The notes under the pieces: model-generated
What the model saw: only the letters and a program-made list of their open reading frames with translations
Database searches by the model: none
Told to the model about the DNA's origin: nothing
Assembly (NCBI GenBank): GCA_964016885.1
Contig: OZ024745.1
Span: 92,752,001-92,816,000, forward strand
Origin: Eledone cirrhosa
Lineage: Eukaryota
Length of the DNA: 64,000 bases
Reading direction: 5' to 3'
Made by a program: the position numbers and the translations under genes
Shown here: positions 1 to 64,000 of the stretch, piece after piece
Numbering within the stretch: position 1 is the stretch's first letter
Layout of the letters: each line of letters begins with the position of its first letter

Positions 1-149
1 TGATGATGATGATGATGGTGGTGATGATAGTGGTGATGGTGATTTCTTTATTCACAAGGATTAACATCAAGAAAAACATTATGATGGCACAGGGAAAAAA
101 ACAGTGTGTGCATGTGCGTGTTGGTTTGTGTGTGCATGTTAATAATAAT

Positions 150-685
150 AACAGTTTCTGATTTAGGCACAAGGCCAGAAATTTGAGGGGGAGGGGAAAA
201 TCGATTAAATTGACCCCAGTGTATTACTGGTACTTTATTTTATCGAGCCCCATAAGGATGAAAGGCAAAGCTAACCTTGGCAGGATTTGAACTCAGAACA
301 TAAAGGGATGTAACTCTATGCTGCGAAGCAAGATGTTCGATGCTCTACCAATACTGCCAATCCACCGCCCTAATAATTGTTTCTACTTTGGGCACAAGGA
401 CAGCAATTATCCCAGTGCATTACTGGTACTTTATTTTATCGACCCTGTAAGGCTGATAAAAGTTAACCTCAGCGGGATTTGAACTCAGACTGTAAAGAGC
501 CGTAACTATGTTGTGAAGCATGGCATCTGACCTACCGATACTGCCAATCCACTGCCCTTATAAGAATAATGGTTTCTGATTTAGGCACAAGGATGCCACC
601 TTTGTGGGAGGGAAAGTCGATAAATCAACCCATAAGGATGAAAGGCAAAGTTAACCACAGCAGGATTTGAACTCAGACCGTAAAG
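150..685 (-). mobile_element. Three tandem copies of a tRNA-derived octopod SINE (third degenerate)
   Basis: Minus strand reads GGCGGTGGATTGGCAGTA (A-box-like), GAGTTCAAATCC (B-box), TTTGCCTTTCATCCTTA..GATAAAATAAAGTACCAGT core, and an (ATT)n tail; same sequence recurs more than 12 times in the window. Confidence 0.85.
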
Positions 686-1049
686 ATTTAAATGAGAAAA
701 TTTAAATCTATTAAAAATTTTACTAGAAGGAGTTTGGTCTATTTCTAATTATTCATAATGATAAACCGCTAACTCCATGGAATTGAGGTAATGTCTTGAG
801 CCTTTGTAAACCCTCTCAGATTAGTAGAATTGTTGCTGTTGTTTAGATTCAAATCAATCCTGATTGATCTGTCCTATACTCAGGCCTTTTAGCCTGATCA
901 TTCTTTATTTAGGCATACAGATCCAAAATTACATTATCTAATAATCCTTTTCCAATGCCAACAATCATATATTCATGAGCCAAACACCCAAACCACTAAG
1001 CCATTCACCTTCGGGTATTAATGTATACAGGTTGTTGATTAACTAAGTA

Positions 1050-1390
1050 AAAGGTAAAGACCCCCTTCGGTCATGAATGACCATGGGATTTGCACCTACA
1101 AAGTTCACCTCTGAAGCACAAGTCCAGGTAAGGTTGTTTGTGGAAGACCAGCAGTCTCCCATGCATACCAATCTCCCTCTCCACACCACCAATGTTGTTC
1201 AAGGGAAAGGTAAAGGTTGATACAGCTTGGCACCAGTGATGTCGCAACTCATTTCTACAGCTGAGTAAACTGGAGCAACGTGAAATAAAGTGTCTTGCTC
1301 AAGAACATAACACAAAGCCCGGTCTGAAATTCGAACTGACAACCTCATGATTGTAAACCCGATGCTCAAACCACTAAGCTATGCGCCTCA
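1050..1390 (-). mobile_element. tRNA-derived SINE, second family (CORE-like, GAGCAAGACACTTTATTTCACGTTGCTCCAG)
   Basis: B-box-like GTTCGAATT on minus strand; block actggagcaacgtgaaataaagtgtcttgctcaag shared with copies near 11990, 12240, 23935, 37920 and 61165. Confidence 0.75.
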
Positions 1391-2560
1391 GTTATTGGCT
1401 TATGGTTGATGATCAATTTAAACTTCTGTGTATTGATATATGTAGGAAATCTTACACATAAGTTCCAGAGATTTGATGTGTGGGTGAACAAAATGTTTAG
1501 TGTAGGGTTTGGGGACAAATAAGACAGCAGAATATCAATGAAATGCAAAAGAAATTCCTAAAAAAAAAAAAATCAAATAAATCAAATTAAAATAAAATAA
1601 AAAGAACATCATACAGTGTTTATACTTTCATAACTTTATGCTCCTTCATAGATTTACTAATCTACTGGGAAAATGTCTTCGAAAGCATTGAAATTACATT
1701 GAAGTTGGGTTTATTTTTGTTTTCAATGGAACACATCTTCAAAGAAAGCTGTTACCAAACTTTAACAATTCAAACACAAACATGTATGACTGTATGTGGC
1801 TGTGCATGTATGTGTGTATGTGTATGCATGTATGTGAGTGTGTATGTAGCTGTGCCTGTATGTGAGTATGTCTGTGAGTGTGTAAACAAGTTTAGGTCTC
1901 TAAGGTGGTGGAAATGTGTAAAAGATTGGAAACCATCTTGTTAAATAAAACTGAAGACATAAAAAAAGAAAAAGAAATTGAAATATTGATTTTTTTTTTT
2001 TCAGTTTATTTCATTCATCTGTTTTCTTTCTCCAGTAAAAAAAACAGTGGCTATGAATAGATTTGCTTACCTAACATTTTTCGGTCATCTATCAATTCTC
2101 GCTGCTCGCAGCTACTATGTCGAATAAGACTGTCTGCAAATATCAAAGGAAAAAATAACTGTTTATTCAAATACACAAAATTATTTGATACCTATTAAAT
2201 CTGTCTGATACTATATATATGGACACATTTACGACTAAGACACATGATGATGGTTGGAGATCAAACCCAAAGAAATGTTGTGTGGAAGTAAATACTGAAA
2301 AGATTTCTTTCTTTACTAAAAATGGAATTAACAGTCAGAAAAATGATAACCTCATTGTCAACAATTCATCTGACATTTAGACATTCAATCAACCTAGGAA
2401 AACATTCTGTTTTTGTTCTACTGGTTCCCTATAAAACATCAATCTTATATTGAAAAGGAAAATAGAATTCATAGCTCCCACCTATGTAGGTTTAGCTGGT
2501 CTCCTACAAGGTTACATCTTACACATTGAGTATACAGACACATACACATGATAAATATCT

Positions 2561-2965
2561 TTAACCTTTTAGCATTTAAACCAGCCGTATCTAGCCAGAA
2601 TTCTCTCACCTCTTTCTGTTCAAACTGACTGTAATTGGCCACTCATACTGATGGTAAGGTATTGTTCTCAAAATGTAATAGATTCGATTTTATGCGAGAT
2701 AATTATGTGAAGTAAAGCTTTTACCAGGAAAATATAATTGTTTCTACTTTTGGCACAAGACCAGCAATTACCCCCAGTGCATTACTGGTACTTTATTTTA
2801 TTGACCCTGTAGGGATGAAAGGCAAATTAACCTCGCCGCGATTTGAACTTAGAACGTAAAGGACCATAACTCTGTGCTTGCAAAGCATGGTGTCTGACAC
2901 TCTACCGATACTGCCAACCCACCACCCTTTACCATGAAAATATAATAGTAAATATATAGTAACGT
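2561..2965. mobile_element. piggyBac-like MITE interrupted by a SINE (2739-2927) with a 19-bp target-site duplication
   Basis: Starts TTAA-CCTTTTAGCATTT; SINE flanked by tttaccaggaaaatataat (2720-2738) and tttaccatgaaaatataat (2928-2946). Confidence 0.8.
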
Positions 2966-4152
2966 TACTTAACCAATTAACCCTTTACCTAAAAGGTTAA
3001 TTAATTTTCAAACCTAGTTGGGTTCTTAACAGAAGATGTACATTTCATCTAAACAACCACAAAGAAATATGGAAGTAGTACCATTACTTCTCACAGGGAA
3101 AAAATTAAGTTGGATACTTTTTCAACTGACCTCATATTGGAAGTCACTTATAATTCTTTCTAATATTGGCACAAGGCTAGCAGTATGGAAGAAGGAAAAG
3201 GTCAATCATATCAACCCCAGTACATAACTGATGCTTTATTTTATCAACCCTAGAAGAATAAAAGGTGGGATTTGAACTCAAAGTAAAAAGCCAGAACAAT
3301 TATGGCAGTGACATTTTATCCGATGCTCTACCAATTCTGCAAATCCATCAACCTAGAAGTCACTTATAATGACATATCTTCTTAACCCACTTATTCCTGC
3401 GAGGGTCATGGGGTCTGAGTCCTTAAACACTCCTTCCAGCAGGCCTTGTCAGAAGCAACCATTTCCAACTGATCCGACTGGATCCCCAAGCAAGACCAGC
3501 CAAGCTCATGGATGTTATCCAACCATCTTGCTCAGGTGTCTACCCCTGGGTCTCTCCCCAATAACAGATATTGTTATCAAAGTTATTGGGGCTCCAAGCT
3601 TGCGCATTTACATTACTCTATATTTGCTATTATATTTTCACGGTAAAGGCTTTACTTCACATAATTATCTCGCATCGAATCTATGAGAATTTGATATTTA
3701 TTTTGAGAACAATACCTTAACATCAGTATGAACGGCCAGTTACAGCTAGTTTAAATAGAAAGAGTTGAGAGAATTTGGGTTGGATATGGCCGGTTTAAAC
3801 GCTAAAGGGCTAATGTTATCAACTAATTATTGTTGTACAAAATACTTCACCCTATTCTGATCACAATAAGTGGCTTTCTCTGTAATTTTTAACTGATGTC
3901 TAATAAGAATTTACTCAAACATCAACACAGCAAAAATTATGAAATACTGAAATATAAATAAGCTAAATAGTAACAAATTAAATAAAAAATAACTTCAGTA
4001 GGGATTTGAAAGAATGTTTAACATTATGCATGTGCTATTCTCTCAAGAACTAAGAATATCAATCAAATTGATTGAACACATTTTTAAACATATAAAATAT
4101 ACATTTAATAGAAAGTATACACAGGAGAGATTTCTGACCAGATATGGCTGGT

Positions 4153-4368
4153 TTAACCCTTTAGTATTTCCATTATATTATATATACTACTATATTTTCG
4201 TGGTAAAGGCTTTATCTCACATAATATCAAATCTATGCAATTTTGATATTATTTATTTTGAGAACAATACCTTAACATCAGTATGAGCGGCCAGTTATGA
4301 TTGGTTTGAAGAGAGAGAGGTGAGAAAATTCTGGCCAGATATGGCCGGTTTAAATGCTAAAGGGTTAA
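4153..4368. mobile_element. piggyBac-like MITE (~210 bp)
   Basis: TTAA-CCCTTTAGTATTT ... AAATGCTAAAGGG-TTAA terminal inverted repeats with TTAA duplication; related copy at about 3603-3813. Confidence 0.85.
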
Positions 4369-4534
4369 AGGCTACATAGGCTCTCCAAATAGGTTGTTGG
4401 AAGTATAGGTGCACCACTGAATTTCATGAATACATGGTATCAGAACCGGGCTGAAATATTTGATTTGGCGAACTAGATAATTTATTCATAACATGAAATC
4501 AGAAACATTCTTCCTGCTCCTCAACTATCTACTA

Positions 4535-5316
4535 ATAATTGTTTCTACTTTTGGCACAAGGCCAGCAATTACCCAGTGTATTACTGGTACTTTATTTTAT
4601 CAACCCCATAAGGATGAAAGGCAAAGTTAACCTCGGCGGGATTTGAACTCAGAATGGCAAGGACCGTAACTCAAAGCATGGCGTCCGACCCTCTACCGAT
4701 ACTGCCAATCCACTAATAATAATTGTTTCTACGTTAGGCACAAGGCCAGAAATTACCCAGTGCATTACTGGTACTTTATTTTATCGACCCCGTAAGGATG
4801 AAAGGCAAAGTTAACCTTGGCGGGATTTGAACTCAGAGTGGCAAGGGCCGTAACTCTATACGTCAAAGCATGGCGTCCGACCCTCTACCATTACTGCCAA
4901 TCCACCGCCCACTAATAATAATAATGGTTTCTTATATAGGCACAAAGCCAGCAATTTTGGGGGGAGGGGAAATCGATTAAATCGACCCCAGTGCGTGACT
5001 GGTACTTTATTTTATCGACCCCCATAAGGATGAAAAGCAAAGTTAACCTCGGCGGGATCTGAATTCAGATTATAAAAGGCCGTAACTTTATGTTGGAGAA
5101 AATGGTGTCTGACTCGCTACCAATACTGCCATTACTAATATATAATTGTTTCTACTTTTGGCACTAGGCCAGCAATTACCCAGTGCATTACTGGTACTTT
5201 ATTTTATCAACCCCGTAAGGATGAAAAGCAAAGTTAACCTCGGCGGGATGTGAACTCAGAATGGCAAGGGCCGTAACTATGCGTCAAAGCATGGCGTCCG
5301 ACCCTCTACCGATACT
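4535..5316 (-). mobile_element. Four head-to-tail SINE copies joined by (AAT)n tails
   Basis: Four repeats of ttgtttctac..ggcacaaggccagc..ggatgaaaggcaaagttaacctcggcgggatttgaactcaga..ctaccgatactgcc. Confidence 0.9.
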
Positions 5317-5319
5317 GAA

Positions 5320-5632
5320 TGCCATCAAGATACATAATGACCGGTGAGCCATCTGTTAGAATTTTTGTCTTGCCCACAGTGATCCTGAGACCATAAGACC
5401 AAGCAAAGTGGATATTCATTGTCATTGTTAGAGAAAATGGTGCTGTCATCGGTGCAAACATGAGGTCGATCATGGATTTGTTAGTGTCAAACTGTACACA
5501 GCTTCATCCTTCGAAATCTTGCCACATGTAACTGCCAATGATAACATTAAAGAGTAGAGGTGAGACCACATCTCCTTGTTGCACACCTGTTCTGATGGCA
5601 AATTCCTTGGAGAGGTTATTTCTTATCCAGTC
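5320..5632 (-). pseudogene. Decayed non-LTR reverse transcriptase fragment
   Basis: Minus strand encodes GVQQGDVVSPLL, a frameshifted LMFA(DD) motif and YGLRITVGKTKI. Confidence 0.65.
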
Positions 5633-6011
5633 AGTAAGAAACATGTAAAGAAACTACTGTTGTATCGAGAACGAGAAAACACACCTTCCTAACCTAAGAA
5701 AGATGTAAAGAAAAGTTGACTTGAATACAACGCAGTTTTTTTTTAGTAATAAATATATTTGTAACATCAGACATTTTGGTCAGAGTGGAGAGAAGGAATT
5801 AATCAAACCTGAGTACCTTATAAGCTACTGATATCATCAATCCATAAACTTTATAACATCTAGTCTTATATTATTTACTTTAAAGGTATATACACCAAAT
5901 GAGTTTGAACTTAATGTCTCTAGATCAACGAAACTACATAAAAAAGCAATCAGATTTACGAGTTATATACACATACATATACATATATGTATATATATGT
6001 GTGTATGTATG

Positions 6012-6053
<42 letters not shown>

Positions 6054-6060
6054 CATACAT

Positions 6061-6097
<37 letters not shown>

Positions 6098-6100
<3 letters not shown>

Positions 6101-6956
6101 GAAAGTACAGTAGCTAGAGTCAGAACTGGGTGGAAAAAGTTCAGAGAGCTTATACCACTATTAGCCGCTAAAGGGTTCTCCCTAAAAATGAAAGGCAGGC
6201 TGTACGATGCCTGCATACGAACAGCAATGTTGCATGGCAGTGAGACCTGGGCATTGTGTGCAGAGGATATACGCAGACTAGAGAGAAACGAAGCTTGCAT
6301 GCTCCGCTGGATGTGTAATAGTAATATACGTGAACGACAAAGCATAAACGAACTAAGGAAAAAATTAGAAATAAGAGGGATCAGATGTTGTTTACTAGAG
6401 AGAAGGCTACGTTGGTATGGTCACGTGATGCGCATGAAGGACGATAGCTGTATAACAAAGTGCAGGGCAATAAAGATAGACGGTAGCCACGGAATAGGCA
6501 GACCCAGAAAAACCTGGGACGAGCTGATAAACTCCGACCTCACACACTTACACCTCACCAAGACAATGTCACTGGACCGAGACCTTTGGCGGTACTCAGT
6601 AATAGAGAAGACCCGCCTTACCTAAATACAAAGTAAAACCTACCACAGTCAGTAGGCATCTCTAACAAAATACACCCCCGTCCCACCACCGCCACCCCAT
6701 CCACACCGCACCCTTCTATGTAAAGTTATGTTGGTGCCACACCATCCAGGCCGAAACAAATGAGATCGTGTAGGTGTCACGACAAAAAAACACACAGTCC
6801 ATGCTGTAATGTGGCCGTGTAGGCAACACGGTAAAAACCTGCCAGACAGTCCTATGCGAGCAAGACAATCACTCTTGCCTCAAGTGGGAAAACCCCCGTC
6901 CAAACCCATGCAAGCGTGGAACACGGACGTTAAACGTTGATGATGATGATGATGAT
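6098..6956 (+). mobile_element. 5'-truncated RTE-clade LINE (ORF C-terminus, 3'UTR, (GAT)n tail)
   Basis: [43 protein letters not shown]; nearly identical to 57148-57676; ends CGGACGTTAAAC(GAT)n; starts in a (TA)n tract. Confidence 0.92.
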
Positions 6957-7107
6957 ATACAGGATGGGGCATAATTCCTGTTACAAAGTTTTAAATCAAA
7001 TTTAAAAATACATTATGTTGCTAATATAACTAATATATTTGTATCAAATCCATGCACTATAACCATATTAACTATTTTTCAGAACATTACGCCATTAACA
7101 ATTTGCA

Positions 7108-8145
7108 ATGTCCATAGAATTGAAAAGAAATTTCATAATAGAGAAGCATGAAAAAAGGCCTGACTCCACCCGAGATATTTAAACTGGGGAAAACTCTTAA
7201 GATCAATAGAATGTTGATCAAAAGGACAATCGATCAATTTAAAGAAACTTCCTCGACCAAAGACAGACCTCGATCCGAATGCTCTCGCACCTCAAGAACA
7301 CCAAAACCCATTAAAAGTGTGAGGGGGGAAAATAAGGCGTAATCCAAGAAGGTCCATGAGAAAAATGGCAGAAGAAGCAGAAACATCGCCGAGAACTATG
7401 CGGAGGATATGTCGAGATGATCTGGGGATGTCACCCTATAAGTTCCAAAAGAGGCAGCTTCTTTCTGCAGCCACAATTGAAAAGAAACCCCTCCAGAAGT
7501 AAACTGTTGTTGAACCGTATCAAGGATGGCATGCTGCAAAACATCATCTTTACAGATGAGAAGTTATTCACTGTGCAGCAGTCTCACAATCATCAAAATG
7601 ATCGAGTACTTGCAAAAAGTCTCAAATCAATTTCTTCAAGTATAGGAAAAGTGTTCAGAACACAGAAACCAGCATCAGTGATGGTTTGGGCAGCCATTTC
7701 TGGAAGAGGGAAGTCCCCTCTGATCTTTGTGCCTCAAGGAGTTAAAATTAACAAAGAACTTTACATAAAAGATATTTTGGAAGGAGCACTGATGCCATGG
7801 TGCACATCTGTTTATGGCGATGACATTTGGACTCTCCAACAAGATGGAGCGACGAGCCACACTGCTCGCGTAACACAACAGTGTTGTAGAGACCATTGTC
7901 CTGCATGGATTAGTAAGGAAGAGTGGCCTCCCCCATCACCAGATCTCAACCCTCTCGATTTTTCTTTATGGTCAATTCTTGAGAGTGAAGTCTGCTCTAC
8001 TCCTAGCCAAAATATTGAAACTCTAAAATCAAAACTGAATAAAGTATGGGAGAAAGACCAATGGAAACTTTTTGTGCAGCCATCGAAGACTCTCCTAGAA
8101 GACTTTGAGCTGTAGTGAGAGCTAGAGGAAAGCATTTCGAATACA
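7108..8145 (+). pseudogene. Frameshifted DD37D transposase
   Basis: HTH-like N-terminus (EIFKLGKTLKINRMLIKRTI..DRPRS), IIFTDEKLF, QQDGA, WPPPSPDLNPLD; 37 residues between second and third Asp; split over several frames. Confidence 0.88.
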
Positions 8146-8195
8146 TTTTTGTACAGTTGTTTAATAGTATATTACTTACTATTTGTTAAAGTCAG

Positions 8196-8412
8196 ATAGG
8201 CACAAAGCCAGCAATTTTGGGGGAGGGTAAAGTCGATTAAATCGACCCCAGTGCGTGACTGGTACTTTATTTTATCGACCCCATAAGGATGAAAAGCAAA
8301 GTTAACCTCAGCGGGATCTGAATTCAAATCATAAAAGGCCGTAACTCTATGCTGGAGAAAATGGTGTCTGACTCGCTACCGATACTGCCAATACTAATAT
8401 ATAATTGTTTCT
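8196..8412 (-). mobile_element. SINE nested in the maT element
   Basis: Near-identical to 4936-5153, including the junction into the next SINE tail. Confidence 0.85.
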
Positions 8413-9621
8413 GGTAGAACTAGAGATGAAATTCCAAACTTGGAAGCAGGGACTAGAAAGAAAGGGTCTCAAAGTCTACCTGACAAAGACTAAGGTCCTT
8501 GTAAGTAGACTAGAAAACAGAACCCAGATCCCCTCAGGGAAATGGCCTTGCTCAGTATGTAGGAAAGGTGTAGGTAGGAACTCCATTCTCTGCCCCAAAT
8601 GTAAACAATGGGTACATAAGAGATCTAGCGGGATCTCAGGAAGCTTAATTAAGAATGTAGGCTTCACGTGTAGCAGCCGTGCTAGGACAGCAAGCAGCAA
8701 ACAGCCACAAGAAACAAGTACCACCAATCTCTGGGAGGGCTCTGTAGAAATAGTAGATAGCTTCTGCTACCTAGGTGACCGAATTAGCAGCGGAGGTGGG
8801 TGTTCAGAAAGTACAATAACTAGGGTAAGAACGGGATGGAGGAAGTTCAGGGAACTACTGCCACTGCTAGCTGCAAAAGGCTTTTCCCTCAAAATGAAAG
8901 GCAGACTGTATTATGCGTGTATCCGAACAGCAATGTTACATGGTAGTGAGACCTGGGTGCTGTCTGTGGAAGACTTGCGTAGATTAGAAAGAAATGAAGC
9001 CTGCATGCTCTGATGGATGTGTAATAGTAATATACGCAAACGGCAAAGCATAAATGAATTGAGAGAGAGACTGAGCATAAGAGGAATCAAATGCTGTGTG
9101 CAGGAGAGGCGGTTGTGTTGGTATGGATATGTGATGCGTATGAAGGATGATAGCTGCATAAAAAGGTGCAGAGCACTAGAAGTCAATGGAAACCACGGAG
9201 TGGGGAGACCCAAGAAGACCTGGGATGAGGTGATAAAAGCCGACCTTACCCAATTACACCTCTCAAAGGCGACCTCTGGCGTCACGCAGTAATACAGAGT
9301 ACCCGACCTCTCATGGGTACAAGTTGAAGCATATAGACAATATGCCCTCACACCCTCCCACTGCAAAGAAATTGTGGAGGTGCCACAGCAAAAAAGCACC
9401 CAACCCACACTGTAAAGTGGACGTGTAGGCGCCACGGAAAAAAAGCACCCAGCACTCACTGTAAATGAGGTTGGTGTTAGGAGGGGCATCCAGCTGTAGA
9501 AACCAAGTCAAAATCAGTTCCTGTATGAGCAAGGCATGGTCAGCCGACCAGACACTGCCCACAACAGGACAACCCGTCTAACCCATGCTAGATGGAATAA
9601 CGGACGTAAAATGATGATGAT
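8413..9621 (+). mobile_element. 5'-truncated RTE LINE with degenerate PHD-type finger, nested in the maT element
   Basis: KTKVL..SGKWPCSVCRKGVGRNSILCPKCKQWVHKR..FCYLGD..LHGSETW; in-frame TGA at 9011; 3'UTR and (GAT)n tail. Confidence 0.9.
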
Positions 9622-9700
9622 ATCTTGAAATAAATGTTTTTTTCAAGAACTATTTGCATTTTATTTTGTAACAGTTTTTATGCCCCACCCTGTATATATA

Positions 9701-10108
9701 AGCGAAACCTACAGTCAGTAGGCACCGCTTAACCAAATATACACCCCAATCCACTACCCCTACTCCATCCTCCCACTCCCACCAACACCGCCCTTTCTCT
9801 GTAAAGTTGGTACCACAACATCCAGTCCAAATAAATAAGATAATGAGATTGAGATCGAGTAGGTGTCACGACAAAAAACACACAGTCCACGCTGTAATGT
9901 GGCCATGTAGGTAACACGGTAAAAAGTTGCCAGTCCACACTGTAAATGTGGTTGGTGTTAGGAAGGGCATCCAGTCGTAGAAAACCTGCCAGATAGTCCT
10001 ATACGAGCGAGACATGGTCACCCGACCAACCTTGTCTCAAATTGGGACAACTCCCGTCTAAGCCATTGCTAGTGTGGAAGATAGACGTTAAACGATGATG
10101 ATGATGAT
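9701..10108 (+). mobile_element. RTE 3'UTR-derived non-coding copy
   Basis: Matches 6630-6956 (cctacagtcagtaggca..ggaagggcatccag..gacgttaaac(gat)n). Confidence 0.75.
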
Positions 10109-11219
10109 ATATATGTGTGTGTATATATATACATGTGTGTGTGTGTGTATAATTGCAATAACATTAACAATAATTGTTTTCTTTGCTAGCAACCAGGACA
10201 CAAAATAGTGAGGGAGGGGGAGGGGGGAGGGAGATGAGAGGAGAGAAAAAGAGAGGAGAGAGAAAGAGAGAGGAGAGAGGGGGAGGTTGAGAAATAAATG
10301 TTACATAACAGAAACGGATAAACAAACATACAAGTAGGTGAGGTGTTATTGCATAGGTCTAGCTGACCTAAATAACAATCTAGAAAAAGCCATAGTGGTG
10401 TGTATTGCCTAGTAAGATTAATATAGCTGACCTATATAAATAACGAAATTGTAAGGTAGTGAGGCGCTTGGAGAGAGAAACAACAATAATAACAACAAGA
10501 CAAAACACCCCAGTAAAACCAGCAGTTAAAGTTAGTCATAAGTGAAAGATAGGCAGCAGGCTTCTTCTTTCAAATGGTAATAGATTGATTATATAAATTA
10601 CATTAATTTAAAGAATGTATGACAAAGAAAGGAGAGCAAGAAAAATAAGATGAGAGAGAGATAAGTGGAAGAAGAGCAAGAAAAAGAGGAGGCAGAGAGA
10701 GAGAGAGTAAGTAAAACAAATGTAGAGGAAAGAGAAAACAAAAGCAGGGAAGGAAAAAATAACAGAAAGAGGTGGAGAAAGAAAGACAAAGAGAGAAGAA
10801 TTACAAAGAAAGGCAGTGAGGAAATAAATATATTGAGAGAGGAAAAACGAAAAAAAAAAAACTTAGAAAAAGTTCTTCAACAATTTGTATATTTACTTCT
10901 AGATATAGATGAGTGATACAAAATCAGACTTATAGATACCCCAATACTCACTATGTGAGAGAAATATGATGGGTGGGAATTACAAAAGCCCATCCAATGA
11001 ACACATGTGAAAGCCCAGTCTGGTTACTGTGCCTTTGTTGGTTTTTCTGTTTAAGTTCTTTATTAAGAGTACATATGTCTATAGAATACTTAACCATTTA
11101 CAGGATCATTCTTTCTGTTTAACCCGAGGTCAAATCTGATTAAACAGGCCTATGATTAAAAGCATTTGAGTTGTGACCATGCTGGGGTTTTTTTTCCATA
11201 TGCACAGAGGACTCAGGAC

Positions 11220-11477
11220 CAGAGGCGTAACTAGGGAAAATAGTATCTATGGCAAGCAATGAAATTGCACCCTTACCCAAATATCTGATATCCATAATCC
11301 AACCACCATAGTGCTTTACACACATGATAATCAAAGACAGATCATACATCTGAAGAAGTTTCTTTTTTCACTCCTTGACTTGAGATTATCTGATTTTAAC
11401 AGAGTCCAAGTGGTGCCCCCACTTCAACTGATACTTATGGCACATGCCATGCTTGCCATATCCTAGTTAAACCTCTG
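11220..11477. mobile_element. Small DNA-transposon MITE
   Basis: CAGAGGCGTAACTAGG ... CCTAGTTAAACCTCTG imperfect 16-bp TIRs; no clear TSD. Confidence 0.5.
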
Positions 11478-12116
11478 CCCAATCCAACATGTCCTTTTCT
11501 AAGATTCGGGAGAAAGTTGATAGTTATTTCTAGAAGAGTGAGTGCCCACATAGAGGTTCATTGTTAGCCTATGTACTAATTAAATTGGTTGGATAGTCAC
11601 CTTTCAAATGTGAACGTCCACATAACACATATGTATGATACATTAACTATTGGGAGGAAAAAATGGAGTATATATATAGCTGACACATATACAAGTTTAG
11701 CCTCCTACAAGGTTGCATCACATTGGAGGTTTCCCAGGTGCTTTAACGAAAGAAGCTCCTGTCATATTGTGAAAAAGCAACGTGAAATGAAGCATGTTGT
11801 GCAAAGACATAATGTGTTGCCTGGTCAAGGAATTAAATCTATGAGTCCAATACCCTAACCATTAGGCCACAGATCTTCAATAAGCTGTTAAGATGATACT
11901 TATCCCAGTTTCACGGCTCGAAGCCCTGGCAGAATGCCAGTTAAATTGTAGGGTTAAGCCCCCAGCTATGGCTGGTATTCATTTTCAGCTGAGTATACTG
12001 GAGCAACATGAAATGAAGTGTTTTACTCAAGAACATAACATGCAACCCAGCCCAGGAATCGAACCCATGGCATTATGATCATAAGTCCAACACCCTTACC
12101 ACTAGGCCACAAGCCT

Positions 12117-12156
<40 letters not shown>

Positions 12157-12351
12157 ACAGTCAATCAACCAAGGAAACAATGTTTCCATTGGTCTTTCCA
12201 ATTACTAATACTATCTATCAGTCATAACTCCGGGTAGAAGGAGCAACATGAAATAAAGTGTCTTGCTCAAGGAAATAACATATCGCCCGGGAATCAAACT
12301 CACAACCTCATGATTGTGAATCTAATTCTCTAACCACTCAGCCACGCGCCT

Positions 12352-12433
<82 letters not shown>

Positions 12434-13037
12434 GACATACACACACATATATGTGCATACATATTTGTAAGTTAAGGAAAGCAGAAGCTACTATAGTTGC
12501 AGTAGAAGAAAGTGTGGAAATGGTTTATCTGAAGACTAGTGGTTGTATCATGTCTGTCAGTCGATTTTAACCAATCAACTAAATGCCATTGGGTGTTGGC
12601 AGTTATAGATGTGTTATTACCAATGAAAGATCAAAATTTATAAACTATAAAACTTGTAGCAAGTTCGAAAGGTTGGTGATATTTAGCTCAAGTCAACCCT
12701 GGTTAGACAGACCTATGATAAAAGAGTTCCAGCTATAACTATCATGTCTTTTTTATTTTTTAAGATGACAAGGTGTAATTGAGTGAAATTTAACTGCTAT
12801 TTCTAGCAAATTGCGCAAACACATACATGCTTCCTACATGTGTGCAGTGAATACTTTAGTGTTGTTGTTTAGTGAGACCCAGTTGTCAGGTTTTCACTGA
12901 AGGAAATTTTTTAGGTTTGTTCAAAGAAACAATTCAAATCTGGTGAGAAGCGTCTAGGTCACAGTTTATTTCTGTCTACAGAAGGTTAAGGAGGAGTGAA
13001 GAGTGGAATCAACTGCAGAGGAGTATGAGTATAAGAA

Positions 13038-13139
<102 letters not shown>

Positions 13140-13426
13140 TTAGAGATTAGAGAGTCAGTGGTTCCTATCAAGACACAATCACTTGTGTCCATAAACAAGG
13201 CACTAACTACATGCAATGCTATGTTAACTAGTTTCTAGTTCACATAACAGTTAGTACAGTTTAACTCTCTTCTGTAACATTGCCAAATAGTTTTATTCAG
13301 CTTGCAATTCTGAATGCAACTCACCATCACAAGTTAAAATTGGAGAGAAATGGACTCTGTCAAGTTGACTTATTCTAGATATGTTGTAGGATGTCAAAAG
13401 TTTTTTATAACCCAGATGTGTGCATG

Positions 13427-13476
<50 letters not shown>

Positions 13477-13963
13477 AATAGCTTGTGAAAAAATGTTAGG
13501 ATAAAAAAAATGGAATGTTGCATATTTGAGAGACAGTAGCCTCACTGAATTACAGTTTCTTTAAAAAAGAATGGTGCATATTTTAGATACAGTAGCCTCA
13601 CAGAGTTATATCATCTCTTTCAAATGGAATGTGGTATATTTCAGGAACAGTAGACTCACAAAGTTATACCATTTCTTTCGAAATAAAATCTAACAAATTT
13701 GAAAAAAAAAAAGGTTTACATCATTACTACTTTATTGTATTATTCTAAAATGTTAATGTCATTATTTAAGTTCTTTGATAATGAGGCTAATTGTCAATAA
13801 CACTGAAACAGAAAAAAAAAGGTTTTGTGTGTGTATGTGCATGTGTGTGTGAGAGAGAGAGAAAAGTATGCGTGTATGTGTGTGAGACAGAAGTATTTGT
13901 GTGTGTGTAAGAGAGAGAGTAGTATTTGTGTGTGTGTTTGTGTGTAAGAGAGAGAGTAGTATT

Positions 13964-14004
<41 letters not shown>

Positions 14005-16221
14005 CATATTTGTGGTGGTACCAATATGCCACCTTCCTCCATATTTACAGAAATTTTGAAAAAAATGAGAGTTCCACGAGTTAAATTATTTCTTTCCATC
14101 ATGTCTAGCAGTTATTACATTATTTAGTTGATGTGTTCACAAAATAAAGGTGTTTTAATTTGGAAGAGAAGGATGTTTTATGGGAAATGCAATACACATA
14201 TGAGAGAGAGAGAAAGAGAGAGAGAAAATGTTCATAGTTAGAAAATTGGGAAGAGCATCAACCAATAAAGTATTCAATACAGATTTGATGGCTATATATA
14301 TATATTTTTTTTTATCAAGGCTCTATAAAAAAAACTCTAGTTCGGTATTGAGTACACTTTTCTCTCAGCCATCAACCACAGACATACAAAAGAGAGATCA
14401 GTTATTTGACTCTTCTGTGACCCTATTTCTAAAACAATATATTCTATTTTAACCAATTAATGAATGATTTGGAGGAATCTATAAAAAATATTATTTCATT
14501 AAGATGGTATTTGTAATATAATTTAACTAAAGAGACATCAAATTATGTTGTAATACATCAATTTAAATAGTAATCTTTCAAAATGGATGGTTTTTCTTTC
14601 ATGCAAATAGAGGCAGTTTTTTTGCAAGTTGGTATAAAAAGGGTTAAATCTTATCACACTCCACAATAAATATAGGAAGGTTATGACTAGAAATTTTGAT
14701 TAATTAACATTCTCTTCGTTGATCACCTACAAGCTATATATCAATTCAGAGCTCACTAGGGTTCACATTAAAGTCTTAATGACAATGAAACTAGGTTAAT
14801 TTCTTTTTTATACCAACCCACCAGGGGTGGTGGAAGCATTTCTGAATTAGGTGGGGTCAAAGATTTTCATTAGAAATGTGGTAAAACAAAAGGGTTAAGG
14901 TCTTCCTGATCAACTTCTGTGATTGAAACAGACTTTGTTTATAGGGGCAGTGATTCCTAACCATTTCTGCACTATGTCCCACCTCAACATCTCAAAATGT
15001 AGAGAGACAAAACTAAACTTTTCTTTTTAATTATATATTTATTTTTGCCATTTTACTACCCTTGAATTTAAGAAATATTTGTTTATGAGAAAGAAAAAGA
15101 AAGAAAAAAAGAAAGAAAGAAAACCCCAAAAAACTAAAGGTCTAAGGAGGAAGATGTTCTCAACATATGAAAGCAGAATCAAAATTTCAAAAAGTATATA
15201 AATATTTTTTTAAAATAATCTTTCCCTTCATCCTCTGTTGAGAATTCATGACTAAAAAATAGGAAAATTTCAAACATTCATATATTTTATTTCAAAATTT
15301 ACTACAGCTTACATTTTTTCCCCTGAAAGTTAATATGGCCTTTGCTGTTTTCTAAACTACTCAGGCCTAACATAATGGAGAGTGATAGTAAAATAAAAAC
15401 ACACATGCATACTCACACAAACCACATTTTGGATCATAGAATTAGGCCTTATTAAATGTGTTAGGCTAGCAGCAGGTCATCTTATCTTTCAACAATAACT
15501 GGAGAACTAAATGTTAAAGCATGACCCTATTCTGTAGAACTGTATTAAAAACAACATAATATATTATAAAATAAACTGAAGCAAACAATTTGAAAAGTGT
15601 GTCACTGACAATGAAGCTTTGAATGTTGAATGTGGTTTGTATTTCAGTTAACTGAGAAAGAATTTCTGAAACCTAAATATAACTTTCACAAATTATCCAG
15701 ACAGCTAGAATTGGTTTTGCAATAAGAAAACTACATTAACAAGCATTTTTGTTCAGTTTTCAAAATTCGGGGAGGTGGGAGGGCTGTTATAATATCTATC
15801 ATGTAACTATGTCTAAGATGTTTATTACTGCTTATAAACAGAACAGAATTGCAAATACACATATATATCTTCATCATCACCACCATTTAACATCCATTTT
15901 CCACACAAGTTTTGCTCTTACAGAACTGACTTTGGCTTGGTTTCTATGGCTGGATGCTCTTCCATATTTACAGTGTGGGCGGAGGCTTTTTATCGTGACA
16001 CCTACATGACCATTTTACAGAGTGGGCTGGGTGCATTTTATTGTGACATCTACACGACCACATTACAGTGTGTGTGCCGGGCACTTTTTAGCGTGACACT
16101 TACATGACTACCTTACTGGGTGGACTGGGTGCTTTTTGTCATGACACCTACATGACCACTTTACAGTGTGGGCTGAGCACTTTTTGTCTTGTCAACAATA
16201 TATATATGTATATGTGTGTGT

Positions 16222-16270
<49 letters not shown>

Positions 16271-16500
16271 TTCAGAGGAAATACTATGGAGTTGCATAAG
16301 TGCTATTTATGAGTCCATATATTGATATATGTTCTACCTTCTGAAATGATTGTAAAACAATTAACTGCTACACCTTGTCTTATATGAGAGACACACGGCC
16401 ACCCGACTCAACTTGCTTCTAATTGGGACAAACCCGTCTAACCCATGCTAGCGTGGAAGATGGACATTAATTGACAATGATGAGAGAGAGAGAGAGAGAG

Positions 16501-16668
16501 CCAAGCTATGATACGGCCAAGCTATGATACAGCCAGGCTATGATAAGACCTAGCTATGATACAGCCAGGCTATGATACGGCCAGGCTATGATACGGCCAG
16601 GCTATGATACGGCCAGGCTATGATACAGCCAAGCTACGATATAACCAAGCTATAAGACCAAGCTAAGA
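16501..16668. repeat. 16-bp minisatellite (CCAGGCTATGATACGG), about 10 units
   Basis: Direct inspection. Confidence 0.9.
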
Positions 16669-16799
16669 TTTGATATCAAAATAACTCATCAACAAGTTGG
16701 GTTGAGTAGCAAAATTTATTGCTTATATTAATATTTTTCATTGTGGTACATTTTACAAAGCAATAACAAGACGTTCCATGTGGCACCAAGCTTCCAAGA

Positions 16800-17163
16800 A
16801 AGAGTTATGTATGTGCACGCATCACCCCATAGCCTCCCGCCTCACAGCAACCTGCCTCATGAGCTGGTACAGACATTTTCTCTGCCTGCCGCCAGATCAT
16901 CCTCCCAGGGATTTACTCTTGTTTAACGCAGCAGCTACAGGCTACAAGAGGCTCCACAGCAGGGCCCATACCAGATGGCTGGATGTCATCAAGGAAGATC
17001 TCCAGAGACTTGAAGTCATCTTGGAGGATGCAGAGAGGCTGGCTCAGGACCGACAGCGATGGAGGGCATTGGTGGACCTGGTTAGATCTATGCATGATGA
17101 TGCCTCTGGGATCACTGACCTAGGATGACCCCTGTCTCATCAAGTGAGAAGAAGAAGAAGAAG
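16800..17163 (+). mobile_element. Old LINE 3' fragment (RTE-like) with (GAA)n tail
   Basis: RAHTRWLDVIKEDLQRL..AERLAQDRQRWRALV resembles the RTE C-terminus; similar remnant with a GAA tail at about 55100-55447. Confidence 0.65.
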
Positions 17164-17639
17164 TAGAGTGTCAGAATTGGTAGAGCATCAAATATAATTT
17201 AATGTTCATCACTTAATATTCTCAATTCAAATACCATCAAAGTTAACTTTGCTCTTTGTTCTGCAAGAGTTGACAAGTTCCCAGTCAAGTACTGGGATCA
17301 ATATTATCAACTGTTTCCTCCCCAAAATGTCTGGTTTTCCATATAAGTTAAAAATCAATATTTTTTTGTTTTGCAAACCAGTCCAGCTGATGCCAACAAA
17401 AGGAAAATGAAAGCAGCATGGTATTAATGATGAATGGCAGTAATTAAAATTTCTGTGTCAACACAGCTTAATTATTTCACATTCCAAGTACCATGATATC
17501 CTGCTTAGATTGATAGTTTTTGAAAATTTCTAAATTAACTGTTGGAACAAGTATCTTTAAACAATTGAAATGGAAGTGAAAAATAACACCCATTTTCATG
17601 ATAGATTAAACTAAGTGTCTAGTGAAATATGGCTTATCC

Positions 17640-17857
17640 TTAACCCTTTAGCATTTAAACCGGCTGTATCCAGCCAGAATTCTCTCACCTCTTTCTGTTC
17701 AAACCGGCCGTAACCAGCCACTCATATTAAAATTAACATTTTGTTCTCAAAATAAATAATATCAAAATCTCGTAGATTCAATATTATGTGAGATAATTAT
17801 GTGAGATAAAGCCTTTACCATGAAAATACAATAGTAATGTAAATGATAAAGGGTTAA
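17640..17857. mobile_element. piggyBac-like MITE
   Basis: TTAA-CCCTTTAGCATTT...AAATGATAAAGGG-TTAA. Confidence 0.88.
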
Positions 17858-18496
17858 ACAAGTGAAATGGAAGTAAGAAATAACACCCATTTTCATGAGG
17901 AGAGATTAAACCAAGTATCTCGTAAGATATGGCTTAAAGCACAATCTGATACATGAAGTAAGGTTAGAATTTCTGGTCTATTTCAACTGAGAGAAAATAT
18001 CCAGCACTTTATTTAGTGAGTCTGTTTCTTTAGTTTAGATTTTCTCAGTCTGTATTAATCTATCTCATTCTATTTTACTTCATCCAAAGCACTATCATCT
18101 CTTGAAATCCTGCTTATTTTAGATCTACTTTTACAAATTCATTTAATACTCATTTTTAGTACAGGAATGAAAGAAAATAGATACACTAAAAACTAGGAGT
18201 GCAAACAGCTGCCTGCAGTTCTGTCAGGGTCATTAATTAATGAGATGAATGCAATCAGCACCAAGTAAAAACCTTCTTTGAACTATTAAAGTATTTCTGT
18301 CAACAACTGAAATCCTAGAGGAGGTGGGGCAGTGCAGACAACCCTCTCCCTACTCCTTATCTCATCTTGCAAAAAAAAAAAAGGGAAAGAAACAAACAAA
18401 GAAAAGAAAGACATAATAAAAATCAGACAAAACAGAAATTATGGGCTAAACCAAAGACAGCCTGGCTTTTGAATAGCATCGGTAATTGTTACTCAC

Positions 18497-18562
18497 CAAA
18501 GGGCTTGCGGTCTTCTAACATAGCTTCTCTTGGCTCATTCCACCCTTGATGATTCAGACTTT
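18497..18562 (-). CDS. Candidate internal coding exon of an unidentified host gene (66 nt, phase 1-1; xSLNHQGWNEPREAMLEDRKPFx)
   Basis: Acceptor tctttcattttcttgttgttttctatAG and donor TTG|GTGAGTAA; length divisible by 3; only one frame free of stops; unique sequence. Confidence 0.6.
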
Positions 18563-18564
18563 CT

Positions 18565-19110
18565 ATAGAAAACAACAAGAAAATGAAAGATAAAAATAGA
18601 AAAGGGGAAAGAGAGAGAGAGTGAAGAAAATGAAGGAAAAAGAAAGAGGAAAGAGAGAGTAAAGAAAATGAAAAATAAAGAGATAAGAGGAAAGAGAGTG
18701 AATGAAGAAAATGAAAGAAAAGAAAGTGGAAAGAGAGAGTGTGAAGAAAATGAAAGAAAAAGAGAGAAGAGGAAGAGAAGAGTGAAGAAAATTAAGGATA
18801 AAAAGAGGGGGGGAAAGAGAAACAGTGAAGAAAATGAAAAATAAAAAAAAAGGGGAAAGAGAGAGAACGAAGAAAATGAAAGATAAAAAAAGATAAAGAA
18901 ATGGTGAAAGAGTGAAGAAAAAAGAAAATAAGAGAAAAGGAAAGAGAAAATGAAGGATAAAAAGAGAAAGAGTGAAGAGAAAAGACAAAGAGGCAATGTT
19001 GGTGAAAGAGTGAAGAAAATGAAAGATAAAAAGAGAGAAGGAAATGTTAGTGAAAGAGTGAAGAAAAAAGAGAAGAGAAAATAAGAGAAAAGGAAAGGCA
19101 ATGTTAGTGT
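18565..19110. repeat. Purine-rich degenerate repeat (GAGTGAAGAAAATGAAAGA..)
   Basis: About 540 bp of almost pure A/G; reads as a polypyrimidine tract on the minus strand. Confidence 0.85.
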
Positions 19111-19827
19111 GTGACTGAAGCACACGATTTAATGATTGGTCAATATTTTACTGTCTGTTTAGGAGAATAGTTAGTATTAAGTGACATAACATTATGTTCT
19201 ATATAACAGTATTAAACGCAATATTACAGGATATAACACTTGTAATTAAATCAATACATATACACACACATACATACATATACACACACACACACAAGCA
19301 TACATGTGCGCACACATATGCACAAACATACACGCATGCACATATACATTTCCACACACCCGTATACCCACACACATACATGCATGCATGCACACACATA
19401 CACACATACATGCACACATACATACACATACATGCACACACACATACACACGTGCACACGCACATATACATATTTTGATGAGTTGTAGTGCACCTGAGCA
19501 CTGTACACAATTATTTCATTATTTCACTATTATACACGCATACACATGTGCACATACATACACACCCATGCACACACACACACACACACATACATGCACA
19601 CATACACATGCATACACACATGTACACATAAATACAACTACATGATTAATACAATAACAACAGCTGATGAGATAAATTGTAGATATGACAATCAGATACA
19701 ATCGTTTTTTTTAAACCAACTACTGTGATTATTCAATATTTGCCGCACAATAAACTTATGTATAATTATTTCATGAATATTACGTAGTACATCAGTAATT
19801 CCACAGATACATTACCTAAAAGTGCAT

Positions 19828-19890
<63 letters not shown>

Positions 19891-20004
19891 CAATTTTGGT
19901 AAGGCCCCTTATGTTTAAGTTGCTTGAGGTTTTATATATATCTCTAGGGAATAATATTTTATCAACCCATCAGTGATATGAGATATATATTTTGTGTGTG
20001 TGTG

Positions 20005-20167
20005 GGTACCCCGGGTTCAATCGGGGGTAACCACAGTAAGTAAGGTACTCAATACATAATAGAGTATAGATATTTAATATAGAGATGGTTTCTACAGGGC
20101 TAGAACTGTTTCATTCAAAGGAAATCATCAGGAAAGCCCTTTCCTGACGATTTCCTTCGAACGAAAC
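20005..20167 (-). mobile_element. Penelope-like pLTR-derived fold-back element
   Basis: Inverted repeat 20107-20167 plus unique tail 20005-20100 homologous to 34760-34845; microsatellite flanks. Confidence 0.7.
20089..20135 (-). ncRNA. Type I hammerhead ribozyme
   Basis: Minus strand: tttc-CTGATGA-tttcctttgaat-GAAACAG-ttctagcc-CTGT-A-gaaa; stem I tttc/gaaa, stem III ACAG/CTGT, GUA triplet. Confidence 0.75.
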
Positions 20168-20206
20168 ATTAAATATATATGTGAGAGAGAGAGAGAGAGA
20201 GGGAGA

Positions 20207-20274
<68 letters not shown>

Positions 20275-20662
20275 GTGGGCATACACATGACTGTAATTAA
20301 TAAGTATGTTTTGCAGCCACAAGCTCTTCAGTTCTAGCTCCCTGCATGGTACCTTAGCCACGAGTTACCATACAGACTTGGGCTCACCAATGTCTTGTGA
20401 GTGTAACTGGAAACTGTACAAATCCTGCTGTGTATGTGTTTGTCTGTCAGTGTCTCTTGTCACATCACTACTGCAAATGGTAATATTTGTTTACATTAAA
20501 TCTAAACAGAGATCCTGCAGCTCACCGGTTAGGTGTACAAAGATCTGTAACTTAGAAAAGCAAGGTCAGGATCTGGAATAGCATCCAAGCATGTCATGTC
20601 CAACCCTGCCACCATGGAAAAACAGATGTTAAATTGATAATGATGGTGATGATGATATACAT

Positions 20663-21335
20663 ATGTCTTCATCATCACCATCATCATTTAATGGCCATTT
20701 TCCACACTACCATGGGTTAGACGAGCTGTCCCGTTGTGAGATAAGCCAGGTCAGAGGACTGTGTTTTGCTCACACAGAACTGGTTCTGGCTTGGTTTCTA
20801 CAGCTGGATGCCCTTCCTAATGCCAACCACATTTACAGTGAGTACTGGGTGCTTTTTGTCATGATACCTAGAGGACCTCTTTACAGTATGGGCTGGAGAC
20901 TTTTTGTTGTGTCACCTACACAACCTCTTTACAGTGTGGACAGGGTGCTTTTTGTCATGACACCTACATGACAACTTTACTGTGTGGACTGGCCGCCTTT
21001 TGTCCTGATACCTGCACGACCACTTTATAGTGTAGGCTGGATGTTTTTGTCATGACACCTACACGACCACTATATAGTGCGAAGGGCGTTTTTTGTTATG
21101 ACACCTAAATTATCATTTTATAGTGTAGACTCGGTGGGGTGTTTTTTTTTTGTCATGATGCCTACATGACCACTTTACAGTGTAGAACTGGGCGCTTTTT
21201 GTCGTGACACCTATATGACCAGTTTACAGTGTGGACTGGGTGGATTTTTTCATGACACCTACATGACCACTTTATAGTGTGGTCTGGGTTTTTTTCTGTC
21301 ATGACACCTACACAACCACTTTACAGTGTAGACTT
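20663..21335 (-). repeat. RTE-tail-type element with internal 48-bp tandem array (~10 diverged units)
   Basis: ggatgcccttcctaatgccaacc followed by units of gggtgctttttgtcatgacacctacatgaccactttacagtgtggact. Confidence 0.8.
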
Positions 21336-22619
21336 GATTATTCAGTAAGTTATACATATTATAACAAAATGACTAAAACATTATAAGCCCAACAAAGTAT
21401 TACATTACTGTATGTAATTACTCAAAACATTACATAACAGATAGAACTCATTAGAAACAATAACACTTCACTGTTATGGCTAAGTGAAACACAATATTCA
21501 CTAAATTTATTACTATTATTATTATTGTTGTTGTTCCCCCACTCTGTGCACATGGTTTAGAATTGAAGTCAATTAAATTATAAATTCCACATTCAGAAAG
21601 TTGGTCAAAATTAGGTTTGTTATTTGTTCATCAATTTACATAAGATATTTACAGAATGACCTAATTTTTTTATTTATTACCATAATTACATTACAAAGAT
21701 TTGCAACATATGTTTGGGAGGGGGAGAGGACAAACTTTTCAGTTTTCACAATCCAAGTCATTTGTAAATATTTAGACTATGTTAATGGACGAGGGTTTGA
21801 GAGTAAGACCATCTGAAATACAAATGAAGTCCTCAATAATGAAAAAATTATAACAGAAGGTTGATAGTTGATAGCATTAGTTAGGCCATGCAATAAATGA
21901 AGTCTGTCTGAAGCCCAGAGACTCAGCAGGCCAGAGATTATCTCAGTTCCTTTGGTACAAGACTTCCCACTAGAAGTAATGCCACTCTGTCACAGAGTTA
22001 ACTCCCAGCTACAACTTGTGTGCATTTTCATTTCTTTTCAACTGAGTGTACATAATCAACATGAAATGAAGTGTCTTGTTCAAGGATACAATGTGCTACC
22101 CTAAAAAGAGGACAACTTAAATACTATACTGGAAAGGAAATTAGGGAGGTCATTAAGCACTCCTAGATGATAGATGTTTGATAAAGAACACATCAGAAAT
22201 CTATTGACAGTTGAGGGATCATCACCCAAAAGATGTCCCCATGAAGAAAGATTTCAAAAACAACTTTCAATGGAAACCTAATAATCAAGTCTCTTTCAAT
22301 AACATAAAAAGATAACCACTGCTCATATAATGGAACCAGTCTTGTACTTAACCCTTTCATGACCACATTTCTAATGAAATACACTGTTTCAATTAATCGA
22401 TGAAGAATATTGAGGGATTTACTAAAATTATTAATTATTTCATTACTAAGATAGTAACTAAATATAAAGCTTTTATGTAAAATTATGTTGGAAGATTTTA
22501 ATATAAATTAGAAACCTTTAAAATGGGTGGTTTTATTTCATAGAAACACAATCAGTTTTGGCTGTATTGGTAACAAAGGGGTTAAACCTCTCTGACATGC
22601 AATTAAAACACTCACAATC

Positions 22620-22925
22620 TCTGATGACTTTACAATAACACGGCAAAAACTGCAAAAATCTGCTGATTCTACAATCCACAAGCAATACATAGCCCCAATG
22701 GAATATAGCTCCCACATCTAGAACAATGACTGTTGGAACACACACAATCATCCTTGACTAAATCTCAAAGGACATCCATTTGATTGACAAAGATTAATGT
22801 CAACCTTTTTGGAATTACCTTCTCATCCATATTGACTTACTGAACATCGACTGCACTAATCTTCCCAGTCTGGAAGTGTCTGTGAAAGTGATGGTCACTA
22901 ACTGTTCCTCCTCATTAAATCATGT
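22620..22925 (+). mobile_element. Very old CR1/Jockey-type LINE 3' remnant
   Basis: PMEYSSHI-like motif (ccaatggaatatagctcccacatc); otherwise decayed. Confidence 0.4.
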
Positions 22926-23833
22926 ATAAAATTGAAACTATAACTAGCAAATGACATCAAGTGGGTAAACTGAAACAAGTAGAATTAGCTGCCTTGCTTT
23001 GTATTGCAACCAAATATCTGCTCTGGTAAAACATGAGTCATTACCCATGTCTTTTACTCGAGGTACTTTGACTAGGCTTTGGTAAAAGTAAAAGTTAGCA
23101 TTAAAGTAGAAATTTTAAGTGTTGTCCTGTTTTACAGCAAAAGTCAAATACTAAAAAGCTCTTTTGTGTTTGTGAAGAATGAACAGTTGAATAAATGAGG
23201 AACTACTACCTAAAAATGTTCCTATTATTCCTTTCCTAAACAACAAAAAGGCTGCTCTCTTCATATAAAATGCAGACTATATGAGGCATAAATGGGAAGC
23301 ATAATGTTTGTTCTATGGAGGGGAGAGGGGAGGAATCGGCAGTGAATAAAAGCAGAGCTACTGTGATTGGAGAAGAATGAGGTCCATTAAATTGTGCAAT
23401 GCTAACTAATGATAAAAACTGAACATGAGTGAGTTTGCTGGTGTGTGCAAAAAGAGACAACTGTGCAATTATGGATATGTAATGCATGTGGAAAATACAC
23501 GCTGGAGAAAGGAATTCAACCAGAAAATATTAACTAGGAAAAATAATCATGTAGTATCTGAAGTAAAGTATTGTGACTGCAACTATTCTATTATTGTGAT
23601 TCGTTTAACTAATTTGGAAAGAACTATTTAAATAATTGTTTCTACTTTAGGCACAAGGCCAGCAATTACCCAGTGTATTACTGGTACTTTATTTTATCGA
23701 CCCTGTAAGGATGAAAGGCAAAGTTAAATAAGAACTATTTAAATAATAAATATTATATATATATTATTATAAAGTTTCCAGTTCGGCCTTCTGCTGTCAT
23801 TTTTAATGTACACACACACACACACACATATAT

Positions 23834-24055
23834 CGACAGTCGATCGACTTTCGTCAAATCGGACCGAAGAAACAATGCTTCCGTTGGTCTTTCCAATTGC
23901 TAATACTCTCTATCGGTCGCAACTCCAGGTAGAAGGAGCAACGTGAAATAAAGTGTCTTGCTCAAGGACATAAAACATCACCCAGTCCAGGAATCAAACT
24001 CACAACCTCACGATTGCGAGTCCAATTCTCTTACCACTCAGCCACGCGCCTTTAC
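23834..24055 (-). mobile_element. SINE (CORE-like family variant) inserted in a microsatellite
   Basis: Homologous to 12155-12355; shares gagcaacgtgaaataaagtgtcttgctcaagga and ggaatcaaactcacaacctc. Confidence 0.75.
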
Positions 24056-24984
24056 TTCTATACACACATATATATATATATATATATATGTGTGTGTATA
24101 TCATCATCATTTTTCGTCCTCTTTTCCTTGCTTAAAAACGACAACAGAAAGCCGAACTGGAAACTTTATAATTTTAAAGTGAAAACACTATACATAAGTC
24201 CATCATCGAAATATGATGCAAGACCCAGGCAATTTCATCAGGTGTTGCTTGTAGAATTAGTTATATAAAAGAAGAGGATTTTGGCAAACACAAGCAGAGA
24301 ATAGAAAATAGGGGACCGATCCAATTTGGGGATGGCCTACCGATTCTGTTATTGTAATGGCTAGTCATGTATATAAAACGAACCACACGCACACAACCAA
24401 CCAACCACACACACACACAAACCAACCACACACACACACACAACCAACCACATACACAAGTATTTATATAAATTTGTGCTAACTAATTAACTATAACAAA
24501 CAAGATCATTTACAAAACACAAGTTTTAATTACAACATGCAAGAATCTGGAGCTCATATTCTAAAAACCATGACCCCCCCTCCCCCCACCCACCCACACA
24601 CACACACACACGTACGTACGTACGCTTGCTAAATATTTCTCTAATCAAACTTAATTTAGAACATACTAGAAATCAACATTAAAATTATACTAAACACAGT
24701 TAAGATGAGAGAAGATAAGTAGAAACTATATAAATGTATAAAATAATTGTTTCTACTTTAGGCACAAGACCAGAAATTTGAAGGGGAGGGGAAAATCGAT
24801 TAAATCAAACCCAGTGTATTACTGGTACTTTATTTTATCGACCCTGTAAGGATGAAAGGCAAAGCTAACCTCGGCGGGATTTGGACTCAGAACATAAAGG
24901 CCTGTAACTATGCTGCAAAGCATGTTGTCCGACGCTCAACCAATACTACCTAACTTTCACCACCAGAAACCACAACCGGCTTCT

Positions 24985-25200
24985 TTAACCCTTTAGCATT
25001 TAAAGTGGCCGTATCCGGCCAGAATTTTCTCACCTCTTTCTGTTCAAACTGGCCATAACCGGCCACTCATACCGACATTAAGGTATTGTTCTCAAAATAA
25101 ATAATATCAAAATCTCATAGATTCGATATTATGTGAGGTAAAGCCTTCACTCTATATTTACTATTGTATTTTCGTAGTAATGAAAATGCTAAAGGGTTAA
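24985..25200. mobile_element. piggyBac-like MITE inserted in one arm of a palindrome
   Basis: TTAA-CCCTTTAGCATTT...AAATGCTAAAGGG-TTAA. Confidence 0.9.
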
Positions 25201-25496
25201 ATACAGAATTTATTTCATTATGTTATATAAATATATAAAATAATGAAATAAATTCTGTATTTAAAGAAGCTGGTTGTGGTTTCTGGTGGTGAAAGTTGAA
25301 TCACAAATGGTCATAAATAAAATATATATTAAAATAAGGAGTGAAAAATACAATGTTTTGGACACTTGAGGAGAGAGGAAAAAATTGCTGAGTTGACTTT
25401 TCCCTACCCCAAAACTGCTGGTCTAGTACCTATGTTGGTAATTATCATTATTATTAAGGCCTGTAACTCTCTGCTGCGAAGAGGTTGTCCAACGCT

Positions 25497-25940
25497 TTAG
25501 TATTGGTAGAGTGTCAGACACCCTGCTTCGTGGCAGAGAGTTATGTTGAGCTCAAATCCCGCTGAGGATAAACTTTGCTTTTCATCCTTATGAGGTCGAT
25601 AAAATAAAGCACCAGTCACGCAATGGGGTCGATTTAATCGACTTTCCCCTCCCCAAAATTGATGGATTGTGCCAAAAGTAGAAATAATAATAATAATTAT
25701 TATTATTACACAAAAGCGGTGTACTAGCAGAATCAGTAGAGCGTTGGACAACATGCTTTGTGACATATAGTTACGTCCCTTTACATTCTGAATTCAAATC
25801 ACGCTGAGGTTAACTTTGCCTTTCATCCTTATGAGATTGATAAAATAAATTACCAGTAACATACTGAGGGCAATTTAATCGACTTTCCCCTCCCCCAAAA
25901 AAATTGTTGGCCTTGTGTCTGAATCAGAAACCATCATTAT
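25497..25940 (+). mobile_element. Two tandem SINE copies (plus strand)
   Basis: ttcaaatc B-box, tttgcctttcatccttat core and (ATT)n tails. Confidence 0.8.
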
Positions 25941-26262
25941 TACACACTACTTAGAACCATCCTTGTACATCGTCCTTAAACATCCTGGAGTCAACTTCCC
26001 TTATCATACAAAGATAAGACATTTCATTTGAAAACTTACCCTGTATGTCCAACAATTCACTCGCTCTCCCACATGTGCAGACACCTACACTTATAAATTA
26101 CACCAACATAAATAAACTTAAAATACAGACACCAGACAGTGAATGAAGCATACATAAACATGCAGTAAAGCACATTTATGTAGACCGAGACATACACATA
26201 CAAATATGTAAAAAAATACAAGCAAACATACACAACACTGAATATGTATGGATGTGTGTGTG

Positions 26263-26313
<51 letters not shown>

Positions 26314-26513
26314 GTGTGTACACATACTGTTATATCTATAGATTGTAGTGCACCTGAGCACTTTACACAATAATTTCATTATTATTCTAAACATTTGCTT
26401 ATTTTATATTTTTATTGTTGTAAATATATACACACACACACATATATATACACACACACACATATATATACACACACACATATATATATATATATACACA
26501 CACATATATATAT

Positions 26514-26562
<49 letters not shown>

Positions 26563-27029
26563 TATATACACACACATATCTACACACACACACATATATA
26601 CACACACACATATATACACACACACACATATATATATACATACACACACAACATATATATATACACATACATATATTTTTATACATATATATACACATAC
26701 AAGTGCAGTTAACAAAGTGTGGGAATTATACATGCTTGCCATTTCCATCTACAGAAGCCTTTTTAGTCTGCCAGTTGTAAAGTGCTGGTGAACCACAACA
26801 GGAGATATCTGGGGAATTGAACCTACTCCTTATATAGGATTAGCTACTCTGTTCTCTAGTACATATGCACACAATTTATTTCAATAAATAAATTACTATT
26901 ATAGATTGACTTCACCATTGCCGTTTTACGTTCATTTTTCCATGCTAGCATGGGTTAGACGAGTTGTCCTGTTATGGGCAATGCTAGGTTTTCTACAGCC
27001 GGATGTCCTTCCTAATGCCAACCTCATTT

Positions 27030-27655
27030 ACAGGGTGGGCTGGGTGCTTTTTGTCATGGCACCTACATGACCACATTACTGTGTGGACTGGGTGCTTTTT
27101 GTCATGGCACCTACATGACCACATTACTGTGTGGACTGGGTGCTTTTTGTCATGGCACCTACATGACCACATTACTGTGTAGACTGGGTGCTTTTTGTTG
27201 TGGCACCTACATGACCACATTACTGTGTAGACTGGGTGCTTTTTGTCACCTACATGACCACATTTCTGTGTGGGCTGGGTGCTTTTTGTCATGGCATCTA
27301 CATGACCACATTACTGTGTAGACTGGGTGCTTTTTGTCATGGCACCTACATGACCACATTACTGTGTAGACTGGGTGCTTTTTGTCGTGGTACCTACATG
27401 ACCACATTACTGTGTAGACTGGGTGCTTTTTGTCGTGGCACCTACATGACCACATTACTGTGTAGACTGGGTGCTTTTTGTCGTGGCACCTACATGACCA
27501 CATTACTGTGTAGACTGGGTGCTTTTTGTCGTGGCACCTACATGACCACATTACTGTGTAGACTGGGTGCTTTTTGTCATGGCATCTACATGACCACATT
27601 ACTGTGTAGACTGGGTGCTTTTTGTCGTGGCCCTACACAACCACTTTACAGTGGG
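27030..27655. repeat. Homogeneous 48-bp minisatellite (~13 units) inside an RTE-tail-type element
   Basis: Unit gggtgctttttgtcgtggcacctacatgaccacattactgtgtagact; 16-aa periodicity in the ORF track. Confidence 0.92.
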
Positions 27656-28047
27656 AGGGTGGGGGTTGGGCATACTATTGTAAACTTATTTAACTCTGTC
27701 ATTAACATATTTCTAATGAACAACAAACACTACTTATAGTTTTCAAATCATTTTGAAAATAATTTAAATATTCCGAGAGATTTGGTAATATAATTAACGT
27801 TTTTATTATTAAGCTAATGTTTGGAACATAACTTAACAAAGGTTCTTATGTAAATTATGATGGAAGGTTTTTAAGTAAATATTCATTTCTAATTTAGGCA
27901 CAAAGAGCAAATTTGGGGAAGGGGCAAAGTTGAATAAATCCAACCCCAGTACATGACTGGTACTTTATTTTATTCCCCTCCCCCTCCCGGAAGGATAAAA
28001 GGTGAAGTTGACCTAAATATTAACACTTAAAAACAAACATCTGATTG

Positions 28048-28112
28048 TCACAGAAATAGAGAGAGATTCAGGTGGTTTGGTGTCACACACACACATATAT
28101 ATATATATATAC

Positions 28113-28163
<51 letters not shown>

Positions 28164-28377
28164 TAGAGAGATTCAGGTGGTTTGGTGTCACACACACACA
28201 TATATATATACACACACACACAGAAATAAAGAGAGATTCAGATGGTTTGGTGTCACACACACACATATATACACACACACAGAAATAGAGACAGATTCAG
28301 GTGGTTTGGTGTCACACACACATATATATATACACACACACACACAGAAATAGAGAGAGATTCAGGTGGTTTGGTGT

Positions 28378-28409
<32 letters not shown>

Positions 28410-28518
28410 CACAGGAATAGAGAGAGATTCAGGTGGTTTGGTGTCACACACACATATATATACACACACACACACACAGGAATAGAGAGAGATTCAGGTG
28501 GTTTGGTGTCACACACAC

Positions 28519-28549
<31 letters not shown>

Positions 28550-28766
28550 TAGAGAGAGATTCAGGTGGTTTGGTGTCACACACACACATATATATATACA
28601 CACACACAGAAATAGAGAGAGATTCAGGTGGTTTGGTGTCACACACACATATATACACACACACACACACACAGAAATAGAGACAGATTCAGGTGGTTTG
28701 GGGTCACACACACACACACAGAGAAATAGAGAGAGATTCAGGTGGTTTGGTGTCACACACACACAC

Positions 28767-28797
<31 letters not shown>

Positions 28798-28835
28798 TAG
28801 AGACAGATTCAGGTGGTTTGGTGTCACACACACAC

Positions 28836-28878
<43 letters not shown>

Positions 28879-29098
28879 TAGAGAGAGATTCAGGTGGTTT
28901 GGGGTCACACACACACACACATATATATACACACACACACACAGAAATAGAGAGAGATTCAGGTGGTTTGGTGTCACACACACATATATACACACACACA
29001 CACACAGAAATAGAGAGAGATTCAGGTGGTTTGGTGGCACACACACACATATATATACACACACACAGAGAAATAGAGAGATTCAGGTGGTTTGGTGT

Positions 29099-29130
<32 letters not shown>

Positions 29131-29752
29131 CAGAAATAGAGAGAGATTTAGGTGGTTTGGTGTCACACACACACACATATATACACACACACAAATATAG
29201 AGATTCAGGTGGTTTGGTGTCACACACACACACACACACACACACAGAAATAGAGAGATTCAGGTGGTTTGGTGTCACACACACACATATATATACACAC
29301 ACACACACACAGAAATAGAGAGAGATTCAGGTGGTTTGGTGTCACACACACACATATACACACACACACACAGAAATAGAGAGAGATTCAGGTGGTTTGG
29401 TGTCACACACACACACATATATACACACACACACACACAGAAATAGAGAGAGATTCAGGTGGTTTGGTGTCACACACACACATATATATATACACACACA
29501 CACACAGAAATAGAGAGATTCAGGTGGTTTGGTGTCACACACACACGCACATATATACACACACACACACACAGAAATAGAGAGAGATTCAGGTGGTTTG
29601 GTGTCACACACACACATATATATATACACACACACACACAGAAATAGAGAGAGATTCAGGTGGTTTGGTGTCACACACACACACATATATATACACACAC
29701 ACACACACAGAAATAGAGAGAGATTCAGGTGGTTTGGTGTCACACACACACA

Positions 29753-29796
<44 letters not shown>

Positions 29797-30897
29797 TAGA
29801 GAGAGATTCAGGTGGTTTGGTGTCACACACACACACACACATATATACACACACACACACAGAAATAGAGAGAGAGATTCAGGTGGTTTAGTGTCACACA
29901 CACACATATATATATACACACACACACAGAAATAGAGAGAGATTCAGGTGGTTTGGTGTCACACACATATATACACACACCCACACACAGAAATAGAGAG
30001 AGATTCAGGTGGTTTGGTGTCACACACACACACATATATATACACACACACACACACAGAAATAGAGAGAGATTCAGGTGGTTTGGTGTCACACACACAC
30101 ATATATACACACACACACACACAGAAATAGAGAGAGATTCAGGTGGTTTGGTGGCACACACACACATATATATACACACACACAGAGAAATAGAGAGATT
30201 CAGGTGGTTTGGTGTCACACACACACATATATACACACACACACACACAGAAATAGAGAGATTCAGGTGGTTTGGTGTCACACACACACATATATATACA
30301 CACACACACACAGAAATAGAGAGAGATTCAGGTGGTTTGGTGGCACACACACACATATATATACACACACACACACACACACAGAAATAGAGAGAGATTC
30401 AGGTGGTCTGGTGTCACACACACATATATATATACACACACACACACAGAAATAGAGAGATTCAGGTGGTTTGGTGTCACACACACACATATATATACAC
30501 ACACACACACACACAGAAATAGAGAGAGATTCAGGTGGTTTGGTGTCACACACACATATATATATACACACACACACAGAGAAATAGAGACAGATTCAAG
30601 TGGTTTGGTGTCACACACACATATATACACACACACACAGAAATAGAGAGATTCAAGTGGTTTGGTGTCACACACACATATATACACACACACACACACA
30701 GAAATAGAGACAGATTCAAGTGGTTTGGTGTCACACACACACACACAGAAATAGAGACAGATTCAAGTAGTTTGGGGTCACACACACACACACACACACA
30801 CACATACAGAAATAGAGAGATTCAGGTGGTTTGGTGTCACACACACACATATACACACACAGAGAAATAGAGAGAGATTCAAGTGATTTGGTATCAA
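28048..30897. repeat. Compound minisatellite: constant ~35-bp core plus variable (CA)n(TA)n(CA)n, roughly 40 or more units
   Basis: Core cagaaatagagagagattcaggtggtttggtgtca recurs every ~55-85 bp. Confidence 0.95.
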
Positions 30898-30907
30898 GAG
30901 TTAACTG

Positions 30908-30938
<31 letters not shown>

Positions 30939-31998
30939 TACAAACAGGCAACAAAGAATTGCAACTCTTGTAATCAGCATGGTGCCTAATAAACACTTAA
31001 ATCTTGATAATGCTGAAGAAGCAGAGATGTATGTCTGATAGGGTTTAACTCAAAACTTATTTAGAAGAAGATACTAAACCTGAGCCTGCTTAAGTCAAAA
31101 TTCCTTACATTATTTCACATCAATGTGAACTGAAAGATATCCTATATCATACAACAATTCAAAGATTGTTCAACTGGAAATTTAAAATGTGTTGATAAAA
31201 TATCTAAACCTAAAGAATGGCTCATCTCAGAAGGTGAACATTTTTGCACCTAAAGCAAAATGAAAATGAGTTAGTTCATGATTTCTCAAATGCATAATTG
31301 TTTCTACTTTAGGCACAAGGCCAGCAATTACCCAGTGCATTACTGGTACTTTATTTTATCGACCCCGTAAGGATGAAAGGCAAAGTCAACCTCGGCGGGA
31401 TTTGAACTCAGATCGTAAAGGGACGTAACTATGCTGGAAAGCATGGCGTCCGACCCTCTACCGATACTGCCAATCCACCACCCTAAATGCATAATGCCTA
31501 GTATGTTTTTTTTTTTTTTTTTGGTAAATTCTATGAAATCCATGCTGGCCCAGAAGCAGAGCTTAATGACAGTATTTTGTCACAGCCCTCTATGTTCTGG
31601 TTTCAAATCCAGCCATGGTTACCTATGCCTTTCATCCTTCCAGAATCAATAAAATAAAGTACCAGTAAAGTGGTGGGGTGGGGGACTATAACTGTTTTTC
31701 TCCTTCCTCCAAAATTGTTGGCCTTATATATAAATTGGTGGTGCTATGGTCCTGTAACTCCTGTGGGGTCATAGGGATGTCTCTTTCCAGGGCTGAGTAC
31801 AGCAGATTTCTTCCAGAGAAAGAATTAACCTCAGTACTAAACTAGTACTTTTTTTATCGACCTTGAAACGATGAAAGGCAAAGTTGACCTTGGCGGTATT
31901 TGAGCTCTACGAGTAGAGAGCCGGAATGCAGACCGTAAAGCATTCTAACCGATATTCTAACGACTCTGCCAATTGCCACCTTGTATCTAAATTAGAAA

Positions 31999-32213
31999 CC
32001 CTATAGCATTTAAACTGGCTGTATACAGCTAGAATTCTCTCACCTCTTTCTGTTCAAACCATCTGTAACTGGCCACTAATACTGATGTTAAGATATTGTT
32101 CTCAAAATAAATAATATCAAATAATCTCATAGATTTGATATTATGTGAGATAATTATATGAGATAAAGGCTTTTCCACGAAAATATAATAAATATAGAAT
32201 TATGTAAATGCTA
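31999..32213. mobile_element. piggyBac-like MITE (degenerate ends)
   Basis: Internal sequence matches 17640-17857. Confidence 0.75.
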
Positions 32214-32712
32214 CCTCAGACAAAAATAAAGATTCTCCATTGTCTAAAAACTTCACCTAAATTGTCAATCTTAATTCTAGTTAGCTTTATTGTAATACTC
32301 TGATGTTAGAGTGAGGAAATTCTCATGGATTCCTAGTAGAGCTAAATTCTAATACAGAAATATTCTATGATCTAACAAAAACTCATCAAGGAATGTTTAA
32401 CAAACAAGTAGCTGAGAGAAAATAGGTTAAAAATTGCAGCAATTGTAAAAGATCACATCCATACAAAAAACGTTTACATGCACAAATGCACACACACACA
32501 CACACCACGACACATATCACACACACCACGACACATATCACATCCACAAAAGGTCTGGTCTACTTCATATTTTCAGTCTGAAAGCACCCTATTAGAATAT
32601 TTTCACAAACAGGTCAAGTAGACACAAAATAGTATTACCACCACCACCACCACCAGTTGTTTAACTAGTATATGTATGTATATGTATATATATACGTATG
32701 TATATATATATA

Positions 32713-33446
32713 TCTGTATATATATATAAAATTATGTTTGTGTGTGTGTATTACCTATAGGGGCCTACATCTTACGACCGATTAGTCATCAGGGAGTGTT
32801 TTCTATATATCAGCGTATCGTTTTTTTTATTCCGGGGTCATTCTGCAGATTAAAATCAATAGTGGGGGTCACCTTTTTTTAGGTATCGAAAAATAAGATT
32901 TTTGGCTCTAGCTCCCACATTTTGCCACCGATTTCGTTCAAATTTTAAAGCAAAATAGAATTTATCATTGCACATCCTGTAATGGCATTATATTTTGCAT
33001 TTGTTGTTCAGGGACGGCGTGGCAGCCACTTAAATATTTAAAAATACCACTTTCAGACTCAAATTTCCACTTTTTCAGCTCTAGCTCCCACATTAATCAA
33101 CCTACTTTGTTCAAATGTTACACTACGCTAGATCTGATTATTTCACGTCTTAAAGTGGGTTTATGTATTTGAAAATACCACCTTTTCGCTCAAATTTCCG
33201 CCTTTTCGGTTATAGCTCCCATATTTTTCAACCGATTTCGTTCAAAATCGAAACCCCCCCCCCCCCCCTGCATGCACCTTCGTCAGTCACCCGTGCTCCT
33301 CAGTGATAGAGGTCATCACCACTCTCCCCTCCATGGCCTGTGTGTGGCCATAGATGAGTCATCGAGAAGCAGTTGCTAAGATCAACACCTTTTCATCAAA
33401 GCAGATATTAATTTACCTACCCAGGCAACGCTGGGTACTGCTGCTA

Positions 33447-33447
<1 letters not shown>
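32713..33447 (+). mobile_element. Non-autonomous Helitron
   Basis: 5' TC start, 3' hairpin TACCCAG-gcaacg-CTGGGTA then CTAG end, inserted between A and T, no TSD; second copy at 52084-52887. Confidence 0.85.
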
Positions 33448-33498
<51 letters not shown>

Positions 33499-33519
33499 GT
33501 ATATATATGTGTATATATG

Positions 33520-33566
<47 letters not shown>

Positions 33567-33595
33567 GTGTGTGTGTATATATATATATATGTGTA

Positions 33596-33650
<55 letters not shown>

Positions 33651-33981
33651 GCGAGTCTACATGTTAAAACATATCTGAGGAGCTTCCAGTTCCAGAGTCA
33701 GGTTCAATCATTAATAGCTCGTTCCTCGAGGTGCTCGAGGATGAGACATATGTAATTAAATATATAAATAATGCAACACTGATTCTTTGTTCCCTTATAT
33801 ATCAATACTATATATATATATATATATTATTTATTTATGTAGACCACTGAGCGTGTGCGCATAAACGCACCTGCACCGTGTTGTATTTGTGAGAGTATTG
33901 TATAAGCTCAATGTACGAGAACAGAGCCGTTATATGTAAAAGAAATCAAAGAACGCCTACATTCTCATACAATTTTTATTT

Positions 33982-34026
33982 GCTGACAATGTTTCATCCA
34001 TACCATTGGGCAGGAATCATCAGAGC
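33982..34026 (-). ncRNA. Minimal type I hammerhead ribozyme
   Basis: Reverse complement of 34361-34405. Confidence 0.8.
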
Positions 34027-34360
34027 TTTATAAACAAAAATACAGTGCTGAGTATAAGCTCTACTGAGCCTAGTCACATGAACATTAGAAATACTATAGA
34101 GGGCAACAAGAGGGAGATCGTGAATGGCAAGTATGGAGAGAGTGCATAGTGAGGTTGTTATTCAGCACTACAGCTAAATGCAATGGTACAGGCAGATTTT
34201 TTCACAAGATGCAGAAGCACGTGAGGGCACATAAAGGCAAAAAGTATAAACAATAGTAAAAACATAATAAAAAGTAAAAGGAAAATAATAATATAAAGAG
34301 ATTAAAAAAAAATTAAAAAAGAAAAAGTTTTAAAGCACACAAAAAACAGATGTTTATAAA

Positions 34361-34405
34361 GCTCTGATGATTCCTGCCCAATGGTATGGATGAAACATTG
34401 TCAGC
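34361..34405 (+). ncRNA. Minimal type I hammerhead ribozyme
   Basis: gct-CTGATGA-ttcctgcccaatggtatggat-GAAAC-att-GTC-agc, followed by aaataaa; stem I gct/agc; predicted cut after 34402. Confidence 0.8.
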
Positions 34406-34448
34406 AAATAAAAATTATATGAGTATGTAGGCGTTCTTTGATTTCTTT

Positions 34449-34487
<39 letters not shown>

Positions 34488-34630
34488 GTGCGTGTGTGTG
34501 TGTGTGTCATCATCATTTAACATACATTTTCCACGCTAGCATGGGTAGGACAGGTTGACCCTTTGGGAGCGAATCAGATCAGAGACCATGTTTCACTCAC
34601 TCAGACCTGATATATATATATATATATATA

Positions 34631-34845
34631 AGTTTATATAGAAAAGGCTTTTACATGACTAGTACAGTTTCATTCGTATGGAATCATCAGGAACGCTGTT
34701 TGATTTCATACAAATGAAACAGTACTAGTCCTGTAGAAGCCTTTTCTATATAAATAAACTTCTGTCTTCACTCTACACATGTATTGAGTACCTTATTTAC
34801 TGTGGCTACCCCCCCCCCCCCCCCCCCCGACTCAACTCAGGACCT
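34631..34845 (+). mobile_element. Fold-back element with degenerate hammerhead halves (same family as 20005-20167)
   Basis: Inverted repeat 34631-34761; minus strand CTGATGA..GAAAC..GTA; plus strand GAAACAG-tactagtc-CTGTA-gaa; tail gtattgagtacctta..tactgtggctacccc. Confidence 0.7.
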
Positions 34846-35826
34846 ATATATGTATGTATGTATATATATATATATATGTGTGCGTGTATTATATATACAT
34901 GAATATATTGTGTCAAGAGTGAGAGTATTTGTCAACTGTAGAAGATAGTAATGATGGCAGTGGAGGAGGTGGTGGTGGTGGTGGTGGCGATGGTGGTGAT
35001 GGAGAAGAAAGTGGTAGTGGTGATGGAGGAGGAAGTGGTGGTGGTGGCAGTTTGGTGGTGGTGAAGATGGTGTTGGTGGTGGTGGTGGTGAAGATGGTGT
35101 TGGTGGTGGTGATGGTGAAGATGGTGTTGGTGGTGATGGCAGTGGTGGTGATGATAATCCACAGAAATGATGAAACCTTGATGAAAATGGATGTCAAACA
35201 GTAGTAACAGCAGACTTAATGCACTTAGGTTGACTGTATGTGTGTGTATGTGTGTATATATATATATGTGTGTGTGTATGTATGTGTATGTGTGTATGCA
35301 TGTGCATGATAGAGAATTGAAATGCAAGAAAACATTGCTGAAAATGAAGAGGGAATACTAAACAAAGTGGAAATTAAAAGGAGAGAGAGATGGGGAGTAG
35401 GTGGATAGAGGGTAAGAGAGAGAGATGGATAGATGGAGAGAGAGATGGGGAGTAGGTGGATAGATGGAGAGAGAGATGGGGAGTAGGTGGATAGAGGGTA
35501 AGAGAGAGAGATGGATAGAGGGTAAGAAAGAGAGATGGGGAGAGAGAGAGAAAGAAATGGATAGAGGGAGAGAGGGATTATGTGCAGGGGAAAGGGGGAT
35601 CTGATGGATGGAAAGAGATGGAATAGAATGGATAGTGTGGAATGAAACAAAGAGAGAAAGAGAGAGATGCTGTAAAAGTGGAATGAAATGTATCTAGAAA
35701 GGGTAAATGATACAGAAAGATGGAAAGTGTGAGAAAGAGAGAGAGTAATATAATATGGAGAGAGGGAAAACGGATTCATGAAAAGAAGAGAAGAAAGTCA
35801 TAAAATGAAGAGAGAACCTAAAAACA

Positions 35827-35863
<37 letters not shown>

Positions 35864-37351
35864 AGCTGAAAACAAGAAGGAAAACGTGAGAGAGAGAGGT
35901 GAATAGCAAAGGAGAGAGAGAAAATGAAAAAAAAAGTTATTTACAAAAATTAGTAAAAATGAGATATTCAGTAAAAACAAGAGTGACAGATACAACCAAC
36001 ATATATAAAAATGGAGCAACAGTATTTTAGAGTTTATAAGTGAAATGGAAGCTGATATGTAACAGGAATTCATTTGAAGTTAAATTTCATTAAATCATCA
36101 AATACTTTACTCATAGATTCAGAATTTATCAAAAGATTGTAAAATAGAATTTCTTTTATATTAAACAACATAACACTCAAATTTCAACTTGAATGTGCGC
36201 ACACACACAAACTCGCACAAATAACACGCACTCATACACATGCTTACACACACACAAACTCGCAGACACTCATACACAAACACGCACACATATACATGCA
36301 TAGACACTCATACACACACACACTCACACTCATGCAGGTAATTGATTATAGATTATGCTGTGTAAGTCACAACTTGGAGTTTCATGTTCAACTTTTTAGA
36401 TATCTGGGTCACCTGAAGATTGGGAAAATGAAACTGAGTAGCAACTCATTGACTTAGATCTGAATATGTCTGCTATTGAAACGTTAGTTCTTGTCTGATG
36501 ACCCTGTCATAAATAGGTGAAACCAGACTCACTATTTGGCCTTATTAAAGTGAATATTAAAACTCTACTCTGGTTCTACACACTCCAGCCGTAACACTGG
36601 AATACAATCCTAATGAAACGGACATTGTAACAGCATCGAGTGCTTTGAAAGGCATGCCTCCTATAACTGTTGTTACACAACTCTTAATCCAATATACACC
36701 CCACCCCACACGCCCTACTCCATCCTCCCACTTCCGTAAAGTGGTCGTGTAGGTGACACGACAAAAAGCACCCAGTCCACACTGTAAAGTGGTCATGTAG
36801 GAGACACGATAAAAAGGCTCCCAGTACACACTGTAAATGTGGTTGGTGTTAGGCAGGGCATCCAGCCGTAGAAAACCTGCCAGAAACAGTTCTGTACGAG
36901 CGAGATATGGTCACCCGACCAATCTTGCCTCAAGTGGGACAAACCCGTCCAACCCATGCTAGTGTTAAACAATGATGATGATATATATATATATCTATCA
37001 ATCATCATCATCATTTGTATGTCCGTTTTTCCATGTTTTCATGGGTTGGACAGCATATAAACACACACACATGCACACATAGCATCATCATTATTTTACA
37101 TCCGTTTTTCCATGCTGGTACAGGTCATCATGGTCCAAGACATTAGATAATTAGAGTTACTGCCTCCCTAGATGGGCCAAGCATCCACAACCCACTCATA
37201 CATGTTCCATTTTGGGCATAGTTTCTATGGTTAGATGCCCTTCCTATTACCAATTACTTTACAGAGCACACTGGGTGCGCTTATTGTGATACTAGTACCA
37301 AAGAAATTGTCATGTTCTTAACACAACTGAAGAGTCCTTTCAACCATTTGT

Positions 37352-37554
37352 TTAACCCGTTAGCATTTACATTATTCTATATATACTATTGTATTTTTAT
37401 GGCTTTATCTCACAAAATATCTCACATAATATCAAATCTATGAGATTTTGATATTACGTATTTTGAGAACAATACCTTAACATCAATATGAGTGAACAGA
37501 AAATAGTGAAAGAATTATGGTCGGATACAGCCGGTTTAAATGCTAACGAGTTAA
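37352..37554. mobile_element. piggyBac-like MITE
   Basis: TTAA-CCCGTTAGCATTT...AAATGCTAACGAG-TTAA. Confidence 0.82.
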
Positions 37555-38924
37555 CATGCTTTTCATGGTTGAATGCCCTTCCTAAATCCAACCAGATAAC
37601 AATAATAATCTATTTACTGAGGAAAAGTGGTTCTCAGTTGGAAGACTTACTATTTTTACTTTGGTATTTCAAACTATACTTTGTGCTGGGGTTTGAACTC
37701 TCAAACAGAAAAGAGATAATAACCAGTGTAATAATATTGTAATTTAATCAACTGATTAGGTGTCAAGGATTATAATTTACAGATCCATCTGAAGTCTCAA
37801 GATTAGAGGCTCATCAAGCTGGTGCTTATCCTGGTTTTTGTGGTGTGAAGCAGCCAGTCCATTGCAGGGTTAAACCCCCAAGTATTATTGGTACTCATTT
37901 TCAGCACTAAAGCAATACATGAAATGAAGTGTTTTGCTCAAGAACACAACACACAACTAAATCAAGGAATGGAACCCATGATATTATGATTGTAAGTTCA
38001 GCACCCTTACCACCAGGCCACGTGCTTCCATATAGTTTACAGAGAAAAGCATAAATCTAACTGATATTCTTGTCTTTCAAGAAGAAAGTATCAGAGATGT
38101 GGGCTGCTAAATGATATACAAGTGAAACTGGTTCCAACTATGAATTGAAACCAGTTCAAATACTGAAGTCAATAACTTAATAGCTATACCAATAAATATA
38201 GAACCAGCATATTGCCAGAACATGCATCTAATCAATAACTAACATGTAATTCTAAGACCTATAAGATATCAAGGAAATTTAGGAGTGAGTGAATGAGAGT
38301 GTGTAGTATTACAAAGGCTATTGAGTGACACTGTAGTATTAGAGAGGAAGATATTGTTGACTAAATGGCCCCATCATCAATACACAGACATTAATCTTAT
38401 TAAACTCCAAAAGTAAACCCTATTGTAATTTATATTTAATTATTGAGCTACATTTCCAAAATAAAACACCTAGACCAACATCCAAATTAAGGTTGTGTCA
38501 AATTCTCCCAATCTTATTGTAAGCTTTGACATAAGAAGTGTCCAGCCCACAAAGTAAAGTGTTCATGTAGGTATCACAATGAAAAGCACCCAGTACACAC
38601 TGTAAAGTGGTTGTGCAGGTGTCACAACAAAAAGCACCAGTACTAACTGTAAATGTGGTTGAGTGTCCAGCCCTAGAAACCAAGTTCTGCAGGAGTAAGT
38701 CACAGTGACCTAATCTAGCTTGTATCACAATGGGACAACTCATCTAACCCATGCTAGTGTGGGAAAATGGATGATAAATGGTGATGTTGATGATCATTCT
38801 CTTCAAAAAAAGCATCAAAAATACTAGAGAAAGAGTGAGAAAATGAAATATGTAAAATAGAATCTTAAAGATATGAAGACCACACAAGGAAATTTTTGTT
38901 CCCTAATATATATATAATATATTT

Positions 38925-39112
38925 ATAGGAAAAGGTTCAGGAACCCGACGGCAGAGCTCAAGCCGTTTCGACGGCTATTTCTGAACAGAAATAGCCGTCG
39001 AAACGGCTTGAGCTCTGCCGTCAGGGTCTTGAACCTTTTCCTATTACCCATTCTACTACCCAAAGTATCGAGTACTCTGGTGCGTTATGGTCCTTACCAC
39101 ACTTCCTTCATT
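38925..39112 (+). mobile_element. Palindromic element (120-bp hairpin plus tail) with the 3' half of a hammerhead
   Basis: 38925-39044 is a near-perfect palindrome with a 2-nt loop; GAAACGGC-ttgagctct-GCCGTC; homologous copy at 51886-52077. Confidence 0.75.
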
Positions 39113-40696
39113 ATATATATATATATTACCTATTCTGTGAATCCAGATGATTAAACAATTCTTCCACATGAAGCCTTCAGTAAACTACTATTTGTAAAAT
39201 TCATTTAAAAAACAAAACTCCACTTTTTATATTTATTTTTGACTTCGAATGATACTTGAAAAAGGGTAATTAAGATTGTTTTATATATTAAAAAAATGTT
39301 TTAGCAGTGAAGACTTCTGGTGTCTAGCATTGATGAGAACCCTAAATGGTTGATGTTTTCTGGTGTTATTAAGGATATGATTTGAAAGGCAAATAAGCTA
39401 TTCTAAACAAACTCAGTCATATGTACACTAAAGTAGCCTTTGTAAAAAAATTGTTTGATCCCTAAACTTAGCTGCCACGGCATTGTCCACTTCACCACAA
39501 TTTTTATCATAACTACCACACAAGATTAAGCAATTGTTTGACTTGCTAACAACAGTAGACAAGTTTCCAATATATGCCATCTCAAAAACGGAACAAATAT
39601 AGTTAAATCAATTCAACAATAAAAAGAATTTTAAAAAGGTTGGGTTTTTTTTCCTTCTCAGGAAGGTTTTTAGTGGTTCCTTTGTAGTTTAATAGTTATA
39701 GGATATGTAACCAATATTTTAATGAATAAAAATATTGCAATGACCAAGTAGACAGAGTTATGAGCTCTCGGTGTAAGTCATGAATGCTTAGCTACTGCCA
39801 GAGGTGCCGAGCTGTCGATAAAAACTTCCACTAGCTCATTACTATAAGATTAGAGACCTGACCATATCACGACAGCAGCAGGTTTTTTTTGTTGTTTTTT
39901 TTTCGCTTTTTTTTCTCTACAACAATAATAAAATGTCTAGGTTACATGGTTTTAATATAACTTATTTGAAAGATACTATTGCTTCTGGTATAAACAAAGA
40001 AATTTTTTTTATTTATTAAGAAATATTGGAAGAAGAAAAAAAGTTGAAGATTCTAATGCAAAGCTAAGCCAAAATCATAATAATGAATAAAAATGAAAGT
40101 AAAATAAAATAAACATCAACATTTACTCTGAAAGAGAGCATTTTTATACCAAAAAACGAAAATATATAAATGAAGTCTTGATAAAATTTAAGCTTCAACA
40201 ATAACTAGCAAGGGAGACCATGTGAAGAATATACAAAAGAATGCAGATATAATGTGAAAACATTTCAATTTCTTTTCTGTAATGTATAGAACCTGAGGGC
40301 ATTATTTGATTTCAAAAATAAATAATATTACACTTCTATGATTAAAAAAAAAAATGAATATAATCTAGTTAAAAGAATGTACAATTCTTATAGTTTAATT
40401 GAGTTTACCTGTAAATTTTTTTAACCACTTTTTGTCAACAGGTGGGATAAGATTTTATAAATATGCATTTTGGTTACATTCATTTTGTCATGTCTTCATT
40501 CTTTAGTGGAATGGTATTTTTCTAGACAGAAAAAGCAATTATTTTTAACAACTGAATGCTCTTCTTATTACCAATCTATTTAATTCTGAAGTAAGAGATG
40601 AACTTGTTTGTCATGCAGACAAACAAGCTCATTGAGACAACTTGAACATAGTATGGTAAGATAGTGTTAACATATTTCATGTAGTGATTATCATCA

Positions 40697-41140
40697 AGCC
40701 CAGTCTACACTGTAAAGTGGTCGTGTAGGTGTCGCAACAAAAAGCACCCAGCTCACACTGTGAAATAGTTGTGTAGGTGTCACGGCAAAAAGCACCCAGC
40801 CCACACTGTAAAGTAGTCATGTAGGTGTCATGACGAAAAGCACCTAGTCTACACTGTAAAGTGGTCGTGTAGGTGTCATGACAAAAAGCACCCAGCCCAC
40901 ACTATAAAATAGTCGTGTAGGTGTCATGACAAAAAGCCCACAGCCTACACTGTAAAGTGGCCGTATAGGTGTCATGACAAAAAGCACCCAGTACATACTG
41001 TAAAGAGGTTATGTAGGTGTGTCACAATGAAAAGCACCCAGTCTACACTGTAAAACAGTCGTGTAGGTGTCATGGCAAAAAGCACCCAGTCCATACTGTA
41101 AAGTTGTCGTGTAGGTGTCACTACAAAAAACACCCAGTTC
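40697..41140. repeat. 48-bp minisatellite (~9 units, opposite orientation to 27030-27655)
   Basis: aaaaagcacccagtctacactgtaaagtggtcgtgtaggtgtcatgac units. Confidence 0.88.
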
Positions 41141-42201
41141 ATAAATAGATATTTATCAATTATACACAAAACACATATGCTGGTAAAAAAAAAAAAATTA
41201 GATCCATTAATTCTACCTCTATGTTACCATACAAAAAGAGAGAAGTATATTTATCAGTTGAAAGTTTCTTAAATATTTCATACTTAAAAGAAATACAAGG
41301 AAACGATAGCCATTCATTTTTACACATCAATAGCTATACAAATGGATGATTGATTCTGTCTGCATATGGAAGTCTGGAAATTCTACATTATTACATTTCT
41401 AAGCATCATCAATGCAAGTGAAACTAGTTCTTAATTTCCCTAGTGTATACAATATGAATATGCTTTATTCAGAAGTGATAAACTCCTGAAGAGGTAAGTC
41501 TATAACCTTATTTCAATTCCCAATTGAATTATTTATGTTTTACATTATGTCCCATCATAACAATTCCGGTAATAGTCAACAAGAACTTGAAGTGGAATTA
41601 ATTGCCAAGCTGACTTATACTTGACACACTACTACATGATGGTAAAACAATTCAGTGTCTCTACACTCAATAACTTAAGGATGTTTTTGTTTTTTTTGTC
41701 TACATAATGTAGCACTAGTTTCTGACCTCTATATTCCTATAATACTTAAGTTCTCTAAGTGGATGTTGATATTACTTAAAGGGAATTTTAGGAGAAGGTA
41801 AACTCAACATGATATTAGGTTTATTATTATCTTTTAGAAATTTGTGGCAATATTATATCTTTTATAGTGCTGTGTTATCCACTCATTTCAGTAATGCTGC
41901 AATATAAAGAGTACACTGTAGGAAATGTAGAGATAAGAAGGTGATGGACCTCAGCCAACAAACGTAATAAGCTAGACTGGAATTAAACTAACATCATTAG
42001 TATTCTGTTCTAATGCTTTATTGTCTAATTGTAGAGATTCACAATATGAACTCAATTCTTAATTAGTAAGCAATCATAGTTTCTCTAAACCAACTGTAAC
42101 AATTATCAATTCAATTACGAAGGCAATTTTATAACATTACGATACAAAATTCTCTTAAATTTTCTCACTTTGTACACACACATGTATGTATATGTATGTG
42201 A

Positions 42202-42246
<45 letters not shown>

Positions 42247-43234
42247 GATATATATACATACACACATATATATATATGTACACACTTATATATATATATA
42301 TACACACATATATATATATATATACACTTGATGCCACAATAAAAGAACCCAGTCCACACTGTAAATGTGGTTGGCATTAGGAAGGGCATCCAGCAGTAGA
42401 AACCAACCCAGAAACGGTTCACAGGCAGCATCTTTCATTAGAAATAGGGCAACAAAACAGTTAAATGCAGTTAGGCATTATATGGTATTTCTAATTATTT
42501 TTTCAATGTATAAATAAGAAGACAATACACAGAAGAGACAGTAACCCTCTCAACCAACCAGCTACTTTAATAAATAAAAAAAATGATATTTTGTTAGATG
42601 TAGGAATCAGGACTGAGAGACAGTATTCATTTCTATTTCATAGCATTATGTGGATGATATATAAAATTGCTGCTAGAAGGAAGTCAGACATATGATGATG
42701 ATGAAATGGTAAACTATTGTAAGTAATATTTCAACATGATATAGTGCATATTCTCAACATTTAAATGAACTACATGTAGATGTAAGTGTACTTTTTAAAT
42801 ACTTCACAAAACACCTGCAAGCAATATGAAAGATCTTTGAGTTGATACTTCCAATACCATATGCATTCATTGAAGTTTCTTTTTACAATCACCTATAATA
42901 TGACTGTTCACCATAGGAACTGTGAATTGATGGAACCATGTACAATTCTACAGTGATGTCACTGCTTACCTTTATTGCTTTCATAATCCTCATGAAAAAT
43001 ATTGCCTATGATTTTCAAATTATTTATAAAATATTCAAGAATTTAGTAATGTTAATTTTCTTAAGACATTCAACAATGGAAAATAGATGTTAATGTTGAT
43101 GATGTGATGGTGATAAGCTGAGGTTTGGATCATAATTTAACAAAGACCTTATGCATCATATTAAACACTTTAAAATCAACAGATTTGTATTGAAGAACTA
43201 TGAGTGGTTTCAAGTGGTTTGGAATCAAAAGTGT

Positions 43235-43578
43235 TACCATACATACTCAAATATAAGCCAAACCACCCCACCATTTTATGTCTGAGAAATGAGCAAAAAT
43301 CCAAACCCCGTTTATAAGTTGAGGCAGCTAATCAACACACTACAATGTGTAAATATCACTCGTGACAATATAGTAAATGTAGAAAAACAGTGTTTCATTG
43401 TGAAATAATCACTCCAGATATTTTAGAACCTTATTTACATAGAATTTGAAGTTGGTGAAAATCATCAAAATAATAACCACGAATGTAAACCGACCCCAAA
43501 CTCCATTTTACCATTGATGTTTTTTTGGGGGGAGGGGGTGTCACATATCCCTTGGCTTATATTTGAGTATATATGTTA
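43235..43578. mobile_element. TcMar (Tc2/pogo-like) MITE
   Basis: TA-CCATACATACTCAAATATAAGCCAA ... TTGGCTTATATTTGAGTATATATGT-TA. Confidence 0.75.
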
Positions 43579-45978
43579 CATAGTCGACTAGGGGCTGGTC
43601 ATCCCTGCAGCATTTATTTACAAATAATTCAACTGTGTCTGTGAAAGTTAAGCCTCTTTGCTAGGAACCATAAGCTCCATAAGCAGGACATGAACCATTA
43701 TTGAGTTAATCAACACTTTAATGACTCAGCTATATACAACCATTATAGAAATGTTAACAAGGGACCTGTCAACTGGGTACTTCTAACAATGTGAATAATT
43801 ATAGTGTTTGGATGAACAAAGGACACAGTTTGTATCGAGGTGTTCTCTATCTTCACATCTATCAAATCATTACCTTGGCAACAAGCACTCAGAAAGCAGC
43901 CAAATATTCTTCAAATCACATCCTATCACCATAAAAAGGGAAAGACATACTGGATAATGAAATCCTGTATACTATGTTTAAAAAATAAATAAATGACAAG
44001 ATGATCATGACTGGAAAACCTTTGATCATAGGACTACTTAATCAGAATTGATATGGGGCTAAACAACACTAATACTAACTAGATAAATTAATAAGAAGTT
44101 AGGGGATTTACAGTTCTAACTTCAAATACGGCTATCATTCATTGAACTGGTTTGATCTCTTTCACACAAAATAAAGATTAAAGAGTAGAATATTAGTATA
44201 AGTACCAAGAATCAACATCATCATCATCATTATCATTATGTAGATTATAACTAGGTTTTTGAGTTTGTTGATTGAGTTAGCCAACATCTCTGACATATAC
44301 TGTTCATATTATGGTATAATAATTTCTTTTCTCTATGCTTTGAAGTTTAACTATAGTTAAAAGAAGCACAAGACTTAACAGAAGCAATGCCAAGATTGTG
44401 ACACAAGCAAATCAAAAAGTCAAGTCTTCAGTGATCCAACAATGCTAGTAATAAATTATCTCCAAAAATATAGATATAACAGACAAGAGAATACATGGTG
44501 TAGTAAATAACTAGGAATGATAATTGGAACAATTTAAGTATTTTACAAATGGAAGCTTAGTCTTCATGGGTTTGAGAAACTACCAGATTGATGACTGGCA
44601 CAAATAAGACCACTAAAACTGCCTCAGCATCCTTTGTGTGGGTTAACAAGGGGCATGTTTAGGCCTTTGGTAGAGGGGCCTGTTTGAAAAATATATTGCA
44701 GTCTCCATTTCATGCAACAAAAACTGGCGATGTACCTGTGGCCTGTCCTGGGAGGCATAGGATGGATGCACAAAGATTGTGTATCCCGAAACCCCAAAAA
44801 GGGTTCAGAAGGGAACAAACCATGACAAATTGAATTAGTGATACATATGCACACACACACCAACACACACACCATTAAAATTATATCAGATGACATTCTA
44901 CAAATGAAAACAGAATTAATAAAACTGTTCAATTTCTTTAACATTCTGCTGAGTGGTTCCCCAAAACTATTGGAATATAGAGGCAAGAGCCAATGAGGAA
45001 GTGAAGCCCATTCTCTTCCCATGCTAAACACAAAGGAGGGACTGAGGCCTATAAGCTAACAAAATACTCACCAATAATATATTGCTGCTTCTGCCAACAA
45101 CTAGAAGTTTTTATCCATTCAGCCACATACACTTTGTCTTAATACAAACTGACCAAAATTATGACTTCGAAACAACACTTTCTTCAATTTAATTTCATAT
45201 ACATGTTTATTTTGAGAAACAAAAACAGCTAAGTAGAAAAGTATTGACCTATTTGTTCATTATATCAGATGAAATCTGTTGAAAATATTTCATAATCTTT
45301 TAAAACACTCGACAGTACAGGTCTAAGAACATCCATCAAGAATAGCTATTAGATCTAGAAATATTCCCAATTATGTCTAACTGCAAAATGCATCAAAAGC
45401 CCAGTATATTTTTCCCTATAAATCCCAGTAAAAGTTTCACTGGAGATCATTTTCAACACAATGGTTAATTTGCCATATTTGCCATATATACAGTTTGTTA
45501 ATACTAATTCAGTGGCCCTTTACCCCGGAGTTTTCCCTATGTGCTACAGATTCCTCAGAGTTAAAAACTTGATGCATAGAGAGAGAGTCATTTTAATGTC
45601 AAATTGGGGAAATAAGCAGATGATTGACTGTATTCCAGTGAAGGGGAGGAAGAGAAAAAGGACAGAGACAGAGAGAGGGCTAAAAAGAGTCAAAGAAAAT
45701 CAGAGAGGGATGAAGAAAAGGGGAAAGATTAAAGATAGTAAGAGGGGGTGGGGCATTGGAAGAGGTCAATCTGACTGGTAAAGGGGGCATTGTTTTTCTA
45801 GCTGAATCCAGTAATATAGTCATGTTAAAGAACTCAGCCAGCAGACAAAAATTACCAGACTTTACATGATACACACACATATCTATCTATATATAGAGAG
45901 AGGCAGAGAGTAGCGTAGTTAAATAAAGCATTGTGAAATATTTAGTAAAACGAAAAAAACAAATTTTTCTAAAGCCAG

Positions 45979-46124
45979 TACAAAGGGCAAATGATGACAA
46001 ATGAAATAAAACAAAACAAAGTAATGTTCTACCCAGATAACAACCCTGAAATATCATGTTAAAATACACTGGGTAAAACATTACTTTTTGCTTTATTTAC
46101 ATTTGTCATCATTTGCCCTTTGTA
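45979..46124. repeat. Inverted repeat with ~57-bp arms
   Basis: tacaaagggcaaatgatgacaaatg..gtaatgttctacccag versus ctgggtaaaacattac..catttgtcatcatttgccctttgta. Confidence 0.85.
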
Positions 46125-47106
46125 TTTTTCTACAGCTTTTAAAAAAAAAGTTCATCAGCCTTTCATCATCGATTAACGTCTATCTTCCATGGTTGCATGA
46201 GTTAGACGGGTCCCATTTAGAGGTAAGCTGGGTTGGGTGACCATGTCTCCCTCATATAGGGGTGTTTCTGGCTGTTTTTTTTCTATGGCTGGATGCCCAT
46301 CCTAACACCAACCACATTGACAGTATGTGCTGGATGCTTTTTGCCGTGTCTTTTACACGTTTACTTGACAGTGTGATATATTGAAGACTTTATGTATGTG
46401 GGCTGTATGGGGGCTGTTTAGGCAGGTGCCAATAGGCATGTGGCAGTTGGTATGTGGATGTGGGTGAGGCTTGGGTATGAGGGAGAGTGTGTGTGTGTGT
46501 GTATATATGTGCATGAGGGTATGTGTGTCTACACATGTATGCGTACATATGTGTATGCATGCATGTGTGTGTGCCTGCGCGTGTGTATGTATGTGTGTGT
46601 GTGCCTGCGTGTGTGTATGTATGTGCGTGTGTGTGTATATGTGGGTACATACTCGGGAGTGTGAACAGACGTGTGAGATACCAAACCCAGCATGGCTCCA
46701 TTGAAGTGTGTCGGACGAAAAATGGCTGATGACCAGTGTAGCAGTAAATAGTGACCAGAACTTACAATGACGTAGAAAAACAACAGCCAATGGCATGACA
46801 AGAGTGGAAGATGTTTTTTGACGATAACACCCCAGTGAGAAAATTTGCTCCGAAAGAATTGCCTGTGTCCGAAGGAACCTGCAGCCGTAGAATCAGCCAG
46901 ATCCATACAGTGATCATGTCTCGAGCTACCTGCCGGCGAAACAATTGTAACACGCAATAAACTGAGTCCAGATGCATCACTGATTTTTCGTTTTTTTATA
47001 CTATTCACACTCTGCTCTGTATGAATATTGAGTGCTAATTTTGGCATACCGCCTATAGAAGCACCATAGCTACCATTATACACACGCATATATATATATA
47101 TATATA

Positions 47107-47220
47107 TATATAGTTACAATTTGCTTACAAACCAAAAATTTTAAAGTTCACAGCATTAAATGTAATGAGATGCCTTTAACTTTTTTAATTTTTGCTTTGT
47201 AAGCAAATTGTAACTATATA
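47107..47220. repeat. Inverted repeat next to (TA)n
   Basis: tatatagttacaatttgcttacaaa..caaaaatt versus aatttttgctttgtaagcaaattgtaactatata. Confidence 0.85.
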
Positions 47221-48861
47221 ATGGCTCTGCATGATCCTATCATTGCATTCAGCTAAAATACACCTAGTAAATGAGTGAAATTTAATCTCATTAATATTAC
47301 TATTTGTGTATACATATATACAGACAGTGTTAAAAGGACATAAGAATATATTTAGAATGTTATCTTAAGAGAAAAATAAAATTCATAAAACTATTAATCA
47401 CATAAACTGACAAATACACTATTTTAAAATAGATAATCAGACTGGTAAGAAATGAAACAATCAAAATAGCAACTTATATATAACAAACAACAAATCTACA
47501 AAACCTTTAAAATACAAAACCATTAAGATAAACAAACAAAATTTACATATGTTTCAAACAAAAAAAATTTACATATGTTTCAAACAAACAAACTTATAAA
47601 GTGCATAAATTTCATTAATAAACTATTCTTAGTTATGTGTTACGAAAACAAGTAAACAAGTTTATTATGAATAACAGTCCCTCAAACAAGAACATACAAA
47701 GAAGATCAATTGTCAATGATTTTCTGTCTTTACAGAAGTTTGAAATACTTGACAAGCACATCTAAACTAAACAGGCATAAACAGCTTTGTTTGAGTATCT
47801 GACAATGCACTTGCTGCAGGAAATAGCTGGCACTCATTCAGAAGATCACCAAATGGAACTAGTTAGGAAAATACCAAGAAGACAATACGATAATGCAAAA
47901 AAAAAAAAAAAAAAAAATTTAAAGAATAATAGACTAAACTTACTGACTCAACATAGTGTTCTTATTGATATTGAAATTTAAATGTGAACTATACACAATT
48001 GTCAGCTTCTTGAAAACACATGTATGGTGTATAAAATACAAACAAAATTAAAACTAGACTACATAATAAAATAAATCTTTTTTAATCAGCTAACAGTAGA
48101 AGTGCCCACTGTGCACAGTATTTATTATGTTCTACTTAGTAAGTGAAGCATTCATCATCACCATCACCACTACCACCATCACCATCATCATCAATGTCAT
48201 GACCACCACCACCACCATCGTCGGCGTTTTTATGCCTGGAAGTGAAGCACTCTTTTTTATATGACATTATTGGAAGACAAGTAAATAAATGATTTGAAGC
48301 TCATTTCTAACCAACAATGGTTCAATTTTTCCATCATCATCATCACTGTTTAACATCCATTTTTCCAAGCCAGCATGAGTTATTTCTACATATTTATATA
48401 GAACAAATCATCAAGTTTTAAACCTCTTTCATATCAGATAGTATAAGAATTGATTAGTTCTGTTTAACAAAATCAGGCTTTAATCAACAACTTGTCCGTT
48501 CTCAAACGATAGATTATATATCATCCATCCCAAAACACAGAAATCTTTGATAAATCACACAACCTGAATTACATAAAGTTTTGCTCCATTCTCTTTGATA
48601 TTCTACAAGTTAAGATAAAAGAAACACAGTTACTGGTAGGAATGAGGAAAATATACACAGGAAGTTAGTTTTACATATCTTCTCTATCCTTATAATCTTC
48701 ATCTCAAGTAATTATTGTTATTAAAAACAAAAAATGATTGTATATTATATACTTGCATATAAGCTGAGAAATATATGATTAAAAAAATTGATGGTAAAAT
48801 GGAGGATGCTTATATTTGAGGTCAATATTTTGCCAAATTTTCATCAAGAGGTGCTAAAATA

Positions 48862-48997
48862 TTTTCACTTTGGAAATGAATATTACACCGGTTTCACTTT
48901 GGAGGTGAATATTACACCGGTTCACTTTGAAGGTGAATATTACACCGGTTTCCCTTTGGGGGTGAATATTACACCGGTTTCATTTTGGGGGTGAATG
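48862..48997. repeat. ~30-bp tandem repeat (about 4.5 units) in a probable TcMar remnant
   Basis: tttcactttggaggtgaatattacaccgg units; upstream tatatacttgcatataagctgag resembles the 43235 TIR. Confidence 0.8.
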
Positions 48998-49190
48998 TAA
49001 TCAACAAGCTAAGCATACTCACAAAAAATGACTTCTGTTACAATCAATGGAAAAAATGTTAGAACCACTGTGAGACTTCCCAAGAGTCGTATTTTGAACA
49101 GGATAACTTTTAATTTCATATATGTTTAATATGCATTTAAATAAAACACTGGTACCCTTACATTCGGGACAAGTCTCATACATACATATG

Positions 49191-49222
<32 letters not shown>

Positions 49223-49903
49223 GTGAGGATGACACAAAAAGACAGGAGAGCAAACCACTAAAATGTAAGAGTTCAAAATAGAGTACATCATCATCACTGT
49301 TTAACGTCTATTTTTCCACGCTAGAATGGGTTAGACAAGTTGTCCTGTTGTGAGACAAGCCAGATCAGATGACCATGTCTTGCTCATACAGAACTGATTT
49401 TGGCTTGGTGTCTACAGCTGGACTCCCTTCCTAATGCCAACTACATTTACAGAGTGGACTGAATAAATGTAAAAAAAAAAAAAAATTGTGAAAAAGAATA
49501 CATGGTTAACAGGTTTTCTTTATGAAGTAACTGACCACTTTTCAGATACAGATTGTTGACTTTAAGAGAGTGGATGTGTCAGCAGATTATTTCTGTGACC
49601 AATATCAGTCTTTTCTTAATAGTGAAGCGGATAGATTAAATCCTATTAAGTACATATGGCTATGTAGTCAGGCAGTCTGATAAAAGTACATGAGAATGGC
49701 TGAAGAAATAACTGTCCAAAACCTAGCTAGTCATAATATCTTGTATAATACGAGGAGGAGGAAACTTAAGACCCAATATCCGGGAAAATTCTAATATATT
49801 TCAAGTTTAAATTAGTTCATCTTACTACCTTTTCAATTAGACATCACTATTATGGCAGTGCCCCAACATGGCCTCAGCCTATCGGCTGGAACATGTAATA
49901 GAG

Positions 49904-50190
49904 CAGGGGTGTGCAACATATTCAGTTGGTGGCCACTTTTGAATATTGGAACAACTATTAGGGCCAGTCACTGTCAAAAATTGTAATCTAATGAAAACCA
50001 CAACTTCTTTCCATAACATGGAACTGGGAAATTATAACACACATAATCCTATCAGTGAAGCCCTTTAGTATAGGTCAACTAACAGAAAATTGTATTAAGG
50101 TCACGAAAAAAAAAGACGGTCATCACGGGCCACTCTGACTGGTCTTGCGGGCCGGATTGTGGCCTTTGGGCCGCCTGTTGCACACCCCTG
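49904..50190. mobile_element. hAT MITE
   Basis: Perfect 15-bp TIR CAGGGGTGTGCAACA and perfect 8-bp TSD TAATAGAG (49896-49903 and 50191-50198). Confidence 0.93.
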
Positions 50191-50699
50191 TAATAGAGAG
50201 AAATACTAAGTGGAGTAGTTCTAACACATTTTCAAGTTAAAATTAGTTAACTTTAAGTAACATTTTACTCCTTTTTCAATTACATATCACTATTAGAGAG
50301 AAATATAAAACTTGAACACTCTCCAGCTGAATATTGAACATTTTCTACAGTGAAACCAGACGATTTTCATGGTTAGACTTTATTATTTTGTAGCAACAGA
50401 TGAAGCAATGAAAAATAAACATTCCCATAAAATGTAAATCAATAGTCCAGTTCCAAAGATAGATCAACCAACGTCTGGAGCCAATATCAATATCCAAAGA
50501 TAACCTCACTAAGTGTCTATTCCTAAAGATAATTTACCAATATCCAAAAATAATTTATCAATGTCCAGACCTCAATATCCAAAGGCAATCAGCTGGTGTC
50601 AAAAGCTCAAAAATAATCTGCCAATGAAATAATTGTATAATCAAATAAAAAACAATTTCTTCTAAAGATTAGAACATAGAAAGAAAAAAAAAGAAAAAA

Positions 50700-50902
50700 A
50701 TAATAATAATAATAATTGTTTCTACTTTAGGCACAAGGCCAGCAAATTACTCAGTGCATTACTGGTACTTTATTTTATCGACCTCGTAAGGATGAAAGGC
50801 AAAGTAAATCTTGGCAGGATTTGAACTCAGAATGGCAAGGGCCGTAACTATGCGTCAAAGCATGGCGTCCGACTCTCTACAGATACTGCCAATCCACCGC
50901 CC
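50700..50902 (-). mobile_element. SINE copy
   Basis: Same family as 4535-5316; other copies at 24742-24950 and 31295-31482. Confidence 0.88.
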
Positions 50903-50919
50903 TTAATAATAATAATAAT

Positions 50920-51415
50920 CAAGGGTAATGATGTTACCAACTATAGACCTATCACATATCTGTCCGTAATGTGGAAACTGTTAACAAGCATTGTGTTTGA
51001 GGAAATCTACCATCACCTCCACATAAACAACTGGTTACCGGACGAACAGAAAGGATGCCAAAAGAAGTCCCGTGGTACAAAAGACCAGTTACTTATTGAT
51101 AAGATGGTAATGAGGAATTGCAAGAGGAGACACATTGGTCTTGCCATGGGATGGATAGATTACAAAAAGGCATTCGACATGGTACCTCATTCTTGGATAA
51201 CCAAAAGCCTAGAGATCTTCAAGGTGGCAGATAACATCAGACAGTTGTTGAGCAAAATTATGAAATCCTGGGAAACAGGCATGCTTCAAAAGGCATGCTT
51301 GCTGGGAACAGCAAGAACCCTCCGATACGTCCTGAATATCTGAGGCTGCAGGTAGCAGCTTGATACTCATTTCAACAAACTTTCCAGTTAAATAACATCA
51401 ATGACTGAGACTCAA
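50920..51415 (+). mobile_element. Internally deleted R4/Dong-like non-LTR retrotransposon in (TAA)n
   Basis: [43 protein letters not shown] fused to the C-terminal [17 protein letters not shown]; (TAA)n on both sides. Confidence 0.8.
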
Positions 51416-51885
51416 ATAATAATAATAATAATAATAGTAGTAATAATAATAACAAAAAAAGTAACTTCCTTCACATCTCTTTCGTAATATTTGATTGATA
51501 AGTTTTTAATTGTAGAAGTCTGCAAAACTAGACATTTCTTTCAATGGACAATGAAAATATTTTGCAGATTGATACACTTACTAATGCCAATAACATTCAT
51601 GCTAGATAGTAATGTAGACAACAGACAAATATATGATCTGCTTTGCTAAATGACATTACAATAAATATGGAACAAAAGCAAAGTTTAAACTCTTATAAAT
51701 AGTCTGTTACCACAGCAGTGAAGTATTTTTAATTTCTCCAATAATGTTAAGAAATTATATTGGGATAAGCAATAGAAAAACTGAGCCTCAGCTTTATCTG
51801 GCATGTTTAATTTTCTGGGTTATCACCAACCATTCAACCAATACTGCCTTCGCAATGCTATGTGTGCATGTGTGTGTATATATAT

Positions 51886-52077
51886 ATAGGAAAAGAGTTA
51901 GGACCTCGACGGCTGAGCTCCTGCCGTTTCAACAGCTATTTCTGAAATAGCTGTTGAAACGGCCGGAGTTCAGCTCGGGGTCCTGGTTCTTTTCCTATTA
52001 CCCACTCTACTACCCATAATATCGAGTACTCTGATGCGTTATGGTCCACCTGGTTCCTTACCACACTTCCTTCATTA
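51886..52077 (+). mobile_element. Second copy of the palindromic hairpin-plus-tail element
   Basis: Palindrome 51886-51998 centred at 51943; tail tatcgagtactctgatgcgttatggtcc..ttaccacacttccttcatt shared with 39045-39112. Confidence 0.75.
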
Positions 52078-52083
52078 TATATA

Positions 52084-52887
52084 TCTGTATATATATAAAA
52101 TTAAGTATGTGTGTGTGTCTGTGTATTACCTATAGAGGCCTACATCTTACGACCGATTTTCATGAAACTTTACAGGCTCATAGATTAGTCATCGGGGAGT
52201 GTTTTCTATATATCAGCGTATCGTTTTTTTTTATTCCGGGATCATTCTGAAGATAAAAATCGATAGGGGGTCACCTTCTTTTAGGTCTCGAAAAATAAGT
52301 TTTTTGGCTCTAGCTCCCACATTTTGCCACCGATTTCGTTCAAACTTTAAAGCAAAATAGAATTTATCATTGCACATCCTGTAATGGCTTTATATTTTGC
52401 ATTTGTTGTTCAGGGACGGCGTGGCAGCCTCTTAAATATTAAAAAATATCACTTTTAGACTCAAATTTCCACTTTTTCGGCTCTAGCTCCCACATTAATC
52501 AACCTACTTTGTTCAAATTTTACACTACGCTAGATCTGATTATTTCACGTCTTAAAGTGGCTTTACATTTTGGATTTTTTGTTCAGGAACGGTGTGGCAG
52601 CCGCTTAAATATTTGAAAATACCACCTTTTCGCTCAAATTTCCACCTTTTCCGCTCTAGCTCCCACATTTTTCAACCGATTTCGTTCAAATTCGAAACTC
52701 CGTCCCCCAGCATGCCCCTTCGTCAGTCACCCGCATCCCTCAGTGATAGAGGTCATCACCACCCTCCCCCACATGGCCTGTGTGTGGCCATAGATGAGTC
52801 ATCGAAAAGCAGTCGCTAAGATCAACACCTTTTCATCAAAGCAGATATTATTTTACCTACCCAGGCAATGCTGGGTACTGCTGCTAG
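52084..52887 (+). mobile_element. Non-autonomous Helitron (second copy)
   Basis: TC...TACCCAG-gcaatg-CTGGGTA-ctgctg-CTAG; collinear with 32713-33447; three internal ctctagctcccacat subrepeats. Confidence 0.85.
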
Positions 52888-53545
52888 TATATATATATAT
52901 AGGCGCCACGGAAAAAAAGCACCCAGAACTCACTGTAAATGAGGGTGTTAGGAAGGGTGTAGAAATCAAGCCAGAATCAGTTCCCGTCCCACCCTTGCAA
53001 GCAGGGAAAAGTGGACGTAAAATTTTGATGATGTTGATATTTATACACACACATATTTGAAGTAAAAAACAACTTTCATTTGAAATGCAACATATATTGC
53101 AATCGAATTCAATTCAATCCATATCACAGAATGAAAAAGTATCTTATGAAGTCTTTCTAACAGACTCTTTGAATGAGTTAGCTGATGTAAACAGAACAGA
53201 CTAATAATGGAAGAAGAGAAAGTAATATGGTGGTGGCAGTCATGAGACACACACCAAACTAGAAATCAAGTGTTGGATCGTTGGGGGGGGGGGGGGGGGG
53301 CACCAGCCGAGACATCAAGATAGACTGCAATAAAAACAAGGGTCTTTCGAAGGGGTTTTATTTTTTTTTCCTTTTCCTACATATGATAATTGATAGGGTA
53401 AAAGCTCAACTATATCTGATTCATTAAATAATACTTTCACCTGGCATTGTAACTATTTGTGGTTGTTTTGTATATTCTACCTTGTATATTCTACCTTATA
53501 CATTCTACGCATTCCTCCTCCCCACAAGACTTTAAACTGTCAAAG

Positions 53546-53753
53546 CCTTTAGCATTTAAACTGACTGTATCCAGACAGAATTCTCTCACCTCTTTCTGTT
53601 CAAACTGGCCATAATCGGGTGCTCATACCAATATTAAGGTATTGTTCTCAAAATAAATAACATCAAAATCTCAGAGCTTTGATATTATGTAGATAAAACC
53701 TTTACCATGAAAATACAATAGCAAATATAGTAATGTAAATGCTAAAGGGTTAA
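53546..53753. mobile_element. piggyBac-like MITE
   Basis: CCTTTAGCATTT...AAATGCTAAAGGG-TTAA. Confidence 0.8.
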
Positions 53754-54049
53754 ACATGTCTCATTTTCTTAGAGAAATATGTTTACTTAAATTTGTTTGT
53801 TCAAATTTTTACTCTTCACCTTTGTCAGCTCACTTCCATAGCTTCTCAGCCTTTCACCTCACCTCTCTTGTTTAGCATTTTTTCTCCTCACCAAATCAGA
53901 TCCATCGACTTTAGTTGTATCCCTAATTTCCTCACTCCCAGATAAAGGGCCAGAATGACAAAACATTATATTGTACACTACTTACTCACAGCATATACAC
54001 TTCACCAATCTCCCCAACTTTTTAATAACTGATTTTTATTGATGTAGAC

Positions 54050-54394
54050 CAGAGGTTCTCAAACTTTGCCTCTCCCTCACATCCACATAATACCCCCAGC
54101 ACATCCACATAATACCCCCAGCACCCCCCCCCCCCTATTTCCAGATAGACCTGCCTACATGTAAATTGTAAATAAATAAAATCGTTAAGTTATATACAAT
54201 AAATAATATAATATATACTATGTATAAATAAGGATTATATATTTTTTTTATTTTACTATATTTATATATAATATGTATCATTTGATATTTAATATACTAT
54301 CATATCATCTCTACCACCCCCTTAGGCCCCAGTGCCCCCCTGGACCTTCTCAACGTCCTCTGGGGGGTGGTAGCGCCCACTTTAAGAACCTCTG
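54050..54394. mobile_element. hAT-Charlie-like MITE
   Basis: CAGAGGTTCTCAAA ... TTTAAGAACCTCTG; 8-bp TSD ATGTAGAC / ATATAGAC. Confidence 0.82.
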
Positions 54395-56176
54395 ATATAG
54401 ACCATCACTAGTTTTCATGAAGTCTGTACGTAGCCTCATTTAATATTATATTTCTAAAGATTCTGTAAGATTAGTGAACCAATTCTGAAAATCTTAGCAG
54501 CTAAGTAAACCACTGGCAACTCTCTACAGAGCATTAACAAACCTAACTTTTAGCTTCTCTACCTACAAAGCATACCTAACATTTAGTTTCTTTTCCTGCT
54601 ACCTGATACTGTTTTTTTACTCCTTCCCTGCCTTCTTTCATTCTTTCCAGGCTTGTATTTTACTCTATATGGTTAGCTGGACCTGTCCTCAATCTACAGA
54701 TCTCGTCTGTAGCTTTCAATTCCTCTTCATTACATGTACCATAATCATAGCCCTCTATGTACATCAGAACACTGAGATAATGAGACTACTATGATCTGTT
54801 ATAGAGGTTGTCTGTAAAAAGGCCTCATAAATATGTTCCATTTGCTCATCTGTCAGTCTTGAATGTGATGCAAAGATATGTAAATACCTCTACAGCAATC
54901 TTTATTTCTTGAACTACTCTTCAGAATTTGCTGATCCATATCTATTACCCATCCAATACTTCTGACTCTCCTGCCCTCCACCAGTACTAACACCATTAAC
55001 TTCACAAACCTAACCAAAACCAGAATGTATAGAAAGTACTTTCCCAACCAACAACTGTCTTTTCCCCATCAACTTTGATTAATTTTTAACCAAGTTCAAA
55101 TAACAGGGGGTTCCTCCAAAGAGTCTTTGGAGTAACGTTACTTGATAGAGTGTGTAGCTTGGAGATCAGAGAGTTACTTTCAGGTAGAGCCACTACTTCT
55201 CCAATACTATGGATATGTGGTTAGAATGTCTCAGGAAAAAATCCCTGGACAAAACCAACCGACAGGAGACCCAGGGGTAGACCACAAACAAGGTGGTTGG
55301 TTAACATTCATGAGCTTGGTTGGTCTTGCTTGGGGATCCAGCCAGATCAATTGGAGATAGTTGCTTCTGACAGGACCTGCTGGAAGGGGTGTTTGGAAAC
55401 TCTTCCCCCACAACCCTCTCAGGAATAAGTGGAAGAAGAAGAAGAAGGTGAAATAGAACGACATCCCAGTTTACAAAAAACCTATAAATTCTATGAGCAC
55501 TGACTGGCTCCTTCTCTTCTTTAGATTAACAAATATAAAATATATAAATAAATAAAAACTTAAGATTATACTTTTACATTAATGGCAACATTGATTCATC
55601 TCCACTTCCCTCAATTCTCACTTTAATCTTATCAAAGCTATGGGCTGACCTGATTATATTATGTTACAGGAAGTAGAAGTTTCAACATAGCAAGTAAAAC
55701 TGACAGTGTTATCATCTGACATATTAAACCAAGATTATCTACACATCACTGATAAAAAGAAAGAAGCACAACTATTGAAAAGCAATATTATATTAGGTGA
55801 ATGAACTTTTATATCTAGTCATTAGTTTGTCTTCATTTTTAAGTTTTTAGCATTTTTATTTACTTTTTCAGTATACATGAAAATAAGGGGTTGATATCTA
55901 CAATTTGATTCAAGCAATTAGGTGCCCTACTTAACCACTTAATAATAAAAGAAGCCTAGAACCTAGTTTTAATCCTGTTGTTCAAGGTAATATCTATTTA
56001 GATAGATGGTTGGATGGATAGTTAGAAAGAAAGATGTAGAAAAAATGTCTGTTACTTAGGGAACATAATTATTACTGCTAGAAGATCTGATGATCAAAGT
56101 AATAAACATAAGATAAAAGAAATGTTTAACAGCCTACTGAGAAATATATCTGTTTGATACATATACATGTACACCA

Positions 56177-57740
56177 GGGGTCGTTCCAAAGGACTGGCAC
56201 AGCAGCATCATCGTTAACTGCTACAAGGGTAAAGGAGATGCCCTAGATAGCAGAAACTATAGAGGCATTAAATTAATTGACCAGGTCATGAAGGTCACAG
56301 AAAAAGTAATAGCAAAACTAATCAGAGAGTGAATTGATCTAGACGGAATGCAGTTCGGGTTTGTGTCAGGTAAAAGTACAACAGACGCTCTTTTCATTGT
56401 ACGACAACTACAGGAGAAGTACCTAGCTAAAAGTAAACCCCTATACTTAGCTTTTGTTGACTTGGAGAAAGCCTTTGACAGAGTACCCCATTTGATTATC
56501 TGGTGGGCCCTTAGAAAACTAGGTGTTGATGAATGGCTTGTGAGAGCTATACAAGCCATGTATAAAGAAACAGTCAGCAAGGTTAACAACGAATATAGTG
56601 AAGAGTTTAGCGTAAAAGTTGGTGTTCATCAGGGCTCCGTCCTTAGCCCCCTACTATTTATTATTGCCCTTCAGGCTATAACAGAGGAGTTCAAGACCGA
56701 CTGCCCATGGGAACTTCTATACGCAGATGATCTAACGCTCATAGCTGAATCAATGGCTGAACTAGAGAAGAAATTCCAAACATGGAAGCATGGCCTAGAA
56801 TCAAAAGGCCTTAAAATTAACCTGTCTAAGACTAAAGTTCTAGTATGTAGGAAGGAAAATAGGGCACTGGTCCCATCTGGGAAATGGCCATGCTCAATGT
56901 GTAGGAAAGGAGTAGGCAGAAACTCCATTTTATGTCCCAAATGCAAAGTATGGGTGCATAAAAGATGTAGTGGGATCACAGGTAAGCTAACTAAGAATAT
57001 AGATTTTATATGTCCCCGGTGCTCAGGTGCAATAAGTAGCAGCAAGTGCCCACAGAATACTAGCTCATTCCATTGCACAGATGGTTCTATAGAAATAGTG
57101 GACACCTTCCGTTACCTGGGTGACAAAATCAGCATTGGTGGAGGGTGCTCTGAAAGTACAGTAGCTAGAGTCATAACGGGATGGAAGAAGTTCAGAGAGC
57201 TTATACCACTATTAGCCGCTAAAGGGTTCTCTCTAAAAATGAAAGGCAGGCTGTATGATGCCTGCATACGAACAACAATGTTACATGGCAGTGAGAGTTG
57301 GGCATTGTGTACAGAGGACCTACGCAGACTGGAGAGGAACGAAGATTGCATGCTCCGTTGGATGTGTAATAGTAATATACGTGAACCGCAAAGCATAAAT
57401 GAACTAAGGGAGAAATTAGGAATAAGAGGAATCAGATGTTGTTTACTCAAGAGAAGACTACGTTGGTATGGTCACGTGATGCGCATGAAAGACGACAGCT
57501 GTATAAAAAAGTGCAGGGCGATTAAAATAGACGGTAGCCACAGAGTAGGCAGACCCAGAAAAACCTGGGACGACTTGATAAATTCCGACCTCACACACTT
57601 ACACCTCTCCAAGACAATGTCACTGGGCCGAGATCTTTGGCGCTACACAGTAATACAGAAGACCCGCCTTGCCTAAGTACAAAGCGAAACCTACAGTTAG
57701 TAGGCACCTCTAACAAAAATACACCTGATGATGATGATGA
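56177..57740 (+). mobile_element. 5'-truncated RTE-clade LINE
   Basis: VPKDW..YKGKGD..NYRGIKLID upstream of an in-frame TGA, then the 442-aa ORF; short 3'UTR and (GAT)n. Confidence 0.93.
56348..57676 (+). CDS. Non-LTR reverse transcriptase (partial) with embedded C4HC3 PHD-type finger
   Basis: QFGF, FVDLEKAFDRV, GVHQGSVLSPLLF, LLYADD, then CSMC..CPKC..HKRC..CPRC, FRYLG, LRWYGHVMR, GRPRKTW. Confidence 0.9.
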   Translation: MQFGFVSGKSTTDALFIVRQLQEKYLAKSKPLYLAFVDLEKAFDRVPHLIIWWALRKLGVDEWLVRAIQAMYKETVSKVNNEYSEEFSVKVGVHQGSVLSPLLFIIALQAITEEFKTDCPWELLYADDLTLIAESMAELEKKFQTWKHGLESKGLKINLSKTKVLVCRKENRALVPSGKWPCSMCRKGVGRNSILCPKCKVWVHKRCSGITGKLTKNIDFICPRCSGAISSSKCPQNTSSFHCTDGSIEIVDTFRYLGDKISIGGGCSESTVARVITGWKKFRELIPLLAAKGFSLKMKGRLYDACIRTTMLHGSESWALCTEDLRRLERNEDCMLRWMCNSNIREPQSINELREKLGIRGIRCCLLKRRLRWYGHVMRMKDDSCIKKCRAIKIDGSHRVGRPRKTWDDLINSDLTHLHLSKTMSLGRDLWRYTVIQKTRLA

Positions 57741-58310
57741 TATATATATATATACACTATATATATATGATGATGATGAAGATGACCAGATCCGAACACA
57801 AAAGAACCAAACTCCCACTGTCACTGTCTCTCACGCTCTCCCTATTACGAACAAATGGGGGCCTACACACTGGTTGCCCCGTGGCCCTGAACTCTGAGTG
57901 AACTATTATTGCCATGACTCCTGTCAGAAATTTTTTCTAAATTGTACTAAGACTATTTTCAATTTTTTTTTTTTAAATATTTTCTAGTTTCCCCAAACAA
58001 AAATTACCGTATTTCTAAACCACTTGTTTGGATGATTTAAGAAAGAAGGGAAAGATCTGAAATAAACATGAAGTAATAATACTCGGTAGACTGAGGCTTG
58101 AATATTTCACTGAAATGGCATTTAAAAAGATTTGAAGCTCAATTACCATAGTTATTCGTGTATAATACACACATTTTTAATGAAAAAACATGATCGTGTG
58201 ACTTCCACAATGTTGATGTTTACAGTATGTGCACTTTTATGGCCTACACAAGTAAAATTTAAAGGTCACTTTTGATTTTTCTTTTTTTTTTTTATTTGGT
58301 TGCAAGAACT

Positions 58311-60142
58311 TTACAATGTTTGCTATGAAATAACTTACAATGTTTGCTATGAAATAACTTACAATGTTTGCTATGAAATAACTTACAATGTTTGCTATGA
58401 AATAACTTACAATGTTTGCTATGAAATAACTTACAATGTTTGCTATGAAATAACTTACAATGTTTGCTATGAAATAACTTACAATGTTTGCTATGAAATA
58501 ACTTACAATGTTTGCTATGAAATAACTTACAATGTTTGCTATGAAATAACTTACAATGTTTGCTATGAAATAACTTACAATGTTTGCTATGAAATAACTT
58601 ACAATGTTTGCTATGAAATAACTTACAATGTTTGCTATGAAATAACTTACAATGTTTGCTATGAAATAACTTACAATGTTTGCTATGAAATAACTTACAA
58701 TGTTTGCTATGAAATAACTTACAATGTTTGCTATGAAATAACTTACAATGTTTGCTATGAAATAACTTACAATGTTTGCTATGAAATAACTTACAATGTT
58801 TGCTATGAAATAACTTACAATGTTTGCTATGAAATAACTTACAATGTTTGCTATGAAATAACTTACAATGTTTGCTATGAAATAACTTACAATGTTTGCT
58901 ATGAAATAACTTACAATGTTTGCTATGAAATAACTTACAATGTTTGCTATGAAATAACTTACAATGTTTGCTATGAAATAACTTACAATGTTTGCTATGA
59001 AATAACTTACAATGTTTGCTATGAAATAACTTACAATGTTTGCTATGAAATAACTTACAATGTTTGCTATGAAATAACTTACAATGTTTGCTATGAAATA
59101 ACTTACAATGTTTGCTATGAAATAACTTACAATGTTTGCTATGAAATAACTTACAATGTTTGCTATGAAATAACTTACAATGTTTGCTATGAAATAACTT
59201 ACAATGTTTGCTATGAAATAACTTACAATGTTTGCTATGAAATAACTTACAATGTTTGCTATGAAATAACTTACAATGTTTGCTATGAAATAACTTACAA
59301 TGTTTGCTATGAAATAACTTACAATGTTTGCTATGAAATAACTTACAATGTTTGCTATGAAATAACTTACAATGTTTGCTATGAAATAACTTACAATGTT
59401 TGCTATGAAATAACTTACAATGTTTGCTATGAAATAACTTACAATGTTTGCTATGAAATAACTTACAATGTTTGCTATGAAATAACTTACAATGTTTGCT
59501 ATGAAATAACTTACAATGTTTGCTATGAAATAACTTACAATGTTTGCTATGAAATAACTTACAATGTTTGCTATGAAATAACTTACAATGTTTGCTATGA
59601 AATAACTTACAATGTTTGCTATGAAATAACTTACAATGTTTGCTATGAAATAACTTACAATGTTTGCTATGAAATAACTTACAATGTTTGCTATGAAATA
59701 ACTTACAATGTTTGCTATGAAATAACTTACAATGTTTGCTATGAAATAACTTACAATGTTTGCTATGAAATAACTTACAATGTTTGCTATGAAATAACTT
59801 ACAATGTTTGCTATGAAATAACTTACAATGTTTGCTATGAAATAACTTACAATGTTTGCTATGAAATAACTTACAATGTTTGCTATGAAATAACTTACAA
59901 TGTTTGCTATGAAATAACTTACAATGTTTGCTATGAAATAACTTACAATGTTTGCTATGAAATAACTTACAATGTTTGCTATGAAATAACTTATAATGTT
60001 TGCTATGAAATAACTTATAATGTTTGCTATGAAATAACTTACAATGTTTGCTATGAAATAACTTACAATGTTTGCTATGAAATAACTTATAATGTTTGCT
60101 ATGAAATAACTTATAATGTTTGCTATGAAATAACTTATAATG
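58311..60142. repeat. 24-bp satellite (TTACAATGTTTGCTATGAAATAAC), about 76 units
   Basis: Essentially perfect array; C>T variant only in the last few units. Confidence 0.97.
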
Positions 60143-60277
60143 ATTTCTATATTAAATACATTGAATATAGAGCCTTTATTATAAATCTGATTCAATACTC
60201 CTTTTCACATTCATCATAATACTAAAGAAAAGCCAGCATGTATTATATATATATATATATATATATATTTTTTTTAA

Positions 60278-60899
60278 ATGCAGGTGGGTGCTATAGAAGT
60301 GGTTGATAGCCTCCGGTGCCAAGGTGATCAGATTATTATGGGAGGGAGGGGGTCCGAGGCCATAGTATCTAGAATAAGGACAGTTGGAAGAAGTTTAGGG
60401 AGCTGCTTCCTCTGCTGATGAAGGGTTTCTCCCTGCGTACGAAAGGCCGGTTAGATGATGCTTGTGTGAGGTGTGCGATGCTACATGGTAGTGAGACATG
60501 GGCAGCAACTGCAGAGGATATGCGACGACTGGAGAGAAATGAGGCAAGCATGCTCCGTTGGATGTGTAATGTCAATGTGTGTGATAGGCTGAGCATGGAT
60601 GTGTTGAGAGAGAAACTGTGTCTGAGAGGGATAAATTGTTGTGTGTGGGAGAGGAGACTGCGATTGTATGGACATGTGATGTACAGAAGGAGTGCCAAGA
60701 AATGCCAGTTGAAGGAAGACGTAGTAGAGGAAGACCACGAAAAACATGGGCGGAGGTGGTGAGAGCGGACCTCAGATCACTGAAGCTCACGGTGGAGATG
60801 ACAAAGGACCGTGACAAGTGGAGAGATGCTGTGCTGAATAGGACCCGTCCCACTCTTGCAAGCAGGGAAAAACGGACGTAAAATGATGATGATGATGAT
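60278..60899 (+). mobile_element. Decayed RTE LINE 3' fragment (diverged subfamily)
   Basis: KGFSLRTKGRL..LHGSETW..RRLRLYGHV..RGRPRKTW; ends aaaacggacgtaaaat(gat)n. Confidence 0.85.
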
Positions 60900-61701
60900 A
60901 GGTTTTGGCCAGTATTGGCCCAGGCCATGTCTAACTTAATAGCACCACCCTGAAGAACTCCGTCAGCTACAACAATGAGTGTTCAAGTTGATCCAATCAA
61001 CAGAACAGCCTGCTCATGAAATTAATGTGCAAGTGGCTGAGCATTCCACAGACATGCGTACCCTTAATGTAGTTCTCAGGGAGATTTAGCAAAACATAGA
61101 ATGTGACAAGGCTGGGTCTTCGAACTACAGGTACAACTCCTTTTTGTCAGTTGAGTGGACTTAAAATAAAGTGTCTTGTTCATATTCATTAGTGTCTGCA
61201 GTTCTCTTTATATGCAAACACAGGAGCAAGAATGATGGGGTCATTCTACAGACATGGCTTAATAATATTCGAAAAATTCAGATCACATTTATTGTATTCA
61301 GCCATGTAGAGCGATAAAACTATTTGTTAGTTATTTGAATATGACAAAGCCGGCTATTAATTGCTTGTACACATGAAACTGACGGGCCTATCTGCTGATA
61401 TGCAAATCTGGCTGATCAGTGGGTCTGCTAATATGTAGATCGGACAGTCTGCTAACATGCAAATCCGGCTGATCAGTCACTGTATATTTCAGAAAATATA
61501 TATTTTCACTAGCTCTAACAGTTGGCAGGTAAGCAGTGTTTAGTACTGAAGGGTAATCACCCAGAAACATTAGTGTCGCCCATTCTGTTTATATGCCAAC
61601 ACAAGAGCAAGAATGATGGGCTCATTCTATTGACATGGCTTAAAGAGGCTGTTTGCATAATCGAATATTGTTAATATTCGAAAAACTCAGATTACATTTA
61701 T

Positions 61702-61840
<139 letters not shown>

Positions 61841-62342
61841 TTGTAACTCTTGATGCAGTTGTAGGATGTTAAACCTGGCGGAAACCATCCCTCTCAAGAA
61901 CTAGACACAGCCAATTTCTTCCAGAGAAGAGTAGGAGAGAGGAAGTTAATACTTTTATCGACCTTGAAAGGGTGAAAGGCAAAGTTCACTTTGTTGGGAA
62001 TTGAATAATATAATATATATATAATATATATAATATATATATATTATAATATATATATTATATATATATAAATATATATATATATTATATATATATTATA
62101 TATATTATATATATATTATATATATTATAATATATATATATTATATATATATTATATATATTATAATATATATATATATATATTATAATATATATATATT
62201 ATATATATATTATATATATTATAATATATATATATATATATTATATATATTATAATATATATATATATATTATAATATATATATATATATATATATATTA
62301 AAATAGAAAGATTTGAATGGATACAGTTTAGTTGAAAGGAAT

Positions 62343-62462
62343 TTATTGACACGTGTTTCTATAACAGTTACATAACCTAAAACAGCTGATATCTACAAAC
62401 TTTTAGTTATGCAGACATTCAATATTTCAATGTTATTATTTACTGTCATTTCATCAGAATAA
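62343..62462 (-). ncRNA. Type I hammerhead ribozyme with extended stem II
   Basis: Reverse complement of 63494-63613. Confidence 0.72.
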
Positions 62463-62997
62463 TATTACTGAGGACCTATTTAGTTTTTATAGAGAATATT
62501 AGGAGGGAGGGGTGAAGTTGTTAGAAGAATAGTTGAAGGAGTGGTTTTTCGATAGCAGTGAGTAATTAGATTCCCATCTGTTGTTTTGACATTTTTTATA
62601 GAATATATTATTGGTTATTTTTCTAAATCTATAGAAGGATTAGAGATAGTAAAGATATGCGTGGTTGGTTTTGTGTTTGCACTTAATTAACATTCAGACT
62701 TAAATTTTTCTTTCAAGTGTACGCATACCTTCACCCACGCATTCACACACAAATATATTTGCACACCTCTACAAAATACATATACTCACAATTCACATAT
62801 TCATACTTACATATATATACACATGCATACACATATATATACACACATGTATTCATGTACATACTTACGCGCTCATGTGTATACATTTTCATACTCAACT
62901 TATCTTTATATACACACGTATAGACACACACATATATACATACTTACTCTAGTCCATGTGTACACACATACACATCTATATACACATATATACATAC

Positions 62998-63038
<41 letters not shown>

Positions 63039-63493
63039 TATACATATATATATACATATATATATATAAGCACTTTAATACATGAATACACTTACATCTA
63101 ACTATACACATCAAACATATATATATATTTACTTATTTATATACATTTTCACATATATATACATACTTATGGACGTTTTTAGACACATTCATTATCGCAT
63201 ATTTGCACCTATTCTCATCGGCATATCTTTCCATTATTAGTGTGGTAATTTAAGGTTATTAATATATGTTGAGAAGAGATTGTTTTTATATTTTTCTAAC
63301 TAGATTAAGGTTTATATAGTTGGGGGATGTCCCTCTTTTATGTAATATTCGGCTTGTAGATGGGAATCTAATTACTCACTGCCACCAAGAATTCTCACTG
63401 CTATCAAAAAACCACTCCTTCAACTATTCTTCTAACAACTTCACCCCTCCCTCCTAATATTCTCTATAAAAACTAAATAGGTCCTCAGTAATA

Positions 63494-63613
63494 TTATTCT
63501 GATGAAATGACAGTAAATAATAACATTGAAATATTGAATGTCTGCATAACTAAAAGTTTGTAGATAGCAGCTGTTTTAGGTTATGTAACTGTTATAGAAA
63601 CACGTGTCAATAA
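63494..63613 (+). ncRNA. Type I hammerhead ribozyme with 91-nt stem II domain
   Basis: ttatt-CTGATGA-a-atgacagt...actgttat-a-GAAAC-acgt-GTC-aataa(a); stem I ttatt/aataa; palindromic stem III ACACGTGT. Confidence 0.72.
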
Positions 63614-64000
63614 ATTCCTTTCAACTAAACTGTATCCATTCAAATCTTTCTATTTTTCTCCGGATTACTTTTGGAACTACAACTGGAACCGTCGAGCAAA
63701 CTCTACGTGAGCTGATAATCTACTGCGTGTAATATTTATATTACAACACAACGGAAAATACTGTATATATATTAAAATATATATATATATATATATATAT
63801 TAAAATATATATATATATATATATTAAAATATATATATATATATATATATATTAAAATATATATATATATATATATTAAAATATATATATATATATATTA
63901 TAATATATATATATTATATATATTATAATATATATATATTATATATATTAAAATATATATATTATAATATATATATATTATATATATTAAAATATATATA

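Follow-up and report, generated by a model that had tools for sequence, protein, structure and literature searches.

The element at positions 33830-34456 of the window (the whole 64,000-nt stretch of Eledone cirrhosa DNA analysed here, from contig OZ024745.1 of assembly GCA_964016885.1) is very probably the product of a single retrotransposition by an endonuclease-bearing Penelope-like element (PLE), or a non-coding derivative moved by one, and is most like the (TA)n-targeting elements of the Hydra clade. It carries a hammerhead ribozyme (HHR) on each strand, an arrangement that the initial annotation had taken for a special bidirectional cassette. That interpretation is not supported: the layout is that of published PLE insertion products, the ribozymes lie on opposite strands, and the core is buried in the predicted read-through RNA.

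The element is built on two inverted arms, 33931-34036 and 34351-34456, each of 106 nt, complementary at 104 of 106 positions and separated by 314 nt; the only two mismatches, at 34417 and 34424, are both beyond the ribozyme. Read on the opposite strand, the 45-nt core at 34361-34405 recurs without a mismatch at 33982-34026, which places C17 of the hammerhead pair at 34402 (+) and 33985 (-); the cores are ~340 bp apart. A 101-nt extension, 33830-33930, continues the left arm only, while the right arm meets (TA)n directly, and TACATA is found at both ends of the element, immediately ahead of (TA)n. The window contains 57 (TA)n arrays, and positions no more than 6 nt from a (TA)6 or longer array make up only 2.7% of it; the element has (TA)n at both its ends. 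The geometry first described for this locus—106-bp inverted arms about a 314-bp spacer, motifs that are exact reverse complements, a tail on one side only and (TA)n on both—was borne out in every respect by the sequence check. The features, by position and strand, are these:

33809-33827, no strand: (TA)n array at the tailed 3' end, the presumed insertion target; the element boundary is uncertain by a few bases, 33828-33830.
33830-33930, minus: 101-nt tail, present in the long copy only, ending in TACATA-(AAT-rich) and then (TA)n; assigned by its hairpin and by analogy with PLE tails.
33912-33971, minus: predicted hairpin, a 12-bp helix of arm with tail (33971-33960 with 33923-33912); the short-copy end, 33931, falls at the 3' shoulder of the loop.
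33931-34036, minus: left arm, the pLTR-like segment of the long (sense) copy, from comparison of the arms.
33972-34041, minus: predicted type I hammerhead belonging to the long copy, with its core at 34026-33982 and its cut site after 33985.
34037-34350, minus: non-coding body of 314 nt, upstream of the ribozyme; presumably either resembles a 3' UTR or is internal sequence of a non-autonomous element, with a 5' truncation at 34350.
34351-34456, plus: right arm, the inverted shorter copy (5'-truncated, tail-less), its final bases overlapping (TA)n.
34361-34405, plus: predicted type I hammerhead of the short copy, cut site after C34402.
34452-34479, no strand: (TA)n array at the tail-less 3' end, from the sequence.

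Read along its sense strand, which is the minus strand, the element runs body, hammerhead, hairpin, tail, the body being U-rich (63% T over its first 130 nt). It amounts to two outward-facing copies of one 3' end, both joined to (TA)n: one of ~521 nt, which starts at the end of the tail, and one of 106 nt, which begins 101 nt further in. Both copies span an uncut ribozyme site. Near-perfect inverted repeats beside microsatellites assemble poorly, and a fold-back arising in library preparation or assembly could be invoked for this structure; we give that explanation almost no credence, given the two differences between the arms, the unduplicated body, the (TA)n at both ends and a design matching that of published PLE insertions.

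Both motifs display the type I features: CUGANGA and GAAA boxes, an NUH cut site (GUC), and three helices closed at stem I. In the short copy, stem I pairs 34361-63 with 34403-05, the core lies at 34364-70, stem II (34372-90) is flanked by U 34371 and U 34391, GAAA is at 34392-95, and stem III pairs 34395-96 with 34400-01 about a 3-nt loop, ATT (AUU in RNA). Predicted stem lengths are 3 bp for stem I (up to 13), 7 bp with a bulge for stem II and 2 bp for stem III. Outside the 45-nt core the two ribozymes are not equivalent: stem I of the tailed copy can be extended from 3 bp, across a 5-nt bulge, by a further 10 bp (34041-34032 with 33981-33972), whereas the short copy keeps just 5 nt of the distal stem I strand, half of it having been lost. 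At the base of stem II the G10.1-C11.1 pair is absent, its place being taken by U opposite U, followed by U-A. Cervera and de la Pena (PMC4209133) define the min-HHR by the lack of loop III and a conserved G10.1-C11.1; with its 3-nt loop III and no such pair the element is therefore not a strict min-HHR in their sense. Of the earlier description as a PLE minimal hammerhead with a 2-bp stem III, the type I class, the PLE type and the 2 bp stand, but "minimal" was loosely used. Stem III comes to +3.7 kcal/mol when folded as a hairpin and to -2.3 kcal/mol when paired with a second copy of itself, energies in keeping with cleavage of the dimer type. The literature searched yielded no cleavage assay of a stem II with U opposite U, a form that may be covered, beyond that literature, by the work of Lunse et al. 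on PLE hammerhead variants.

To estimate how often such a motif arises by chance we used a type I descriptor that asks for 3 core-adjacent base pairs in each of stems I and II and for 2 bp in stem III, and that allows stem II to be flanked by a single extra base on either side. It has three matches in the window, two in this element and one at 20131, as against a match in 1 of 300 block-shuffled windows and in none of 20,000 arm shuffles; these chance figures are somewhat flattering, since the descriptor was composed after the motif had been seen. A looser descriptor gave in addition an implausible match at 33303. The hammerhead motif is far above chance. The motif and covariance-model search that had been proposed for this locus thus had a divided outcome, the descriptor finding both hammerheads and Rfam giving no hammerhead at gathering score across the window. 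Even at E<=10 Rfam gave none over 33700-34600 (901 nt), and a search with 91 nt returned RAGATH-1-hammerhead only, with the core in register, at a non-significant 12.6 bits and E 5.8 (gathering 56.3).

Two other sequences in the window resemble hammerheads in part. One, at 36495-36530 (+), is an isolated hammerhead-like core whose stem II has 5 bp but whose other two stems, I and III, are poor; it may be the remains of a pLTR. The other is a dispersed repeat, at 32899-33303 and ~52250-52730, with internal direct repeats of 131-173 bp; it has CTGACGA and GAAA boxes without convincing hammerhead stems.

Folding predictions bear on what the two ribozymes could do at this locus. For both, the lowest-energy monomer fold is predicted to be inactive, with the core paired to the cut-site strand, and to be favoured by ~7 kcal/mol. 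An extended fold around the ribozyme does not exceed shuffled sequence in stability (z -0.58; -1.68 for the whole sense strand), and the long stem that we had built around the ribozyme was rejected as no better than shuffles. The arm-tail hairpin is predicted to be more stable than most shuffles (z -2.47, 2 of 200 equally stable), and it is at the shoulder of its loop that the short copy terminates. Both arm differences, 34417 and 34424, correspond to positions in the 5' strand of this hairpin, where the tailed copy keeps the pairing bases; swapping the short-arm bases into the hairpin weakens the fold from -19.5 to -11.3 kcal/mol. From this we infer that the short arm bears both derived changes.

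A transcript reading through the element in either direction is predicted to form a duplex of ~-235 kcal/mol in which 39 of 39 core positions are paired to the opposite arm. The hammerheads being on different strands, each transcript carries one ribozyme and one antisense copy, and no dimerisation within a transcript follows; an intramolecular ribozyme dimer is ruled out on the same ground. On these predictions the locus more likely yields double-stranded RNA than cleavage products. Since the ribozymes are never on the same strand and a read-through RNA would be a duplex, the pair of hammerheads is best read as an insertion scar and not as a purpose-built two-way device.

The tail hairpin also speaks to the relation between arm and tail. 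Were the element a MITE or other DNA transposon that had inserted at TA, its terminal inverted repeats would be the arms of 106 bp, the tail would be an unrelated flank, and the hammerhead a relic or a chance occurrence. Both arms do finish in TATA, (TA)n arrays are common enough (57 in 64 kb) that one 100 nt away is not rare, and the window includes a DDE transposase fragment: at 7323-8112 (+) there is a broken Tc1/mariner-like transposase with an HTH, under the Pfam cut-offs. Yet the hammerhead is complete and above chance, the 101 nt beyond the left arm are predicted to pair with arm sequence, and the arm-plus-tail design recurs in unrelated families within the window. We regard such an origin as highly improbable. 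No target-site duplication is readable within (TA)n.

The element has no appreciable coding capacity. Its longest stop-free frame is 69 aa and its longest Met-start frame 40 aa, and none of the four frames tested over it matched Pfam, in keeping with the spacer having been annotated as non-coding. Nor was a GIY-YIG domain detected among 209 window frames compared with Pfam, these being the 208 stop-free frames of at least 50 aa that passed a complexity filter, plus one of 47 aa, with shorter and low-complexity frames excluded. An ORF beginning inside the ribozyme, as in PAc, was sought and rejected, all three sense frames stopping within ~20 codons. The lack of an ORF for the telomerase-like RT and GIY-YIG endonuclease of EN+ PLEs is as expected of a 5'-truncated copy. 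RVT_1 has two matches in the window, both >16 kb from the element, which we take to be LINE-type; comparison of two RT fragments was uninformative. Fragments of non-LTR-type RT lie at 56333-57673 (RVT_1 with a PHD finger), 50825-51340 (RVT_1), 8405-9010 (a weak PHD match), 5942-6622 and 60373-60759, and are presumably RTE-like and R4-like. A near-perfect tandem array of a 24-bp unit, open in several frames, extends for ~1.9 kb at ~58300-60150.

Searches for further copies gave little. There is no second copy of the element in the window, the best match being of 17 nt at 54035. The 24-nt core word has no exact match in the prokaryotic genome contigs, and the phage collection has no match to the element; as these collections are prokaryotic and phage, their silence argues only against a prokaryotic origin. 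No homology above that of shuffles was found to the motifs at 62-63 kb, 20 kb, 34.6 kb or 36.5 kb. The 62-63 kb element in particular, to which this one had been declared unrelated, gives no blastn match, and the local alignment score between them is reached by 98 of 300 shuffles, so the declaration holds.

That element, at 62300-62567 and 63390-63765, has 268-nt arms that are 98.9% identical, a tail of ~107 nt on the right arm and TA-rich flanks, with a further 25-nt inverted piece at 62555-62579 / 63358-63382. It possesses both core boxes and stems II and III, with stem I absent beside the core, and in this recalls the "HHR_core" cases described for Naiads. The initial annotation counted it as the first hammerhead cassette; the core boxes are indeed there, but at none of five candidate cut sites do more than two contiguous stem I pairs form.

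The arrangement seen at 33830-34456 is a familiar one among PLEs. Craig et al. (2021, PMC8557442) describe PLE insertions as truncated at the 5' end, where an inverted copy, itself 5'-truncated, is often found, and as carrying a tail of 30-40 bp on one of their ends; the element likewise has its HHR in a pLTR-like segment near the 3' end and an inverted 5'-truncated copy at the 5' end, as in EN+ PLE insertions, while its one-sided extension, seen in a single copy, is 101 nt as against the published 30-40 nt. Arkhipova et al. (2013, PMC3846280) describe an inverted shorter pLTR, an optional tail, pLTR palindromes at the 5' end and overlapping inverted pLTRs. The dual min-HHRs of Cervera and de la Pena (2014, PMC4209133), reported for Schistosoma Cercyon and a Cotesia bracovirus PLE, are like those of the element in lying on opposite strands ~100-700 bp apart, with a U-rich 5' and AU-rich 3' context and a palindromic stem III region, and the legend of supplementary item S4A in the same work shows a PLE, truncated at the 5' end, whose opposite strand bears a second HHR.

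A mechanistic parallel is Poseidon PAc of Anolis. According to Frangieh et al. (2024, PMC11167929), the Poseidon PLE protein nicks and extends both strands, two internal start sites on the RNA delimit the tail, the template RNA is uncleaved, and the HHR cuts only with protein. The element has the same two 3' end points bounding a tail, the inner one in a predicted stem-loop, and the same AT-rich target, and its copies, like PAc inserted from uncleaved RNA, span the intact site. PAc, as there described, begins its ORF within the HHR and has a tail of 30-40 nt. The element has no ORF beginning at its HHR, carries a tail of 101 nt and, unlike PAc, shows TA microhomology between its inner end and the target.

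From these parallels we propose the following origin. After the RT-endonuclease had nicked a (TA)n array on either strand, cDNA would have been primed twice on uncleaved element RNA, once at each internal start site; both sites are marked by TACATA, and the inner one could pair with a TA primer. Both cDNAs would have ended early and been joined 5' to 5'. Their source may have been two RNAs or one RNA read twice, which would leave the same product. The 5' end of the body and the sequence directly upstream of the long arm are alike at 11 of 12 nt, in a T-rich context, a likeness that may have helped to form the junction. Under a two-cDNA insertion mechanism the second hammerhead is a passenger of the inversion. 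In the parent, the ribozyme most likely acts on tandem transcripts, cleaving them as a dimer or with the aid of protein; this copy, which lacks an ORF, is probably inert.

Which PLE clade supplied the parent is less clear. According to Craig et al. (PMC8557442), Hydra-clade PLEs carry HHRs and target (TA)n, and the element shares with them the target, an HHR near the 3' end and a short palindromic stem III. Penelope-13_HM is listed in the supplement to that paper with an inverted truncated copy and one and the same HHR on either strand, ~100 nt in from both of its ends. This family and the others of Hydra magnipapillata are the ones that the element resembles most, among other things in an inverted 5'-truncated copy that puts an HHR on each strand. 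The U-U form of the stem II base is included among the "canonical HHR motifs" of Hydra PLEs, and by our count by eye of the supplementary table it occurs in 14 of 25 Hydra-clade families; the element has it, though to take unpaired bases flanking stem II on either side as a mark of the clade is our generalisation from that table and not a published criterion. Among the 56 motifs of Fig. S3 of Cervera, in a text rendering with the GAAA column detached, U-U appears once, in a Hydra magnipapillata row that also has AUU as loop III.

Distances from the HHR to the end of the element are 116 and 217. In the Hydra consensi (n=24) they are 87-130 in 12 cases, 152-210 in 11 and 425 in one, Penelope-18_HMa being omitted because its listed HHR is that of the 5' copy. 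The element's values are in or just past the two Hydra groups, and this hints that tails of ~100 nt are usual in the clade, bearing in mind that consensus ends reflect curators' choices. Several features differ. The element lacks an ORF, and with it the RWK and DKT motifs, the endonuclease without CCHH and the RT by which the Hydra clade is recognised; its stem I is 3 bp plus bulge plus distal helix, its stem II is of 7 bp and bulged, and its core is preceded by 327 nt or more of non-coding sequence, compared with ~50-220 nt between stop codon and HHR in six of the consensi as read by eye. The single cephalopod consensus of the Hydra clade, in the form given in the supplement, is without the U-U form and bears no resemblance to the element by eye. 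Exact matching of short words to the supplement text, in which line breaks can hide a match, found neither of two from the element, and none of six counting those from the 62-63 kb element. Insertion into (TA)n is also seen in Naiad and Neptune and so is not diagnostic of the Hydra clade; canonical HHRs are absent from the Naiad clade, whereas the three-helix HHR is complete in the element. Overall we put the chances of Hydra-clade parentage at about even.

A third hammerhead family is present nearby, in copies at 34628-34813 (170 bp downstream of the element) and 20023-20171 that are ~74% identical. Its hammerheads are head to head, 11-12 nt apart, around a short palindrome, with the same inversion centre in both copies; there is a tail on one arm, a U-U stem II base like that of the element, and a longer stem III. 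The descriptor match at 20131 (-) belongs to it; Rfam over 20060-20178 gave no hammerhead among 30 matches. The plus-strand core at 34.6 kb has a deletion of 5-6 nt, and the short arm at 20 kb ends just past GAAAC.

This family matters for one further interpretation, in which the two-armed unit would itself be mobile as a fixed non-autonomous PLE parasite, an "inverted retrozyme" copied whole by the enzyme of a PLE and retaining a ribozyme on either strand. Its sharing of one head-to-head inversion centre in two of two diverged copies is the best hint of fixed units that we have. The non-coding body of the element, moreover, exceeds the Hydra 3' UTRs examined, and a retrozyme preprint (10.64898/2026.07.22.740005) reports animal retrozymes to be non-autonomous PLE derivatives. 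The element resembles such non-LTR retrozymes in being non-coding, in its type I HHR with a short stem III and in presumed PLE mobilisation. The known retrozymes of that text are, however, direct tandems, which the element is not, and its pair of HHRs cannot free a monomer for circularisation. Only a single copy is present in the window, the unequal arms and one-sided tail suit an event that happens at each insertion, and the predicted read-through duplex would hide the ribozyme. Palindromic 5' pLTRs and overlapping inverted pLTRs were, besides, already described (PMC3846280), and a shared inversion centre can therefore recur mechanically. We think it unlikely that the unit is fixed, and equally unlikely that (TA)n-targeting PLEs have fixed parasites in this genome, non-coding and MITE-shaped, that move as the two-armed, two-ribozyme unit and whose hammerheads are both under selection. 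Were it so, the 101-nt tail and twin TACATA would mark a two-site, microhomology-assisted priming signal, different from the 30-40-nt, homology-free priming measured for Poseidon. Nothing on this family or on fixed inverted retrozymes was found in the literature covered, to which subscription papers and Repbase did not belong; the supplements of the retrozyme preprint could hold relatives.

A single PLE retrotransposition thus remains the preferred origin, and the element probably represents an unannotated family. The locus is then a clean, young example of a known PLE insertion scar, its arms being 98% identical. Its mechanistic value is modest: the formation of inverted ends by PLEs and their targeting of microsatellites is a named open question, for which this copy gives exact predictions, namely a pair of TACATA start sites separated by 101 nt, of which the inner lies within a hairpin, and uncleaved templates. 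Three things deserve a genome-wide look: the length of the tail, the occurrence of TACATA at both ends, and the family represented at 20 kb and 34.6 kb.

What the first reader, a model, noticed from the sequence alone, without database searches (positions are those of the whole stretch)
62300..63775. Two opposed hammerhead ribozymes with a 91-nt branched stem II in a 1.5-kb fold-back element
Seen: ~280-bp near-identical inverted arms. Each contains an intact core: CTGATGA (63499-63505), GAAAC (63597-63601), GTC (63606-63608), a 5-bp stem I overlapping AATAAA, and a self-complementary stem III ACACGTGT. Between the boxes lie 91 nt closed by atgacagt/actgttat, with two possible inner hairpins (acatt..aatgt and tgcataac..gttatgta). 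Known: Penelope-like elements carry type I hammerheads in their pseudo-LTRs, often with palindromic stem III that works as a dimer, and often have an inverted partial pLTR. Inference: this is a young non-coding PLE derivative whose ribozyme has an unusually large inserted domain, so transcripts from either strand could self-cleave.
Basis: partly seen in the sequence, partly recalled or inferred. Interest (0 to 1): 0.85.

Follow-up and report, generated by a model that had tools for sequence, protein, structure and literature searches.

The report
Penelope hammerhead with giant helix II
This is a head-to-head stub of a young jumping gene present in thousands of copies, and its hammerhead self-cutting RNA motif has one arm predicted to be a 91-base hairpin, several times longer than in published relatives, which likely leaves it a slow cutter that needs a partner copy.

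Summary
In detail: 263-bp inverted arms (99%), each with an intact type I hammerhead core, a palindromic helix III and 91 nt between the boxes. The interpretation needs correcting. This is not a non-coding derivative. It is a truncated insertion of a protein-coding Hydra-clade Penelope-like element (773-aa RT plus GIY-YIG; 2,246 motif copies). Opposed hammerheads are this family's usual layout (24 divergent pairs, 0 convergent, among 100 listed) and have a published precedent. A read-through transcript is predicted to hide both ribozymes in the arm duplex. The insert folds as an unbranched rod (z -5.25), not a branched domain. What is new is its size: 82-92 nt in three families of this genome, against 12-26 nt in published Hydra hammerheads and 12-29 nt in relatives I fetched. 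Two of the three families close helix II with an A.A mismatch, and all three share a UAAAUAAU loop word. Cleavage is untested, and most copies read through the cut site. A retained-intron reading is neat but has no support from reads or genomic copies. Earlier scan notes reported long stem II hammerheads and these end structures on other DNA of this genome.

The parts
62300..63359 (-). Left copy: last 22 nt of the ORF plus the pLTR (microsatellite-rich 3' UTR, hammerhead), ending at the family's first stop site (about 62303) in (TA)n
   Evidence: Matches the pLTR of full-length copies at 85-96% over about 1.06 kb; ORF end identified; end sites
62343..62462 (-). Left type I hammerhead motif; predicted cut after 62348
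   Evidence: Boxes at 62451-62457 and 62348-62359; 91-nt rod -28.4 kcal/mol, z -5.40, 0 of 200 shuffles
63338..63359 (-). Final codons and stop of the RT/GIY-YIG ORF, at the fold-back junction
   Evidence: Identical to the ORF end of locus L031
63358..63366 (.). Inversion junction: 2-nt exact overlap inside a 9-nt imperfect microhomology between the two copies
   Evidence: Overlap of the two BLAST matches and junction read-out
63358..63768 (+). Right copy: 5'-truncated pLTR end with hammerhead and tail, ending at the family's second stop site in (TA)n
   Evidence: 98-99% identical to most fetched copies; end sites
63494..63613 (+). Right type I hammerhead motif: helix I 63494-63498/63609-63613, CUGAUGA 63499-63505, GAAAC 63597-63601, palindrome 63600-63607, predicted cut after C63608
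   Evidence: Sequence; palindrome duplex -10.3 kcal/mol
63506..63596 (+). 91-nt helix II extension, predicted unbranched rod: A.A mismatch, 8-bp basal helix, internal loop, long apical hairpin
   Evidence: -26.8 kcal/mol, centroid equals MFE, z -5.25, 0 of 200 shuffles
63514..63521 (+). TAAATAAT word over the internal loop, shared with families D and F
   Evidence: Longest word common to the three inserts; 1 of 2,000 triple shuffles reached that length; absent from subfamily B
63513..63579 (+). Candidate 67-nt GT-AG intron (rival reading, unsupported)
   Evidence: Removal leaves a 24-nt helix II; no spliced genomic copy
63654..63768 (+). 115-nt one-sided tail between the two preferred 3' ends; holds a bulged CTC/GAG stem at 63658-63696
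   Evidence: Ends at site 1 (15) and site 2 (25) of 76 motif occurrences; stems start 5 nt after each end
62004..62299 (.). Left (TA)n-type target microsatellite
   Evidence: Sequence
63769..64000 (.). Right (TA)n-type target microsatellite
   Evidence: Sequence

Best explanation
This is a truncated, head-to-head insertion of a young, protein-coding Hydra-clade Penelope-like retrotransposon, whose terminal repeat carries a type I hammerhead motif with helix II predicted to be extended into a 91-nt unbranched rod, and which likely cuts only slowly, as a dimer or with protein help. Shown: the full 3.6-kb unit with its ORF, the copy number, the (TA)n targets, the two fixed 3' ends and the inversion junction. 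Inferred for the layout: the element's enzyme nicked both strands of the (TA)n target, started one cDNA at each of its two start sites, and the two cDNAs joined at a short microhomology. That gives two outward-pointing ribozymes and a one-sided tail. Inferred for the ribozyme: the insert folds on itself and brings CUGAUGA and GAAA together as a short helix II would. In tandem-array transcripts two ribozymes 3.6 kb apart would pair through the ACACGUGU palindrome and cut about 210 nt upstream of the start codon. The A.A closing pair and weak helix I likely keep cutting slow, so most templates stay uncut. The UAAAUAAU loop is my best guess for a binding site (protein, or a promoter element at DNA level); that step is the weakest. 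This particular stub is likely inert, because a read-through RNA would form a 263-bp duplex.
For: Full units: period 3,596 bp, two 785-aa stop-to-stop frames between direct repeats; all 146 scored RT matches (of 40,222 candidates) are 99-100% identical. Predicted folds match TERT (E 7.9e-9) and the I-TevI GIY-YIG domain (Z 9.1, rmsd 2.3, 89 aligned). Hydra motifs RWK, DKT, CxCX5C, CxxC and CxH are present (against PMC8557442 section 11). Layout: 24 divergent pairs, 0 convergent, 3 tandem among the first 100 of 2,246 listed; precedent Penelope-13_HM with hammerheads on both strands. Rod: z -5.25 for A, and -3.3 to -4.4 for four subfamily variants. Core kept across families with about 50% RT identity while the helices change in step: helix I TTATT/AATAA, GCTTT/AAAGC, GTATT/AATAC; helix III ACACGTGT, ACATATGT, ACAATTGT; in F the free position 7 varies (T18, G5, A4 of 27). 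Two copies gain 11.7 kcal/mol by pairing the palindrome, while monomer helix I and III have probabilities 0.003 and 0.05. Only 10 of 23 copies with a non-C before AATAAA are junctions at the cut site, against at least 2,471 motif-bearing copies, as expected for mostly uncut templates; the Anolis element also inserts from uncut RNA and its ribozyme needs protein (PMC11167929).
Against: No cleavage or expression data. No compensatory change inside the rod among 10 A/B sequences (0 of 40 pairs). The D and F inserts fold more weakly (z -2.48, 5 of 200; z -1.77, 9 of 200), and single decayed copies reach z 0.06. Homology of the three inserts is unproven: A versus D sequence z 1.33, and a model built on A/B scores D copies at 16-37 bits, no better than unrelated hairpins (34.6) or short-helix hammerheads (29.9). 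The tree groups A, F and D only weakly (92/62). The loop word is missing in subfamily B and was picked after looking. The active dimer arrangement is 10 kcal/mol above the cofold minimum in a model that does not score the core. U.U is reported as the best tolerated closing mismatch (PMC3088659), so A.A may be nearly dead. F has A9 changed to U in 10 of 27 copies.
Confidence: 0.68

Rival explanations
1. The insert is a small spliceosomal intron retained in genomic copies. Splicing would restore an ordinary short helix II and so switch the ribozyme between a weak unspliced and a normal spliced form.
For: Removing 63513-63579 (GT...AG, 67 nt) leaves a 24-nt, 9-bp hairpin. In F a 56-nt AG|GTAAAT...AG segment leaves 26 nt (read by hand from the copy). 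Both fall in the 12-29 nt range of relatives. Penelope elements keep introns, and the D. virilis 5' UTR intron abuts its hammerhead (PMC4209133; bioRxiv 2021.04.23.441226).
Against: Subfamily B (225 exact hits) has GTTGAT at the donor, a poor splice site by recalled consensus. Four other AGs lie within 25 nt upstream of the acceptor. D has no equivalent pair that leaves a sound helix. No spliced copy in the genome (0 matches), which is weak because these elements retain introns. An intron has no evident need to fold as a z -5 rod.
Confidence: 0.12
2. The ribozyme of the young A lineage is a catalytically negligible relic. The long arm is a tolerated expansion of a peripheral helix with no function of its own, and the element spreads without cutting.
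For: A broke three basal pairs that B keeps, including 10.1/11.1, yet outnumbers it about tenfold by exact patterns. Inter-box lengths in this genome form a series of 26-27, 40, 42, 47, 82, 83, 91-92 nt. Junctions at the cut site are rare. Ribozyme mutants did not affect insertion in vitro for the Anolis element.
Against: Core boxes and in-step changes of helices I and III are kept across A, D and F. D has the same A.A pair. Closing mismatches are normal in the clade: U.U in 14 of 26 published Hydra rows and in 9 of 32 fetched relatives. Long deletions of the insert are rare: 11 matches in all at 15-45 nt spacing, 3 of them from this family.
Confidence: 0.17
3. One reading: a non-coding fold-back element in its own right, built so that transcripts of either strand self-cleave through a branched helix II domain.
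For: The 1.5-kb stretch holds no RT, and both arms keep intact cores.
Against: All of it aligns to the coding element. Distances between opposed motifs differ from locus to locus (296-4,740 nt), so there is no fixed non-coding unit. Branched fold probability about 1e-4. The arm duplex hides the ribozyme.
Confidence: 0.03

Closest known systems
Hydra clade of C-terminal EN+ Penelope-like elements (Craig et al. 2021, PMC8557442; e.g. Hydra-1_Obim, Penelope-13_HM)
   Same: Single RT plus GIY-YIG ORF with RWK, DKT, CxCX5C, CxxC and CxH, no CCHH; (TA)n targets; type I hammerhead in the pLTR with palindromic helix III and often a mismatch at 10.1/11.1; 5'-truncated inverted copy with a second hammerhead
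   Different: Inter-box length 91 nt against 12-26 nt in the 26 Hydra rows of File S2 (longest entry of any kind there 54 nt, my count); A.A instead of U.U or G-C; unit 3.6 kb against under 3 kb, with a 1.25-kb microsatellite-rich pLTR; tail 115 nt against 30-40 nt
[quoted passage not shown]
   Same: Type I, short helix I, palindromic helix III needing a dimer, longer than usual helix II, opposite-strand pairs 100-700 bp apart
   Different: Their long helix II is 7-8 bp with a conserved G10.1-C11.1; here about 36 predicted pairs in a rod with internal loops
PAc (Poseidon) of Anolis carolinensis (Frangieh et al. 2024, PMC11167929)
   Same: AT-rich targets, two RT start sites that define the tail, both strands primed, uncut RNA as template
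   Different: Different clade; its hammerhead overlaps the ORF start and was shown to be protein-assisted; here it lies 210 nt upstream of the ATG and nothing was assayed
Discontinuous Clec2 hammerhead (as described in PMC6155905 and PMC6765202)
   Same: Natural hammerhead whose core halves are separated by a long insertion
   Different: Type III, insertion in helix I (150-1,500 nt), in a host 3' UTR, not in a retroelement
Animal non-LTR retrozymes (PMC7229834; bioRxiv 10.64898/2026.07.22.740005)
   Same: Type I hammerhead in a PLE-related repeat
   Different: Retrozymes are non-coding tandem units of a few hundred bases; this is a piece of the coding element

Membership tests
EN+ Penelope-like element | Single ORF with telomerase-like RT | tested here: met
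   773-aa ORF, YRDD at 352; model pLDDT 85.8, best Foldseek match TERT, E 7.9e-9. Pfam and PDB sequence searches gave nothing
EN+ Penelope-like element | C-terminal GIY-YIG endonuclease | tested here: met
   I-TevI Z 9.1, rmsd 2.3, 89 aligned; next three rows include T4 EndoII and UvrC; Foldseek alone weak, E 1.1; PF01541 in 10 of 56 homologous domains but not in this protein
EN+ Penelope-like element | Tandem units forming pLTRs, inverted 5'-truncated copy, one-sided tail | tested here: met
   definitions from PMC8557442 and PMC3846280
Hydra clade | RWK and DKT motifs | tested here: met
   Positions 37 and 121
Hydra clade | CxCX5C linker; no CCHH in the nuclease; CxxC and CxH near its end | tested here: met
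   CxCX5C at 631, one cysteine only between the GIY and YIG equivalents at 651-667, CxxC at 729, CxH at 757
Hydra clade | Insertion into (TA)n | tested here: met
   40 of 76 motif occurrences end at two sites, nearly all running into (TA)n
Hydra clade | Placement in an RT tree with named Hydra references | not tested
   The tree holds only unnamed relatives; named reference proteins were seen only in a paper supplement
Type I hammerhead ribozyme | CUGANGA, GAAA, UH boxes in order with helices I, II, III | tested here: met
   in-step helix I and III changes across A, D, F
Type I hammerhead ribozyme | Paired 10.1/11.1 next to the core | tested here: not met
   A.A in A and D, A-U in most of B, G-U in many F copies; natural U.U exceptions exist, so this lowers expected speed, not the fold
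Type I hammerhead ribozyme | Rfam hammerhead model match | tested here: inconclusive
   No match at E<=5; a 91-nt helix II lies outside such models
Type I hammerhead ribozyme | Self-cleavage | not testable with these tools
   Needs an in vitro assay; genomic junctions at the cut site (10 of 23 examined) have no neighbouring-position control
Non-LTR retrozyme | Non-coding short tandem monomers | tested here: not met
   Tandem period about 3.55-3.6 kb with an intact ORF
Spliceosomal intron (rival) | Conserved GT-AG sites and spliced product | tested here: inconclusive
   Sites present in A and F, donor poor in B, none fitting in D; no run on record as RNA was available

The most novel reading that the evidence does not exclude
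Helix II of this hammerhead holds a retained spliceosomal intron that folds into a rod, so that the unspliced, transposing RNA carries a weak ribozyme and splicing rebuilds a normal-sized one. That would be a splicing-switched ribozyme and would tie together two unexplained traits of Penelope elements, intron retention and hammerheads. Removing a GT-AG segment gives a 24-nt helix II in family A and a 26-nt one in family F, the size found in relatives.
Probability: 0.12. Interest if true: 0.8.

Novelty: new variant of a known kind. Interest (0 to 1): 0.38.

Why it matters
The role of hammerheads in Penelope elements is open (PMC8557442). This family is intact, very young and present in thousands of copies, and its relatives give a natural series of helix II lengths from 12 to 92 nt. 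That makes it a ready test set for whether cutting matters and what the long arm does. The fold-back layout itself is ordinary.

Tried and rejected
Branched helix II: rejected. Non-coding family: rejected. Neptune or Nematis membership, my first guess from the cysteine linker: dropped, since the motifs fit Hydra. Expression and splicing from public runs: no RNA holder listed. Contigs of four runs of unrecorded kind showed no joint over the ribozyme; contigs drop rare forms and part of the tables was cut, so this is no evidence. Covariation inside the rod: none among A/B. Homology of the A and D inserts by sequence or covariance model: not shown; that model search covered 27 hand-picked loci. 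Pfam and PDB sequence searches with the full protein: blank. A bacterial promoter scan does not apply to this host. The bulged stems after the ends are not stable on their own (z -0.29 and 0.39). Literature: searches gave no paper describing a Penelope hammerhead with a helix II of this size, but I read only parts of the hits. Lunse et al. 2017 (PMC5785218) is not held, and I did not see the supplements of PMC4209133; either may show long variants. The search of earlier findings by sequence was blank.

Full report
Observation. The two arms are real: 62300-62562 and 63394-63656, 263 nt, 99% complementary, with two substitutions and a 19-nt segment missing from the left arm. Each arm holds CTGATGA, a 91-nt spacer, GAAACACGTGTC and a 5-bp helix I. 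Rfam did not call a hammerhead.

What the element is. The window lies in a 3.0-Gb genome. All 40 scored matches (of 810 candidates) to the ribozyme region are 100% identical, and a gapped pattern counts 2,246 copies with 0 for the reversed control. Two matches 3,596 bp apart led to full units: a 785-aa stop-to-stop frame (773 aa from ATG) between direct repeats of about 1.25 kb. The predicted structure matches TERT best and the C-terminal domain matches the GIY-YIG domain of I-TevI. The motifs RWK, DKT, CxCX5C, CxxC and CxH, the lack of CCHH and the (TA)n targets are the features given for the Hydra clade (PMC8557442 section 11). An earlier scan note pointed me to that clade; I then checked the motifs myself. 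The host group was not determined.

Anatomy of this copy. The minus strand from 63359 to 62300 is the last 22 nt of the ORF plus the pLTR. The plus strand from 63358 to 63768 is a shorter pLTR end. They meet at a 2-nt exact overlap within a 9-nt imperfect microhomology. Of 76 motif occurrences in 80 loci (some loci overlap), 15 end at one site and 25 at another 115 nt further on, nearly all in (TA)n; 20 run into the ORF and 16 stop elsewhere, several through indels in my ungapped walk. The window has one end of each kind, which is the known one-sided tail. In the Anolis element the tail lies between two RT start sites (PMC11167929 parts 1-2 of 4). Among the first 100 listed motifs there are 24 divergent pairs, 0 convergent and 3 tandem within 6 kb. 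Opposed hammerheads are therefore the usual product, with published precedent (PMC4209133 parts 1-2 of 4; Penelope-13_HM in File S1/S2; PMC3846280 passages). Folding the whole stretch pairs 119 of 120 ribozyme bases with the other arm.

The long helix II. The 91 nt fold as one unbranched rod (-26.8 kcal/mol, z -5.25, 0 of 200 shuffles). Subfamily variants of 88 and 92 nt keep the rod (z -3.3 to -4.4). Subfamily B (225 exact hits) mostly pairs 10.1/11.1 and has an 11-bp basal helix; A has A.A and 8 bp. Gapped patterns turned up other hammerhead families in the genome with spacers of 26-27, 40, 42 and 47 nt, and two more long ones. D has 83 nt (19 full-length motifs from 30 loci; 1,040 candidates) and F has 82 nt (27 motifs from 25 loci; 3,531 candidates). 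Both lie beside their own PLE ORF fragments, about 50% identical to A in the RT core; these links rest on adjacency in decayed loci. Among 77 metagenome relatives, 32 gave a hammerhead with a spacer of 12-29 nt, 9 of them with U.U at the closing pair. The 26 published Hydra rows have 12-26 nt and 14 have U.U (my count, supplement part 2 of 59).

Evidence that the ribozyme fold is under selection. Across A, D and F the boxes stay while helix I and the helix III palindrome change in step, and in F position 7 varies. Against: no compensatory change within the A/B rod (0 of 40 pairs), weaker folds in D and F (z -2.48, -1.77), no significant A-D sequence similarity, and a covariance model that does not separate D from unrelated hairpins. 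In the RT tree (36 rows; one D fragment left out for low coverage, one doubtful D fragment fell elsewhere) A and F join at 96/83 and D joins them at 92/62. One origin of the long arm is plausible but not shown. The word TAAATAAT starts at position 8-13 of all three spacers (1 of 2,000 triple shuffles; pairwise 21, 374 and 87 of 1,000). It is absent from B and the three families were chosen after looking. It resembles a forkhead site by recalled consensus; that was not tested.

Does it cut? A monomer is not predicted to form helices I and III; two copies pair through the palindrome, as described for PLE hammerheads. U.U is reported as the best tolerated closing mismatch (PMC3088659 passages), so A.A should be slower (inference). 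Of 23 copies with a base other than C before AATAAA, 13 are point changes and 10 are junctions at the cut site. The pattern cannot see junctions that happen to end in C, AT-rich flanks can mimic such junctions, and I had no neighbouring-position control. The firm point is that the great majority of copies read through the site. In B, 6 of 20 distinct copies begin within 20 nt upstream of CUGAUGA, 4 in the next 400 nt, and 10 extend further; the selection required the box, so starts inside the ribozyme could not be seen. This hints at a transcript start or an RT stop just before the ribozyme.

The intron rival. Removing a GT-AG segment gives a helix II of ordinary size in A (24 nt) and F (26 nt, by hand). 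But B has a poor donor, several AGs precede the acceptor, D does not fit, and no spliced genomic copy exists. No run on record as RNA was available. I give it 0.12.

Other papers seen: bioRxiv 10.64898/2026.07.22.740005 part 1 of 5; passages of bioRxiv 10.1101/2021.04.23.441226, PMC6765202, PMC10085705, PMC6962438, PMC6155905, PMC8557442 and PMC7229834. Lunse et al. 2017 was not available and may bear on novelty.

Verdict. Known element class, known layout, and a hammerhead variant with a helix II three to seven times longer than published Hydra examples. New variant of a known kind, interest 0.38. Earlier scan notes on other pieces of this genome already reported long stem II hammerheads and twin end stems; they are leads, not support.

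Noticed in passing
window 63658-63696; L031 6721-6759 and 6836-6851; L269 (family F): A bulged CTC/GAG stem starts exactly 5 nt after each of the two preferred 3' ends in family A; F has two such stems a few bases after its two end clusters. This fits earlier notes proposing an RT start signal, but the stems are not stable alone.
   Followed up: partly
L065-L084; L281-L305: 5' truncations and fold-back points cluster just upstream of CUGAUGA in B (6 of 20) and appear often near the box in F; possible transcript start or RT stop.
   Followed up: partly
window 62294-62305 and 63768-63779: The same 12-nt variant of the TA repeat flanks both ends in direct orientation and overlaps the left end of the element; a possible target duplication with priming microhomology, but the word recurs in the right flank.
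   Followed up: no
window 63491-63498 and 63515-63522: The 5' strand of helix I is complementary over 7 nt to the insert's loop region, a possible inhibitory pairing in A; it is not conserved in D.
   Followed up: no
L096-L114 (family E), L198-L208 (family C), L093, L210, L211: Further hammerhead families with 26-27, 40, 42 and 47 nt spacers; some family E loci lie beside PLE ORFs about 45-51% identical in RT.
   Followed up: partly
window 62620-62660 (minus strand) and 62700-63200: The pLTR has a long CA/TA microsatellite region that ends in a stretch resembling a branch point and 3' splice site by recalled consensus; a possible second intron in the pLTR.
   Followed up: no
window 58311-60150: Near-perfect 24-bp minisatellite, 76.7 copies, 99% matches.
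   Followed up: no
L265 about 6485 (minus) and L266 about 3641 (minus): Unrelated hammerhead-like motifs with 84-nt and 47-nt spacers and matching helix I.
   Followed up: no
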